From positions 1 to 55,000 of the forward strand of contig CAVOMX010000008.1 in NCBI GenBank assembly GCA_963697165.1: a stretch of DNA of 55,000 nt, written 5' to 3'. How positions within the stretch are numbered: the first letter of the stretch is position 1; each line of letters starts with the position of its first letter. Shown here piece after piece: positions 1 through 55,000 of the stretch. A model generated the notes under the pieces. The model was not told where the DNA came from and made no database searches. It saw only the letters and a program-made list of their open reading frames with translations. The stretch comes from Candidatus Bathyarchaeota archaeon. GTDB taxonomy: Archaea; Thermoproteota; Bathyarchaeia; Bathyarchaeales; Bathyarchaeaceae. Position numbers and translations under genes: made by a program.

Positions 1-894
1 GCCGCCGTATTCTGCCTCGATGAGAAGCATTGGTCGCCACTCAATCTTAGCACGGGCAACATTAGTTAACCGGACGTTTCCTTGCCGGTCAACAATAAGA
101 AACTTCTTCCCCAGACTTTAGCTCAGACAAGTATCTAGTCCTAGCAGGGGACGTGAGAGCATACAACGAAAGAGGACCAGCGTTTACACGGAAGGGACGG
201 GTTTCCACGTATGGGCTTTCATGAACCTCAGCCTGAACCAGAAACAGCCCAGAAGACTGGCAACCCAAAAGAATACCCTCTCCAGGCTTCATAAGGTCAC
301 ACGTATCGATGCAGGCTCGGGCGCCTGTTCCAATCTCCTTCAACTCAACAACCTCAACAGCAACCAACTCAAGCGCAATAGCGTCCTTCTTGGCAAACTC
401 TGCTGTCTGTTTGAGTTCTTCGAGGCTAGCTGTCTTCAGACCATCTGATCCAAGCTCCAAAGTTTCCAAGGCAACCTTCGCCTCTTTGTGCTGGAGACTT
501 CTGCAAGCAGCTTGGTTTTTCCTCTGGTCTTGGCGATGAGGTTTTCTAAGGGAATAATTTTCCAGTCTGGAGTGCCAACAATAACGTAATCGCATGAAAG
601 CTCAGCCGCGGCTATTGCAGTCTCCTCATCCTGTTTTCCTTCAATGATTATTTTCACAGCGACAATTCTGCCCTTTGCCTTCAACGCCTTCAGTTTCTCA
701 GAGTCAAACACAGAAAGAACGGTGATGTCAGCCTCCGGAGAAGTTGAGGCAGATTTAATTCCAGAATTTTTGGCTTTCTCTATGTCCTTTACATCAACGA
801 GCACGGCATCGCAGGTCTGAGCCGCAGACTTTAGCAATTTAGTTTTCGGGGTTTCAGGAAGGGAATGGTCTATTTCGAGCCAAAGTTCCTTCAT
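1..894 (-). CDS. aroB': 3-dehydroquinate synthase II (archaeal AroB'); frameshifted, runs off the window start
   Basis: ORFs 436..894 and 89..595 plus a third frame reading RAKIEWRPMLLIEAE; motifs DWKIIPLENLIA, RACIDTC, RPFRVNAG, TRYLSELKSG. Confidence 0.9.
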
Positions 895-1683
895 TTGGAT
901 TCACCAAGAATCTTCAGGGCTTCAGCGACTGACGTCTCAGAATGGACAATAGCTGAGAGAGCCATGACTATCTTGGCTGGGTCTTCGTGCTGAAACACGT
1001 TTCGTCCGTATGGAAAGACCTGCCCCTCCAGCAGTTATGGAATCCTTTACCATCTGAAGGACATCACTGCTTGTCTCCATTTTTGGTCCACCAGCAATAA
1101 TAACTGGAACATGGCAACTGCTGATAACCTCTTTGAATGATTCAACATCGCCAGTGTAGTTTGTTTTGACGATGTCTGCTCCTAACTCCTCGCCTAAACG
1201 AGCAGCGTGAGCAACCAAATCCACTGCATGTGAATCTTTTATGTTTGGTCCTCGAGGATACATCATAGCCAGAAGTGGCATGCCGTAATCGTCGCATTCA
1301 CAGGCTACCTTACCAAACGTCGAGAGCATCTGGGCTTCCTGTTTAGCACCCACATTAATGTGCACTGAAACACCATCAGCCCCCAATCGGACAGCATCAT
1401 CCACAGAGCAGATTTGCACCTTATTGTTTGGGTCAGGACAATGAACAGAAATTCCCGACAAGTGAACAATTAATCCTGCGTTTCCAGCATCAACACTTTT
1501 TGCTATGCCCCTGTTGATGACAACCGCGTCAACACCCCCAAGCAACAGCTTGTAAATGATGCTCTGCATATTCCCTAGTCCCTTAACTGGACCAAGTGTT
1601 ACGCCGTGGTCCATGGGAACAATTACTGTTCTGTTGTCGCTTCGGAAGATTCGTCTTAACCGTCTTTTTTTACCGGATTCCAA
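891..1683 (-). CDS. aroA': 2-amino-3,7-dideoxy-D-threo-hept-6-ulosonate synthase (class I aldolase, AroA'); frameshift near the 3' end
   Basis: PMDHG, GMPLLAMMYPRG, LGADIVKT, AGGPK motifs; adjacent to aroB'; C-terminus ALSAIVH...KILGESK lies in another frame ending at 891. Confidence 0.88.
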
Positions 1684-1698
1684 AAGTTTCTATCTCCT

Positions 1699-2736
1699 TT
1701 AGATGAACTTTTTCATTTTCAAGTATTCCGCGTTAAGGATGCCACAGCCAGCAGCTCCCCGTATGGTATTATGTCCCAGAGCAATAAATTTCACCCCATC
1801 TAACACTGGATCCTTTCTGATTCTACCAACTACAGTGCTCATGCCATTGCCCTCCATCCTGTCCAATCGAGTTTGCGGACGATCATTCTCCCACGTAACA
1901 ATAACTGGCTTTTCGGGGGCTGACGGAAGCTTCAGCTTTTGAGGTTCCCCAACAAAGTTTTCCATAGCCTCAGCTACAGCATCAGGCTCCGCCTTCTTTT
2001 TCGTCTCTACGAATACCGCTTCCATGTGACCATCAATCGTTGCAACTCTGTGACAACTAGATGAAACCTTAAAGTCCGCAGGTTTTCAGGCGGTACCCAA
2101 AATCTTCTGTGTTTCGGTTTCCATCTTTGCCTCTTCTCCTCCGATATATGGAATAACATTGTCCACTATGTCAAGGGAGGCAACACCTGGATATCCAGCG
2201 CCTGAGATTGCCTGCATCGTAGATACTATGAGGCTGTTTATGCCAAACTCGTCATAGATTGGCTTTAGGGGCAATGTTAGAACGGTTGTGCTGCAGTTGG
2301 GGTTTGTTACGATTGCTCCGTCCCACTTTCTTTTTCTGCGCTGTTCTTCTATTAGGCTGATGTGGCTGCAGTTTATTTCAGGGTTCAGCATGGGAACGTC
2401 AGTGTCCATTCGATGGGCAGAGGCGTTGCTAACCACAACATATCCTGCCATGGCGAATGCTTCCTCTACATTTCCCGCTACGTCAGATGGTAAAGCTGAG
2501 AAGACAATGTCAACATCCTTAACTGCTCGTGGGTCGATGTTTACAACTTCCATTTGGGCGACAGCTTCGGGAACTGGTGTTGATTGTCGCCATCTGGACG
2601 CTTCATTATATGTTCTTCCTGTGCTTCTTTCTGAGGCTGCAACCGTTGAAACTTCGAACCAGGGGTGCCCCTCTAGCAGTTGGACGAAGATTTGTCCGAC
2701 GTTACCTGTTGCTCCTAATACAGCTGCTTTCAACAT
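1699..2736 (-). CDS. asd: Aspartate-semialdehyde dehydrogenase; one frameshift near 2085
   Basis: [30 protein letters not shown] across ORFs 2086..2736 and 1699..2025. Confidence 0.95.
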
Positions 2737-2738
2737 TT

Positions 2739-4008
2739 TTAGTCACCTTCTAATGCGTCTCTAACTAAGTTTAGGACTTTATCTTTTTCCTTCCATTCTA
2801 CAAATAGAAGAATGCTTGACGTGATTGTCATTAAGCCGAAGATGTTGATGGAGTTCAGTCTCAGAGCCTCAGATATTCTTCCTGTGAGCACCTGGAGTCT
2901 TCTCTAAGCCAACACCCTTGACTGTAAGAAAAGCCAATTGCTTTCTAACAGACATAGCCAATGTCTCCGGATGGGCTAGTATTATTTCATGAATTTTTTC
3001 GAGTAGTAGATTCGAATCCGATTTCTCTGAAGTATAGAGTATCAACGAATCGTAGTTCAAGGATAAACCCAGAAGCTCAGCATGATTTTTCACTGATTCA
3101 GTCAGCTCTTTTATAACTTGAGGCTGCTCGGAGACGCCCTTGCCTACAACAGTGATTAATAGAGCAGGAGAAGGACTTGTCAATTCAACATTCAAGTCGT
3201 TTGAGAGCGCTCCAACAATCAGAGTGCCCTCCGCGTTCAGATCGCCGTGACTGTGTTTGATTACCCTAACTTTTATTGACGCATCCTTGTATCTTAATGC
3301 CTTTCTGTGAATGAATTTTGTGCCAGAGTCTGCCAATCCAACCAAAGTGTTTACGTCAATTTCTGGAATCCGCTTTGGACTAGCAATAATCTTTGGGTCA
3401 GCGGACATAATTCCCTCCGCATCAGTGACTAAGATAAGCTCATCCGCCTCTAAAGCCTTCGCTAATATGAAGGCAGTTGTATCACTTCCGCCTCTCCCCA
3501 ATGTTGTTACTCGATTGTCTTTGGTTCTGCCCACGAAACCCGCAATCACGGGAATAACGCCAGCCTCAACAAGGGGCAGCACATTCAGTTCAGCTCGTTT
3601 GTAGCATGTATCCAAGATTGGGTTGGCGTCCGAAAACGAGTCGTCTGTTAGGATAGGCCATTCTGGATCGTGTGGGTCCACGTAACGGGAATCCACTCCC
3701 TGCGCCTTTAATGCGGCAGCGATAATTCTGATACTGGTTCTTTCCCCCATGGCCAGAATCTCATCTAAGTCTTTCTTATGCAACCTGCCATTAGAGCTGT
3801 TTTTGGCTGCATTAAAAAGCGCGTCAGTTGTTTTTCCCATAGCTGAAACAATCACGACAATTTGTGTACCCTTCTTTGCTTCTTCAGCAACTGCCGTAAC
3901 TGTCCTCAATATCCGTTCGTTATCTGCGAGGCTAGAGCCCCCAAATTTAACCACGATTCTTTTAGGTTTTTTTTCAGTATTTTGTTTCATAACAATTAAA
4001 CCATCCAT
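2739..4008 (-). CDS. lysC: Aspartate kinase with ACT-type C-terminus; frameshift near 2880; start at 4008 or 3990
   Basis: [40 protein letters not shown]. Confidence 0.92.
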
Positions 4009-4009
4009 G

Positions 4010-4053
4010 AAGCCCAGAAAGCTAAAGACGTTAAATTTCAGCTAGCTGGACTT
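4010..4053 (-). promoter_or_regulatory. RNA hairpin between the leader stop codon and the lysC start
   Basis: AAGUCCAG-cu-AGCUGAA pairs with UUUAGCU-uu-CUGGGCUU: 15 bp with a 2x2 internal loop. Confidence 0.6.
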
Positions 4054-4123
4054 AATTATAAAAGAAATAGCCAAAGCTATAGAAGTGCCAAGAAGTTGTC
4101 GAAGTCATCAAGTGGCTATTCAT
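4052..4123 (-). CDS. Putative leader peptide MNSHLMTSTTSWHFYSFGYFFYN (23 aa) of the lysC-asd-aroA'-aroB' operon
   Basis: Translated by hand; ATG lies ~37 nt downstream of a TTTATATA box; 8 of the last 12 residues are W/F/Y. Confidence 0.7.
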   Translation of the reverse strand: MNSHLMTSTTSWHFYSFGYFFYN

Positions 4124-4159
4124 AGACCCAGTTTCCTTGATTGACACAAAACCCCCTTC

Positions 4160-4176
4160 TTATATAAAAAATTATC
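4160..4176 (-). promoter_or_regulatory. TATA box for the leader/lysC operon
   Basis: Minus strand reads CGATAATTTTTTATATAAG. Confidence 0.65.
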
Positions 4177-4240
4177 GTAGAGAAAAAATGGATGCAAAAG
4201 ACGACTTCAAAGTATGCATATGCCCATATGTCTTGAATGC

Positions 4241-5584
4241 TTAAACATATTTCATGAGGTATTCTTTTGCTTCGTTGACGCTTTTGAAACCGTATTTAAT
4301 TTCATTGAAGCTCTGCCTCAATTTGATGACATCCTTTCGTACTTCTGTGGGGGTCCTCTTGCCCTTCACGACATCCAATATCAAAGAACACAGGCACTCT
4401 ATGTCTTTTTCTTTGAAGCCTCTCCGGGTTACGTCTTGGAAACCTATTCTGAGACCCGACGGGTCACCATGGTTATGCTGATTGTCGTATGGCAAAAGAT
4501 TCTTGTTCAAAATAATGTGAGCATCCTCAAGACTAAACGCAAGCTTCTGTCCGCCACCGTATTCCCTAACGTCAACAGTGATCTGATGGGAATAAGTAAA
4601 CCCATTCTTTCTTCCCAAAACCTTCACTCCATTCTCGAACAGGCACTTGCCCGCGGTCTGAGCATTCTTAATTGTCTGCTTAGCCAACTCCTTACCATAC
4701 AGTTTCAGTTCCAATGCGGCTAAGCCCAAGGCAGGAAGCCGACCAAGATGAGTGTTCGAGGCGCTTAATGGGAACACCGCATGCTGCACCTTCTTGATTG
4801 CCTTCTTCATCCGCTCATCTTCACAATTTGCGAGGATAACTCCGCCTTGAGGTCCTGGAAAAGTTTTGTGTGTTGACGCAGTTATGAAATCCACGCCCTC
4901 CCCGAAGGGATCCTGAAACTCTCCACCAGCAATCAAGCCCAAGACATGAGCTGCATCATAAACAACATAGGCGCCCGTTTCTTTAGCAACATTTGCCAGT
5001 TCTTTAACTGGATGGGGAAATGGGAAGACACTACCTCCGAAAGTCACTATGCCGGGTCTAGCTGCGTCGATTATAGTTGCAGACTTTTCTGAGTCAATGT
5101 TCAATTCATCTATATTGTAAGCATGATTGATGGTTTCTAGCCCTAAGACCTTTCCGGCTAGTCCAGAATAGTCATGAGTTATATGAGCCCCGGCGCTGAG
5201 GGGTAAGACTACCATCCGATTATTTTTTGTTGCCAAAGAGATGCCTTTGAAGGTGGCAAGATTTGCGTGGGTACCTGAAACGAGTCTAACGTCGGCCCAA
5301 GTGCATCCGAACAGGTTTTTCATCAAATCTGTTGCGTAATTCTCGATTTTTGTAATGTATTTTTGGCCTTGATAGTGCCGTGCTTTAACGTGACCCTCAA
5401 GGTTATTTTCTCCTTCAGCGTATCTGGATTCCAAGTCCTGTGACAAGCTTAGTATTTCACTAACTGCCAGAGATTTGAGTCCTTCGCTTGCAATCAGATT
5501 TATGCACTCTTCTCCTCGGTAACGTTCATGGTCTTCGCTGGACTCAATTAACCCGAGAGCTAATTTCAAGAAGTCATTTTCCAT
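4241..5584 (-). CDS. glyA: Serine hydroxymethyltransferase (archaeal type)
   Basis: INLIASE, RYAEG, DAAHVLGLIAGG, STHKTFPGPQGG; GGAGG before the ATG at 5584. Confidence 0.95.
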   Translation of the reverse strand: MENDFLKLALGLIESSEDHERYRGEECINLIASEGLKSLAVSEILSLSQDLESRYAEGENNLEGHVKARHYQGQKYITKIENYATDLMKNLFGCTWADVRLVSGTHANLATFKGISLATKNNRMVVLPLSAGAHITHDYSGLAGKVLGLETINHAYNIDELNIDSEKSATIIDAARPGIVTFGGSVFPFPHPVKELANVAKETGAYVVYDAAHVLGLIAGGEFQDPFGEGVDFITASTHKTFPGPQGGVILANCEDERMKKAIKKVQHAVFPLSASNTHLGRLPALGLAALELKLYGKELAKQTIKNAQTAGKCLFENGVKVLGRKNGFTYSHQITVDVREYGGGQKLAFSLEDAHIILNKNLLPYDNQHNHGDPSGLRIGFQDVTRRGFKEKDIECLCSLILDVVKGKRTPTEVRKDVIKLRQSFNEIKYGFKSVNEAKEYLMKYV

Positions 5585-5806
5585 CGCCCGTTTTCCTCCC
5601 AAACATTTCTTAAGGGCATTTTGTTGCTTTCTGAGCATTGCGTCACTTATTTATATTTCTTCACACGCAAAACCTCAGCATCAGCCTGTAGCTTCGAAGG
5701 GCTTTTGCTGGCAATTTCCTGTTAAGAAATTGCTGTATTATAAGTCAATATATTGATTTCATAAACCTTTTCTTTATTTTCAATATCGATTAGAATGGTG
5801 GAATCC

Positions 5807-5953
5807 ATGAGTGACCGAAAACTCCACTATGGAGTGCGCTTAACCGCGGAGCAGCTTAAATATTTGAGGACTGTTGGTAAGCCTTCAGAATGGATACGTC
5901 AAGCAGTAGATGAAAAGAGAAGACGCGAAACGAAGAATCTCAGATTAAGATGA
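5807..5953 (+). CDS. Small ribbon-helix-helix-like protein (48 aa, MSDRKLHYGVRLTAEQLKYLRTVGKPSEWIRQAVDEKRRRETKNLRLR)
   Basis: Translated by hand (below the ORF track cutoff); beta-strand GVRL, helix, then SEWIRQAV, as in the CopG/Arc family. Confidence 0.6.
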   Translation: MSDRKLHYGVRLTAEQLKYLRTVGKPSEWIRQAVDEKRRRETKNLRLR

Positions 5954-6297
5954 ATTTAAGCTGGACATGAAAGCAGCACAGAAAAAACCGAGTTTGAGTC
6001 TACGAATGCCAAGTTGAAAGAAAAAATAGGCAAGACTTTTTGTCACAACATTTCTAGAGGTTCAGTCAAATTCATTTATGTTGTAACATACTTGTCTAAA
6101 TAGTTTTGAAATTTCTTTATCATCAACTACAATCAAATTCTTAGTCAATAGATGGAAAGCCAACAGAAAGTTGTCGAAAAGATTCTTTCTGAAAAAGAGT
6201 TGTTATAAAATAATGTCGGATTCATCGAAGACATCATGTTTTATTCCGACACATTTTTATAGGTGGTAAGTGAAATCCTCTCTTTGAGGGTGTTATT

Positions 6298-7744
6298 GTG
6301 TCGGGATATGACGGTAAGAAACCGGAAACAAAAGAAGAATTCATCGATTTATTGGTTGCAGCCAAGAAAGAGGAAAGGAGAGTAAGGAAATCTCGGGGGA
6401 GCAGATCCACGAAACCGACAATTAAGGGCACAGCAGACATGATGGGCATTCACCGCGATACGCTGTATCAGTGGCTGAGAGAATTTGAGGTTGACTTTAC
6501 TGATGTTGATGAAAGAAAAGTGGTTTCTGAAGCTCCGAAGTGTAAAGAATATACATATTTGATTGGCGAGGCTTTGATGGGCGAGGGAACAGAGGTTGCC
6601 CACGTGGATTTGCTGATTGGAGACAAGGAGGGTCCAGTTGGAATGGCTTTTGCCAACGGTTTATCGAACTTGTCTGCGGGTCACACTCCGCTTTTAGCGG
6701 TTATACGTCCGAATCTTCCTCCTAAACCGCACACGCTTATTGTGCCAAAGGTTACTGTAAAAAATATGGAGCAGACAGGAAAAATTTTTGGCCCTGCTCA
6801 GGCGGCTGTGGCAAAGGCGGTTGCGGATTCTGTTGAGGAGGGCATTATTCCATGGGATAAGGTTGATGATTGGGTGATAATCTGTAGCGTCTTTATTCAT
6901 CCGCAGGCTAAAGATTACCGTAGCATCTATCACTATAATTATGGAGCCACAAAACTAGGCGCTGTCGAGGGCTTTGGAGAAATATCCTTCATTAGATAAA
7001 GTCATGTATGACAAAGACCGTGCAAAGCATCCGATAATGGGATTCAATGTGCCTAGATTGTGGAGACCACCCTACCTGCAGATTGCGTTGGATGTTCCTA
7101 ACTTGGAACGTGTCAAGAAAATCATAAGTGAACTGCCGGAGAGCGACAGAATCATCTTAGAAGTTGGCACACCTCTGCTGAAGAAGTATGGAGTTAACGT
7201 CATCCGCGACCTAAGGGAGGTAGCGAAAGACATGTTCATCGTAGCTGACCTGAAGACGTTGGATGTCGGAAAAGTGGAGGTTGACTTAGCCTTTGAGGAA
7301 ACAGCCGACGCGGTTGTAGTTGCTGGTTTAGCAACCGCAGAAACTATAGACAAATTCATCAAAGAATCAAAAAGGCTGGGAATCTACTCAATAATGGATC
7401 TGATGAACGTTGACGACCCTATAGCCAAACTTCGGTCACTCAAAAGATTACCTGACGTTGCGATTTTGCATCGTGCCATAGATGCAGAGAAAACAGGCAA
7501 AACACGTTGGGAGATAATCAAGGAGATGAGGCAGACATTCCAAGGCCAAAAGTTTTTGGTAGCCGTTGCAGGCGGCATAACTCCGGAGACAGCACCTGAA
7601 GCGTTGGCAAACGGGGCAGACATCATAATTGTCGGACGATACATAACGCAATCCAAGGATGTGGAGCGGGCAACCAGGGAGTTCTTGAAGTCTACAAGAG
7701 AGATGGCAGAAGACATCGACCTCTTCAGGGTGCATGTAGAGTAA
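6298..7744 (+). CDS. fae-hps: Bifunctional formaldehyde-activating enzyme / 3-hexulose-6-phosphate synthase with an extra N-terminal HTH; frameshift near 6960
   Basis: Fae motifs [45 protein letters not shown]; Hps motifs [27 protein letters not shown]. Confidence 0.9.
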
Positions 7745-7776
7745 AGGGATAAAATCCCTTTTTTCTTCCTTTTTTA
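7743..7776 (+). terminator. Hairpin plus T-tract after fae-hps
   Basis: AAAGGGAT-aaa-ATCCCTTT followed by TTTCTTCCTTTTTT. Confidence 0.6.
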
Positions 7777-7777
7777 T

Positions 7778-8812
7778 TTAATCAGATACCAGCCTCTTTT
7801 TGATGACTATAGCAAATAATGTAACAGTCAAGAATAATGGCAGAATGATCCATGATTGAAATTTAGAGATGTACCGAATTATGGCATACTGCTCATTATC
7901 AGTTATTCCTTGATGTACAGCAGCGCGAGTACCTCCTATTGCATATATCATATTATCTACTACAGCAACGCATAAGCGGGATCGAACAGTTGGCAACGGA
8001 ACGCCGAGACTCTAAGAGTTATTTTCTGGAAAATATATCTGAGTAAGGTTTTGAGGCGAAAAAACGTCTGGTTCTCCACCAATTACGTAAATAGCTTTTG
8101 GCGATTCAGAGCCGGCGATTGAACAGGCACCCGCAGCCCAAATCCCAACTGGAATAGGAGTCCCTGTACTCCATACGTCAGTTTTCGGGTCGTAAATTTG
8201 AGTTATGTTTGTTGAGGTCCCTCCAATCACATATATTTTATTATCAAAAACTGCTGAAGCATAGGCGCTCACTCCTGTAAGTATAGGTGTCTTATTTGTC
8301 CATGTATCTGTTATTGGATCATATACTTCATTTAAAGTCAAGTTGTCATATCCGCCTATCAGGTAAATTTTATCGCCAACTACGTTTGCCTGGTGTAGAA
8401 TTCGAGCTGTTGGCATTGAGGCTTTTATTTCCCAACTATTTGTTGTTGGGTCATATACCTCAGTTTTGTTTGTATATGATTCGTTGGTTCCTCCTCCGAA
8501 AACGTATATCTTATTTTCATAAACTGCTACTGCGCAACCATATCTTGGAGTCGGCATGGATGCTTTTCTAGTCCATGTATTCGTTGCTGGATCATATTCC
8601 TCATTAGCTTCAGTAAGTTCTCCTGACATAGTAGCAACAGCACCACCAATAACGTATATTTTCCCATTAACAACAGCTACCCCTAAACTGAATCTTTCTG
8701 TGGGCATAGGCGACATGGTTGACCAAGAATCTTCAACAGCATTAACAAGAGGTAAAGAAAGAATTGAGAGAAACAGACAAAGAATCAAAAGTATAGTCGA
8801 AATTTTTCTCAT
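7778..8812 (-). CDS. Secreted Kelch-repeat beta-propeller with degenerate PEF-type C-terminal anchor; frameshifted
   Basis: Signal peptide, six IYxxGG...YDP...W repeats, C-terminal ISKFQSW + TM helix + basic tail (ORF 7778..7996). Confidence 0.85.
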
Positions 8813-8813
8813 T

Positions 8814-9809
8814 CTAATCCTTTCTAATTTTATTTCTAATAGTAACTAGGATTACAAGAGTTGCTGTTAAGAAAATTGGGAGAATTATCCATGATTGAAA
8901 CTCTGGAATAATGTTATATCGGGTTTGAGTGTCTATGGTGAAATAGATTGTTTCAGTATATGATAGGGTTCTGTGTTGATGTCCTGATCCGATTAAGTAG
9001 ATTGTTAAATTATGGGAACCTTCAGATAATTCGGGTAACGCTACATATCCTGTTGCTTTATAAACAGCATGCAACTCTATTGGATTTTCAATTTCAAAAG
9101 GTATAGGCTTTTCGTATTTTTCATCGATGTTATAATTTATGGTATATTTGATTCCCAATCCAGCAGAGAAAGTAAGTTTCACGGTTAGAAGTCTAGAATT
9201 GTATGTTCTATTGAGAGGCGAGAATAGAGTAAATGCATAGAAACGAATGTAATCATTAGAATTTGTCTCGATGATAGTAATTGACTTCTCTTGAAGTTGA
9301 GGGTCAATAAAGAAGTTGACCGTTGAGGTTGTTTCGTTGTCATAACTGTCATAAGCATAAACGGTTAACTTATGAGACCCATCAGAAATTCCACTAATGT
9401 TCATAGTTATTGTGATTTTTTGTGCCATTAATCCATCAGCTAAATGGTAAAAGATTCTTTCTGCACTTTGCATCCAATCTCCATTATACAAAACACTTCG
9501 TATATAGTGGGTGTTAGTTTCTCCATCATCATAAATTGGTTGTACACCGATGTTGACAACGAGAGTCAAATTGTTTGTCGTAAATGTCATGTTTTCTTCT
9601 GGAGAAACTATAATGATTGTAGTGGGTTCTGTTATTGCATCTGGTAATGCATGCCAAGAAGTCACTGTGGCTTCTGTTTGTTCAAAGTTGTAATAGGGAG
9701 GCAAACTTCCACTTACAAACTCAATATGTGAGACGGCAACCATTATAGAAAAGATAGCAAGTAGAAAAATGATTGGTTCTTTTCTAGACATCATATGAGT
9801 CACCTGCAT
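8814..9809 (-). CDS. Secreted protein with two Ig-like repeats and a PEF-type anchor
   Basis: Signal peptide; two SP.N.TY...LS(D/E)GSH.LT repeats; IIPEFQSW + TM + basic tail. Confidence 0.75.
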   Translation of the reverse strand: MQVTHMMSRKEPIIFLLAIFSIMVAVSHIEFVSGSLPPYYNFEQTEATVTSWHALPDAITEPTTIIIVSPEENMTFTTNNLTLVVNIGVQPIYDDGETNTHYIRSVLYNGDWMQSAERIFYHLADGLMAQKITITMNISGISDGSHKLTVYAYDSYDNETTSTVNFFIDPQLQEKSITIIETNSNDYIRFYAFTLFSPLNRTYNSRLLTVKLTFSAGLGIKYTINYNIDEKYEKPIPFEIENPIELHAVYKATGYVALPELSEGSHNLTIYLIGSGHQHRTLSYTETIYFTIDTQTRYNIIPEFQSWIILPIFLTATLVILVTIRNKIRKD

Positions 9810-9954
9810 CTATCTTTCAATATTTCATACCCAAATTGGGCATGTTATTAGTCTTGTATATTAATAGGAAAAAGTTGTTATTCACTCCACCTGCGGAACG
9901 GACTTGTTCTTTGGGCGGAACATGGATTTCTTGGTAATTTAATGAAGGTCGTAA

Positions 9955-10400
9955 TTAATGAATTCTGATTTTTCGTAGTGACCTTAATCCTTCTATAATG
10001 AATAAGACTAACGCAGTGATGGTTATTATCATTATTATGAGAAAGAAAATTTTGAATTGGTTTGTTTCGACAGAAAATTGAATCGTAAAAACGACAAGTT
10101 CCCAAAGTAAAGTGACCAAGAAAATGAAGGAATAAACAATCGAATTTGGAACAAAATGTCTACCTACCCAGAGAAAGCCACGAATAGAAACTTTTTCTTT
10201 TGCAATATAATTTCCATACGTGTTTTTATAATCAAACCCATTGTTTCAAGTTTTTGAAGATGCCGATAAGCTACACTAGGACTGCTAAAATTTAGACGTC
10301 TCATAACATCTCTGGGACCTACAGGTTCTTTTTCTTTAATTACATAAATGTAGACTTTCAGAGTTCGACCACGTAGTTCACTAACTTCTGAGTCTGCCAC
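9955..10400 (-). CDS. Winged-HTH regulator with two C-terminal TM helices; frameshifted
   Basis: GPRDVMRRLNFSSPSVAYRHLQKLE; continues after a shift into GFLWVGRHFVP and hydrophobic helices; paralog of 50094. Confidence 0.75.
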
Positions 10401-10456
10401 AGTCCGCTTTCCCCTCTCCTATTAATTAAATCAAGGCTCTATTTTGAAAAGTTTTT

Positions 10457-10561
10457 GTAAAGAAACCTTGACCAAAATGCACCCAATTGAATCTATATCT
10501 AGTCAAGAAACTTTGACTAAGATGTACATACGCATTTTTTAATAGGTCAAGAAACCTTGAC
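10457..10561. promoter_or_regulatory. Three GTCAAG-N4-CTTGAC palindromes (10457, 10502, 10546) in a divergent promoter region
   Basis: GTAAAGAAACCTTGAC, GTCAAGAAACTTTGAC, GTCAAGAAACCTTGAC; spacing 45 and 44 bp. Confidence 0.8.
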
Positions 10562-10640
10562 AAAAATGATTTTATGTCATATTTGTAATATTATGAATTA
10601 ATAAATAAATTAAGTTAAAAAAAATACATGGGGGAACATT

Positions 10641-11717
10641 ATGATTGGAGTCAATCAAGTCTCGATGAACAAAGGACCTATGTTTATTATGGTTTGGCGA
10701 TGCACTCATGGCTGTAACCTCAATTGTATGTATTGTAGTTTTCGAGGCGGAGATCTTCCTAAGATTCCAGCCGAGGACGAAATGGATGTTAAAGGCGCCT
10801 TACATGTAGTAGATGAGATTTATGATTTTGGCGCCACATGGTTTGGATTGAGTGGCGGCGAACCACTTACGCGTGGAGACATTTTTGAACCAATTCATCA
10901 CGCAAACCAATTGGGCATGAATGTAAGCTTGATTACAAACGGCCTTTTTGTTGAAGGCGATACTTATAACAAGCTCATAAAAGAAAACGTCATGACCTCC
11001 ATTAGCTTTGATGGCCCTGAAGAAGTACAAGACAAACTTCGGGGAAAAGGTGAACATAAAAAAGCCTTCTCTGCAATTCAAAACTTGTCAAAAGTAGGGC
11101 TTCTGGATTGTCTGGTAACGACAGTTACAAAACTTAACCTTAAAGAAATGGATTATCTAGTCAACGTAGCTGACGAGTATGATGCTAAACGTGTGGTTAT
11201 TCACAACTACGTTCCCGTCGGTAACGGAAAATATAATGTTGAACTTGCTCCTACGGCTGAAGAATATGAATCATTATGGAATCATGTTTATGATTTGTAT
11301 CAAGAGTACAAAGGCAAAGTTGACATCAAAGTGTATAGTCCATTCTATGCCCGTATAGTCAGAGATAGGGGAATGCACAATTTCTGGGACTGGTACGCAA
11401 ACGATTTTTTGGGTAAATGCACTATGGACGGCCACTACGTGAGCATATCTCCGAATGGAGACGTTAAACCCTGCGGATTTAATGAACATCTAAAATTGGC
11501 TAACCTGAAAGACAAAAGCCTCAGAGAAATCTGGAATGACCTACAACACGACGAATTCTATCTGAAGCTAAGAGACAAACGCAACCTCAAAGGCAAATGT
11601 GGAATATGCGAATACCGCGAGATATGCGGCGGCTGCAGAACACGAGCCGAATACTACACAGGAGACATCTTCGAATCCGATCCCGCATGCGCTTATGTTC
11701 CAAAAATCTTAACTTAA
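10641..11717 (+). CDS. Radical SAM protein with SPASM domain (NirJ/Ahb/PqqE-like)
   Basis: CNLNCMYC, SGGEP, and C-terminal KC...KPC...KCGICEYREICGGCRTRA...DPAC. Confidence 0.9.
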   Translation: MIGVNQVSMNKGPMFIMVWRCTHGCNLNCMYCSFRGGDLPKIPAEDEMDVKGALHVVDEIYDFGATWFGLSGGEPLTRGDIFEPIHHANQLGMNVSLITNGLFVEGDTYNKLIKENVMTSISFDGPEEVQDKLRGKGEHKKAFSAIQNLSKVGLLDCLVTTVTKLNLKEMDYLVNVADEYDAKRVVIHNYVPVGNGKYNVELAPTAEEYESLWNHVYDLYQEYKGKVDIKVYSPFYARIVRDRGMHNFWDWYANDFLGKCTMDGHYVSISPNGDVKPCGFNEHLKLANLKDKSLREIWNDLQHDEFYLKLRDKRNLKGKCGICEYREICGGCRTRAEYYTGDIFESDPACAYVPKILT

Positions 11718-11946
11718 AGCCCTTTTTTTCTAAATGCACGCACATTTCTCAAAACATAAAGAACACTTGATTTTTAGCATCCATTTGATTGTCAGATACC
11801 GTGATTCGGCCGTACCGCAAAGTGGAAGCTTCGAGTGAGTTGGGGATGCCTAATTATTGGGCGTTGTAACATTGGGAAATGGAATGAGTATTACTCATCG
11901 ACAATACAAGTATGCTGATGGAATTAAACGTAGACAGTTGTTTAAC

Positions 11947-13248
11947 TCACCTGCTCAACTCGTTACAGTTAACAACTTCTCCTGTATCAGCCCACAGTCC
12001 AACTGCAATCCGGTTAATATCTCCGGGATAAACTTTGTCAAGATAAAGAGTTACGTACCAGTAAGGAATTAATTCTAAAGGTTCTTCTCTTATGTGTGGC
12101 AATAGGCTCACGGATACAGGTTCTTCTAGTATGTTGAAATTTGTTACTTCTAGGCCATCTGCATTCCATGTGTAGTTCTCTGCATAGTTCATTGCAATGT
12201 TTATGGCTTCTTCATCTGAGACATTTACTTCAGTACTACCTACATGGAAGAGGAACCACCCATCAACAAGCGACTCCAAAACGCCATTATCAAAAATGAA
12301 GCTTACCCCTTTCGTTTGATAGTCAATGCCACTGGTCGTTTGTATCCACTGGATTTCAATATCATTTCCTTCAGTTGCTATTACAAGCTTCATATCGTCA
12401 ACTGTTTTTTCCAAGTCTTCGATTTCATTGACCGTTTTCAACATATCGCTCATCACTGTCAAGTATGAAACTCCAGAATATTTTTGGTATCTCTGGAGAA
12501 GATCTGCAGCCATCTCAAGAACGTTAGTTGGTTGTGGTTGAGAATAAAGCGGTGAAAATTCAAGCACATCAATCCGGTAACGAGACAGCGTTTGGTTTCT
12601 AAACCTGAAATCCACGTTTATTTCGCTGTCATCAGATGTGAGAGTGTATTTCAAAATCTCCTCGGGGATGCTACCCAAATCAGAACGATGTTCTATAGTG
12701 TTACTTACTAGTGTTGAATGATATTTCGTTATGTCAAGTTGGATTACATCTTCTAAGAAAGAGGTCACCCTATTTGTGGATATACCCCAAGATGATAGTC
12801 GTGCATTTTCCGAAGATATTTGATCAAAATCAGTTACGAGTTGCTCATACTCTGAGGATATATTGTTCAAAGATAGGAATTGCACATAAGATACGCCTGA
12901 CAAAATGACAAGCCCGATCATGAGCACCGCAAAAAAGAATTTCCATTTCAGCGGTAGCGCTAAGGGATGTTTTGGTGGGGTAACTGGAACCTCCTCAACC
13001 CCCCTCATGGTTATCACAGCTGCTTTTCCGAAGGTTGATAACCGATACTTTCCATTCTCTATCTTTGATACAAGTTCTCCAAGGTTTTCGAGGTGATAGG
13101 TCAGGTGGGAACTGGAGATTCCAAGTTCATCTAATATTTGTGAGAAGGTTTTTGGCTTCTCTGCAAGCATTCTAAGGATTTTCCGGCGGGCTGGATGCTT
13201 CAAAGAAGAGAACATAGTTGAATATGTTTCGTCCTCTGAATTAGGCAC
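11947..13248 (-). CDS. ArsR-like wHTH regulator with a TM helix and large extracytoplasmic domain
   Basis: LKHPARRKILRML...SSSHLTYHLENL; TM FFFAVLMIGLVILSGV; long C-terminal domain. Confidence 0.8.
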   Translation of the reverse strand: MPNSEDETYSTMFSSLKHPARRKILRMLAEKPKTFSQILDELGISSSHLTYHLENLGELVSKIENGKYRLSTFGKAAVITMRGVEEVPVTPPKHPLALPLKWKFFFAVLMIGLVILSGVSYVQFLSLNNISSEYEQLVTDFDQISSENARLSSWGISTNRVTSFLEDVIQLDITKYHSTLVSNTIEHRSDLGSIPEEILKYTLTSDDSEINVDFRFRNQTLSRYRIDVLEFSPLYSQPQPTNVLEMAADLLQRYQKYSGVSYLTVMSDMLKTVNEIEDLEKTVDDMKLVIATEGNDIEIQWIQTTSGIDYQTKGVSFIFDNGVLESLVDGWFLFHVGSTEVNVSDEEAINIAMNYAENYTWNADGLEVTNFNILEEPVSVSLLPHIREEPLELIPYWYVTLYLDKVYPGDINRIAVGLWADTGEVVNCNELSR

Positions 13249-13302
13249 GATTTGTCCACCAGCTAAACTATTGTGAAGTATCTTAAGTAAACTTTTCTTT
13301 TT

Positions 13303-13318
13303 GTCAAGAAACCTTGAC
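13303..13318. promoter_or_regulatory. GTCAAG-N4-CTTGAC palindrome upstream of the membrane-anchored regulator
   Basis: GTCAAGAAACCTTGAC, followed on the minus strand by AAAAAG and a TATA-like TTTACTTAA. Confidence 0.75.
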
Positions 13319-13475
13319 CAAACTAATCAACTTCAATAGTCTCGTTGGGACCAGATATGTAAATAAAATGAAAGCTTTTTTATGTTAGAAAAACTGATGT
13401 TTTTTGGTGTTGTCTTCTCTAGTTTCTTATGGTCTGGAAATTAAATAACTCCCTTTTCTGTGCTCTCTTTTGTTT

Positions 13476-13863
13476 CTAGGATTTTTTGACTATCGCATCG
13501 AGTTCTACTAGCACCCCCAACCATTAGGCCTGCTTGGGTCGTAGTTCGTGCTGGAGGATTTTTCTCAAAATATTTGCTGTAAACTATATTGAAAGATTGA
13601 AAGTCCCCAAAGTTGCTGAGAAACACAGAGGTTTTCACAACATCATTTAAAGTCAAACCTATGCTTTCGAGGATATTCTTTAGGTTCTCTAGCACCTGAA
13701 CTGTTTGCGCTTCAATTCCTCCTTCAGTAAACTTTGAGGTTTTCGGGTCAATAGGGATTTGGCCAGAGACAAAAACGAAGTCGCCGCTGATTATAGCTTG
13801 TGAGTATGGACCTACCGGCTTTGGAGACTTTTCTGTTTCTGTTAAAACAATTTTTTTAGACAA
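13476..13863 (-). CDS. ridA: RidA/YjgF-family enamine deaminase; frameshift at the C-terminus
   Basis: GPYSQA, VSGQIPID, VVKTSVFL, PPART; VELDAI lies in the alternate frame. Confidence 0.88.
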
Positions 13864-13959
13864 CTAAACTATGCCTCATTATGACTCTCGGTTAAAAGAC
13901 AATATATTATTTGGGAAACTTGAACAAATGTTTAAAGTAGAAAAAAGCGTATTGATTGT

Positions 13960-14388
13960 TTGGTGAAAAGAATGGCAAAAATTAAAGCAACCGCAAAATG
14001 GGTGGAGAATGTTCGTTCAGTAGCAGAAAATTCGAGTGGTCATAAAGTAGTTTTGGACTTAGGAACCGCTAGCGGGGGCGACAACAAAGGTCCATCAGCC
14101 CTGGAGTTAGCCATCATGTCTCTTGCTGACTGTGCTGTGACAATATTTGCGGATGTCTGCAAACAGAGCAATGTGGAACTCAGCAAAATGGAAGTTATCG
14201 CAGAAGCGGAAAAGCCAGAGGGTTCTCCGATAATATCCGGAGTTAACATGAAAGTTAGAGTAGCCGCGAAAGCAAGAGAACAAAAACTTGATGCGATCTG
14301 GAGACGAACCGAAGCAAACTGTCCTGTTGTATTCATCTTCACGGAGAAGATACCGGTAAACATAGAATTTGAAACAATCGCTGAGTAA
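13960..14388 (+). CDS. OsmC-family protein
   Basis: GG.NKGPSALE...LADC and NCPV, the two-Cys pattern. Confidence 0.85.
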   Translation: MVKRMAKIKATAKWVENVRSVAENSSGHKVVLDLGTASGGDNKGPSALELAIMSLADCAVTIFADVCKQSNVELSKMEVIAEAEKPEGSPIISGVNMKVRVAAKAREQKLDAIWRRTEANCPVVFIFTEKIPVNIEFETIAE

Positions 14389-14538
14389 CTTTAATCATTC
14401 AGCGAATCTTAATACAAAAAGGTCTTTATTTAGCGACCTTTTTAGGTCGTATTAGTTTAGGAAAACGGCTTTTTGTTGAGCTTTATTAGTTTCACTTTCA
14501 CTTGGTCTGTTTTAGGCTAATCTTGTTTGTTGAATCGC

Positions 14539-14724
14539 TTGTCTTTTAAGCCTCTCTGACAGAACCGAGAGAATCGGTGTTGATTACTTGGAGAGACTTC
14601 ATTACCGAAGAGCCTTCACAGATGTTCTGAAGCAGAGTGGAGAAACAACGAAAAACTATGAATGCTCAGAGGAAACACTAAAACATATTCTACAGGGAGA
14701 GGAAATCTTGAATAGACTTGATTG
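14539..14724 (+). CDS. Possible ~60-aa hypothetical protein (…SDRTERIGVDYLERLHYRRAFTDVLK…ILNRLD); start likely frameshifted
   Basis: Stop-free, protein-like reading frame translated by hand; no clear in-frame start. Confidence 0.35.
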
Positions 14725-14788
14725 AACTGAACTGGCAAAAAGGTTTTTAGCTTCAAGGAAACCTGTCAAGGATTAAAAGCGATGGGGT

Positions 14789-15628
14789 TTGTTATTGAGA
14801 TTCGTTGATGCTCACATTCATCTTTCAGACAGTGATTATGCACAGAATATTGGAGAAATTGTGCAAGAAGCAAAACAGTTAGGCGTTTTGGCTTTGGTCG
14901 CCAATTCTATGGACCTAGAGTCAAGTCATCGAAGTCTCAATTTAGCTGAGGAGTATCCTGATCAGGTGTATGCTGCTTTGGGTATTCATCCTTGGAACAC
15001 AAAAAAGCTAGCTGACAACGAAGTGCAGGATACTGTTGATTTAATTTTTGAAAATAGAGATAACCGACAGAAAGTTGTCGCTGTTGGGGAGATAGGATTA
15101 GATGCTAGTTACTCGGGAAATGGAGAACCCACAGAAATTCAGATGCAAGTCTTTCATGAGATGCTTTCTGCGGCTGAAAAAACGTCGTTGCCTGTGATAA
15201 TTCATTCTAGGGGAACCACCAGCCAAATCGTGAGCCTTCTTCCATCCTACAAAATAAGCAAGGTTCTTCTTCACTGGTTCAGCCAGCCCCACAGCATAAT
15301 CCATATAATTGTGGACCGCGGATATTACATCACCGAAGGCCCGCCCACAGTATTTTCAGGCGGCATCCGAGAAGTTATCAAACGCATACCCTTAACGAAT
15401 CTTATGACAGAAACTGATGGCCCAGTTCGTTTCAAGGGACCATTCAAGAACAAACTGACCACGCCTTCTTTCATTCCCATGGTAGTTGATGCAGTAGCTG
15501 AGCTGAAGGGAAAGGAGAAAAGTGAGGTTGCTAACCAGATTTTCCAGAATTTCATTGATTTTTTTGGGGTAGAAGGCGCAAGGGATAAAAGACATGATGC
15601 GGAGACAATTGATAGCGAAATAATGTAA
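14789..15628 (+). CDS. tatD: TatD-family nuclease
   Basis: DAHIHL, ALGIHPW, VGEIGLD, IIHSR, LLHWFS, ETDGP. Confidence 0.93.
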   Translation: MLLRFVDAHIHLSDSDYAQNIGEIVQEAKQLGVLALVANSMDLESSHRSLNLAEEYPDQVYAALGIHPWNTKKLADNEVQDTVDLIFENRDNRQKVVAVGEIGLDASYSGNGEPTEIQMQVFHEMLSAAEKTSLPVIIHSRGTTSQIVSLLPSYKISKVLLHWFSQPHSIIHIIVDRGYYITEGPPTVFSGGIREVIKRIPLTNLMTETDGPVRFKGPFKNKLTTPSFIPMVVDAVAELKGKEKSEVANQIFQNFIDFFGVEGARDKRHDAETIDSEIM

Positions 15629-15659
15629 GTAACTGGTTACGGGAATAACGTGGTGAAAA

Positions 15660-15878
15660 ATGGGAAAAGTACGCACTGAGCAGGTGAAAAGGGTAGCTCG
15701 AGAGTTGTTGGCAAAGTATCCAAGCAAGTTTAATGCAGATTTTGATAACAATAAAAAATTTGTGAATGATTACACAAACATTTCGACAACTAAACTAAGA
15801 AACAAGGTAGCGGGCTACACTGCTCGATTGGCTAGCATAAAGTATAGGGATGAAGACAGCGCTGATGAAGAAGAATAA
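15660..15878 (+). CDS. rps17e: 30S ribosomal protein S17e
   Basis: MGKVRTEQVKR...F..DFDNNK...KLRNKVAGY. Confidence 0.95.
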   Translation: MGKVRTEQVKRVARELLAKYPSKFNADFDNNKKFVNDYTNISTTKLRNKVAGYTARLASIKYRDEDSADEEE

Positions 15879-16000
15879 ATAAACAATTAGTTGAAGAGAA
15901 ACCTATTCTCTTCATTGTTTCAATTCTTGTCAAATCTTTTTATAATCACCCAACGTATCTCATGAGTATAAATAGCAAACTGAAAAAGAGGGCACCCTGA

Positions 16001-16375
16001 TTGTCAGAGATGGATGATTATCGAAAAGGCTGGGCGGTTCGTTATATTAGAGAGGCAAAGGCAGAGTTGATTGCAGCTAAAAAAACTCCTTACATGGCGG
16101 CAGGTTTTATCATGGAAGCTTTGTCGAAAGCTCAAGCGGCTATTTACTATAGCTTGGGGGATCCCGCGGTTATTGCGCCGATAGTTCAGGAGACTCTTCA
16201 AACCACAAGTAATGTTAAAGAACCGATCTTGAATTTTCTCGTTGAAATCGAAAAAGCCCTCCAGCAAATGTCGCAGTGCGCCACGGTAGATAACGAAAAG
16301 ACAATCGAGCACGTGATTGACATAATTGAATTCACTTCTGAGATAGTGGAGCTTTTCGGCGGTGAAAGCTCCTAG
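16001..16375 (+). CDS. Hypothetical alpha-helical protein (HEPN-like start)
   Basis: 124-aa ORF co-oriented with its neighbours; W..RYIREAKAEL..A. Confidence 0.6.
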   Translation: MSEMDDYRKGWAVRYIREAKAELIAAKKTPYMAAGFIMEALSKAQAAIYYSLGDPAVIAPIVQETLQTTSNVKEPILNFLVEIEKALQQMSQCATVDNEKTIEHVIDIIEFTSEIVELFGGESS

Positions 16376-16395
16376 TACATAAGAGAGTACAAACT

Positions 16396-16689
16396 ATGGT
16401 TATCTGTGTAGGCGTTAGGTTTTTGGGGATATTCCAGCGTCTTTCAGGAAGGAAACATTTTCAGGTGAAGCTAGATGAACCAGCAACCGTCAGCGATATT
16501 GTAATGAAGCTTACGGAAGCATTTTCAAGCGAATTTAATCGGGTTCTAGTTGATTCGCAGCTTGATGACCCCAGACCAAACGCTCTGATTCTTGTTGGAG
16601 GAAAGGAGATTAGCGCGTTACAGGGACTTGAAACAGAGGTTAAAGATGCTGATGAGATTGTTTTGATTCCGATGGTTCATGGCGGTTGA
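16396..16689 (+). CDS. MoaD/ThiS/SAMP ubiquitin-like protein
   Basis: Beta-grasp pattern, GLETEVKDADEIVLIPMVHGG with terminal GG. Confidence 0.9.
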   Translation: MVICVGVRFLGIFQRLSGRKHFQVKLDEPATVSDIVMKLTEAFSSEFNRVLVDSQLDDPRPNALILVGGKEISALQGLETEVKDADEIVLIPMVHGG

Positions 16690-16759
16690 TGATGGTTCTC
16701 GAAAGAGAATGCCGTGAATATTTCGGTTGAATACGGCAGTGTCAGTCTGTGATCAAAGT

Positions 16760-16945
16760 TTATTGGCTCTTTTTTTGTTCTTTGATAAGCTGCTTGAGGC
16801 GTTTCTCCATCTTCAGTTCGTAGGCATGTTCTGGAGGAGGGGGAGGTAACTGTTTCAGGTATTCTTCCAAGGAAAGCTCTTTCGTGTTAGTCAAATTTTT
16901 TTGCTTTCTCTTTTTAGGCATATATAATACAATGATGGAAGCCAT
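16760..16945 (-). CDS. Small basic hypothetical protein
   Basis: 61-aa ORF with a polyproline stretch. Confidence 0.4.
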   Translation of the reverse strand: MASIIVLYMPKKRKQKNLTNTKELSLEEYLKQLPPPPPEHAYELKMEKRLKQLIKEQKKSQ

Positions 16946-17266
16946 AAATAAAACTGATGTCTCAGCTTCCAGGCTTTTGTTTAATCCAGACCAGTTCTAG
17001 CTGTAGGAAACATCATAGTTTTCTGGTTTGTGTATAATGTTAAAAGGTCATAGCAGGTTTATTTGGATGTACAAAATTTTGTGATATAAACTGGCGTGTA
17101 ATGCAGCTTTATGAGCTGTCGCCTTTATATTCTTAATATAAATTCTGAGCAAGAGGTTGTTATTGTTATCAATTATCAAAATGCTTGTTAATATTCGTTG
17201 TCCGCTTTGATTTTATGTTCATTCTTGTTTTGATAAGGTATAAAGACTACAAGTCCCATATTGGCT

Positions 17267-17443
17267 GATTGTTCGAGTTAGGGAGCACGCTTGAATAGGT
17301 CAGCAATGCACGGTTAGTTGTCTGGATAGTCAGCTATCACATGTCTCACGCGATTACATCAACGGAGATGGGTTGTGGCTGGAGCCTGGATAATTGGCTA
17401 TGCTCTGTTGATCGACTAGGCTTTGACCTAACTCGAGCACTTC
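17267..17443 (+). ncRNA. Candidate rod-shaped non-coding RNA (~175 nt)
   Basis: TATAAA at 17239; 13-bp terminal stem 17270-17282/17427-17439; further nested helices in one register, rich in G-U pairs; no ORF. Confidence 0.65.
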
Positions 17444-17554
17444 AATTTATCGAAAAACAACACGTCTGCATCAAAACAAGAATACAACTAATCTCTTTAT
17501 TCAAATAACAAAACGATATTAAAAACCAAAACCAGCAAAAGAACCTCTTTCTGT

Positions 17555-18052
17555 TTACTCTGCAGAATAGGGCAGCTGTATTGCCATAACGAAGGCGTCT
17601 TCTCCGTCCGCGTAGTAGTTTCTGAGTGTTCGTACGGTTTCAAATCCCAATTTTTTGTACAGGTATACAGCGGATATGTTGCTTTCCCTGACTTCTAAGT
17701 AGCATTCCTTCGCGTTATAGTTCACCATTGCTTTTGTTGCTTCCCGAATTAACGAATAACCGATTCCTTTACGATGATGCCTAGGCAGAACAGCAATAGA
17801 TATCACATGACCCTTCTTTGCTATCCCAAGCAGTTTAAAACTTGGAATTCCTGTTTCGATACGGCACATAATATAGCCCACAATTTCTCCGTTGACTTCA
17901 GCAACGATGAAAGTCGCCGGGAATCGATTATACAAGTTAATGAAAAAGTGGGGGCTGTAATTTTCGGGAAGGCATTCGCGGTTTATCTGGATTACTCCGT
18001 CTAAATCAGATGTTTTAAACGGTCTAAGCTTATAGTTTAATTCCAAAACCAT
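17555..18052 (-). CDS. rimI: RimI/Ard1-type N-acetyltransferase
   Basis: LPENY, GHVISIAV, RKGIG, YLEVRESN, YYADGEDA. Confidence 0.92.
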   Translation of the reverse strand: MVLELNYKLRPFKTSDLDGVIQINRECLPENYSPHFFINLYNRFPATFIVAEVNGEIVGYIMCRIETGIPSFKLLGIAKKGHVISIAVLPRHHRKGIGYSLIREATKAMVNYNAKECYLEVRESNISAVYLYKKLGFETVRTLRNYYADGEDAFVMAIQLPYSAE

Positions 18053-18171
18053 TTGAACTATGCCTTCTCTGCTTTTTTATTCAACCGCATCAGAGCTGAA
18101 AAGGTTGTAAGTGAACAAAAGTAAATATACCTTTTCGTGTTTAGGCTGAAATTTAATTACAGAACGTTTCC

Positions 18172-19251
18172 TTAGGTCATATCCCAGAAAGCCGACTGCT
18201 GTTGTTTAACCTGTTTTAACATTTTTTCTCCTTGTTTATGAATCTTAACCGTTGCACCACGACGCCTATCATTATAGGAGTAGGGGATTTCAGCCAATCT
18301 GGCAGTAACTGCAGCCGCCATTTTTCCAAGAAATCTTAGGTTGTATCCTCCCTCAAGAACTGCAACCAGTTGTCCTTGGCAAAGCTTTGAGGCTGACTCT
18401 AAAATTGAGTTAAAGATTTTGGTGTAGATGATGGCGGATAGGGACATGTTACCCACGGGGTCTGTGTAGTGGTTGTCAAATCCTGTGGATACGAGAATGA
18501 ACTGTGGTCGGTACTGGTTAATGACTGGAGATGCAATCTCGTTGAAAGCTTTGAGGTAGATTTTGTCGTCTGTTCCGTAGGGAAGAGGAACATTCACGGT
18601 GTATCCCAGCCCCTCATCTTTGCCCACTTCATCTGCAAAACCATTCAAGGGAAACTCGATGGGATCCTCATGGAGGCTAACATATAGAACCTTGTTGGTT
18701 TTGTAGAAGATGTCTTGCGTTCCGTTTCCATGATGTGCATCTATATCCAAAATTGCTACACGGTCAAGGCTACAGTTTTCTAGCAGATGAGACGCGGCTA
18801 CTGCAACATTGTTGAAAACACAAAAACCCATTGGGTAGCATGGACCAGCATGATGTCCCGGAGGTCTAACCAATGCAAAGGCGTTCCTATATGTTCTATT
18901 CATGACAAGGTTAGCCGCCTTCACGGCTCCTCCAGCTGCCAAGAGAGCCACATCATAGCTTTCGGAAGAAACCAACGTGTCCCTGGCATCCAATAGTCCG
19001 CCGCCGCACCTGCAGAAGTTCCTAATTTTTTGAATGTAGCCACTTTCGTGGACCCGCTCTAAGTCTTTTATTTTAACAGTTTCTGGCTCAACGAGAGAAC
19101 AGTTTTCGTTTTCAAGGATGCCGCTATTGTTTAGTTCTCTTAGGATTACTCTGAGACGGGAAGGAACTTCAGGATGGCGGGGTCCTGTTTTGTGACGCAA
19201 ATACTTGGACGAGTATATTATGGCTGTTTTTGTCATTTTTTTGCTTCCCAA
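18172..19251 (-). CDS. Histone deacetylase-family protein
   Basis: HPE, RPPGHHA, GFCVFNN, DIDAHHGNGTQ, GFD, LEGGY. Confidence 0.95.
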   Translation of the reverse strand: MGSKKMTKTAIIYSSKYLRHKTGPRHPEVPSRLRVILRELNNSGILENENCSLVEPETVKIKDLERVHESGYIQKIRNFCRCGGGLLDARDTLVSSESYDVALLAAGGAVKAANLVMNRTYRNAFALVRPPGHHAGPCYPMGFCVFNNVAVAASHLLENCSLDRVAILDIDAHHGNGTQDIFYKTNKVLYVSLHEDPIEFPLNGFADEVGKDEGLGYTVNVPLPYGTDDKIYLKAFNEIASPVINQYRPQFILVSTGFDNHYTDPVGNMSLSAIIYTKIFNSILESASKLCQGQLVAVLEGGYNLRFLGKMAAAVTARLAEIPYSYNDRRRGATVKIHKQGEKMLKQVKQQQSAFWDMT

Positions 19252-19361
19252 ACGAAACGGGCGTGTTATTTTTTCGCTGATGAGTTATTTTGTGGTTATC
19301 CAGTAATTAATGGTTGTCGACAATGGAGAGAAGGTGTTTGGTTTGGACAAAAAGGATTTTC

Positions 19362-20052
19362 ATGTTTCTTGAAGGATAGTGAGCAGTTACTGTTTAGAGT
19401 CTGGTTTGTTTTTTGGGGTCTAAGGTTGCCATATTCTCATACCTGATTATTGTGGCGAATATCATAGTTTTTTTGCTGGGCATATCTGACCCATAATCGT
19501 ATCGGCTGCTTATCCACAATTATGGTTTAGTTCCAGTTCAGGTTATGAATGGCACAAATCTTCTATCCCTAGTTACCTCCATGTTCCTTCACGCTGACAT
19601 CCTGCATCTGGGACTGAACATGTTCTTTCTGCTGGTGAGTGGTAACGCTGTTGAACGCGAATTAGGCAATTTTCATTTCTTGGGATTGTATCTAGGCTTC
19701 GGAGTTATCGCAGGACAATTTCACTCATACCTAAACAGCAAATCAGTCATCCCCGCTATAGGTGCTTCGGGAGCAATCTTCGGCGTGTTGGCTGCTTTTG
19801 CTATTCTTTTTCCCTTTCGTTGGCTCCTCAAAACTCTTCGGATTCATTCCCATTCCCATGCCAGCCATACTATTAGTATTCATAACAATTCTAACCGAAA
19901 CCGCGTATGTGTCCTCCGGAATCGTAGAAAACATCGCTCACACTGCCCATGTTGGAGGCTTCATAGCAGGAGTCTTTCTAATACTACTATTCATACCAAA
20001 TAACAGGCAGACCAAAACTAAGCCACAAAAAGGCTCTAGTCGACCACGATAA
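19362..20052 (+). CDS. Rhomboid intramembrane serine protease; frameshifted
   Basis: TSMFLHA..LHL..NM, IGASGAIFG, AHTAHVGGF across ORFs 19545 and 19762. Confidence 0.85.
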
Positions 20053-20549
20053 CAGAAAGAATATCAATTGATGACTTGAGATGCAAAACGAGTTTCTGAA
20101 CCAAACAATCTGCCTTCTTGAGTTACGAAAAATATAGCAAATGGCTTTTGCAGTTTTTTCTACAATCTGAAGCCCCAAATCGGTTAATTGGAACTTTTGC
20201 TCCCTTTAGGTCATTGAGGTAGCTGTATATGGCACATTCCATCTTTTTTGGTTTTAGCTGTGATAACCGCTGCTTTGGACACGTTTTGGTTTGCCAGAAG
20301 GTAATCTATGTGCCAGAATTTTTGTTTTTGTTTCTTTAGGTGCCTAGCTAGTCGATGCTTGAGGCTTGTTGCTCCATTTCCTAGGGCAGATCCAGTGTAA
20401 GTGTAGTATCCTTCTGAAAACACTTGTTTTTCCAACTTTCCCACAATCAAAGTAACCTCTTTTGAAATATGCAACAGCAAAGTGTAGATTCCGATCGTCG
20501 AAAACTCTGAAATACTAATCACATCGGTTTTCATTGAAATAGCCGCCAA
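19987..20549 (-). CDS. DUF123 / GIY-YIG (Uri) endonuclease; frameshifted
   Basis: GIYTL...YTYTGSA...RLARH...WHIDYL; continues toward FGASDC..C. Confidence 0.8.
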
Positions 20550-20899
20550 GTTGCTAAACAGCTTTCTAAGTTATAGGTTCATTCCAGAAAAATATATTAT
20601 AATAAAGCTTTGAGAGGTCAACATCGAACTCTGGGTCACTTTAAACATATCCAAATTGAAACTATACTCTGTCTACTAGCTGGTTAACGTCTGCCAAAAT
20701 CTTTTACACACGCGTATCCATGTCGGAGTCTGGGTTATAAAAGTAAAGACAAAAATTTATTCCCCCATCAGAGATGGTTGATTTTTGTACAACATTTCTT
20801 ATGGACAAGAACAAACTAAATTTCGCTCTTCTGGGACTCTAGCAACCTTTTAAAGAGACACAAAGCATTATACCGTTTCAGACGTTTGAAGGGCTAACT

Positions 20900-22099
20900 A
20901 TGTCGAGGTACTCCAGCGTTTTCAAGGACGAAAGCAAACTGGACATCAACTATGTTCCACAGCACCTACTCCACAGAAAAATTCAACTCAATCTGTTGAA
21001 CCAGTTTTTCCGTTTCGCCGTAGAGAACCCCGGAGGAATGACCCAACGCGCCCTGATTATGGGAAATATCGGAACAGGAAAAACTGTTCTCTCTCAGCGC
21101 TTTGGCTTAAATATTGTAAAAGAGGCAAAGGAACGCAACATCAACCTCAACTACATGCATGTTAACTGCCGCGAATGCAAAGGCAGCCTCTTTATGATTC
21201 TCCAACGTACAATCATGAAATTCTATCCCAACTTTCCTAGACGCGGCTATTCAGCGGAGGAGCTTCTGCAGGCGCTCATGCAAATGCTTGACGATAAAGA
21301 TGCTTATCTAATCTTGACCTTGGATGAGCTGGAGTCTCTTGTCCAGAATGAGGGCTCAGACCCCATCTACAACCTTTCCCGCATTCAAGAAGATCGCATT
21401 AATTCACCCAAAAGGTTGTCCCTCATTTGTATCCTCCGCCAACCTGAACACCTTGAAAACTTGGATCCAAGCACAAGAAGCACCCTTCAACGCAACATTA
21501 TACGACTGGAAGACTACTCAGAGTCTCAGCTAGAAGACATACTAGACGACAGAGTTAATCTTGCATTCAGGGACGGCATAATGCCATCTCAAACGATGGG
21601 GCTAATCGCTGAATTGGGAAAATCTGAAAGAGGAAACGCCCGCTACTCCATCGAGCTTCTCTGGCGAGCAGGCAAGTACGCTGACGCCTCGGAATTACGA
21701 GAGGTTACACCTGAGTGTGTCAGGAACGCGGTTGCCAGCGTCTATCCTGTTATACGAAAGGATTTGATTCCCGAATTCGGTTTGCACGAAAAACTGTTTC
21801 TTCTCGGTGTGGCGCGGCATTTCAAACAAACAGATTCTGCTTACGTTTCCATGGGTGAAGCAGAGGAAGCATATGCTCTTGCCTGCGAAGAGTACGGCGA
21901 AAAAAGTCGGGGTCACACTCAACTCTGGAAGTACGTCAAGGTGCTTTCTGCCACTGGAATAATCGAAACAATGGTTTCTGGAGTTGGGCAACGGGGAAAT
22001 ACTACGCTCATCGGCTTGCCTCGGGTTCCAGCATCTGATCTGGAGCAGGAGCTTGTTAAGATTTTGTCGCATGAAGATGGTGAGGCAAAATGGCGATAG
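20900..22099 (+). CDS. cdc6: Orc1/Cdc6 replication initiator
   Basis: YVP..LLHR, Walker A GNIGTGKT, HVNCR, Walker B LDE, GNAR sensor, C-terminal wHTH. Confidence 0.93.
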   Translation: MSRYSSVFKDESKLDINYVPQHLLHRKIQLNLLNQFFRFAVENPGGMTQRALIMGNIGTGKTVLSQRFGLNIVKEAKERNINLNYMHVNCRECKGSLFMILQRTIMKFYPNFPRRGYSAEELLQALMQMLDDKDAYLILTLDELESLVQNEGSDPIYNLSRIQEDRINSPKRLSLICILRQPEHLENLDPSTRSTLQRNIIRLEDYSESQLEDILDDRVNLAFRDGIMPSQTMGLIAELGKSERGNARYSIELLWRAGKYADASELREVTPECVRNAVASVYPVIRKDLIPEFGLHEKLFLLGVARHFKQTDSAYVSMGEAEEAYALACEEYGEKSRGHTQLWKYVKVLSATGIIETMVSGVGQRGNTTLIGLPRVPASDLEQELVKILSHEDGEAKWR

Positions 22100-22356
22100 A
22101 GGAGATTTTTTCGTCTAAAGGCAGGGTGAAAATTCTTAGAATCTTGTCCGAAATTGGGGAACTGAACATTTCAGAGATTGCTAGGCGAGCTGGATTAAAC
22201 TATGCTACCACAAATCAACACTTGCAGATTCTGGAGAACAACAAACTTGTTTGTCATAAGACGTTTGGAAGAATCCGCATCTTTCGTTATAACGAAGAAA
22301 ATCCTAGGGCAAGGATGATAAGGCAACTCATTGAATTTTGGGAAGAAACAAAATAA
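22090..22356 (+). CDS. ArsR-like wHTH regulator
   Basis: FSSKGRVKILRIL...NISEIARRAGLNYATTNQHL. Confidence 0.85.
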   Translation: MAIEEIFSSKGRVKILRILSEIGELNISEIARRAGLNYATTNQHLQILENNKLVCHKTFGRIRIFRYNEENPRARMIRQLIEFWEETK

Positions 22357-22397
22357 GACTAGACCACACAATTAGGGTAGGTGAAGTTTACGTGTCG

Positions 22398-22836
22398 ATG
22401 GTTGATGTTACTTCAAAACCTGAGGTTTACAGGGAAGCAAAAGCAAAAGGAGCTATCAATCTAAAACCTGAGACGATACAGCTGATTAGGGAAAGAAAGA
22501 TTGAGAAGGGTGACCCCTTTGAGGTAGCGAAGGTCGCCGGAATCTTGGCGGCGAAGAACACCAGTTCATTGATTCCCCTCTGTCACCCTTTACCATTAAC
22601 GGGAGTAGAGATAAAACTGAAGATAGTTGAGGGCTCCAAGGTGGAAGTGGAAACAACGGTTAAAACAAGAGCCCAGACTGGAGTAGAGATGGAGGCGCTC
22701 GCCGCAGCTGCAACAGCACTGCTAACTATCTGGGACATGACCAAACAGTACCGAAAAAGACGCTAACGGACAGTATCCAAGCACAAGCATCCAAGATCTG
22801 CATGTAGTCAATAAAGTCAAGGAGAAACAGGCATGA
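22398..22836 (+). CDS. moaC: Cyclic pyranopterin monophosphate synthase MoaC; frameshift near the 3' end
   Basis: MVDVTSK, LIPLCHPL, TGVEMEAL, IWDMTK. Confidence 0.92.
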
Positions 22837-23369
22837 GCGAATCCTCCCACAAACACAAAACTGAAACAGCAAAAAAACTCAACTTTGCAGTTATAGTTTC
22901 CAGTTCATCTCGCTACCTGAAACTCAAAGCAAGAGAGCCATTCACTGATCCCTCGGGAGACTTAATTGCTGAACTTGTAAAGAATGCGGGTCACGACGTG
23001 GCTTTTAGGGAGATATTGCCTGATGATCGGGTTCTGCTCGGAAAATATGTGGGAAATGCTGTTGGCTCAGAAGATGTAGATGCCATCATCGTGTGTGGTG
23101 GAACAGGAGTCAGCTTGACGGATGTGACAATTGAGACTGTGAGACCCATGCTCATTAAAACGTTGCCAGGGTTTGGCGAACTATTCAGGAAGCTGAGCTA
23201 CGACGAGATAGGTTCTGCAGCCATCATGACCAGAGCCTTAGCTGGAGTTACAGACCAAGGAAAGGCCGTGTTCTGTATTCCTGGTTCGCCGCAGGCAGTC
23301 AAGCTTGGCATGACAAAACTAATTCTGCCAGAAGCAAGTCACATACTGAAGCATGCCAAAGAAAAGTAG
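22833..23369 (+). CDS. moaB: MoaB/MogA-family molybdenum cofactor biosynthesis protein
   Basis: DPSG, ILPDD, GGTG...DVT.E, PGFGELFR, PGSP. Confidence 0.9.
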   Translation: MSESSHKHKTETAKKLNFAVIVSSSSRYLKLKAREPFTDPSGDLIAELVKNAGHDVAFREILPDDRVLLGKYVGNAVGSEDVDAIIVCGGTGVSLTDVTIETVRPMLIKTLPGFGELFRKLSYDEIGSAAIMTRALAGVTDQGKAVFCIPGSPQAVKLGMTKLILPEASHILKHAKEK

Positions 23370-23445
23370 CGACATCAGAGAGATACAAATAGGTTAATAT
23401 TGAATAATGACCACACGGATTATTTTGTTCAAGGAAGAAAGTATA

Positions 23446-23775
23446 ATGGAGTTTTGTCCTTCATGTGGAAAACGGATGGTCTTGAAGCGAATAAAGGACG
23501 TTGCCGTTTTTGTTTGTACAGGTTGTAATTGCCAAAAAACCACCAAAACATCTGCTGTTAAAACGGTTGTTCCTAAGAAGCCCCGAGAGACAATTGTGGT
23601 TATTGGAAAAGAAGATCAACAGTTGACACCTAACCCCACAACCAACGTCAAATGTCCAAAATGCGAAAATAATCTAGCTTTCACGTGGCAGGTGCAAACC
23701 CGTGCGGGCGATGAAGGAGCAACACAGTTCTTTAGATGCACCAAATGCAATCACACTTTCCGGCTCTACACATAG
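23446..23775 (+). CDS. tfs: Transcription factor S (TFS/RpoM family)
   Basis: Two Zn ribbons, FCPSC...CTGC and CPKC...QTRAGDE..T.FFRCTKC. Confidence 0.9.
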   Translation: MEFCPSCGKRMVLKRIKDVAVFVCTGCNCQKTTKTSAVKTVVPKKPRETIVVIGKEDQQLTPNPTTNVKCPKCENNLAFTWQVQTRAGDEGATQFFRCTKCNHTFRLYT

Positions 23776-23841
23776 CAGATGCTATGTTTTACTCCAAAAT
23801 CAAATTCCTATTCTATAGATTGTTAAGTTTGTCAACTTGGA

Positions 23842-24516
23842 ATGTTCAATTTAAGTGGCTCAACAGGTTCTATCTCAAGGCTTAAAACTGAAATCAGACA
23901 TAAGAATTGTTTAGGGGGAGCGCAAAGGTGTTGTTCTGCTTTGAATAAGGTTAGCCGTTCTGATAAGCATAAACAAACAATAACCCGAACTTTCCGACTT
24001 AGGCAGGAGTGGGACAGCGTTCTCCAGGAGGAGGCGGCGAGACAGGGAGTCAGTGTTAACGTTTTGTTGAACAAAATTCTCCGAAAATATTCTCTCTACT
24101 CTCGGTGGAATGAAAGAAATAATGATGTTAGTTTGTCCCAACAAACTCTTAGAGTGATTCTTAGCACTGTTCAGATTGAGAGGATGGCTGAAGCAGGAAC
24201 CAGATCAGGCGCTTTAGATGCCATAAACATCGTAAACTCTATGGGACTCGCAATGGATTATGAGTCTTTCATTTACTTGATTAGTGAACATCTTGGAGGT
24301 CCAGATTTTGCAAGTTGGTTCCACTGTTTCCATCACACTCAAGGAAACAAGGACATATTTCACCTGCAACATGACTTTGGTCACGGATGGAGCGTTTACC
24401 TCCAAAAATACCTCCTCTCTTTCCTGAGCTCCATGACAGACGTAGAAACTACAACAAAAATCTACGATTACGCAATAACCTTAGAAGTAACACGACCCAG
24501 ACAAAAACACACCTAA
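23842..24516 (+). CDS. RHH-domain regulator with C-terminal putative ligand-binding domain (copy 1)
   Basis: TRTFRL..EWD.VLQEEA..QGVSVNVLLNKIL; close paralog at 32385. Confidence 0.7.
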   Translation: MFNLSGSTGSISRLKTEIRHKNCLGGAQRCCSALNKVSRSDKHKQTITRTFRLRQEWDSVLQEEAARQGVSVNVLLNKILRKYSLYSRWNERNNDVSLSQQTLRVILSTVQIERMAEAGTRSGALDAINIVNSMGLAMDYESFIYLISEHLGGPDFASWFHCFHHTQGNKDIFHLQHDFGHGWSVYLQKYLLSFLSSMTDVETTTKIYDYAITLEVTRPRQKHT

Positions 24517-24585
24517 AAACAAAGAAGGAAAAACTGGAACAAATCATAGTATAATTTGGCAAATAAATAGCACTGTTGCCATGTT

Positions 24586-25200
24586 TCAAGCTCTCTCAAA
24601 ATTGGTTAGCATCTTGAAAATGTTGTCAATTCTCTCTTGGATCTCAAGACCGTTGAAAACAACTACGCCCATCCGATCTGCTATTAACTCGTAATTCTCA
24701 ATAGATTTTAGAGTAAACATGTTTTCTCGGGGATCATTCATCTGAATCAATCCCAATGTTTGGTCACTTGAACGCATGGGAATCAAAGCCACTGACTCGT
24801 AGCCACTGTAATGGCACATATTTCGTGTTCGACCCAGCTTCTCCGGTTCTAGGTTGGGCTTTAGAAGTTCCGTTGTGCTATTTGTCCAGAAACTTCCATT
24901 CTTCGTGAAGTATGGAAGCTTCGGATCAAATTGTCCGTTGAGCACTCTTCCGCACATACACTCCAGAAGATGTTTGCCGGTCCCATCGAGAATAGGTTTG
25001 CCTTGCGGGTCTTTTGCACAGACGCTATTTTCTTTAATAATAAAAAACTCTGGAAAACCTTCATGAATAAAGTATGGGTAGTCCCCATTGTTGTGCAGTC
25101 TGATGCCAATGCTTTGACAATCAGAAATGATACCAAGTTCCCCCAGAATTTCGGTTAAGACCTGTTTGAGAGCAGCAAAATTCTGTGTTTTTTCCAACAT
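24586..25200 (-). CDS. Stand-alone GAF-domain protein (copy 1)
   Basis: SIGIRL, LECMCG, GSFWTNST, GYESVALIP...GLIQMND; paralog at 33080. Confidence 0.8.
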   Translation of the reverse strand: MLEKTQNFAALKQVLTEILGELGIISDCQSIGIRLHNNGDYPYFIHEGFPEFFIIKENSVCAKDPQGKPILDGTGKHLLECMCGRVLNGQFDPKLPYFTKNGSFWTNSTTELLKPNLEPEKLGRTRNMCHYSGYESVALIPMRSSDQTLGLIQMNDPRENMFTLKSIENYELIADRMGVVVFNGLEIQERIDNIFKMLTNFERA

Positions 25201-25257
25201 TTCTTTGAGACTCCAATAAACTTTTTTAGTTACAGGGTAGGCAGTAATAAAATTTGG

Positions 25258-25294
25258 TGTTTACATTTGAATACACTGTGTTGCAGTGTAGACG
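25258..25294. promoter_or_regulatory. TGTTTACA/TGAATACA/TGTAGACG motif array upstream of GAF copy 1
   Basis: Conserved with 33755..33791; sits just upstream of the minus-strand TATA-like box. Confidence 0.55.
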
Positions 25295-25355
25295 TGTATT
25301 TTAACTGTAGTTTACGACAAAAATAATATTACAAGGTTATAGAAGGGGGGTTGTC

Positions 25356-25583
25356 GTGAGTAATTTTAGAGAAACAGGAAAGGCTCATAATAAGAATTTT
25401 GCAGAAGGCATGATGCAGGCTCCTGTGCCCTCAGAGGATTCATTATGGTTCCAGATTTTTTTCTTAACGAATGATCAGAGCGAAAGCGTCGAAGTATTAG
25501 AGACAGATACTATAGATTTTGAGGAGATCCTTCAGCACTTGACAATGGGAGAATCAGTTTTCATCAAACACAAAAAACAGTAA
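25356..25583 (+). CDS. Small hypothetical protein
   Basis: 75-aa ORF preceded by a G-rich RBS-like tract. Confidence 0.5.
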   Translation: MSNFRETGKAHNKNFAEGMMQAPVPSEDSLWFQIFFLTNDQSESVEVLETDTIDFEEILQHLTMGESVFIKHKKQ

Positions 25584-25657
25584 ATGCTTGAACAGCACTT
25601 GAGGGCAAACGAAAAAGAAGATAAAGCATCGTAATTCAATCGTTACTGATGAAAAAC

Positions 25658-25864
25658 ATGGCTGTGGTTGTTGTGAATTGGAATAGATGCAGCGACAAGG
25701 GTACCTGCATTAAGGTTTGTCCATTCGGGGTCTTTGAGCTTCAGGAAATCAAGGAACACCCAGAAACCGTTAAGGCGGTTCCTGTCAACGTGGAGAACTG
25801 AACCTTTTGCATGAAATGTATTCCGGCATGTATAGAACAGGGATTAACCATCACAAAAGACTAA
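25658..25864 (+). pseudogene. Dicluster ferredoxin with an in-frame TGA at the first Cys of the second cluster motif
   Basis: Translated by hand: MAVVVVNWNRCSDKGTCIKVCPFGVFE...VEN*TFCMKCIPACIEQGLTITKD; TGA at 25799-25801. Confidence 0.75.
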
Positions 25865-25889
25865 AAGCAATCTAAGTTTGTTTCTTTGT

Positions 25890-26639
25890 TTAGCTTATGT
25901 ATCTTGGTTCTTTTGATTTGTATCCTTCAGGGGCTCTGCGTTCCCTGATCTCGTCTAGCTTTTGTTCCATCTCGTCAGCTTGTTGTTCCAGCTCAGTCAG
26001 GTCTATCTTGAGGTCTAGAATGTTCATCAACGTGTTGAGAACGGCTTGAACTGATCTGGGCTGAGGGATATCTAAGTATCTTATCTCACAAAAGAGACAT
26101 ATTCCTTCCATCTCCCTCTGTTTGGCGATGCCGATTAGGAGTCCGTTTAGGCCCATGATTCTTCCATCCCCGCTGACTAACGGGATATCGTTCTCCTTCA
26201 AGAAGTCTTTGAGTTCAGGCTGGTTCACCACCCCAAAGACCCGCGGCTTCACATCCTGAGGATTGGGAACAGATGCAACAGTGTAGACCCGTTTTGCGCC
26301 AAACTCCTTAGCGACTTCCAAAACTTGGTTTGCCAGCTCATAAATATCCCTCAAGTTTTGGGGCTGAATTTCTCCACCACAAATTATCAGGTCACCTTGT
26401 TTTCTTTTGCTGTAGTAAAAGCGGTGCTTGTATTGGCTGATTTCTCCTATGCCATCCTTGAAGTAGATGTCGTTGCTTGGGCTGTGGATTTCAGCAAACT
26501 GTTTTGCGTTTAACTGTTGAATCAGGTAGTCAGCTGACATCCTAGCCAGCATACCCATTCCAGGCCATGCAGCGATTAATATCGGGTTTTTGAGTGAGGG
26601 CTTCTCCGTGAAATATACTTCCATATTCCAAATCTCCAT
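25890..26639 (-). CDS. PAC2-family (proteasome assembly chaperone-like) protein
   Basis: PILIAAWPGMG, EIQP, I.GLNGLLIG, DLTELEQQA, terminal RYIS. Confidence 0.85.
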   Translation of the reverse strand: MEIWNMEVYFTEKPSLKNPILIAAWPGMGMLARMSADYLIQQLNAKQFAEIHSPSNDIYFKDGIGEISQYKHRFYYSKRKQGDLIICGGEIQPQNLRDIYELANQVLEVAKEFGAKRVYTVASVPNPQDVKPRVFGVVNQPELKDFLKENDIPLVSGDGRIMGLNGLLIGIAKQREMEGICLFCEIRYLDIPQPRSVQAVLNTLMNILDLKIDLTELEQQADEMEQKLDEIRERRAPEGYKSKEPRYIS

Positions 26640-26796
26640 TGCAAAAAAAGCGTCTATAATTTAGAGTATTGACATAACTTATTAATTGTTCCCAACGTCT
26701 AATATTGAACATATATGGAATCTGCCTTCTTAATTGATATCGAATATTAAGGCAGTGTTAATAAATGATATAATTAATATCCCATTTTATGAGATA

Positions 26797-27632
26797 ATGG
26801 CATCTCCATTGCTGAAAAATGTCTCTGTACCCGAAAAAGTAGCTGAATGAAAAATTATTGTTTACAAGTCACGTATCGATCAAAAAGCAGCAAGACTAAC
26901 CGCCGAAAAATGAAGACCCAGCCTTTCCGCAAGCTTGTTTTCATGAAACCAAAACCTGAAGAAGTTCACGTTATTTCCTTCGACAAGTACTTCGAGCCTT
27001 ACGTAGTTGTTGACGGAGAATACACTTGAATACTCCAAGAACTGGAACAATAACATCCAAGTTGACGAGACAATCCAGGAATTAACATTTTTTGGCGAGA
27101 AGATAAAACCTACCACTTTAAAAGATCATCTTGCAATGCCCTGTAAAATAGTTAAGCTAAATGGAGAAGGTCGCTACAAGTTCGAGGCGAAGGCTCATCT
27201 TATCTTTGAAAACCAGTGGCGCGAGGTTGGGCTTGAACAGTTGCCTTTTGTGCCTTTCGAGGAGCAGCCTGAAAGGATTCTGAGAATGATTGATCAAAAA
27301 TTAGAAACAACATGATTACTGCAGGAAAAGAGCTGGAGCTTCTTAAATCAAAAATTGTCATCAGACTCAAAGAGATTTTGGGCATCCACAACGAATTGTT
27401 CAATGTTTCTGAGTGTGCATTAATTTAAAAGTCGATGTACAAGGTTACGGTCCAGAACCTTAAGACAAAAAAAGAGACAGCAATAATAATCGATGCGATC
27501 ACTGGAAAGACAAAAAAGTGTATTCACCAAGCTCCAACTTCTCTGAAGAAAGAACCAGCCAAAGAACCTGAAAAAACATTGATATCTACGAAAACTGCAG
27601 AAATCATCAGTCCCACAAAGAAAACTGAATAA
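26797..27632 (+). CDS. Hypothetical protein split into several frames
   Basis: Consecutive overlapping ORFs 26847, 27007 and 27435; ends with IIDAITGK. Confidence 0.45.
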
Positions 27633-27670
27633 ACCTAAATTAGCATACGAGCATTAATTTCTGTCGAACT

Positions 27671-28090
27671 TTGAGGTGTAGCTCGTTGATTTTACAGTTG
27701 CAGCACTGTCATATCGAGTTATTAAAGCAGGAAACAAAGAAGGTGAATCCAGTTGAAGCTTGTGCGATGCTCTTCGGAAAATTATCCCAAAATAAAGCAG
27801 TTGTAGAAAAAGTTGAGGTTACCCAAAACAGGTTAAGTTCCACTACACGGTTTGAGGTAGACCCCGCCAAGGTTGCTACAGCCATAACCGAGGCAGAAAA
27901 AGAGGGCTTAGAGTTCATTGGATTGTTTCATTCCCATCCAGCACCGGCAATGCCATCAACGATTGACCAAAAATTTATGCGGTTGTGGGGGGACGCCCTC
28001 TGGCTAATCTTATCTTCAACTGACGGCAACCTAGCAGCATACCAATTAATAGATCGCAGGGTAAAGGAAGCAACTATAAGGATCAAATAA
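27671..28090 (+). CDS. JAMM/MPN+ metalloprotease (desampylase-like)
   Basis: EACAML, FHSHP...PS.ID. Confidence 0.9.
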   Translation: MRCSSLILQLQHCHIELLKQETKKVNPVEACAMLFGKLSQNKAVVEKVEVTQNRLSSTTRFEVDPAKVATAITEAEKEGLEFIGLFHSHPAPAMPSTIDQKFMRLWGDALWLILSSTDGNLAAYQLIDRRVKEATIRIK

Positions 28091-28120
28091 CATCCTATTA
28101 CGAGCTGGGGGACTAACCGA

Positions 28121-29344
28121 TTGTTGTCTTCACTGAATGTTGTTATTGTCGGTAATGGTGTTGCTGGAGTAACTGCGGCAAGAATCATAAAAGAGAAAAA
28201 CCCAGAAACGCGGGTCTCCATTTACACAGACGAAAAAAGCCATTATTATCCTCGCCCCAGACTATACGAAGTTCTGTCAGGTGAGGCTAAACCACAAGAT
28301 GTCACAATGTTTTCTGAAGAATGGTACAGAAAGAATGGAATCATAGTTCAACTAAACAAGAAGGCGTTAAGCATCGACACAGAACACAAAGAACTGCTAT
28401 TACAAGATCAGACAAGGATAAAATATGACAAACTGTTGTTGGCAAACGGAGGGCACTGCTTTGTTCCACCAATCAAAGGCTCAGAAAAGAAGGGAACATT
28501 CACACTGCGCACAATCAGAGACGCTCTGACCATAAAAGAATTCACAACAAAAACAAAAAAAGCCATTATTATTGGTGGCGGGCTCCTAGGTTTAGAATTT
28601 GCTGCATCCTTACAAAAACTTGGACAACAAGTAACAGTTGTAGAGTTGTTCCCGAGGCTACTGCCAAGGCAACTAGACACTGATGGAGCATCAATCTTGA
28701 AGAACCACATAGCGTCTCGCGGCATAGAAATTGTTTTAGGCGCCAAAACCGCCGAGATTTTAGGCGAAAGCACAGTTTCTGGCATCTTGCTTGACAACGG
28801 AGAAACGATTCACGGAGACCTTGTCCTCTTTTCTGCCGGAATACGATCTAACATTGAATTGTCTTTGAAGGCTGGAATCAAAGCTAACCGAGGTGTAATT
28901 GTTGATGATCATCTGAGAACCAGCGCCGACAACGTATACGCGATTGGAGATGTGGCAGAATTCGAAGGAACAGTGTATGGCATAATCCCTGCTGCGATAG
29001 AACAAGCAAAGATAGCAACCGCGAACATAATGGGAGAGGAAAACAAAATATATACTGGGACTTTTCCATCCAACACACTAAAGGTAGTTGACATAGACCT
29101 GACGTCTATTGGAGTAGTCAACCCCGAAGACCCGAAGTATGAAGAAATCAAAGAAACAGATCAGAAAAAAGGCGTTTACAAAAAACTCGTTTTGGACAAA
29201 GGAAAAATAGTGGGAGCAATAATCGTAGGCGACAAAAAAAAGGTCTTGTTAATAAAGAGACTGATTGCTCAAGAAACAGACATAACCAAACACAAAAAAG
29301 CAATCCTCAGAGACAATTTTGACTACAAAAAAGAAACCGAGTAA
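28121..29344 (+). CDS. FAD/NAD(P)-dependent oxidoreductase (NADH:rubredoxin reductase / NirB N-domain-like)
   Basis: GNGVAG, YDKLLLANG, GGGLLGLE, YAIGD, YKKLVL. Confidence 0.9.
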   Translation: MLSSLNVVIVGNGVAGVTAARIIKEKNPETRVSIYTDEKSHYYPRPRLYEVLSGEAKPQDVTMFSEEWYRKNGIIVQLNKKALSIDTEHKELLLQDQTRIKYDKLLLANGGHCFVPPIKGSEKKGTFTLRTIRDALTIKEFTTKTKKAIIIGGGLLGLEFAASLQKLGQQVTVVELFPRLLPRQLDTDGASILKNHIASRGIEIVLGAKTAEILGESTVSGILLDNGETIHGDLVLFSAGIRSNIELSLKAGIKANRGVIVDDHLRTSADNVYAIGDVAEFEGTVYGIIPAAIEQAKIATANIMGEENKIYTGTFPSNTLKVVDIDLTSIGVVNPEDPKYEEIKETDQKKGVYKKLVLDKGKIVGAIIVGDKKKVLLIKRLIAQETDITKHKKAILRDNFDYKKETE

Positions 29345-29432
29345 CGTGACATCACTTTCCCACACGAAAGTTCATACGGTCACGCCAAAACAATCTTTTT
29401 CAGATCAAAGAGTGCAAAAAATATGGCAAATT

Positions 29433-30398
29433 TTAAGCTTCCTCAGCGTCCTCGACGCCTTTCTCCGTGATTTTGAAACGTGTTTTTTCTTCGGGAAGGT
29501 ATGGAGAGTCGATGACCGTGGCTAGTCTAGTCCCTTTTCCGCCTTTCCTAAGGTAAACTCGGTGTGTGGATGCATGTGCCATAACGTTTCCGCCTGCTGG
29601 TTTGTTTGGATCTCCAAAAAATGCTGTTGGATTAGCCTGAACCTGATTCGTAATCACGACTGAAATATTGTATGCTTCTGTTAGCCTCAGCAGCTTGTGA
29701 AGTTGGCTGTTAAGTTTCTGCTGGCGTTCGGCAAGGTGTTCTCTACCAACATATTCGCCTCTGAAGTGACCGATCATGGAGTCTACTACAACTAGTTTCA
29801 CGTTGTTTTCTGGACAGAATTTTAAGAGGTGTTCTGTCAGCAACTCTTGGTGGCTGCTGTTGTAAGCCCGAGCTAGAAATATGTTGTTCAATGTTTCGTG
29901 GGGGTCAAGTCCCAGCGATTCAGCTATCTGGAAAACACGTTCGGGAATAAATGTTCCCTCTGTGTCGATATACACTACTTTTCCGTTCAATCCTCCTTCT
30001 TCTTCTGGAAGCTGAACCCTAACACAGAGCGACAGACATATCTGAGTTTTACCTACTCCATACTCGCCTATGAGTTCGGTCATGGCTTGAGTTTCGATTC
30101 CACCGCCCATAAGCGCATTTAGGTTACTTGATCCCATGGAGCATCTTTGCATATCCTGCCGTTTTTTCCACAGATCCTCTGCAGTTATGAAACCCACACC
30201 CAGTTTTTCTCTGGCGGCGGATACAATGTTAAGGACAGTGTTGAATCCTATTCCCGTCTTTTCTGCTATGTCGTTGGGGGGAGTAACTGAAAGTGCTTCA
30301 GCTGTTGTGTAGCCCGCAGATTTCAGTTTGTTGGCTGTTGCGGGTCCAACGCCTGGAAGGTTTTTCAGATCATAATCTTCTGCCATTAATTTCACCAT
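29433..30398 (-). CDS. radA: DNA repair and recombination protein RadA
   Basis: N-terminal HhH LPGVGP, GEYGVGKTQ, YIDTEGTF, RQQKL, TNQV, GGNVMAH. Confidence 0.96.
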   Translation of the reverse strand: MVKLMAEDYDLKNLPGVGPATANKLKSAGYTTAEALSVTPPNDIAEKTGIGFNTVLNIVSAAREKLGVGFITAEDLWKKRQDMQRCSMGSSNLNALMGGGIETQAMTELIGEYGVGKTQICLSLCVRVQLPEEEGGLNGKVVYIDTEGTFIPERVFQIAESLGLDPHETLNNIFLARAYNSSHQELLTEHLLKFCPENNVKLVVVDSMIGHFRGEYVGREHLAERQQKLNSQLHKLLRLTEAYNISVVITNQVQANPTAFFGDPNKPAGGNVMAHASTHRVYLRKGGKGTRLATVIDSPYLPEEKTRFKITEKGVEDAEEA

Positions 30399-30661
30399 TA
30401 TTGTTAGATGTATGTAGTTCTTGCTGAGTTGTTTTAAGGTATCTGGCATAACGTATGACTGCAAAGAGGGGAGAGGTCAGTGAAAGTAATCCCAGTTTTT
30501 CAGAAACTTTCCCTAATATCCACTACACTAATCGAGGTGACTTCTATCTGGAAACAGAGACTACCAAAAAAGCAAACAACAAAAGACGTTCATATAAGGA
30601 TACTAATAATACTTCATTGTTGAAAGCAGTATTTTTTCTGAAAACAACAGAACCGAAAAAT

Positions 30662-30690
30662 TGGTGCAGTCGCCGGAATTTGAACCCGAG
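30662..30690 (-). repeat. Degenerate att site: copy of the tRNA-Gly 3' end
   Basis: TGGTGCAGTCGCCGGAATTTGAACCCGAG matches 37621..37649 at 25 of 29 nt. Confidence 0.85.
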
Positions 30691-31492
30691 TATCCGGTTT
30701 GGGAACACAATGTCCAGTTTGAATAGAGCCAAGTTTTGGAGTATCTTAATGTTAATGGCTATACTGAAAATACAATCAAAGACGTAATTCATTATTTGAA
30801 TAAATAGGGGTCAGATGTTTCTGATCCTCAGGATGTTATTTATTTGTTTAGTAAAGTTAAAACTGCAAAGCGTCACATGATACTTGCGTTTATGATTCTG
30901 TTGAATTACTGCGATATTTTAGGGTATAATGAGAATTACTTGAATAATCTGAAAGCGATTCCAAAGGTTAGTAGCGGTATTGATCTCGAGATTCCTTCCG
31001 AAAAAGAAATTTTGGATTCTCTGAATAAACTGGAAGATGTACCCCAGAGATATTTGGCGGTTTATAATCTGCTTTTCGATTCCGGGTTAAGGCTTATCAA
31101 AGGTGTTACTATGATTAATGAGTTCAAAGGAGCAGAAGAAATAAACGGTTTCTTCAGGTGCAATCTTGCTAAGTTCAAGGGAAACAGACCTGCTCATTAT
31201 GGCCACTTTTTCAGAGACAACACTTAAGCTGATTCAAGATGTCAAAGAAAAAATTGGGGTAAGAAATTCGGGTCACTATTTCACTAAAAGGGATTTTGTG
31301 CCCGCCAAATATTTGTGCAAATTCAGTTTTGACAAAATGATAGAGTCAGAAGTTCCGGAATCGATTGCTGATTTTATTCAAGGCAGGGTCCCGCGCAGAG
31401 TGGAAGCTAGACATTACATGGCTCTTGCATGACAAGCAAGTAAATTCTATCCACGATATTTGGAGTATGCAGAGAATCTACGAAGAGGCTAA
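30662..31492 (+). pseudogene. SSV1-type tyrosine integrase C-terminal fragment (intC), decayed
   Basis: Begins in the att (WCSRRNLNP); SGLR, KYLCKF (normally KYLRKF), FIQGR, HY; frameshifts and an in-frame TGA. Confidence 0.8.
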
Positions 31493-32384
31493 CCTCAAAT
31501 TGTTAGCCCAACATTTCTCTTATTCTTTGCCAACACGGGTTCATCTGAGATCATATATCGGTTTTTAATATATGTAAGTGTTCGAATTAAACAATATATT
31601 CAATCTTGTGACATGTATAAAATAGGGAATTACAGTGTCACATAGAAGACTTTCAAGCAAAGATTTTCAATTATTCATCCACACACTATTTGCCAATGAT
31701 GAACTTGAAGTGAAATATCAAAATCCTACCGCATGGAGAGGCTATTAAGCGCCATAATTGTTAATAGAATAAGAAAAGGCATTTTTGCTAATTGGTTTCT
31801 TGCAGATAATACAATAATAAAGCGTACACTTTTTTTGATTTATAAAATATAAAACACATTAGGCCATAATTCTGATTTCTACGAGTTTCTTAATAGAGAA
31901 GAATGCGCAAACACTTCCATTAGTAACACTATCATTTGAGGTCACGACGACGGATGCAATCTGCAGCACTAACGTTATTTCACTCATTTCCGCAAAGCCA
32001 CATTTCTAAGGTCGCACCTGTCCTCTTTTGCGTGACCTTTTTCGCGGTAGAAAATCAGTTCACCACAATGAGGACATTTTTGCAGCATCTATTTTTCAGC
32101 TTCCAATAGATAATAACGTTGAAGGTTGTATTAACGGTTTGTTATGTTGATGTTTATCTTTTTAAAATGACAAAATGCATAATAAGGTCAATGAATATTA
32201 CTATACCCTGAAGTTTCTGGAAAAAATGCTCCCATATAAATGTCTTTAATTACTGTTCAGTAATCCCCGTTTAACAAATTACAGCGTGAATAGCTTTCGG
32301 AGAAATATTCTATATTTCCCTCCAACATTACCACTCTATCAACTTGTTTGATTCTAAAAACTTAAATCGGTTATATCCCAAATA

Positions 32385-33026
32385 TTGAACCGAAAACCTA
32401 TTGAGATTGCAAAAGGGGAGCAGAGAGGAAATTCAGTTTTGAAAAAAGTTAACTGGTTCGATAAAAGTATTAAGACCATTACCCGAACCTTTCGAATTAG
32501 AAAAGAATGGGACGACTGTCTGCAGGAGGAGGCGGAGAGACAAGGAGTTAGTGTTAACGTTTTGGTGAATAACATTCTCCGAAAATTCTCACTTTACTCT
32601 AGGTGGACTGAACGGAACGATGACATGAGTTTGCCCCAGCGAACCCTTCGAGAGATACTAAATGCCATTCAGGTTGAGAGTTTAGCCAAAGCAGGCTCCA
32701 AGTCTGGAAATATAGATCCAATAAACATCATAAACACCATGGGACTCGTCATGGACTATGACTCTTTTGTTTATTTGATGACCGAACATTTTGGGGGTCC
32801 ACATTTCGCGAGGTGGTTCTCTTGTTTTTACCATACTCAAGGAAACAAGGATATCTTTCATCTTCAACATGACCTTGGACATGGATGGAGCGTTTACCTC
32901 GAAAGATACATTCTCTCTTGCCTGCAGTCCATGACAGATACGGATGTTAAGACAAAGGTCTACGATTACGCAGTAACCTTTGAGATTACACGACCCAGAA
33001 CAAAACCCAATGAGAAGCCACGATAA
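32385..33026 (+). CDS. RHH-domain regulator (copy 2)
   Basis: Close paralog of 23842..24516 (e.g. HTQGNKDIFHLQHD.GHGWSVYL). Confidence 0.7.
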   Translation: MNRKPIEIAKGEQRGNSVLKKVNWFDKSIKTITRTFRIRKEWDDCLQEEAERQGVSVNVLVNNILRKFSLYSRWTERNDDMSLPQRTLREILNAIQVESLAKAGSKSGNIDPINIINTMGLVMDYDSFVYLMTEHFGGPHFARWFSCFYHTQGNKDIFHLQHDLGHGWSVYLERYILSCLQSMTDTDVKTKVYDYAVTFEITRPRTKPNEKPR

Positions 33027-33079
33027 ACTAAACTAAAGTCAATAAAAAATGTTTTTGTTAAAATACTGTCACATTGTTG

Positions 33080-33700
33080 CTAATTTTTTTCAGCTTTGAG
33101 GTTGTTTACCAGATCAGAGATGGACCTCATTCCCTTTTGGATTTCAAGAGCGTTGAAAACAACTGCCGCAACCTTATCTGCTAGAGACTCGTAACTCTTG
33201 ATTTTTTTGGGAGTGAACATGTTTTCACGAGGATCATTCATTTGAATCAAACCCAATGTTCTGCCATCTGCCTTCAGGGGGATCAAAGCCACCGATTCGT
33301 AGCCGCTGTGATGGCACATATTTCTTGTTCTACCTTGTAGTTCTTTCTCTGTGGTGGATTCCAATAGCTGTGTTGTACTGTTGGTCCAGAAGCTTCCCTT
33401 TTCTGTGAAAAACGGAAGCTTGGGGTCAAATCTTCCCTTAAGAACGTTTCCACACATGCACTCCAGAAGAGGATCTCCTTTCTTGTCGAGAATGAGGTTG
33501 CCTTTAGCATCTCTTGCACAGAGACTGTTTTCTTTGACGATGAAAAATTTTGGGAACCCCTCATTGACGTAGTATGGGTAGTCTCCATTGTTTTGTAGTC
33601 GGATCCCGACACTTTGACAATCAGTTAGACCTCGAATTTCCTCTAGAATTTCCGCCAAGACCGGTTTAATGGCGACAAAATTCTGGATGTTCTCTGGCAT
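33080..33700 (-). CDS. Stand-alone GAF-domain protein (copy 2)
   Basis: Close paralog of 24586..25200. Confidence 0.8.
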   Translation of the reverse strand: MPENIQNFVAIKPVLAEILEEIRGLTDCQSVGIRLQNNGDYPYYVNEGFPKFFIVKENSLCARDAKGNLILDKKGDPLLECMCGNVLKGRFDPKLPFFTEKGSFWTNSTTQLLESTTEKELQGRTRNMCHHSGYESVALIPLKADGRTLGLIQMNDPRENMFTPKKIKSYESLADKVAAVVFNALEIQKGMRSISDLVNNLKAEKN

Positions 33701-33754
33701 CTAATAAGACTCCGCTTAAACTCTCATTCCAACATTTCTGGTTATAAAATTTAG

Positions 33755-33791
33755 TGTTTACAATTGAATACAGTGAGTTGCAGTGTAGACG
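33755..33791. promoter_or_regulatory. TGTTTACA/TGAATACA/TGTAGACG motif array upstream of GAF copy 2
   Basis: Conserved with 25258..25294. Confidence 0.55.
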
Positions 33792-34564
33792 CTCATCTTA
33801 ATTGTAAAATTACATTATCCTACATCAAGAAATGCAAATTCCAATACCTTGGGTTTGGGACTAAAATTTAACCCTAGAAAAAAAGGGGAGTTGCTGGAGA
33901 ATAGTGGATATGTCTCCACCATGGAACGAACAGCCATTTCCTTGAGTTTCTTTTTAGTTTCAGTTTGCTCTCTACTTCGACACTGTTTTATTGGTCACAA
34001 GTTGTAAATTCATTTTCTGTTACTTGATTTTCGGTGTTACATATTGGGTTTTAGTGTTGTTTGTCACGAATGTGGACACTGTCTCTATGAGGGAAGGGAT
34101 ATGATTCATCTTTTTAGGTTAAGAAGATAAATAGACAACAAGTGTCCATGTTGTGGAAAAAAACTTTCGATTCATCCTTTAAGCATAAAAATTGAAGACA
34201 AGGAACTAAATAAAGCATGGTTTATAGAAAATCTTTAGATGGCCCATGGATCTGCAGCTGGAACTGCGGTTTCCAAGATTGGGACATACAAAAAGTTGTG
34301 GACCACGAAAACAAAGGAGGCTGTTCATAATTTTCATCATTAACCTGATTTAAGCTATTTTGGCGAAAAAACGACGAAAATGAAACATCACCCGAAAAAT
34401 GTTTAAACAAAAAAACACTTATCGAGTTAAATTTTAACAAAAAAAAACGCCAATGTTGGCTTTCATTGATTGTGAATGCCCTTGTCACCTGATTATGAAA
34501 TGAAAAACATCTATTACTAGCTTTAAAACGTGCTCCTAGGTGTGGTTCTCAAATTAATGTTTTA

Positions 34565-34813
34565 ATGAATAGTATGGGTTATTTTTCAAAAAGTCTTTCT
34601 GGAGAAGAAAAAGAGTTTTTCGTGAAATCATTGGATGATTATAAAGCAGGCGTTATTCCTTTAAGTGTACTTATGGGAATTTTCAATTCATGGCTTTTGA
34701 GGTTCAAAGATGATTATTTGTTGAGTCAAACTTTCTTTGAGCCTTACCCAAAAGAACTTATTGATATTGATTTAATGACCAGCTACTGTGATGGAAAAGA
34801 CTACTTGAAATAA
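34565..34813 (+). CDS. Hypothetical protein
   Basis: 82-aa ORF. Confidence 0.45.
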   Translation: MNSMGYFSKSLSGEEKEFFVKSLDDYKAGVIPLSVLMGIFNSWLLRFKDDYLLSQTFFEPYPKELIDIDLMTSYCDGKDYLK

Positions 34814-34855
34814 TTGTGGAATAATTAATTTTAATGTTCGTGGACTGTAAAGTTT

Positions 34856-35404
34856 CTATTTGAAATCGATTTCTGTTGCTACTTCGTTTCTACGTAGGAA
34901 CCATGGTGTTAGAGGTCCACTGTAACGCATTGTGAAAATATTTCCTTTTGTTTTTATGTTTGATGTTTGCAGTTCTGTCAATAGTTGTTTTGATTTTTTT
35001 GTGAAATTTGAGGTTGTCCAACGGCCGGTAAATCGTAATGCAGCTACATATCTTTCTGGTATTTGTTGGATTTTGATTCGTTCATCATTCGGTTTTGGCG
35101 TATTTTCGAGTGTGTATTCTTCAGGCATTACAAATGCTATCGAGTCTTTTTCTGATAGAACCGGTGCAGTCATTTCGATGTTTTTTGATATTACCGGTGA
35201 AGTCATTTCTAAATTGGTTTGTGTTGTGTTATTTCCCGAAATATAGTTGAAAAGAAGATTAAAGCCTCCATCCCCGTAACCGTCAACTTCAGCGATAATC
35301 AAGTTTGTGTAGAGTCTAATTTCTACGTTATCCAATTTTTTGATTAGGCGATATTTTGCCTCTTTAACCATAAAGTAATGTAAGGTGCAGATGCTATAAT
35401 TCAA
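34856..35404 (-). CDS. SOUL-family heme-binding protein
   Basis: EIRLY, GFNLLFNYISGNN, IEMTAPV, FVMP, RY..P.TPWFLRRNEV. Confidence 0.9.
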   Translation of the reverse strand: MNYSICTLHYFMVKEAKYRLIKKLDNVEIRLYTNLIIAEVDGYGDGGFNLLFNYISGNNTTQTNLEMTSPVISKNIEMTAPVLSEKDSIAFVMPEEYTLENTPKPNDERIKIQQIPERYVAALRFTGRWTTSNFTKKSKQLLTELQTSNIKTKGNIFTMRYSGPLTPWFLRRNEVATEIDFK

Positions 35405-35508
35405 TTTTGGTTACTAAAAAACTCTCAAAGTAACTGCCAAAGTCTTTGAGATATAAATTATTCAGGTGTAAAATATTGGCTACTCGATGAATTTGCATTA
35501 GTTAGCAC

Positions 35509-36279
35509 TCATTTTTGTCGAAGTTTATTGATGAGGATTGTAACAACCAAAGCGATGAAGACGATTATTGCGCTAATCTGAGTTAAAGTGACGATATTTT
35601 GATTTGCTTTTTGTGCCATTGAAATGCCTATGAAAGCCCATACAATTACTAGCCCATATGCGACATCTTTCCTTGTTGCTAGAACTATTAAAGAAATCAA
35701 TAATGCAATTATAATTATTAGCGATGCCCACGTTTCTGCGTTTATTCCAAGACCATTCCAGTTGATTGAAACTAATGCGGTAGCGACATTAGCGATTGAG
35801 GCAATAGTTATCCAACCTAAATATGTGCTGAAGGGTAGATGAACCGCTATTTTTTCGCGTAACTCAACTTTTGATTTACCAATGTCAAGGCGTAGATATA
35901 TTGCTATCAATGTTGCAAGTAGCATGAATATTAGAGCAACAGAGAAAATAAGATATTCAAATTGCCAAAGGAAGAGCCAAGCAATATTAATTATGCTGCT
36001 GAGGACAAACAACCAGCCAACCTTTTTCGTGTATTCATTTTCTTTCTGGCTTGGTAGAGCTTGAAAGATAACAAAAACACCCAACAAGACATAGATTATT
36101 CCCCATATTGAAAACACGTAACCCGCAGGGGTAATCAATGTAAGATTTAAATCAGAAATTTGAGCGGTGTTTACTCCGCCTATAAGGGTAGTGCTACCTG
36201 CTAAGCTGTTTACTATTACGGTAAACACAAATGCAATTATGTTGGACCATTTTAGCAGAACTGGATTATAGGCTGCCAT
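35509..36279 (-). CDS. TspO/MBR-related tryptophan-rich membrane protein
   Basis: ITPAGYVFSIWGIIY, NIAWLFLW, PFSTYLGWITIASIAN; multiple TM helices. Confidence 0.75.
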   Translation of the reverse strand: MAAYNPVLLKWSNIIAFVFTVIVNSLAGSTTLIGGVNTAQISDLNLTLITPAGYVFSIWGIIYVLLGVFVIFQALPSQKENEYTKKVGWLFVLSSIINIAWLFLWQFEYLIFSVALIFMLLATLIAIYLRLDIGKSKVELREKIAVHLPFSTYLGWITIASIANVATALVSINWNGLGINAETWASLIIIIALLISLIVLATRKDVAYGLVIVWAFIGISMAQKANQNIVTLTQISAIIVFIALVVTILINKLRQK

Positions 36280-36492
36280 TTTTCATCTATCTCAATCCTA
36301 TTTCCTGTTATTTGTATAAAACATTTTGTATCTAACCCAACAATGATTTTGGTTCAAACTTACTCGAAATAGCCCTTTCTTAAGAGCATTATAAGCTTAG
36401 TTGAATGAGCATTGTTTTTAACTAGGAAATTTTTCGTCTGAAGAATAAGATGCTTGTTCCTAAGATTAGCACGCCAACGACGAGTATGGCAA

Positions 36493-36693
36493 CTAGAGTA
36501 TTCTTCTTGAGATTCTGTTAATGTATCCATTGTTTATCAAATAGTGTAGTTTGGATTTGAAGGTATTATTTGTTGCAAATGGATAACAGGTTATACATAC
36601 TTTCTTATCCAAATTTGTGTAATGGACATTACCCTTCGTGAGTAATTTCAAGATAGTTTTGCGAAGAATGTCCCGTTTCATATCAGCATTCAA
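36493..36693 (-). CDS. Small wHTH-like protein, possibly truncated
   Basis: ILKLL...FKSKLHYLINNGYINR. Confidence 0.45.
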   Translation of the reverse strand: MNADMKRDILRKTILKLLTKGNVHYTNLDKKVCITCYPFATNNTFKSKLHYLINNGYINRISRRIL

Positions 36694-37383
36694 TGTTGGT
36701 GTCCTCCAGCTTTTTTAGTGGCCACTCAGGCAAATTACCGCATAAAACGTCTCCATGCAAAAAGACCCTAAAACCAAGCTGCTGAGCACGAAACAAGAAC
36801 AGCTGGTCATGGACCCCAACAAACCTGTCATACTCATACTGGTTCCAAACAAACCGCAGCCTCTCGAGTACAGATCTTCTAATTAGAGCGCAGCCGATTC
36901 CCGCCCAAACCATAGTCTCAAAAACTTTTCCCCTCAACTACTTCACATCATACAAGAATGAACCAGCGGCTTCAAAGAATTCGGCTTCTCCTCAAAGTAG
37001 CCAGCCATCATCAGAAGCTTATTCTCACGATGATTAGGGTAGATCCGCAAATTAATCTCAGCATTAAAACAGAGCAGCCGATCAAAAGCATGCTTCGGAA
37101 CCTCAACATCAGCTTCTACAATCCACAAAAAATAATAGCCCTCAGAGACGCACTTTTCGGCAAGATAATTTGTAGACTCAACAATACTCGCGCCACCTTG
37201 CTTCTCAGTTTTAGGAGTAACACAAACCTGAAAGTCCACTGGCTTATCACGCAACGCAGCCTCAATAGAATCCAAAACCTTCTGTCGATATTCAGAATAG
37301 AAACTAGTATAGTAACAGGAATCCCGGCGAGCACTCTTAAAACCATAGAAACACGCTGCCAGCAGATAATCTCGGCAGCCCAA
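36683..37383 (-). pseudogene. GT2-like glycosyltransferase, fragmented
   Basis: FLWIVEADV (DxD-like), AGIGCALIRRSVLE, D..F...AQQLGFRVFLHGDV.C. Confidence 0.6.
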
Positions 37384-37620
37384 AAGAGCTAATTTGACTT
37401 TGTTGCTTTCTTTGAAGATGCTTTAGACTTAGCTATAGTCTCGCTAGGTGTAGCCTTAGACTTCAACTCAGCATATGGGACTTGAACATAGGCTCAGTAA
37501 TCTTCGAGGGCTTCACAACTTATCTTCTGCTCACTCATAGTTTAGTGCTCCAAAAATTCCATTTAATAAAAAAAAGGGGAAGGTGCAAAGGTACAGAATA
37601 GTACGTATTCGTTTCTGAAG

Positions 37621-37712
37621 TGGTGCGGCCGCCGGGATTTGAACCCGGGATTACAGGCTTGGAAGGCTTACACCAGATGTGTCTGTGTCCTACCAGGCTA
37701 GACTACAACCGC
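37621..37712 (-). tRNA. tRNA-Gly(TCC) with a 15-nt intron (37668..37682) at non-canonical position ~29/30; CCA encoded
   Basis: GCGGTTGTAGTCTAGCCTGGTAGGACACAG[ACACATCTGGTGTAA]GCCTTCCAAGCCTGTAATCCCGGGTTCAAATCCCGGCGGCCGCACCA; removing the insert restores the CAGGC/GCCTG anticodon stem. Confidence 0.92.
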
Positions 37713-37805
37713 GCATTCAACTAACTGCAAATTAATGCGGTAAACCTCTTTTATGAACTTTCTCTCTATTAAATAACTTTCCAAATTCTTTGTCTCATAG
37801 AAAGA

Positions 37806-37820
37806 GGTGCGGCCGCCGGG
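37806..37820 (-). repeat. Second att-like copy of the tRNA-Gly 3' end
   Basis: GGTGCGGCCGCCGGG identical to 37622..37636; 30 nt from the integrase stop. Confidence 0.75.
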
Positions 37821-37850
37821 TTAAGAGGTACTGGATGGGAATTTTATTGT

Positions 37851-39356
37851 TCATTGGGTTGCAGTTCCTTTTATCATTGCTTCTTTTAGGGCATTGCAGA
37901 GAATTTTGAGTTCCATGTTTTCATATTCTGGTGGAGAAATGACAGTTCGGTGAGGTTTAGACATGGCTTCTCTTGTTAGGATTTCTTCGGGATTGAGTCC
38001 CCATGCTCTTATGATCTCTTTTAGGGCGTCCATTTTTGATGTTGGGGTTTTGGGTCTTATTGATAATCCGGATGAACTGTAGATGTTACGTAGGTAATCT
38101 ATTCCCTTCATTTGGATGTCATGGTACACGTCAATTGTGTGTCCCATCATGTAGTCAACGTAGTCTGCTTGGACGCCAAGAGCTAGGAGTTGGGTTTTGA
38201 AGAATTTTCTTATACTGTGGACTCTAAGGGTGTAGGAGCTGCCGGAGCTTTTCTTTAGTAATCTAGCTTTGAAGTAGAGGTTGTGGACTGATTGGTAGAC
38301 TGTTTTTTGTCCAATTGGTCTAACTTCTCGGGTAGTTTTGCTTGCGGATCAGAGGGGAGTCGCTGGTGATGGTTTCTGGTGGGATTTTGCCGTCTGGGCT
38401 TCCTAGTCGGCGTGTTTCTAGGTATTCACGTAGATATGTTACTGCTTCTTTTCCTATGAATGTGTCATAGTCGTGGTATTTTCCTTTGGTTATCGCTGCT
38501 TCCACATGTATGTGTAGGGGTGTTATTCCTTTTTCGAGGTCTTCTTCTACGTGTCTATATTTGAGTTTCACTAGGGTTCCTTGGCGAAATCCGCCTAGGG
38601 CGAGCATGCTGACTATAACTCTTTCTCTTAGGTCTGCGAGGTCTATAAACGTGCTGAGTTCTTCTGGTTTTGGTGCTCTATCTCTTGTGACTGGTCTTCG
38701 GCTTAGGGATTGGGGCAGTTTGATGTCTATGCTGTTTACTCGGTATAAGTGCTCGTATGGCTTTGATGTAATTGGATATTCTTGACGGTGCTAGTCCATT
38801 GTCTTGTAGTTCGCTGGTGTAGTCTTCTAAGGCTTTGATGTGGTATGGGATTCTGTAGTGTTTTGGCAGTTCGTATTCGTCTTTGACGTCTAAAATTAAT
38901 TGGTCTGGGGCTTAATCCTGTTCTTTGGGTATAGTGCCATATGCAGTCAACGTACAGGTATAATGTTCCTAGGCTGCCTGTTCGGTATCGTAGAAGGTAG
39001 TTGGCAAGTTTTAGTAGGCTCTTGTTCTCGAACACGAAGGGAGCTAATTTTGGTCTTGCTTTTGATAGGCTCGCTATGTACGTATTTGACAAGTCCAATT
39101 GAGGATACTTCACATATGTCGTTTTAGGGGTATCTTTACTTTGGTCTTTAGTTTGAAACCTCTTATGCTTTTTTCCAAAACATAAATTGTTGTCTTGAAC
39201 TCTGCCGAATTGAAGTTTTTCTATGTCCTGTATGGTCAACTGTTTTGGCTTGATTATTAGCTGATTTGATTTTAATTGACCTGATGGTATGGCTCTGTTT
39301 TGGATCAATTCAAGTCGGGTATGTGGTCCGTTGGTGGTTGGTTGAATTGTCTCCAT
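37851..39356 (-). CDS. Tyrosine recombinase/integrase, split over several frames
   Basis: GGFRQGTL (R), TKGKY (K), LRVHSIRKFF (HxxR), YMMGH...VY. Confidence 0.85.
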
Positions 39357-39374
39357 GGTTTTTCCTTCCTTATT

Positions 39375-39695
39375 TTACTGCGGCTGAATTTTTCGCTTCT
39401 TTGTCTGAAGCGCAGATTCAGCATTTCTAATTTCGGTGTTCCTAGAAATTAAAGGCCATCCTGACGCATTTTGTAACGGTAACGCACGGATTTCTAGGAT
39501 GCAGCTTTTGAGTAGAACTAAGCCGCTGGCTGTTCCGTTAGAGTATGGTAATTTATCTAAGGTTCTGTCATTTTCAATACGAACCACTTCTCTTTTGTGA
39601 GTAAGCCATCCTATAGTTTCACGTTCAGCAGGTTCCTCTACAGCCTCTGGAGTGTTTCGATAAAGCACATGATCCAGATAGCGAATATAAACCAC
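39375..39695 (-). CDS. Hypothetical protein
   Basis: 106-aa ORF co-oriented with the integrase. Confidence 0.55.
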   Translation of the reverse strand: MVYIRYLDHVLYRNTPEAVEEPAERETIGWLTHKREVVRIENDRTLDKLPYSNGTASGLVLLKSCILEIRALPLQNASGWPLISRNTEIRNAESALQTKKRKIQPQ

Positions 39696-39764
39696 CGAAC
39701 CGTGCTGGGATACTTTCGCTTATTGAGACGTTGTCAGTCACTTTTCTTTTCTTGTCTCCCTTAA

Positions 39765-39968
39765 TTATTTGAAGAAATGTTCATCCCAGATGTTTTTGTC
39801 AACTTTAACGTACTCGGGGGAACCGCAGAACTTCATAATCCGCTCAAGCAGCGGGTCCTTGGGATCAGTGAAGACCTTTTTGAATCCTAGCTTACCAACT
39901 TTAACCCTGACTTCAATGCCTTCTCCTCTTGGAAGAACTTGATAAAAACCCCTGTTTACTGTCAGCAT
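39765..39968 (-). CDS. Small hypothetical protein
   Basis: 67-aa ORF co-oriented with the integrase. Confidence 0.5.
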   Translation of the reverse strand: MLTVNRGFYQVLPRGEGIEVRVKVGKLGFKKVFTDPKDPLLERIMKFCGSPEYVKVDKNIWDEHFFK

Positions 39969-40060
39969 ACTCTTCTATGGTTTCCCAATCTTCAACAAGA
40001 TAAACCAAACAATCTCACCTTAAACTATGTTGCAGCCAAAGGTTAAAAGAAATCTGGCGC

Positions 40061-40130
40061 CAACAAACGACAGTATCGTTTGTGAACCTCAACAAACGAC
40101 AGTGTCGTTTGATAGCCTCAACAAACGACA
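40061..40130. repeat. Tandem 29-bp repeats containing the palindrome CAAACGACA-G-TGTCGTTTG
   Basis: CAACAAACGACA at 40061, 40090 and 40119; palindromes at 40064..40082 (one mismatch) and 40093..40111 (perfect). Confidence 0.85.
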
Positions 40131-40190
40131 TATTTCTTTTTTAGACATATCCACGAATAAGGTAGCTACTATTCTAGAATTGGATTTGTT

Positions 40191-40578
40191 TCATTTGCAT
40201 GAATGGATTATTTTTAGTATAGTTAATGCTGATTTTTCATCTAATTGGTCGAGTATATCGTCTAGGTTTCGAGCATTGAGTGCAATTGCTAATTTTGTTT
40301 TTGCACAAAGCTCGTATAGGATTGTTTTGCCGCCTTGTTTGGTGTCTCTGTTTCCTGTCTTCTTTAGGTAAGCTTCATCTTCGAGTGCTTTTATTCTGGC
40401 GTTTATGACCGCATATTTTGTGCGCTTAAAATTTCGCATCTTACATACGTTTCTTAGTATGTCCCACATTGCCAGAGGAGATTCTTCAGTGAGAACCTCG
40501 AAATATAGCACGGTTTAGTTTAGCCTCTCGACCCTTGAACACCGAAAGCCTAACAGTCTCACATTTGCGCGTGGGCAC
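40191..40578 (-). CDS. wHTH regulator; frameshift near the 5' end
   Basis: RLSVFKGREAKLNRAIF...PLAMWDI...YAVINARIKALEDEAYL. Confidence 0.6.
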
Positions 40579-40779
40579 TCTCTAATCCTACCAACTCTCT
40601 GGTAACAGAAAATAGAGGCACTCTAGGCATTCACCTTTTTACACAATTTTATGCACCGAAAACCCCCGAGAAAACGTTTCTGCGTGCGACAATGCCCTAT
40701 AGGAAAAAACGTAATCTCATTTGCATTTAAATAAAACAGCAAGTTTATGTATAAAATATGGTTCTGGAGCCCTTTTTTG

Positions 40780-41040
40780 CTATGTTTTGTCGGGGGGTGA
40801 TTCTGCGTGCGACAACGTTTTTACGGGGGTCAAAAAGATGCCTATTCTTCCGTTTTTTTCCTCTACTTCCATTTTGACGTGCCCTTTTAGGATTGATCTA
40901 AATTTTTTATGGAAAACTCTAGGAACAGGAATATACAATCGTTCATAGGCGTAGACGTATTTTCCTCCTAGGTAGCGTTTCTTGGCAATCCAACAGTAAA
41001 GTTTGACGATTACATCTTTAGCCAATTTTGTAGTCACCAA
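40780..41040 (-). CDS. Hypothetical basic protein (AbrB-like?)
   Basis: 86-aa ORF, YERLYIPVPR. Confidence 0.5.
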   Translation of the reverse strand: MVTTKLAKDVIVKLYCWIAKKRYLGGKYVYAYERLYIPVPRVFHKKFRSILKGHVKMEVEEKNGRIGIFLTPVKTLSHAESPPDKT

Positions 41041-41239
41041 AAATCTAGGAGACAGAAAAACACATAAAACAATAGGTTGGACGAACGAAAGAACAGGAGA
41101 GACAGATAAGTGAAACTAACACCTGGAGAAAGAAGATATTGCCTTCAGCAACAGTTCTTTTTGCGATTTAGTTTCACTTTCCTCTCTCCGTTTTTATGCT
41201 GTTCTTTTCGTCTTAAATCCTAAATACAAACTCCAAAGT

Positions 41240-41698
41240 ATGCAGATTGGGTGCTATTTGATGGCAAAGACTGTCAGAGTTCCAGAAAAAATGTCAGAGC
41301 AGTTGACCGTTTTGGTTGGCAAGGTAACAGCTGAGAAGCTGGAGAAGCAAACGTATTCAGATGCCATCCAATATCTTTTAGGCCATCACATTGTCTTTCC
41401 ATCTGAACTAATTTTACATATTGAAGAATTAATAAAAAATAACGAACTAGGTTACAGATCTAAAGAAGAATTCCTTTACGAAGCCGCTAGACAGTTACTC
41501 AAATATTACAGCGAAGACATCGAATCCATTAAAGTTCGTAGACACTTGTACGAAAAAACAAAGACCGCAATAGAAGACCTGGATCTGCCCTTTATCAGTG
41601 TAGACGATTTTGTCGAAGAACAAATAAAAAAACTCCACGAACAACACGACCAATGGAAAGAACAAAAAGAAATCGAAGAAAACGAGTCAATTGAGTAA
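41240..41698 (+). CDS. Protein with tandem RHH-like repeats
   Basis: KTVRVP...YSDAIQYL; YRSKEEFLYEAAR; FISVDDFVEE. Confidence 0.6.
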   Translation: MQIGCYLMAKTVRVPEKMSEQLTVLVGKVTAEKLEKQTYSDAIQYLLGHHIVFPSELILHIEELIKNNELGYRSKEEFLYEAARQLLKYYSEDIESIKVRRHLYEKTKTAIEDLDLPFISVDDFVEEQIKKLHEQHDQWKEQKEIEENESIE

Positions 41699-41716
41699 AA
41701 TTGGAGGTTTTATGTT

Positions 41717-41968
41717 TTGGGTAAAACTGTACCATCTTATCGTGTGGCCTTAGATCATGAAATACAGCGATGGAGCGGATTTGCCAGAGCCTTACGAAAA
41801 GACGAAAGAGAAGTGTTTGAGCAGTTAATGGATATTTGCAGAAATTATGCTTCTGCAGCAAGCAACGCTACACGTCCCGTTTTGTTTGAAGCTATGGTTA
41901 TGACAATTCTTTTAGATCAAAAAAAGACATTAAATCAGCTAGAGAAAATGTTACATGCAGTTCCCTAA
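41717..41968 (+). CDS. Small archaeal protein resembling the PolB2-operon-associated family
   Basis: MGKTVPSYR...W..FARALR..ER.VFE.L...YASAAS...RP..FE; family recalled from memory, not searched. Confidence 0.55.
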   Translation: MGKTVPSYRVALDHEIQRWSGFARALRKDEREVFEQLMDICRNYASAASNATRPVLFEAMVMTILLDQKKTLNQLEKMLHAVP

Positions 41969-42016
41969 ACAATCCACCAACCCCCTAAAAGGATAAGAAC
42001 GTATTCACATCTTCAA

Positions 42017-42077
42017 GTCAAAGTTTCTTGACTAGGCATACATTCAACGGGGGACATTTTGGTCAAGGTTTCTTGAC
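42017..42077. promoter_or_regulatory. Two GTCAAG-N4-CTTGAC palindromes (42017, 42062) ahead of the surface-protein array
   Basis: GTCAAAGTTTCTTGAC and GTCAAGGTTTCTTGAC, 45 bp apart. Confidence 0.8.
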
Positions 42078-42112
42078 AAAAACCCTTTTCATGTTAACTA
42101 ACTACGTTATTA

Positions 42113-43196
42113 GTGGTGCCCATGTTGGGAGATAAAAGGGCAACGCTCATCATAGTTCTAGTTCTCATTTCTGTATTGGCTAGTTTACCAAACATTGAGG
42201 CAGTTTGGGCAGCTGAGGATTCTTGGACAACGATGTCTCCAATGCCCACAGAGAGATTCAGTTTTGGGATAGCTGTAGTAAACGATAAAATATTCGCAAT
42301 CGGTGGTGCGTTAGCTACAGAATCGGGGGAGCTAACAGCAGCTAATGAAGCATATGATCCAGCAACAAACACATGGACTAAGAGAGCACCCATGCCAACC
42401 CCAAGATATGGCTGCGCAGCGACAACTTATGAAAATATGATATACGTTTTCGGAGGAGGAACCAACGAATCATATACAAACAAAACTGAGGTATATGACC
42501 CAGCAACAAATAGTTGGGAAACAAAATCCTCAATGCCAACCGCCAGAATTAATCTTCAGGCAAACGTAGTTGGCGATAAAATTTACCTGATAGGCGGATA
42601 TGACAACTTGACTTTAAATGAAGTTTATGATCCAATAACAGATACATGGACAAATAAGAAGCCTATACCCTCAGGAGTGAGCGCCTATGCTTCAGCAGTT
42701 TTCGATAACAAAATATTTGTGATTGGAGGAACCTCAACAAACTTGACCCAAATTTACGACCCGAAAACTGACGTATGGATGTACAGGGGCGACTGTTCCA
42801 GTTGGGATTTGGGCTGCGGGTGCCTGTTCAATAGCCGGTTCTGAATCGCCAAAAGCTATTTACGTAATTGGTGGAGAAACAGACGTTTTTTCGCCTCAAA
42901 ACCTTACTCAGATATATTTTTCAGAAAACAATACTTGGAGTTTTGGTGCTTCTTTGCCGATTCCTCGATCCCGTTTATGCACAGCTGTAGTAGACAATAT
43001 GATTTATGCAATAGGTGGAACCCGTGCGATTATACATCAGGGATTAACCGATAATGAACAGTACACACCTTTTGGATATGAAACCATTCCAGAGTTTCCT
43101 TCATGGGCACCCCCAATGATTATGTTAGTTGTTGTCATGGCTGTAGCGGTCATTTACAAAAGAAAATTACACAATCAGGGGAGACGGAATCAGTGA
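42113..43196 (+). CDS. Secreted Kelch-repeat protein with IPEFPSW anchor; frameshifted
   Basis: Core nearly identical to 7778..8812; signal peptide and anchor differ. Confidence 0.85.
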
Positions 43197-44086
43197 AAAA
43201 ATCCGCATGTGCACTTGTTCTGTTGATGGTTCTTTCTTTTATTTCACTCACTTTCCCAAACATTGCGATAGTTGAGGCGAACACCTTTCAATTTTATTCA
43301 CTTGAAATGACTGAAGAATACATTAACTATACGATTTCTCAGGTTAACGGAAGTTTATGGGCAAAAGTGGATGGAACCTACCCCCTAACCAAATCAGATA
43401 TTGAGTGCCAAGACGAATTAGTTGGGATTGATAATACATGTATTACATTTATTGGCGATTCCCTACCAATGGTTTATCCTACTCCTCCTGACACAACCAA
43501 CATCACGATAAAAGTTAATGAAACAGAACTGGAATGGAGCAACTACACCCAAAGCGTTTCTGATGCGACACATTACACTGCGATTGGGGACTGGGCTATG
43601 ATTTCTTGCACAATCCATCCTGTGTTAGACGATTTCGTGCTGAAAATCCATTATGAACATCCGATTATGCTGATAAATGGGAGCTACACTTTCCTGTATG
43701 ACCTGAATATAAGCCCATACTTGTCGCCATGGAGCAACAAATCCACCGCCCACTTCAACATGAGATTTGAGACAAACATCAAAGACCTAGAAGCATACAC
43801 CATAGCAACAGATGGAACAAATAATTCAGTGGAATACGTAGTCACAAAAGAGGATGGAACAGAAACAGTTTCGCTTCAAGTTATATCCGAATACTCAAAA
43901 CCGCTTCTTGGAGACCTGCTAATATCTTTTACAGAAGAAGAGATAGAGCATACTAGTTCTGGTTTTTTTGGTTCAAGTTTATCGGCAGAACAAGGTTATG
44001 CCATTGTAGGGGTGACAGCACTATCAACTGCTGTAGTGGTCAGTTACCTGTCCATGAAACACAAAAGAAGAGGTAACAAGGAATGA
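43193..44086 (+). CDS. Secreted protein with a C-terminal TM anchor
   Basis: Signal peptide from GTG 43193; C-terminal GFFGSSL...GYAIVG TM + basic tail. Confidence 0.7.
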   Translation: MKKSACALVLLMVLSFISLTFPNIAIVEANTFQFYSLEMTEEYINYTISQVNGSLWAKVDGTYPLTKSDIECQDELVGIDNTCITFIGDSLPMVYPTPPDTTNITIKVNETELEWSNYTQSVSDATHYTAIGDWAMISCTIHPVLDDFVLKIHYEHPIMLINGSYTFLYDLNISPYLSPWSNKSTAHFNMRFETNIKDLEAYTIATDGTNNSVEYVVTKEDGTETVSLQVISEYSKPLLGDLLISFTEEEIEHTSSGFFGSSLSAEQGYAIVGVTALSTAVVVSYLSMKHKRRGNKE

Positions 44087-45351
44087 GCAAAAAACATTTG
44101 AAGTCAGGATTTGTTTCGCTATTCCTGTTTTTACTTGTTCTTTCATTATTCACTGGTTCACAGTTTGTTGTTTTAGTTTCTGCTAATTTTTTTCCTGCTC
44201 CAGTGCCTGACCACACCATCGAGATTACTGCAAACGGAGATGTAACAGGAACTGATAAAATTCAGCGCATCGGCAACGTATACACGTTTACAGGAGACAT
44301 TGTGGGTAGCATTGTAATCTTTCGTAATGGAATAGTTGTTGACGGTGCAGGTTATACTCTTCAGGGAAATGGATATCGCACAGGTGTTTGGTTTCAAGAG
44401 ATAACAGGTGTAACGATAAAGGATCTGTGCATCAGAAACTTTACTTATGGCATTGAATTTACTTATGGAGGATCAATGAATGGTTGCACAGATGTTACGC
44501 TTTCTGGAAACACCATAACTGACAACGAACATGGAATTACTTTCTGGATGGCATCAAATAGCAACTACATTCTTAACAATATTATCGCAAATAATACCTA
44601 TGGATTCACCCTCAACCACTCTCCAAAAAACACCTTCAGAAACAACCAAATGACCAACAACAAATATAACTTCTGGGTTTATTGCGAAACATCAGTTCAA
44701 ATGACACATTTTATGAATGACATCGACGACTCAAACACTATAAACGGTAAACCAATCATCTATTGGGTTAACGAGCAAGACAAAACTGTGCCTTCCGATG
44801 CTGGATATGTAGCTCTCGTAAACTGCACAAGCATTATAGTCCAAAACCTATTTCTCACAAACAACAGCCAAGGCATATTGCTGGTTGCTACAAACAACTC
44901 GGTAATAGCAAAAAATTACATCGCAAACAACGACTATGGCATCATGCTTTTTGCACCCTACGAACAATGCGTTAGCAACCATATAACAGAAAACAACATA
45001 ACAGCAAACATGAAGGACGGCATCCATTCATGGAACTCTGAAAACACAATTGTTACTGGAAACGGCATAACCGTCAACCAAGAAAACGGCATCAATTTCT
45101 TCGATTCTCGAGGAGCCGTCATCTCAGAGAACCTAATATCAGGAAACAAGGGGAGCGACGTCAAGGTCTGGGGACATGATTCAAGCGATAACTACGTAGC
45201 AAACAATAATATCCAAGTCAATGTAATTCCAGAGTTTCCCTCATGGACACTCTTGCTGATTGTAATCATTGTTCTCGCGATTACCGTAGCAGTCTACAGG
45301 ATAAGACTAACAAAAATAGTAAACCAACACAGTAAGAGGTGCAAGAATTGA
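44083..45351 (+). CDS. NosD/CASH parallel beta-helix surface protein with PEF anchor
   Basis: DGAGYTLQG, N.I..N..GI repeats, IPEFPSW + TM. Confidence 0.85.
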   Translation: MSKKHLKSGFVSLFLFLLVLSLFTGSQFVVLVSANFFPAPVPDHTIEITANGDVTGTDKIQRIGNVYTFTGDIVGSIVIFRNGIVVDGAGYTLQGNGYRTGVWFQEITGVTIKDLCIRNFTYGIEFTYGGSMNGCTDVTLSGNTITDNEHGITFWMASNSNYILNNIIANNTYGFTLNHSPKNTFRNNQMTNNKYNFWVYCETSVQMTHFMNDIDDSNTINGKPIIYWVNEQDKTVPSDAGYVALVNCTSIIVQNLFLTNNSQGILLVATNNSVIAKNYIANNDYGIMLFAPYEQCVSNHITENNITANMKDGIHSWNSENTIVTGNGITVNQENGINFFDSRGAVISENLISGNKGSDVKVWGHDSSDNYVANNNIQVNVIPEFPSWTLLLIVIIVLAITVAVYRIRLTKIVNQHSKRCKN

Positions 45352-47015
45352 CTGCAAGAGTTAGAGCAAACAAAAGACTGTTTTTCTCAACGGTTTTTAT
45401 TTGTTTTTTGATATTGTGCCTGGGAATGCAGTTCGTTAGGTTAACGGAAGCAAATTTTATGCCGATGCAGATTCCGCAACCAGCATTTATTATTAAAAGT
45501 GATGGAAGCGTTTACCCGTCAATGGCGCCGATTCAGCGGAATGGGAATGTTTACACTTTCACGGCTGATATTGTTGGATACACGATTGCTTCTGAAGTTG
45601 ACAATGTTGTGATTGATGGGGGCGGATACTCTCTTGTAGGAAATGGGAATTCTACGGGGATTTTTATTCTAAACCGGAACGGGGTAACTGTTAGGAACAT
45701 GAACATTAGCAACTTCTCTTACGGCATCAGGCTCATTGCAGAAAGCTATATGGGAATGACTTCAGCGGGCAACAGTCTTTTGGATAACACCGTGACAAAC
45801 AACGAGTATGGGATTTACATCATTTCCTCCTCTAATAACATGCTTAGAAACAACATTATGACAAATAATACACACAATTTTGAAGTTCAGGGCGAGTACA
45901 CAAATGATATTGATGTTTCAAACTCAGTTAACGGAAAAAAAATTATTTACTGGGTCAACCGGCAAGACATGATTGTGCCATCTGATGCCGGATATGTCGC
46001 ACTCGTAAACTGTACAGGTATAACCGTTCAAGACCTGAATCTTGCCAACAACGGGCAGGGGGTTATACTGTTTTCTACAATAGGCTCAACAATAACCAAA
46101 AACAGCATAACGAACACTGGTGACGCAATCTACATCGGCGAGTCTTCCGGCAACACCATCTCCGGAAACAACTTGGCAAACAACGTCAATGGAATAAGAG
46201 GTCAAGCTTCTTCAGACAACACCATATCCTCGAACAACATAACCACAAACGAAAGCGGTATCTACTTTATTGGAGCTTCAACAAGCAACATTATTTCTGG
46301 AAATAATATAACCACAAACACGGTGGATGGCATGAACTTATGGGGATCAACTAACACAGATGTCGAAGCTAACACCATAATTAACAACACCGAAAATGGC
46401 ATAAACTTCTTCGAGTCTTTGGACAACCGGATTGTCGGAAACAACATAGCCGAAAACGGCAACGGCATCAAATTCTGGTATCACACAAGCAACAACAATA
46501 TTTCTGAAAATTATATAGCAGAAAACGCGATCGGCATCTTAGTCGACGATGCTTACGACAACAGCATAATTGGGAACATGATAACAGAAAACATTGATTT
46601 TGGAATACAACTCAAAGGCAACCAAAATAACAACGTGATTTACCATAACAGCTTCGTTGAAAATAATGCAAATGGGGAAGGATTGCAGGTGTCCATTCCA
46701 GCTTATATGGGAATGGGTGCCCCAATTGAGTGGTTGCCGGGGCGTGGTAATGTTTGGGATAATGGTAATTCAGGTAACTATTGGAGCGACTATTTTATTA
46801 GGTATCCAAACGCTACCCAAATAGATGGTTTGGGAATAGGAGACACGCCTTTTTATATTAATGAAAACAACATTGACCGCTTCCCAGTAAAAGAACCAAT
46901 TATTATCTCAGAATTCTCTTCATTGACAGTTTTGTTAGTCATATCATTTTTTGTTGCAATCATTGTCATCTATAAACAAAAACTTGATAATGGACGACAA
47001 GAGGGAGCCGAATGA
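45339..47015 (+). CDS. NosD/CASH parallel beta-helix surface protein with degenerate PEF anchor
   Basis: Beta-helix repeats, NVWDNG..GNYWSDY, IDRFP, ISEFSS + TM. Confidence 0.85.
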   Translation: MQELTARVRANKRLFFSTVFICFLILCLGMQFVRLTEANFMPMQIPQPAFIIKSDGSVYPSMAPIQRNGNVYTFTADIVGYTIASEVDNVVIDGGGYSLVGNGNSTGIFILNRNGVTVRNMNISNFSYGIRLIAESYMGMTSAGNSLLDNTVTNNEYGIYIISSSNNMLRNNIMTNNTHNFEVQGEYTNDIDVSNSVNGKKIIYWVNRQDMIVPSDAGYVALVNCTGITVQDLNLANNGQGVILFSTIGSTITKNSITNTGDAIYIGESSGNTISGNNLANNVNGIRGQASSDNTISSNNITTNESGIYFIGASTSNIISGNNITTNTVDGMNLWGSTNTDVEANTIINNTENGINFFESLDNRIVGNNIAENGNGIKFWYHTSNNNISENYIAENAIGILVDDAYDNSIIGNMITENIDFGIQLKGNQNNNVIYHNSFVENNANGEGLQVSIPAYMGMGAPIEWLPGRGNVWDNGNSGNYWSDYFIRYPNATQIDGLGIGDTPFYINENNIDRFPVKEPIIISEFSSLTVLLVISFFVAIIVIYKQKLDNGRQEGAE

Positions 47016-48256
47016 CTAGATCTCCAAGATCTTTCTCACTTTTTATTCTCGGTTTAATGCTTGTTTCTCTTTCTACAGTCAACGTTGCAAAAAGCGCAGT
47101 AAACAACACATATGCTTGGAGGACCTTTCAAGGTGATGCACAACGAACTGGCTACACGGAAAGTCCAGCTCCCAATAGTAATCAGACCTTTTGGAAATAT
47201 CAGACTGGGGGGCCTATCATTTGTTCTCCAGTAACTGTAGCAGGAATAGTCTTTGTTTCTTCTACTGACGGATATTTATACGCGATCAACGCAACAACTG
47301 GCGTAAAATTGTGGGAATTCTGGATTGGAGCAGATTTAAATTCTCCAACTGTCGCTCACAACAAAGTCTTCATTACGAGCAAATCAGGCACTGTTTCTGC
47401 TTATGACATGTATACTGGATCCCAAGTGTGGAACAAATCGCTTGGAGAAGAAATAGGTTTTGGGTCTCCACTTATAGTTGGCTCAAGAGTTTTCGTGAAT
47501 ACAAACCAAACAATAGTTTGTCTTAATGAAGCAGTTGGAGTAACACTTTACAGTGCCCCTGTTCCTCATGCAAACGGAATTGCTCCTCTGGCTCATTCTG
47601 GTGATCTGGTAATAGCTGTAGCTTTACGCGGTATCGCTATTGGAGTTAATGGCAATGAAGTCAATGACGGTAATATGCGCTTTTGGGTTACTCTGGCTGA
47701 AGATGTTAGTGATCAAGTAAAAAGTGCTCCTACAATTAGTGGTGAAAGAATTATTGTCGCTGTTGGGGGGTTAGATGATAATAGTATGATTTTTGGTTTG
47801 AACAATTTTGGGATGAGAGATTGGGAACAGCAATTAGACGGGTTTACTCAAGCTTCTCCAGCAGTTGCTTACAATTCAATCTATCTTCAGACAGACAATT
47901 TCATTTATGCTTTACATGAAAACGATGGAACCATTAAATGGAGTCGCCCAATAGAAAGTGAATATTCCGTTTCTTCTCCTGCTGTTGCGGATGGAAAAGT
48001 TTACGTTGGAATAGACAACATCATTTACGCGTTTGACTCTTCTAGTGGAGAACAGATTTGGAGCTACAGAACTGAAGGTCAGATCCAATCATCTCCGGCG
48101 ATTTCTGGTGGACTATTATTCGTGGGATCTGATGATGGAATCTTGTATGCAATAGGAACTCATTTTATTCCAGAGTTTCCTTCATGGATCATTTTACCCC
48201 TATTCTTAGTAACCAGTTTAATAATTGTTTTAGCTAAGAAGAAGATAGGGGGTTAG
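47012..48256 (+). CDS. PQQ-like (BamB-type) beta-propeller surface protein with PEF anchor
   Basis: W.TFQGD.QRTG, SSPAV..GKVY.G, G..LW repeats, IPEFPSW + TM. Confidence 0.88.
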   Translation: MTRSPRSFSLFILGLMLVSLSTVNVAKSAVNNTYAWRTFQGDAQRTGYTESPAPNSNQTFWKYQTGGPIICSPVTVAGIVFVSSTDGYLYAINATTGVKLWEFWIGADLNSPTVAHNKVFITSKSGTVSAYDMYTGSQVWNKSLGEEIGFGSPLIVGSRVFVNTNQTIVCLNEAVGVTLYSAPVPHANGIAPLAHSGDLVIAVALRGIAIGVNGNEVNDGNMRFWVTLAEDVSDQVKSAPTISGERIIVAVGGLDDNSMIFGLNNFGMRDWEQQLDGFTQASPAVAYNSIYLQTDNFIYALHENDGTIKWSRPIESEYSVSSPAVADGKVYVGIDNIIYAFDSSSGEQIWSYRTEGQIQSSPAISGGLLFVGSDDGILYAIGTHFIPEFPSWIILPLFLVTSLIIVLAKKKIGG

Positions 48257-48260
48257 TGAC

Positions 48261-48817
48261 ATGAAGAAGCTTGTTTTGTTAGTTGTTGTGCAGTAGTTCT
48301 GGTTTCTGTTCTAGGGGGTTATTATTTGTATGAATCTTCTAATGCACCTAATATTGAAGGTCCAAGTTCTGGCTATCTCACTAGGACGTCCTCTTCTGAA
48401 ACCCTGATCTTTCTTGTCTCTACAGACAATCCTAGGTATGGCGTCTATAACTGGAGTGATGATGAATGGTGGGGTGGTGAGGTTCATGAGGGAGACCCCT
48501 GTTTTATAGTGAATGTTACTGTCAGAAATGATTACACTAAAGACCCAATTTCGACTGATGAGGACTCTCCTCCTGGCATGTATAATAAGTATGTTAAGCT
48601 GACTGCTTATATTTACAATCAGCAGGGTAGAGTTGATGCAGTTGATGTTACTTATCCAATTAATTCTTTGCATGGTGGTCATGTCTTTACGGTAGAACCA
48701 GAGGAAACACAATCAGTGGAACTATACTTGGCTACAGACACCAAAGATATAGAACGATACGAAATCTACGTTGACCTATATTGGTCCTATGCCAGAACCT
48801 TAAATGACAAATTCTAA
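48261..48817 (+). CDS. Membrane-anchored hypothetical protein; frameshifted
   Basis: MKKLV + hydrophobic start at 48261, continuing into ORF 48326. Confidence 0.55.
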
Positions 48818-49041
48818 CAGTTGATTCTGTAATGGCTCAATAGCCTATAATATTGGGATTTTAATCAATTGATAAAACTTAGGCTTAAAATTATTCAAAA
48901 TATTCATAGTTATTCCCCGAGTTTCCATCATGGATAATTCTGCTATTATTAACACGTCTTTTACTGTTCTATCACTAGAACGATAGTGTTCTATAATTAG
49001 AGCTAATAATGACTTTATCGCAATGATAGTTCGGTGAAAAA

Positions 49042-50091
49042 ATGAAAACCAAGACAAACTTTCTTTTGATTGGGCTTCTTTCACTGCTGGTAGGAACAGC
49101 TTTCGCTTCGCCTCTTCTAATCTCAGAACTAGAAATAAGACCATATGTTGAACCATTGCCTAAAGGACCAACAGCCGATATTAGCGCCAGTGTTGTGTAT
49201 GCAAACTTTAGTGTCGGAGACACGTCGGTACTTTATAATAAAAATGTCACTGATATATCATATTTTGTTGTTCTCAACATCACTAACAACTCAGATGAAT
49301 GGGCTGTTGTTAATCTGGTGGAATTTGATGCAGCAGAGAAAATTACTCAAGGCGCCATCAATTCTTTCTTCTGGGGTAACACTTCAAGGTTTACTACTGG
49401 ATGGGAAGCGAAAGGTGCATGGGTTGATGGCAAATGGTATAATCTTACATGGGCATCAATCTTTGGAATAAAAGAATATGAAAATTCCAGATTTAACAAC
49501 ACTTTATCTTATTTTGAACCCTACTGGATAGAGGGAGTGCAAATAAAGGACACATACGTTGGCGGAGAATTAACCGCTAGCAGCATGAATATGAATGGTA
49601 CATGGGTTGACGTTACTGGAAGAATTAATGTAACTGGTAGGGAAGAGCCAGATTTCAGCAATATAGTGTCAGTGTCAGGTATCTTCTTTTCAGAAATGAA
49701 AATGTTAGTTCGTGGAGACATATCGGGCATAGAAGAGTGGCTTTTATCCAGAATAACTACTAATGTAGCTTTAGGTTTCAGCAACCTTTGGGCGCCTCAC
49801 CAGTCACGATTAATTGCAATATCAACCAATCGGAAAATCCTCAGTGAACTTCTTGAACCGTCCAGAATTGAACTGTTGGAGACAGGGCCAATATCTTTCC
49901 GACTGCGAGTACACCATCGATTAAACGGCACTCTTGGAATTTACGAATCTTCATCATTCTCAGATGAAATCAAACCAGTTCAAATGGAGCTAACCGAGGA
50001 TGGATATCTATATAACATAATCTTAGCAGATGACCAAATGTTCGTGATGGACTCTTTCGGCGTTGAAGTATTCATTGAACCGAGGAGCTAA
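49042..50091 (+). CDS. Secreted hypothetical protein
   Basis: Signal peptide ending GTAFASP; 349-aa ORF. Confidence 0.7.
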   Translation: MKTKTNFLLIGLLSLLVGTAFASPLLISELEIRPYVEPLPKGPTADISASVVYANFSVGDTSVLYNKNVTDISYFVVLNITNNSDEWAVVNLVEFDAAEKITQGAINSFFWGNTSRFTTGWEAKGAWVDGKWYNLTWASIFGIKEYENSRFNNTLSYFEPYWIEGVQIKDTYVGGELTASSMNMNGTWVDVTGRINVTGREEPDFSNIVSVSGIFFSEMKMLVRGDISGIEEWLLSRITTNVALGFSNLWAPHQSRLIAISTNRKILSELLEPSRIELLETGPISFRLRVHHRLNGTLGIYESSSFSDEIKPVQMELTEDGYLYNIILADDQMFVMDSFGVEVFIEPRS

Positions 50092-50093
50092 GC

Positions 50094-50553
50094 TTGGCTA
50101 CTGCAGACAGTCAAGAGCCTGAAGGCACAACCCTGAACGTATACTCGTACGTGGTCAAAAAGGGCAAACCAGTAGGTCCACGAGAAGTCATGAGAGGCGC
50201 AAACCTCAGTAGCCCAAGCGTAGCCTATTGGCACCTCCAAAAACTCGAAAACGCGGGATTACTGGAGAAAAATGGAGCTGGCGAATATATCGTCAAAGAG
50301 AAAACAAGCATTAGCGGCCACATCTGGATTGGCAGAAACCTAGTGCCAAGACTGATGTGTTATTCCCTCTTTTTTCTAGGAATTCTAGTCATAGAAGCAG
50401 TCATTATTTTTGTTCAATTCTTATCGATTGGACAAATCCCAAACCTTGCTCTATTCTACCTAATAGCAACGAACGCCATCGCTTTTGCTTTATTCCTCGG
50501 AGAAGGTCTATTGCTACGTCAAAAAAACCAGCGGAGAAAAAAATTGCAACTAA
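50094..50553 (+). CDS. wHTH regulator with two C-terminal TM helices
   Basis: GPREVMRGANLSSPSVAYWHLQKLE; paralog of 9955..10400; real stop probably at 50551-50553 (poly-A slip). Confidence 0.78.
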
Positions 50554-50577
50554 TAGAACAAGTGCGCGTACCTACAG

Positions 50578-50593
50578 GTCAAGGTTTCTTGAC
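50578..50593. promoter_or_regulatory. GTCAAG-N4-CTTGAC palindrome
   Basis: GTCAAGGTTTCTTGAC at the start of an ~80-nt block duplicated from 42061. Confidence 0.8.
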
Positions 50594-50628
50594 AAAAACC
50601 CTTTTGTTTTCACTTACCTACGTTATTA

Positions 50629-51457
50629 GTGGTGCCCATGTTGGGAGATAGAAGGGCAACTCAAGTTCTATTGTTGGTTCTATGTTTAGTAGTCGTTTCT
50701 CTTCCACAAATTGGAGTAGTGAAAGCAATCTACATTAGTGAAGATGGAAACATTGAAGGAACAGACAAAATTCAACGGGAAGAAAATCTCTATACTTTAC
50801 CGATAATATTGTTAATCAATCAATTGTTGTGGAGAAGAATAACACTTTAATTGATGGTGCAGACTTCACGCTTCAGGGTAATTTAAACGGAGTATTAATA
50901 GACTTAAGATACTTAAGCAACGTAACAATCAAAAACATTCAAATAATTGGCTCAGGTGTACAACTCAATAGTGCAAACAACAACACTATTTCTGGAAACC
51001 TAATAACAGGTGGCATCATTTTTACTGCCAGTGATTACAACAATGTAGTTGGAAACACTTTTATGGGCAATGTATGGGGAGTCTACCTCTTTCAAGCCTA
51101 TAATAATAGCTTCTATGATAACAGTTTCATCAATAACACGAATCATGTATATGACAATATTTGGGGCAACCCTTGGCTTACCCAACTCAATTTCATGAAC
51201 AGTTGGGACATGGCAGAAGCAGGATTATTGGAGTAGCTATAACGGTACAGACAATGACGGTGATGGATGTGGTGGAAAAAGAAAACAACTATCCACTCGT
51301 GGAACCAGTTCCAGTAATCCCAGAGTTTCCTTCATGGACACCCTTACTGATTATGTTAGTTGCTGTTGCTGCGTTAAGTATATTTATAGACGAAAACTAC
51401 ACAATTAAGATCTGTTGGATCAAGGCTAGAGTTATTCCAGAACAGATAGACTTTTGA
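50629..51457 (+). CDS. NosD-like beta-helix surface protein with IPEFPSW anchor; several frameshifts
   Basis: ORFs 50629, 50829 and 51161; DGADFTLQG, N repeats, YPLVEP..IPEFPSW. Confidence 0.7.
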
Positions 51458-52857
51458 TTGGTTAAGCTGGGCTAAACGACTTAATGCTCGTGCTAACTCT
51501 AGTTCTTCTACCGTTTTTAGCCAGTCTCCATAGTTTTTCTTTGTGAAGCATCCATGAGCTCCAGCAATTCTTCTGTTGTATGGATAACTAAAGCTTCCAA
51601 TAATCTCTTTTACCTCAGTAACTTTTCCTTTTAGCATCCGTTTGTTGTATTCTGGAACAGCCAAAAGATAAGATGTAAATCCTAAGTTTTTCGAGTTTAG
51701 CATACTGCTTCAAGTATCGACTTGTCCGGTTTAGACTCGCAGACTCTTGTCATTCCTGCATGTTCTGCAAAGGGATTGTAACGTGCCATAACTGCAATCA
51801 TTTCAACATATGGTTTTCCACAAAGAGGCAAAGACTCACGTAGAAGCTTCACAGACGCTCCTATCGTCCGATATTTTGGATGAACAACAACTCTAGCCAC
51901 CCTGGCTAGCTTCTCATTCAGCTCCTTCATATTCTCTATCTTTAGAACTCTACTTCGGCAAGGAGCAGCACTCATTGGACAAACATAAACAACTGCACCG
52001 CAAACCCGATCTCCACGCTTCAAAACAAAAATCTTCTGCAAAAACGCGATCCGATGACTCCTATAATGAAAATCTGAGACCTGCTTCCAATCCTCATAAG
52101 ACCCCTCTTCAACAGTCATTTCCTCAAGCAAACTACACTGAGCCCTTGGCTTGTTTGGATAATACTTGACCGTAACCTCTCTGCCAAACCGCTTATGAAT
52201 ATGCACACTAGGCGCCAGATCCTCCAGCAGATCCACATGCGTAGTTGCAGCAACAACAGCCTTCCCAAGCGACCTAGCAAGCTTCTGAACATTATAGGCA
52301 ACGATCCGTGCAGTTTCCCGATCTAAAGTAGCGCAGAACTCGTCCATGATCCACCATTGAGCCCCCGACTCAATCAACTTAGCAAGACGGTAACGATACC
52401 TCTGACCATCACTAAGCTGACTGTAACGGCGAACAAAAAGGAAGGCATCATTCAACCCCACCTTACTTAGCAGCTTAAGCCCCTCCTCAACAGTCGCGCC
52501 TACAGTGTCAATCAGCGGCTTGTCTGGATCCACTTCAACCTCAGATAACCGTGCGGCCTCGCCAGGCTCCAGATCCTCAACGATAGCCTTCAACAAAACA
52601 CTCTTCCCGGATCCACTATCACCCGTCAAATACACGATATCCTTAGATCCGATCTGCAGCTGCACATTATCGTAGAGAACATGCTTCTGAAAGTCGGATA
52701 TCCCCATTCCAAATGCTTCGGCAACCTCAACAGTTCTGTCACTAATATCAGTTTTAGTCTCATAGCCAATATTGAAAGTGAACTTGCCTGACTCCCTATC
52801 GTATCGCCTAGCAAGTTTCGTGATCCTAAAATATTCATGTCTTCTAACCAAACGCAA
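51374..52857 (-). CDS. ABC-type ATPase fused to a GNAT/Mom-like acetyltransferase; one frameshift
   Basis: Walker A GDSGSGKS, signature LSDGQ, Walker B IMDE, then HYRSH and ARVVVHPKYRTIG. Confidence 0.85.
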
Positions 52858-54289
52858 ACGCCTCCAAATCCAATTTTTTCATTTCAATCGTAGCATACAC
52901 ACTAAGAGCAACAGCCCACCAAACATCGTCATGCGTCCCATGAGGATGACTAAAACTAATGGCACCATCCCTGCGCAACTCAAACCGTTCAACATTCATT
53001 TCGCTGCAGATATCCCCACGATACGGCTTCTCCCACGTCAAAAACGGATAAAAGAACCGTTGAGTCATCATCCGCTCCTTCAGCAAGCTAGCCATCTCAC
53101 TCTTTCGGGAAGTACTGAAGATAACTCCCTCAACGTTGCTGATCCCAGCCTCCTCCATATCACTGAAATAATGGATGGACCTTCCCTCGTGTTGTCAACC
53201 CTGACCTTCTGGAAGCCCTCCCACCTGTCCTGCAGCGCCTTCAGATACCCAATCACAGTCGCATACTTTGTGGGCTGATGAAAGATCTTCAAATGCCGAA
53301 GCACTAAGCCGATCATTCACGCGCTCCGACACAGCCAAAGACACAGTAGTCTCGAGTCTGAGCAAGATCGAACCCAGCAAACAGATTCCCCACTATAACC
53401 CTTGCGTTGTATCCCACGGCTGCAGATCCTCACCACAGTTCTTCTCGGTTCCAATACAATGCAGCAATCAAGACATAGGCAGCCAAGTGTCCTCGTCCTC
53501 AGCCCACTCAGCCTCCATCTCGCGGCGCCATCGCATAGGATCCTCGCCAAACTGCCGCCTGAATCTTCTCAAGAACGAGGGCTCCAATGGACCATTAGGC
53601 GCCATAACCTGCTCCCACGAAACATGATGCCTAGCAAAATCAGTATAGTCCTTATGGTTGCACATCTTCCAGAACAGGCTATCAGTATTGAAGGGCGTAC
53701 TACGTGCCAGCAGCTTACCGTTAGTGGTTCCCAAAGCAAACAGAATCGCATCCATCAGGTCCACATCGTTTGCAGTAAAATTGACTTCATCCCACCAGAC
53801 CCGATGCAAAGTGTGGCCCCGGATCGTATCAGCATTATTTGGGAAAGCCTCAATCACGCTGCCGTTTGGAAACTCGAGTTTTGTTTTCTGAGGCTTCAGA
53901 TACAGATTCCTCGGGTAGCCTCTTCTGAAACATGCTGATCCTTCGAATATTCAGTTTAGTTTGCCGCCAGCTTGGACCCACAACAGCAATGTACCAATCA
54001 TCATTATTCACTGCATCATCTAGAAGTAGCCCAGACGCAATCCAGCTTTTCCCGATTGTCGACACCATCGAGCAGCAACAAACTGATTATGCTTGTAGAG
54101 TTCAATTAGCTCTTTCTGGTAACTGAAAGGCTCAAACCGTAGCTGCTGCCGACAAAACTCAACATAATTCTCAGCCAGCAACTCAGTATGTTGTTTCTCG
54201 AGCAGCTGTTCTCCCTGGAACTGCTCAGCAAAAACAGCTCTACTTTCATGTGCTTTTGAGCCGATCCAAGTTCTTGCGCTCTTCGTCAC
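52844..54289 (-). CDS. terL: Terminase large subunit; multiply frameshifted
   Basis: YQ..., RQSGKS Walker A, VVGPSWRQ, IRG...WWDE, STP, DLAQTRD, VD.TREG, HDDVWWAVAL. Confidence 0.85.
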
Positions 54290-54684
54290 GTTTCTTCATC
54301 CACTCAATAGCATAGTCAACTTTCTGCTCAATCTCACGATAGCCCACATACTCGGCATAAAGCGCCTTGTATTTGTCCACACCAGCAATAAGACGCCCAA
54401 GCCGCATAACATCAACTTTGTCAAGATCGTCCTCCTGCAAGCTTCTTGATCACACCAGCCAAAACCCGAAGCTGCATTTCAATACTTGGAAGATCGTCAG
54501 GAACTGGAAGATCAAAAGTAGTAGTTGTACCACCATTTTTTTTCACTGGCACAACAACAACTTTTAGCCCAAGCCGCTGCATCTTTACCTTCACGGCTTC
54601 TCTTGATTTTTTGAGCTGAGTTGCTATGACCTTCAAACTGCTGCCTGCATTAACAAGATCCTTCAGCTGCTTCTCCTCTCTCAC
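54246..54684 (-). CDS. HTH-containing protein upstream of terL (terminase small subunit candidate); frameshifted
   Basis: EEKQLKDL...SLKVIATQLKKSREAVKVKMQRLGL followed by a helical region; position next to terL. Confidence 0.5.
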
Positions 54685-54701
54685 TAGTCCATCGCTTTCC
54701 T

Positions 54702-54998
54702 TTAGGCATGGCTTCCAATCAACACCCCGCTAATGGTCCCAACCAAACCTGTGATTGTGCTGAAAATCTCGCCACTCCAAGACCCCAAAACAACAAGATG
54801 AGCAACCTCGAGCCCAGAAAGAAAAGCAGTCATGCCAATCGCAAATTTGACTCCCAAAACCAGCCTCTCATTAGGTTCATCAACAATTACTCGCCCACGT
54901 TGAATCCGCTTACGCGCCAAAGCTCGTTTAATCCAGTCGCTCATGAGTGCTTGCCCTCCTCTGAAAAGTTCGCTGATGCTTGAAGGCTCGATGTCCAC
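54702..54998 (-). CDS. Small two-TM membrane protein
   Basis: Basic N-terminus and two hydrophobic helices; start probably MSDWIKR. Confidence 0.55.
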   Translation of the reverse strand: MDIEPSSISELFRGGQALMSDWIKRALARKRIQRGRVIVDEPNERLVLGVKFAIGMTAFLSGLEVAHLVVLGSWSGEIFSTITGLVGTISGVLIGSHA

Positions 54999-55000
54999 CA

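What the first reader, a model, noticed from the sequence alone, without database searches (positions are those of the whole stretch)
4010..4176. Aromatic- and Thr/Met-rich leader peptide plus hairpin ahead of an archaeal lysC-asd-aroA'-aroB' operon: candidate ribosome-mediated attenuation
Seen: on the minus strand a TATA box (4160-4168) precedes a 23-codon ORF (4123->4052), MNSHLMTSTTSWHFYSFGYFFYN. Eight of its last 12 residues are W/F/Y, and they follow an MTSTTS block. A 15-bp hairpin (4010-4053) starts in the stop codon and ends 2 nt before the first lysC ATG. A second perfect 8-bp stem lies inside the ORF (AAUAGCCA/UGGCUAUU). Established: archaeal AroA'/AroB' make dehydroquinate from aspartate semialdehyde, so this operon feeds both Phe/Tyr/Trp and Thr/Met. 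Bacterial trpL, pheL and thrL leaders use such codon clusters; to my knowledge this mechanism is poorly documented in archaea. Inference: a two-part leader that senses both product families. No U-tract follows the hairpin, so control could be translational, or the Phe/Tyr codons (UAUUUCUUUUAU) could double as an archaeal oligo-U terminator whose use depends on ribosome position.
Basis: partly seen in the sequence, partly recalled or inferred. Interest (0 to 1): 0.88.

Follow-up and report, generated by a model that had tools for sequence, protein, structure and literature searches.

The report
Archaeal Phe/Tyr-sensing leader peptide
A tiny gene packed with phenylalanine and tyrosine codons, ending at an RNA hairpin, precedes the aromatic amino-acid operon of this sediment archaeon and many relatives; it most likely lets ribosome stalling switch the operon on, a control so far described for bacteria.

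Summary
A Phe/Tyr-rich leader ORF ending at a hairpin precedes this lysC ortholog in 73 of 74 loci from the first two searches, in 27 of 40 class-wide loci and in 7 of 20 outside the class. Leu/Ile/Val are excluded, indels stay in frame, and a second helix (leader start region with the stop region) covaries. The operon is the whole shikimate-to-Tyr pathway. Thr/Met sensing is not supported, and Trp is optional. The true lysC start is 3990, not 4008.

Best reading: ribosomes stalled on Phe/Tyr codons leave the lysC ribosome-binding site open. Folding models give the right sign, but shuffled controls do equally well. Termination by aCPSF1 is the main rival.

In two families the leader is replaced by prfB-like +1 slip sites at Phe/Tyr codons. 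The same design gates trpE (Trp), hisZ (His) and cimA (Ile) in this genome. No expression data exist. This scan found the leader and the gates before on other genomes; nine literature searches found no archaeal example.

The parts
4161..4178 (-). Archaeal promoter: BRE-like purine stretch and TATA box (4168-4161)
   Evidence: Sequence. TATA lies 45-52 nt before the leader ATG in 24 of 25 genus loci and is kept when the upstream gene changes. The transcription start is inferred, not mapped.
4134..4138 (-). SD-like AAGGA of the leader ORF
   Evidence: AGG invariant in alignment A1; the 16S 3' end of this genome carries the usual anti-SD.
4126..4131 (-). Element A: 5'UTR hexamer between SD and start codon; can pair with the hairpin's 5' arm (A:B) instead of the 3' arm
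   Evidence: this helix is 91.9% paired and 3 of its 6 pairs change on both sides; for the 13-pair structure 0 of 500 shuffles reach the covariation score. In the f9 clade A pairs with the first aromatic codons instead.
4052..4123 (-). Leader ORF, 23 codons; Ser/Thr/Asn-rich front half, Phe/Tyr cluster in the last 12 codons (4090-4055)
4066..4120 (-). Inner helix between codons 2-4 (4120-4113) and the aromatic codons (4073-4066)
   Evidence: Perfect 8 bp in the window; 85% paired with no two-sided change in 27 sequences. Conserved in the genus, without covariation.
4060..4063 (-). Single U4 run formed by the TTT-TAT codons
   Evidence: TTT-TAY in 25 of 25 genus leaders; U4 in the last 12 codons of 87 of 96.
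4010..4053 (-). Hairpin B:C (arms 4053-4037 and 4026-4010), starting inside the stop codon
   Evidence: 91.4% paired, 0 of 500 shuffles. The first paired base is at -2 from the stop's end in 25 of 25 genus leaders and within -3..+5 in 94 of 96.
4001..4006 (-). SD of lysC (GGATGG here, GGAGGG in most relatives), 3 nt after the hairpin
2869..3990 (-). lysC, aspartate kinase; true start 3990; 3' end shifted by a one-base assembly indel near 2889
   Evidence: NCBIfam. The indel is absent from the second copy on contig C21 and from an RNA-library contig.
1699..2736 (-). asd, the only asd of the genus genomes searched; interrupted by one TGA in this copy, intact on C21
937..1683 (-). aroA' (ADH synthase); end truncated by an indel near 1008
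89..894 (-). aroB' (dehydroquinate synthase II), split by indels near 440-488 and 100; the operon runs off the contig end
   Evidence: The intact copy and downstream genes are in L031 and L032.

Best explanation
A ribosome-read gauge of charged tRNA-Phe and tRNA-Tyr at the head of the aromatic operon. Shown: promoter, leader ORF with its own SD, Phe/Tyr cluster abutting the stop, a hairpin running from the stop to just before the lysC SD, and a competing helix that closes the leader's own start region. Inferred: the leader is translated, and under Phe/Tyr shortage the ribosome stalls on the cluster. A stalled ribosome hides the U/C-rich codons while the hairpin ties up its own pyrimidine-rich 3' arm, so the lysC ribosome-binding site is free and the operon is on. 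With plenty, the ribosome reaches the stop and melts the hairpin base, which frees the 3' arm. It then leaves, which frees the codon tract. Either freed strand can pair over the lysC SD/start, and the A helix shuts further leader initiation. Untranslated RNA would then be cut short by aCPSF1 (polarity). Odds: Phe/Tyr sensing by the ribosome about 0.88; this translational output about 0.55.
For: Conservation: the F/Y tail is present in 73 of 74 distinct loci (the 74th lacks upstream DNA), in 27 of 40 class-wide loci and, with 6 or more aromatics plus a hairpin of -17 kcal/mol or better, in 7 of 20 loci outside the class. 94 of 96 complete leaders have 5 or more F/Y in the last 14 codons. Not T-richness: in 70 leaders the last 12 codons are Tyr 0.31, Phe 0.28, Leu 0.005, Ile 0.002 and Val 0.001, against 0.07, 0.16, 0.17, 0.09 and 0.07 expected from their base composition; the other two frames hold 0.135 and 0.10 W/F/Y. 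Both codons of each amino acid are used and F/Y swap. ORF length is 72, 75, 78 or 81 nt in 27 of 27 aligned sequences, while flanking spacers take all three residues mod 3. Helices. Cognate match: the operon runs from lysC to prephenate dehydrogenase. Independent replacement: all 12 loci of families f26 and f34 lack the leader and hairpin and carry SD-like/NTT/Phe-or-Tyr sites, in 11 of 12 one base out of frame with lysC. Sign of the switch: opening the lysC RBS costs more with the ribosome at the stop than stalled in 25 of 25 genus leaders (6.8 vs 3.3 kcal/mol) and 66 of 96 overall (12-nt footprint), and more after release than stalled in 84 of 96. Bacterial precedent: the mycobacterial poly-Cys sORF, whose codon tract pairs with the next SD (10.1101/834739, passages).
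Against: The RBS masking is not sequence-specific. Shuffled spacers mask as well (real above the shuffle mean in 28 of 96), as do shuffled or synonymously recoded tails (23 and 30 of 96). The 3'-arm:SD helix shows no covariation (177 of 500 shuffles reach it). A model of the whole leader, including about 10 nt probably upstream of the transcript start, gave no SD difference (mean +0.05, +0.01, +0.01). In the 12 'other' leaders the sign is not kept (5 of 12). No translation, RNA-end or reporter data: two RNA-library contig sets were uninformative. Kin are not independent, so the counts overstate. Streptomyces ilvB shows that a leader with cognate codons need not be the sensor (PMC1262725, passage).
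Confidence: 0.55

Rival explanations
1. Same sensor, transcriptional output. The stalled ribosome hides the U-rich Phe/Tyr codons and the hairpin hides the rest, so aCPSF1/FttA cannot load before RNA polymerase reaches lysC. When the ribosome finishes, single-stranded U-rich RNA is exposed and cut. This would be true transcription attenuation in an archaeon.
For: aCPSF1 is encoded in this genome (in three pieces, probably assembly indels). FttA prefers U-rich RNA within 36 nt of the 3' end (PMC11616081, passages), and archaeal terminators need no hairpin (PMC8716108, passages). U4 lies in the last 12 codons of 68 of 70 leaders versus 56.8 (maximum 66) after synonymous resampling. The hairpin fills the gap from stop to RBS (about 18 nt to AUG).
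Against: Efficient aCPSF1 binding needed two U4 tracts in M. maripaludis; the window's leader has one. 41 of 96 leaders have none between stop and RBS, and 28 of 96 lack two tracts in the whole region. 7 of the 18 'class'-group leaders have no U4 in the codon tail. A stalled ribosome also uncouples from RNA polymerase, which would tend to favour termination.
Confidence: 0.28
2. One reading: Thr/Met codons in the front half add sensing of the aspartate family (an add-on to either output).
For: In the genus, asd is found only inside this operon. Thr is 0.27 and Met 0.06 of the front half against 0.10 and 0.01 expected, with three Thr codons in use. Codon 6 swaps Met/Thr. A stall there would also leave the hairpin intact.
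Against: Ser is more enriched (0.35) and is not a product. There is no link between Thr+Met and asd position (p=0.71). 20 of 96 leaders have no Thr, and several leaders with asd in the operon have none. The replacement gates in f26/f34, where asd is mostly in the operon, use Phe/Tyr only.
Confidence: 0.12
3. Ribosomes slip +1 at TTT-TAT when Tyr is short, bypass the stop, run through the hairpin and fuse to or reinitiate at lysC.
For: TTT-TAY is in 25 of 25 genus and 37 of 41 f9-clade leaders. In the f9 clade the +1 frame stays open through the hairpin in 33 of 41 (shuffled null 19.7) and ends within -15..+7 nt of the lysC start in 24. +1 gates exist elsewhere in this genome.
Against: In the window's genus the +1 frame is open in only 2 of 25 (null 13.2) and mostly stops 10 nt after the leader stop. 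The stop-to-lysC distance takes all frames. No SD-like hexamer with more than 4 of 6 matches precedes any candidate slip site. Slipping cannot read the Phe codons. In E. coli pheL, frameshifting proved incidental (PMC3082878, abstract).
Confidence: 0.05
4. Not a sensor: the aromatic peptide acts in trans, or the ORF and hairpin only set a constant expression level.
For: No functional data. A hairpin just after a stop can act as an insulator (recalled, not checked here).
Against: Peptide sequence and length drift freely while F/Y content and the distance to the hairpin are held. Two lineages swap it for a different Phe/Tyr-codon device.
Confidence: 0.07

Closest known systems
Enterobacterial pheL-pheA (and trpL, hisL, thrL) leader-peptide transcription attenuators
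   Same: Short upstream ORF with clustered codons for the operon's end product; alternative helices overlapping the ORF end (PMC3082878 abstract; general mechanism in the passage).
   Different: Archaeal host and TATA promoter; two amino acids interleaved; cluster abuts the stop; one dominant hairpin with no U-tract; no terminator/antiterminator pair found.
Mycobacterial poly-Cys sORF translational attenuator Ms5788A (10.1101/834739)
   Same: Cognate codons at the 3' end of the uORF; a stalled ribosome frees the SD of the next gene; polarity spreads the effect (passages).
   Different: There the uORF is leaderless and one very stable duplex includes the SD. Here the uORF has an SD, the stable hairpin excludes the lysC SD, and SD pairing is weak, G-U-rich and without a fixed register.
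Terminator-less actinobacterial cys leaders and E. coli tnaC (Rho-dependent)
   Same: Codon run near the stop, no intrinsic terminator, factor-dependent termination proposed (PMC1262725 passages).
   Different: The factor would be aCPSF1/FttA; a conserved hairpin follows the stop; tnaC is induced by its amino acid (recalled).
Bacterial prfB autoregulatory +1 frameshift
   Same: Matches the replacement devices (f26/f34 lysC; trpE, hisZ, cimA): SD-like hexamer, 3 nt, NUU codon, slow A-site codon, gene in the +1 frame. The prfB layout is recalled, not fetched.
   Different: There the slow codon is a stop, in the gates a sense codon for the pathway's product. The window's own leader does not have this layout.

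Membership tests
Classical leader-peptide transcription attenuator (pheL/trpL type) | Short conserved uORF with its own initiation signals | tested here: met
Classical leader-peptide transcription attenuator (pheL/trpL type) | Cluster of codons for the operon's end product | tested here: met
   F/Y 0.60 of the last 12 codons in 96 leaders; operon content
Classical leader-peptide transcription attenuator (pheL/trpL type) | Mutually exclusive RNA helices gated by ribosome position | tested here: inconclusive
   A:B and B:C share strand B and both hold in the genus and its neighbours; in the f9 clade no conserved competitor of B:C was found
Classical leader-peptide transcription attenuator (pheL/trpL type) | Intrinsic terminator (hairpin followed by a U-tract) | tested here: not met
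   sequences after the hairpin
Classical leader-peptide transcription attenuator (pheL/trpL type) | Amino-acid-dependent premature transcript in vivo | not testable with these tools
   Only contigs of two RNA libraries were available
Leader-peptide translational attenuator (Ms5788A type) | Downstream SD paired when no ribosome sits on the cognate codons, free when stalled | tested here: inconclusive
   Right sign in 84 of 96 and 66 of 96, but no better than shuffles; no covariation
Leader-peptide translational attenuator (Ms5788A type) | Translational but not transcriptional fusion responds | not testable with these tools
   Needs reporters
aCPSF1/FttA-dependent terminator | Factor encoded in the genome | tested here: met
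   (in three pieces in this assembly)
aCPSF1/FttA-dependent terminator | Two U4 tracts in the terminator RNA | tested here: inconclusive
   One in the window; two or more in 68 of 96 leaders; requirement taken from PMC8716108, measured in another archaeon
prfB-type +1 frameshift gate | Downstream gene in, or coupled to, the +1 frame of the uORF | tested here: not met
   For this leader. Met for trpE, hisZ, cimA and f26/f34 lysC
prfB-type +1 frameshift gate | SD-like hexamer 3 nt before an NUU codon that precedes the slow codon | tested here: not met
   At most 4 of 6 matches in the aro leaders
Rfam cis-regulatory RNAs (T-box, riboswitches, bacterial leaders) | Covariance-model match | tested here: not met
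   0 matches at E up to 10

The most novel reading that the evidence does not exclude
Bathyarchaeia run their amino-acid operons on ribosome-read gauges of two interchangeable designs. One is a stall-plus-hairpin leader (this one). The other is a +1 slip at a hungry codon for the pathway's own product (trpE-Trp, hisZ-His, cimA-Ile here; Phe/Tyr before the same lysC-aro operon in families f26 and f34). If the hairpin leader works through aCPSF1, it is the first transcription attenuator in archaea and uses a CPSF73-like nuclease where bacteria use a terminator hairpin.
Probability: 0.5. Interest if true: 0.92.

Novelty: new variant of a known kind. Interest (0 to 1): 0.8.

Why it matters
A 2021 paper states that no transcription attenuation is known in archaea (PMC8448881, passage), and a 2021 review lists one archaeal programmed frameshift (PMC8211752, passages). 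A conserved Phe/Tyr leader without a bacterial terminator makes an open question testable: can archaea use ribosome position to control operons, and does aCPSF1 read transcription-translation uncoupling? The element is about 190 nt and can be moved into Thermococcus, Saccharolobus or Haloferax reporters. The associated gates also imply that trpE and hisZ starts are miscalled by standard gene finders in this group.

Tried and rejected
Rfam scan: nothing. Bacterial promoter/terminator scan: nothing above chance. A first genome-wide uORF list was too unspecific; ranking by codon enrichment did not single out other leaders.

Whole-leader equilibrium folding showed no SD switch. A fixed 3'-arm:SD helix has no covariation support. 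Sequence-specific SD masking failed two shuffle controls. One search used a mis-registered structure string and is void; it was redone.

Frameshift fusion or coupling to lysC is rejected for this genus. Thr/Met co-sensing is not supported. The ATG at 4008 is rejected as the lysC start. No Thr-rich leader was seen before the hom-lysC2 genes (by eye).

RNA runs: two estuary metatranscriptome contig sets with small word shares. Coverage of the operon is patchy, one has low depth in the leader bin, and contigs cannot show ends, strand or level; they were used only to see that several window indels are not shared.

Rows dropped before counts: truncated loci L025, L039, L083, the second genome copy L031, L108 (no lysC 5' end), L109 (bacterial), L182 (no upstream DNA), duplicate L209, the 12 f26/f34 loci (counted separately), and 7 of 30 loci that did not parse as hisZ. 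The original FttA paper was not held. No supplements were read; supplementary sORF tables of archaeal Ribo-seq papers could hold related leaders.

Full report
Observation. Among 1167 short intergenic ORFs upstream of genes in this genome, only the two assembled copies of this one reach 8 aromatics in 12. The genes downstream are lysC, asd, aroA' and aroB'. Their breaks are absent from a 98%-identical second copy on contig C21, so they are probably assembly errors. In that copy and in a closed relative the operon continues aroD, aroE, aroK, aroA, aroC, a short unassigned gap, an aminotransferase and prephenate dehydrogenase, with prephenate dehydratase convergent. The nearest named records are Candidatus Bathyarchaeum, class Bathyarchaeia. 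The conserved lysC start is 3990, behind an SD 3 nt after the hairpin; the ATG at 4008 is not conserved.

Conservation. In 104 loci from the first two searches (74 distinct), 73 show an F/Y-rich ORF ending 47-77 nt before the lysC start; the other lacks upstream DNA. In 40 more loci chosen across the class, 27 have it (one weak, one duplicate), 12 do not and one has no upstream DNA. Outside the class, 7 of 20 have 6 or more aromatics and a hairpin of -17 kcal/mol or better; several more have weaker tails, and family f48 (3 loci) has none. For 96 complete leaders the last 12 codons are 32% Tyr and 29% Phe, with Leu, Ile and Val together about 1%. Length changes keep the frame in 27 of 27 aligned sequences, while the flanking spacers do not. 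These genomes are kin, so the counts are not independent trials.

What is sensed. Phe and Tyr are constant; Trp occurs in 33 of 96. Thr is absent from 20 and internal Met from 52. asd lies in this operon in the genus but beside the second aspartokinase or elsewhere in many other lineages. If Thr/Met codons served that branch, they should follow asd; they do not (p=0.71). Within the genus Thr and Met are enriched over composition, but Ser more so. I leave Thr/Met co-sensing at 0.12.

Structure. The hairpin (-10 kcal/mol or better in 93 of 96) starts within -3..+5 nt of the stop's end in 94 of 96 and ends about 18 nt before the lysC start. Its sequence is entirely different between families, and its pairs hold within clades. 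A second conserved helix closes the leader's own start. In the genus and its neighbours a 5'UTR hexamer pairs with the hairpin's 5' arm, with two-sided changes in 3 of 6 pairs. In the f9 clade the equivalent segment pairs with the first aromatic codons. Duplex z-scores against shuffles support one or the other in 65 of 95 leaders. No U-tract terminator follows.

Mechanism. The logic of a biosynthetic operon requires the stalled state to be ON. In local folding models the stalled state is the one with the cheapest lysC RBS. With the ribosome at the stop the freed 3' arm folds on the SD (25 of 25 in the genus, 66 of 96 overall). After release the U/C-rich codon tract extends the hairpin over the SD and start (84 of 96). 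This resembles the mycobacterial poly-Cys attenuator (passages). Against it, shuffled sequences mask as well, the arm:SD helix does not covary, and a whole-leader model showed no switch. So geometry and composition permit the switch, but nothing proves design. The rival is direct termination by aCPSF1, present here, which binds U-rich RNA without needing a hairpin (passages). A U4 run is kept in the codon tail more often than synonymous resampling predicts, but the two tracts reported as minimal are missing in the window and in 28 of 96 leaders. The 64-nt stop-to-start gap exceeds the roughly 30 nt over which termination-reinitiation coupling was seen in H. volcanii (PMC12548453, passage). Slippage into +1 does not reach lysC in this genus, though it stays possible in the f9 clade.

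A second design. An earlier scan note pointed to a frameshift leader on the branched-chain operon, so I checked other operons. All 31 trpE loci examined begin with a start codon and SD one base out of frame, followed by the layout RGG-NAT-NNN-NTT-TGG (Trp); 14 of 31 have no start codon at the matching place in the TrpE frame. For hisZ, 20 of 23 loci have NTT followed by a His codon in that frame, 19 with a start codon, and only 2 have an own in-frame start nearby. A scan of this genome for the layout, leaving the last codon free, returned exactly three sites: hisZ-His, the cimA/leuA-like gene-Ile and trpE-Trp (the pattern was built from these genes, so this tests specificity, not discovery). 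In families f26 and f34 the lysC-aro operon has no hairpin leader but such sites at Phe and/or Tyr codons, out of frame with lysC in 11 of 12. A caveat is that in-frame GTG/ATG codons arise within their SD-like motifs and could serve as starts. This explains why Trp is dispensable in the aro leader and independently names Phe and Tyr as the signal. No frameshift has been observed.

Literature. Nine full-text searches (listings and abstract starts seen) returned no archaeal leader-peptide attenuator or amino-acid-sensing frameshift. Passages read: PMC8448881 (no attenuation known in archaea, 2021), PMC8211752 (one archaeal frameshift case), PMC11456600 (Methanosarcina uORFs found, the word attenuation absent), PMC11616081, PMC8716108, PMC1262725, PMC12548453 and 10.1101/834739; abstract only for PMC3082878. 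Most subscription papers and all supplements were not seen. This scan has reported the leader on at least nine other genomes and the gates on several; these are unchecked notes, not support.

Verdict. A real, widely conserved Phe/Tyr leader peptide that works like a bacterial ribosome-mediated attenuator but is not a member of the terminator-based class. Sensing is likely (about 0.88); the output is unresolved (translational 0.55, aCPSF1 0.28). New variant of a known kind, in a domain where the kind is undescribed in the papers searched. Interest 0.8.

Noticed in passing
G000:C24 near 50085 (-), L110; relatives L113-L142: trpE starts with an ATG one base out of frame; layout SD-like hexamer, 3 nt, NTT, Trp codon in 31 of 31 loci: candidate Trp-shortage +1 frameshift gate.
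   Followed up: partly
G000:C11 near 138708 (-), L153; relatives L143-L165: hisZ has the same layout with a His codon in 20 of 23 loci and an own in-frame start in only 2. Three loci (L152, L163, L164) deviate and also lack an in-frame start.
   Followed up: partly
G000:C11 near 117147-117180 (-), L111: The cimA/leuA-like gene heading the ilvB-ilvH operon has no start of its own near its 5' end; an out-of-frame uORF carries the gate before an Ile codon, and a Val-Leu pair further up. Not checked in relatives.
   Followed up: partly
L178, L187-L190, L197, L200 (f26); L184, L185, L191, L198, L199 (f34): The aro operon lacks the hairpin leader and has tandem SD-like/NTT/Phe and Tyr sites, or Tyr followed by Trp; lysC is in the +1 frame with a long low-conservation N-terminal linker. 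In L187 the +1 frame stops 3 nt before a lysC TTG start.
   Followed up: partly
f9-clade leaders (L035, L036, L074-L107, L205-L212): The +1 frame of the leader stays open through the hairpin in 33 of 41 and ends near the lysC start in 24, unlike the window's genus.
   Followed up: partly
window 1-6093 versus G000:C21:179-6277: The assembly holds two 98.2%-identical copies of the glyA-leader-aro region, probably two strains. The window copy has many one-base indels and a stop in asd; trpE, the second lysC and aCPSF1 are also broken in this assembly.
   Followed up: yes
L032:4759-5238; G000:C21:21005-21523: Lrp-family regulator genes lie next to pheA in a relative (LysM/LrpA-like hits) and upstream of the leu genes in this genome (Lrp-like by its N-terminus only); protein-level control may overlay the leader.
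   Followed up: no
G000:C11:138783-139209 and the hisZ promoter: A small AbrB/ACT-like regulator (judged by eye) is divergent from the his operon, and a conserved GTGGGT...ACCCAC-type inverted repeat sits between TATA box and SD in the hisZ loci: possible operator.
   Followed up: no
L228-L232 (family f41, outside the class): Short Phe/Tyr-ending uORFs close to lysC with no stable hairpin: a possible minimal form of the leader.
   Followed up: no
window 6298-7744 (+): Formaldehyde-activating enzyme / hexulose-6-phosphate synthase fusion split by an indel near 6958, with an extra N-terminal helix-turn-helix-like stretch.
   Followed up: no
window 4241-5638 (-): glyA (serine hydroxymethyltransferase) directly precedes the leader throughout the genus; other genera have different upstream genes, so the leader has its own promoter.
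   Followed up: yes
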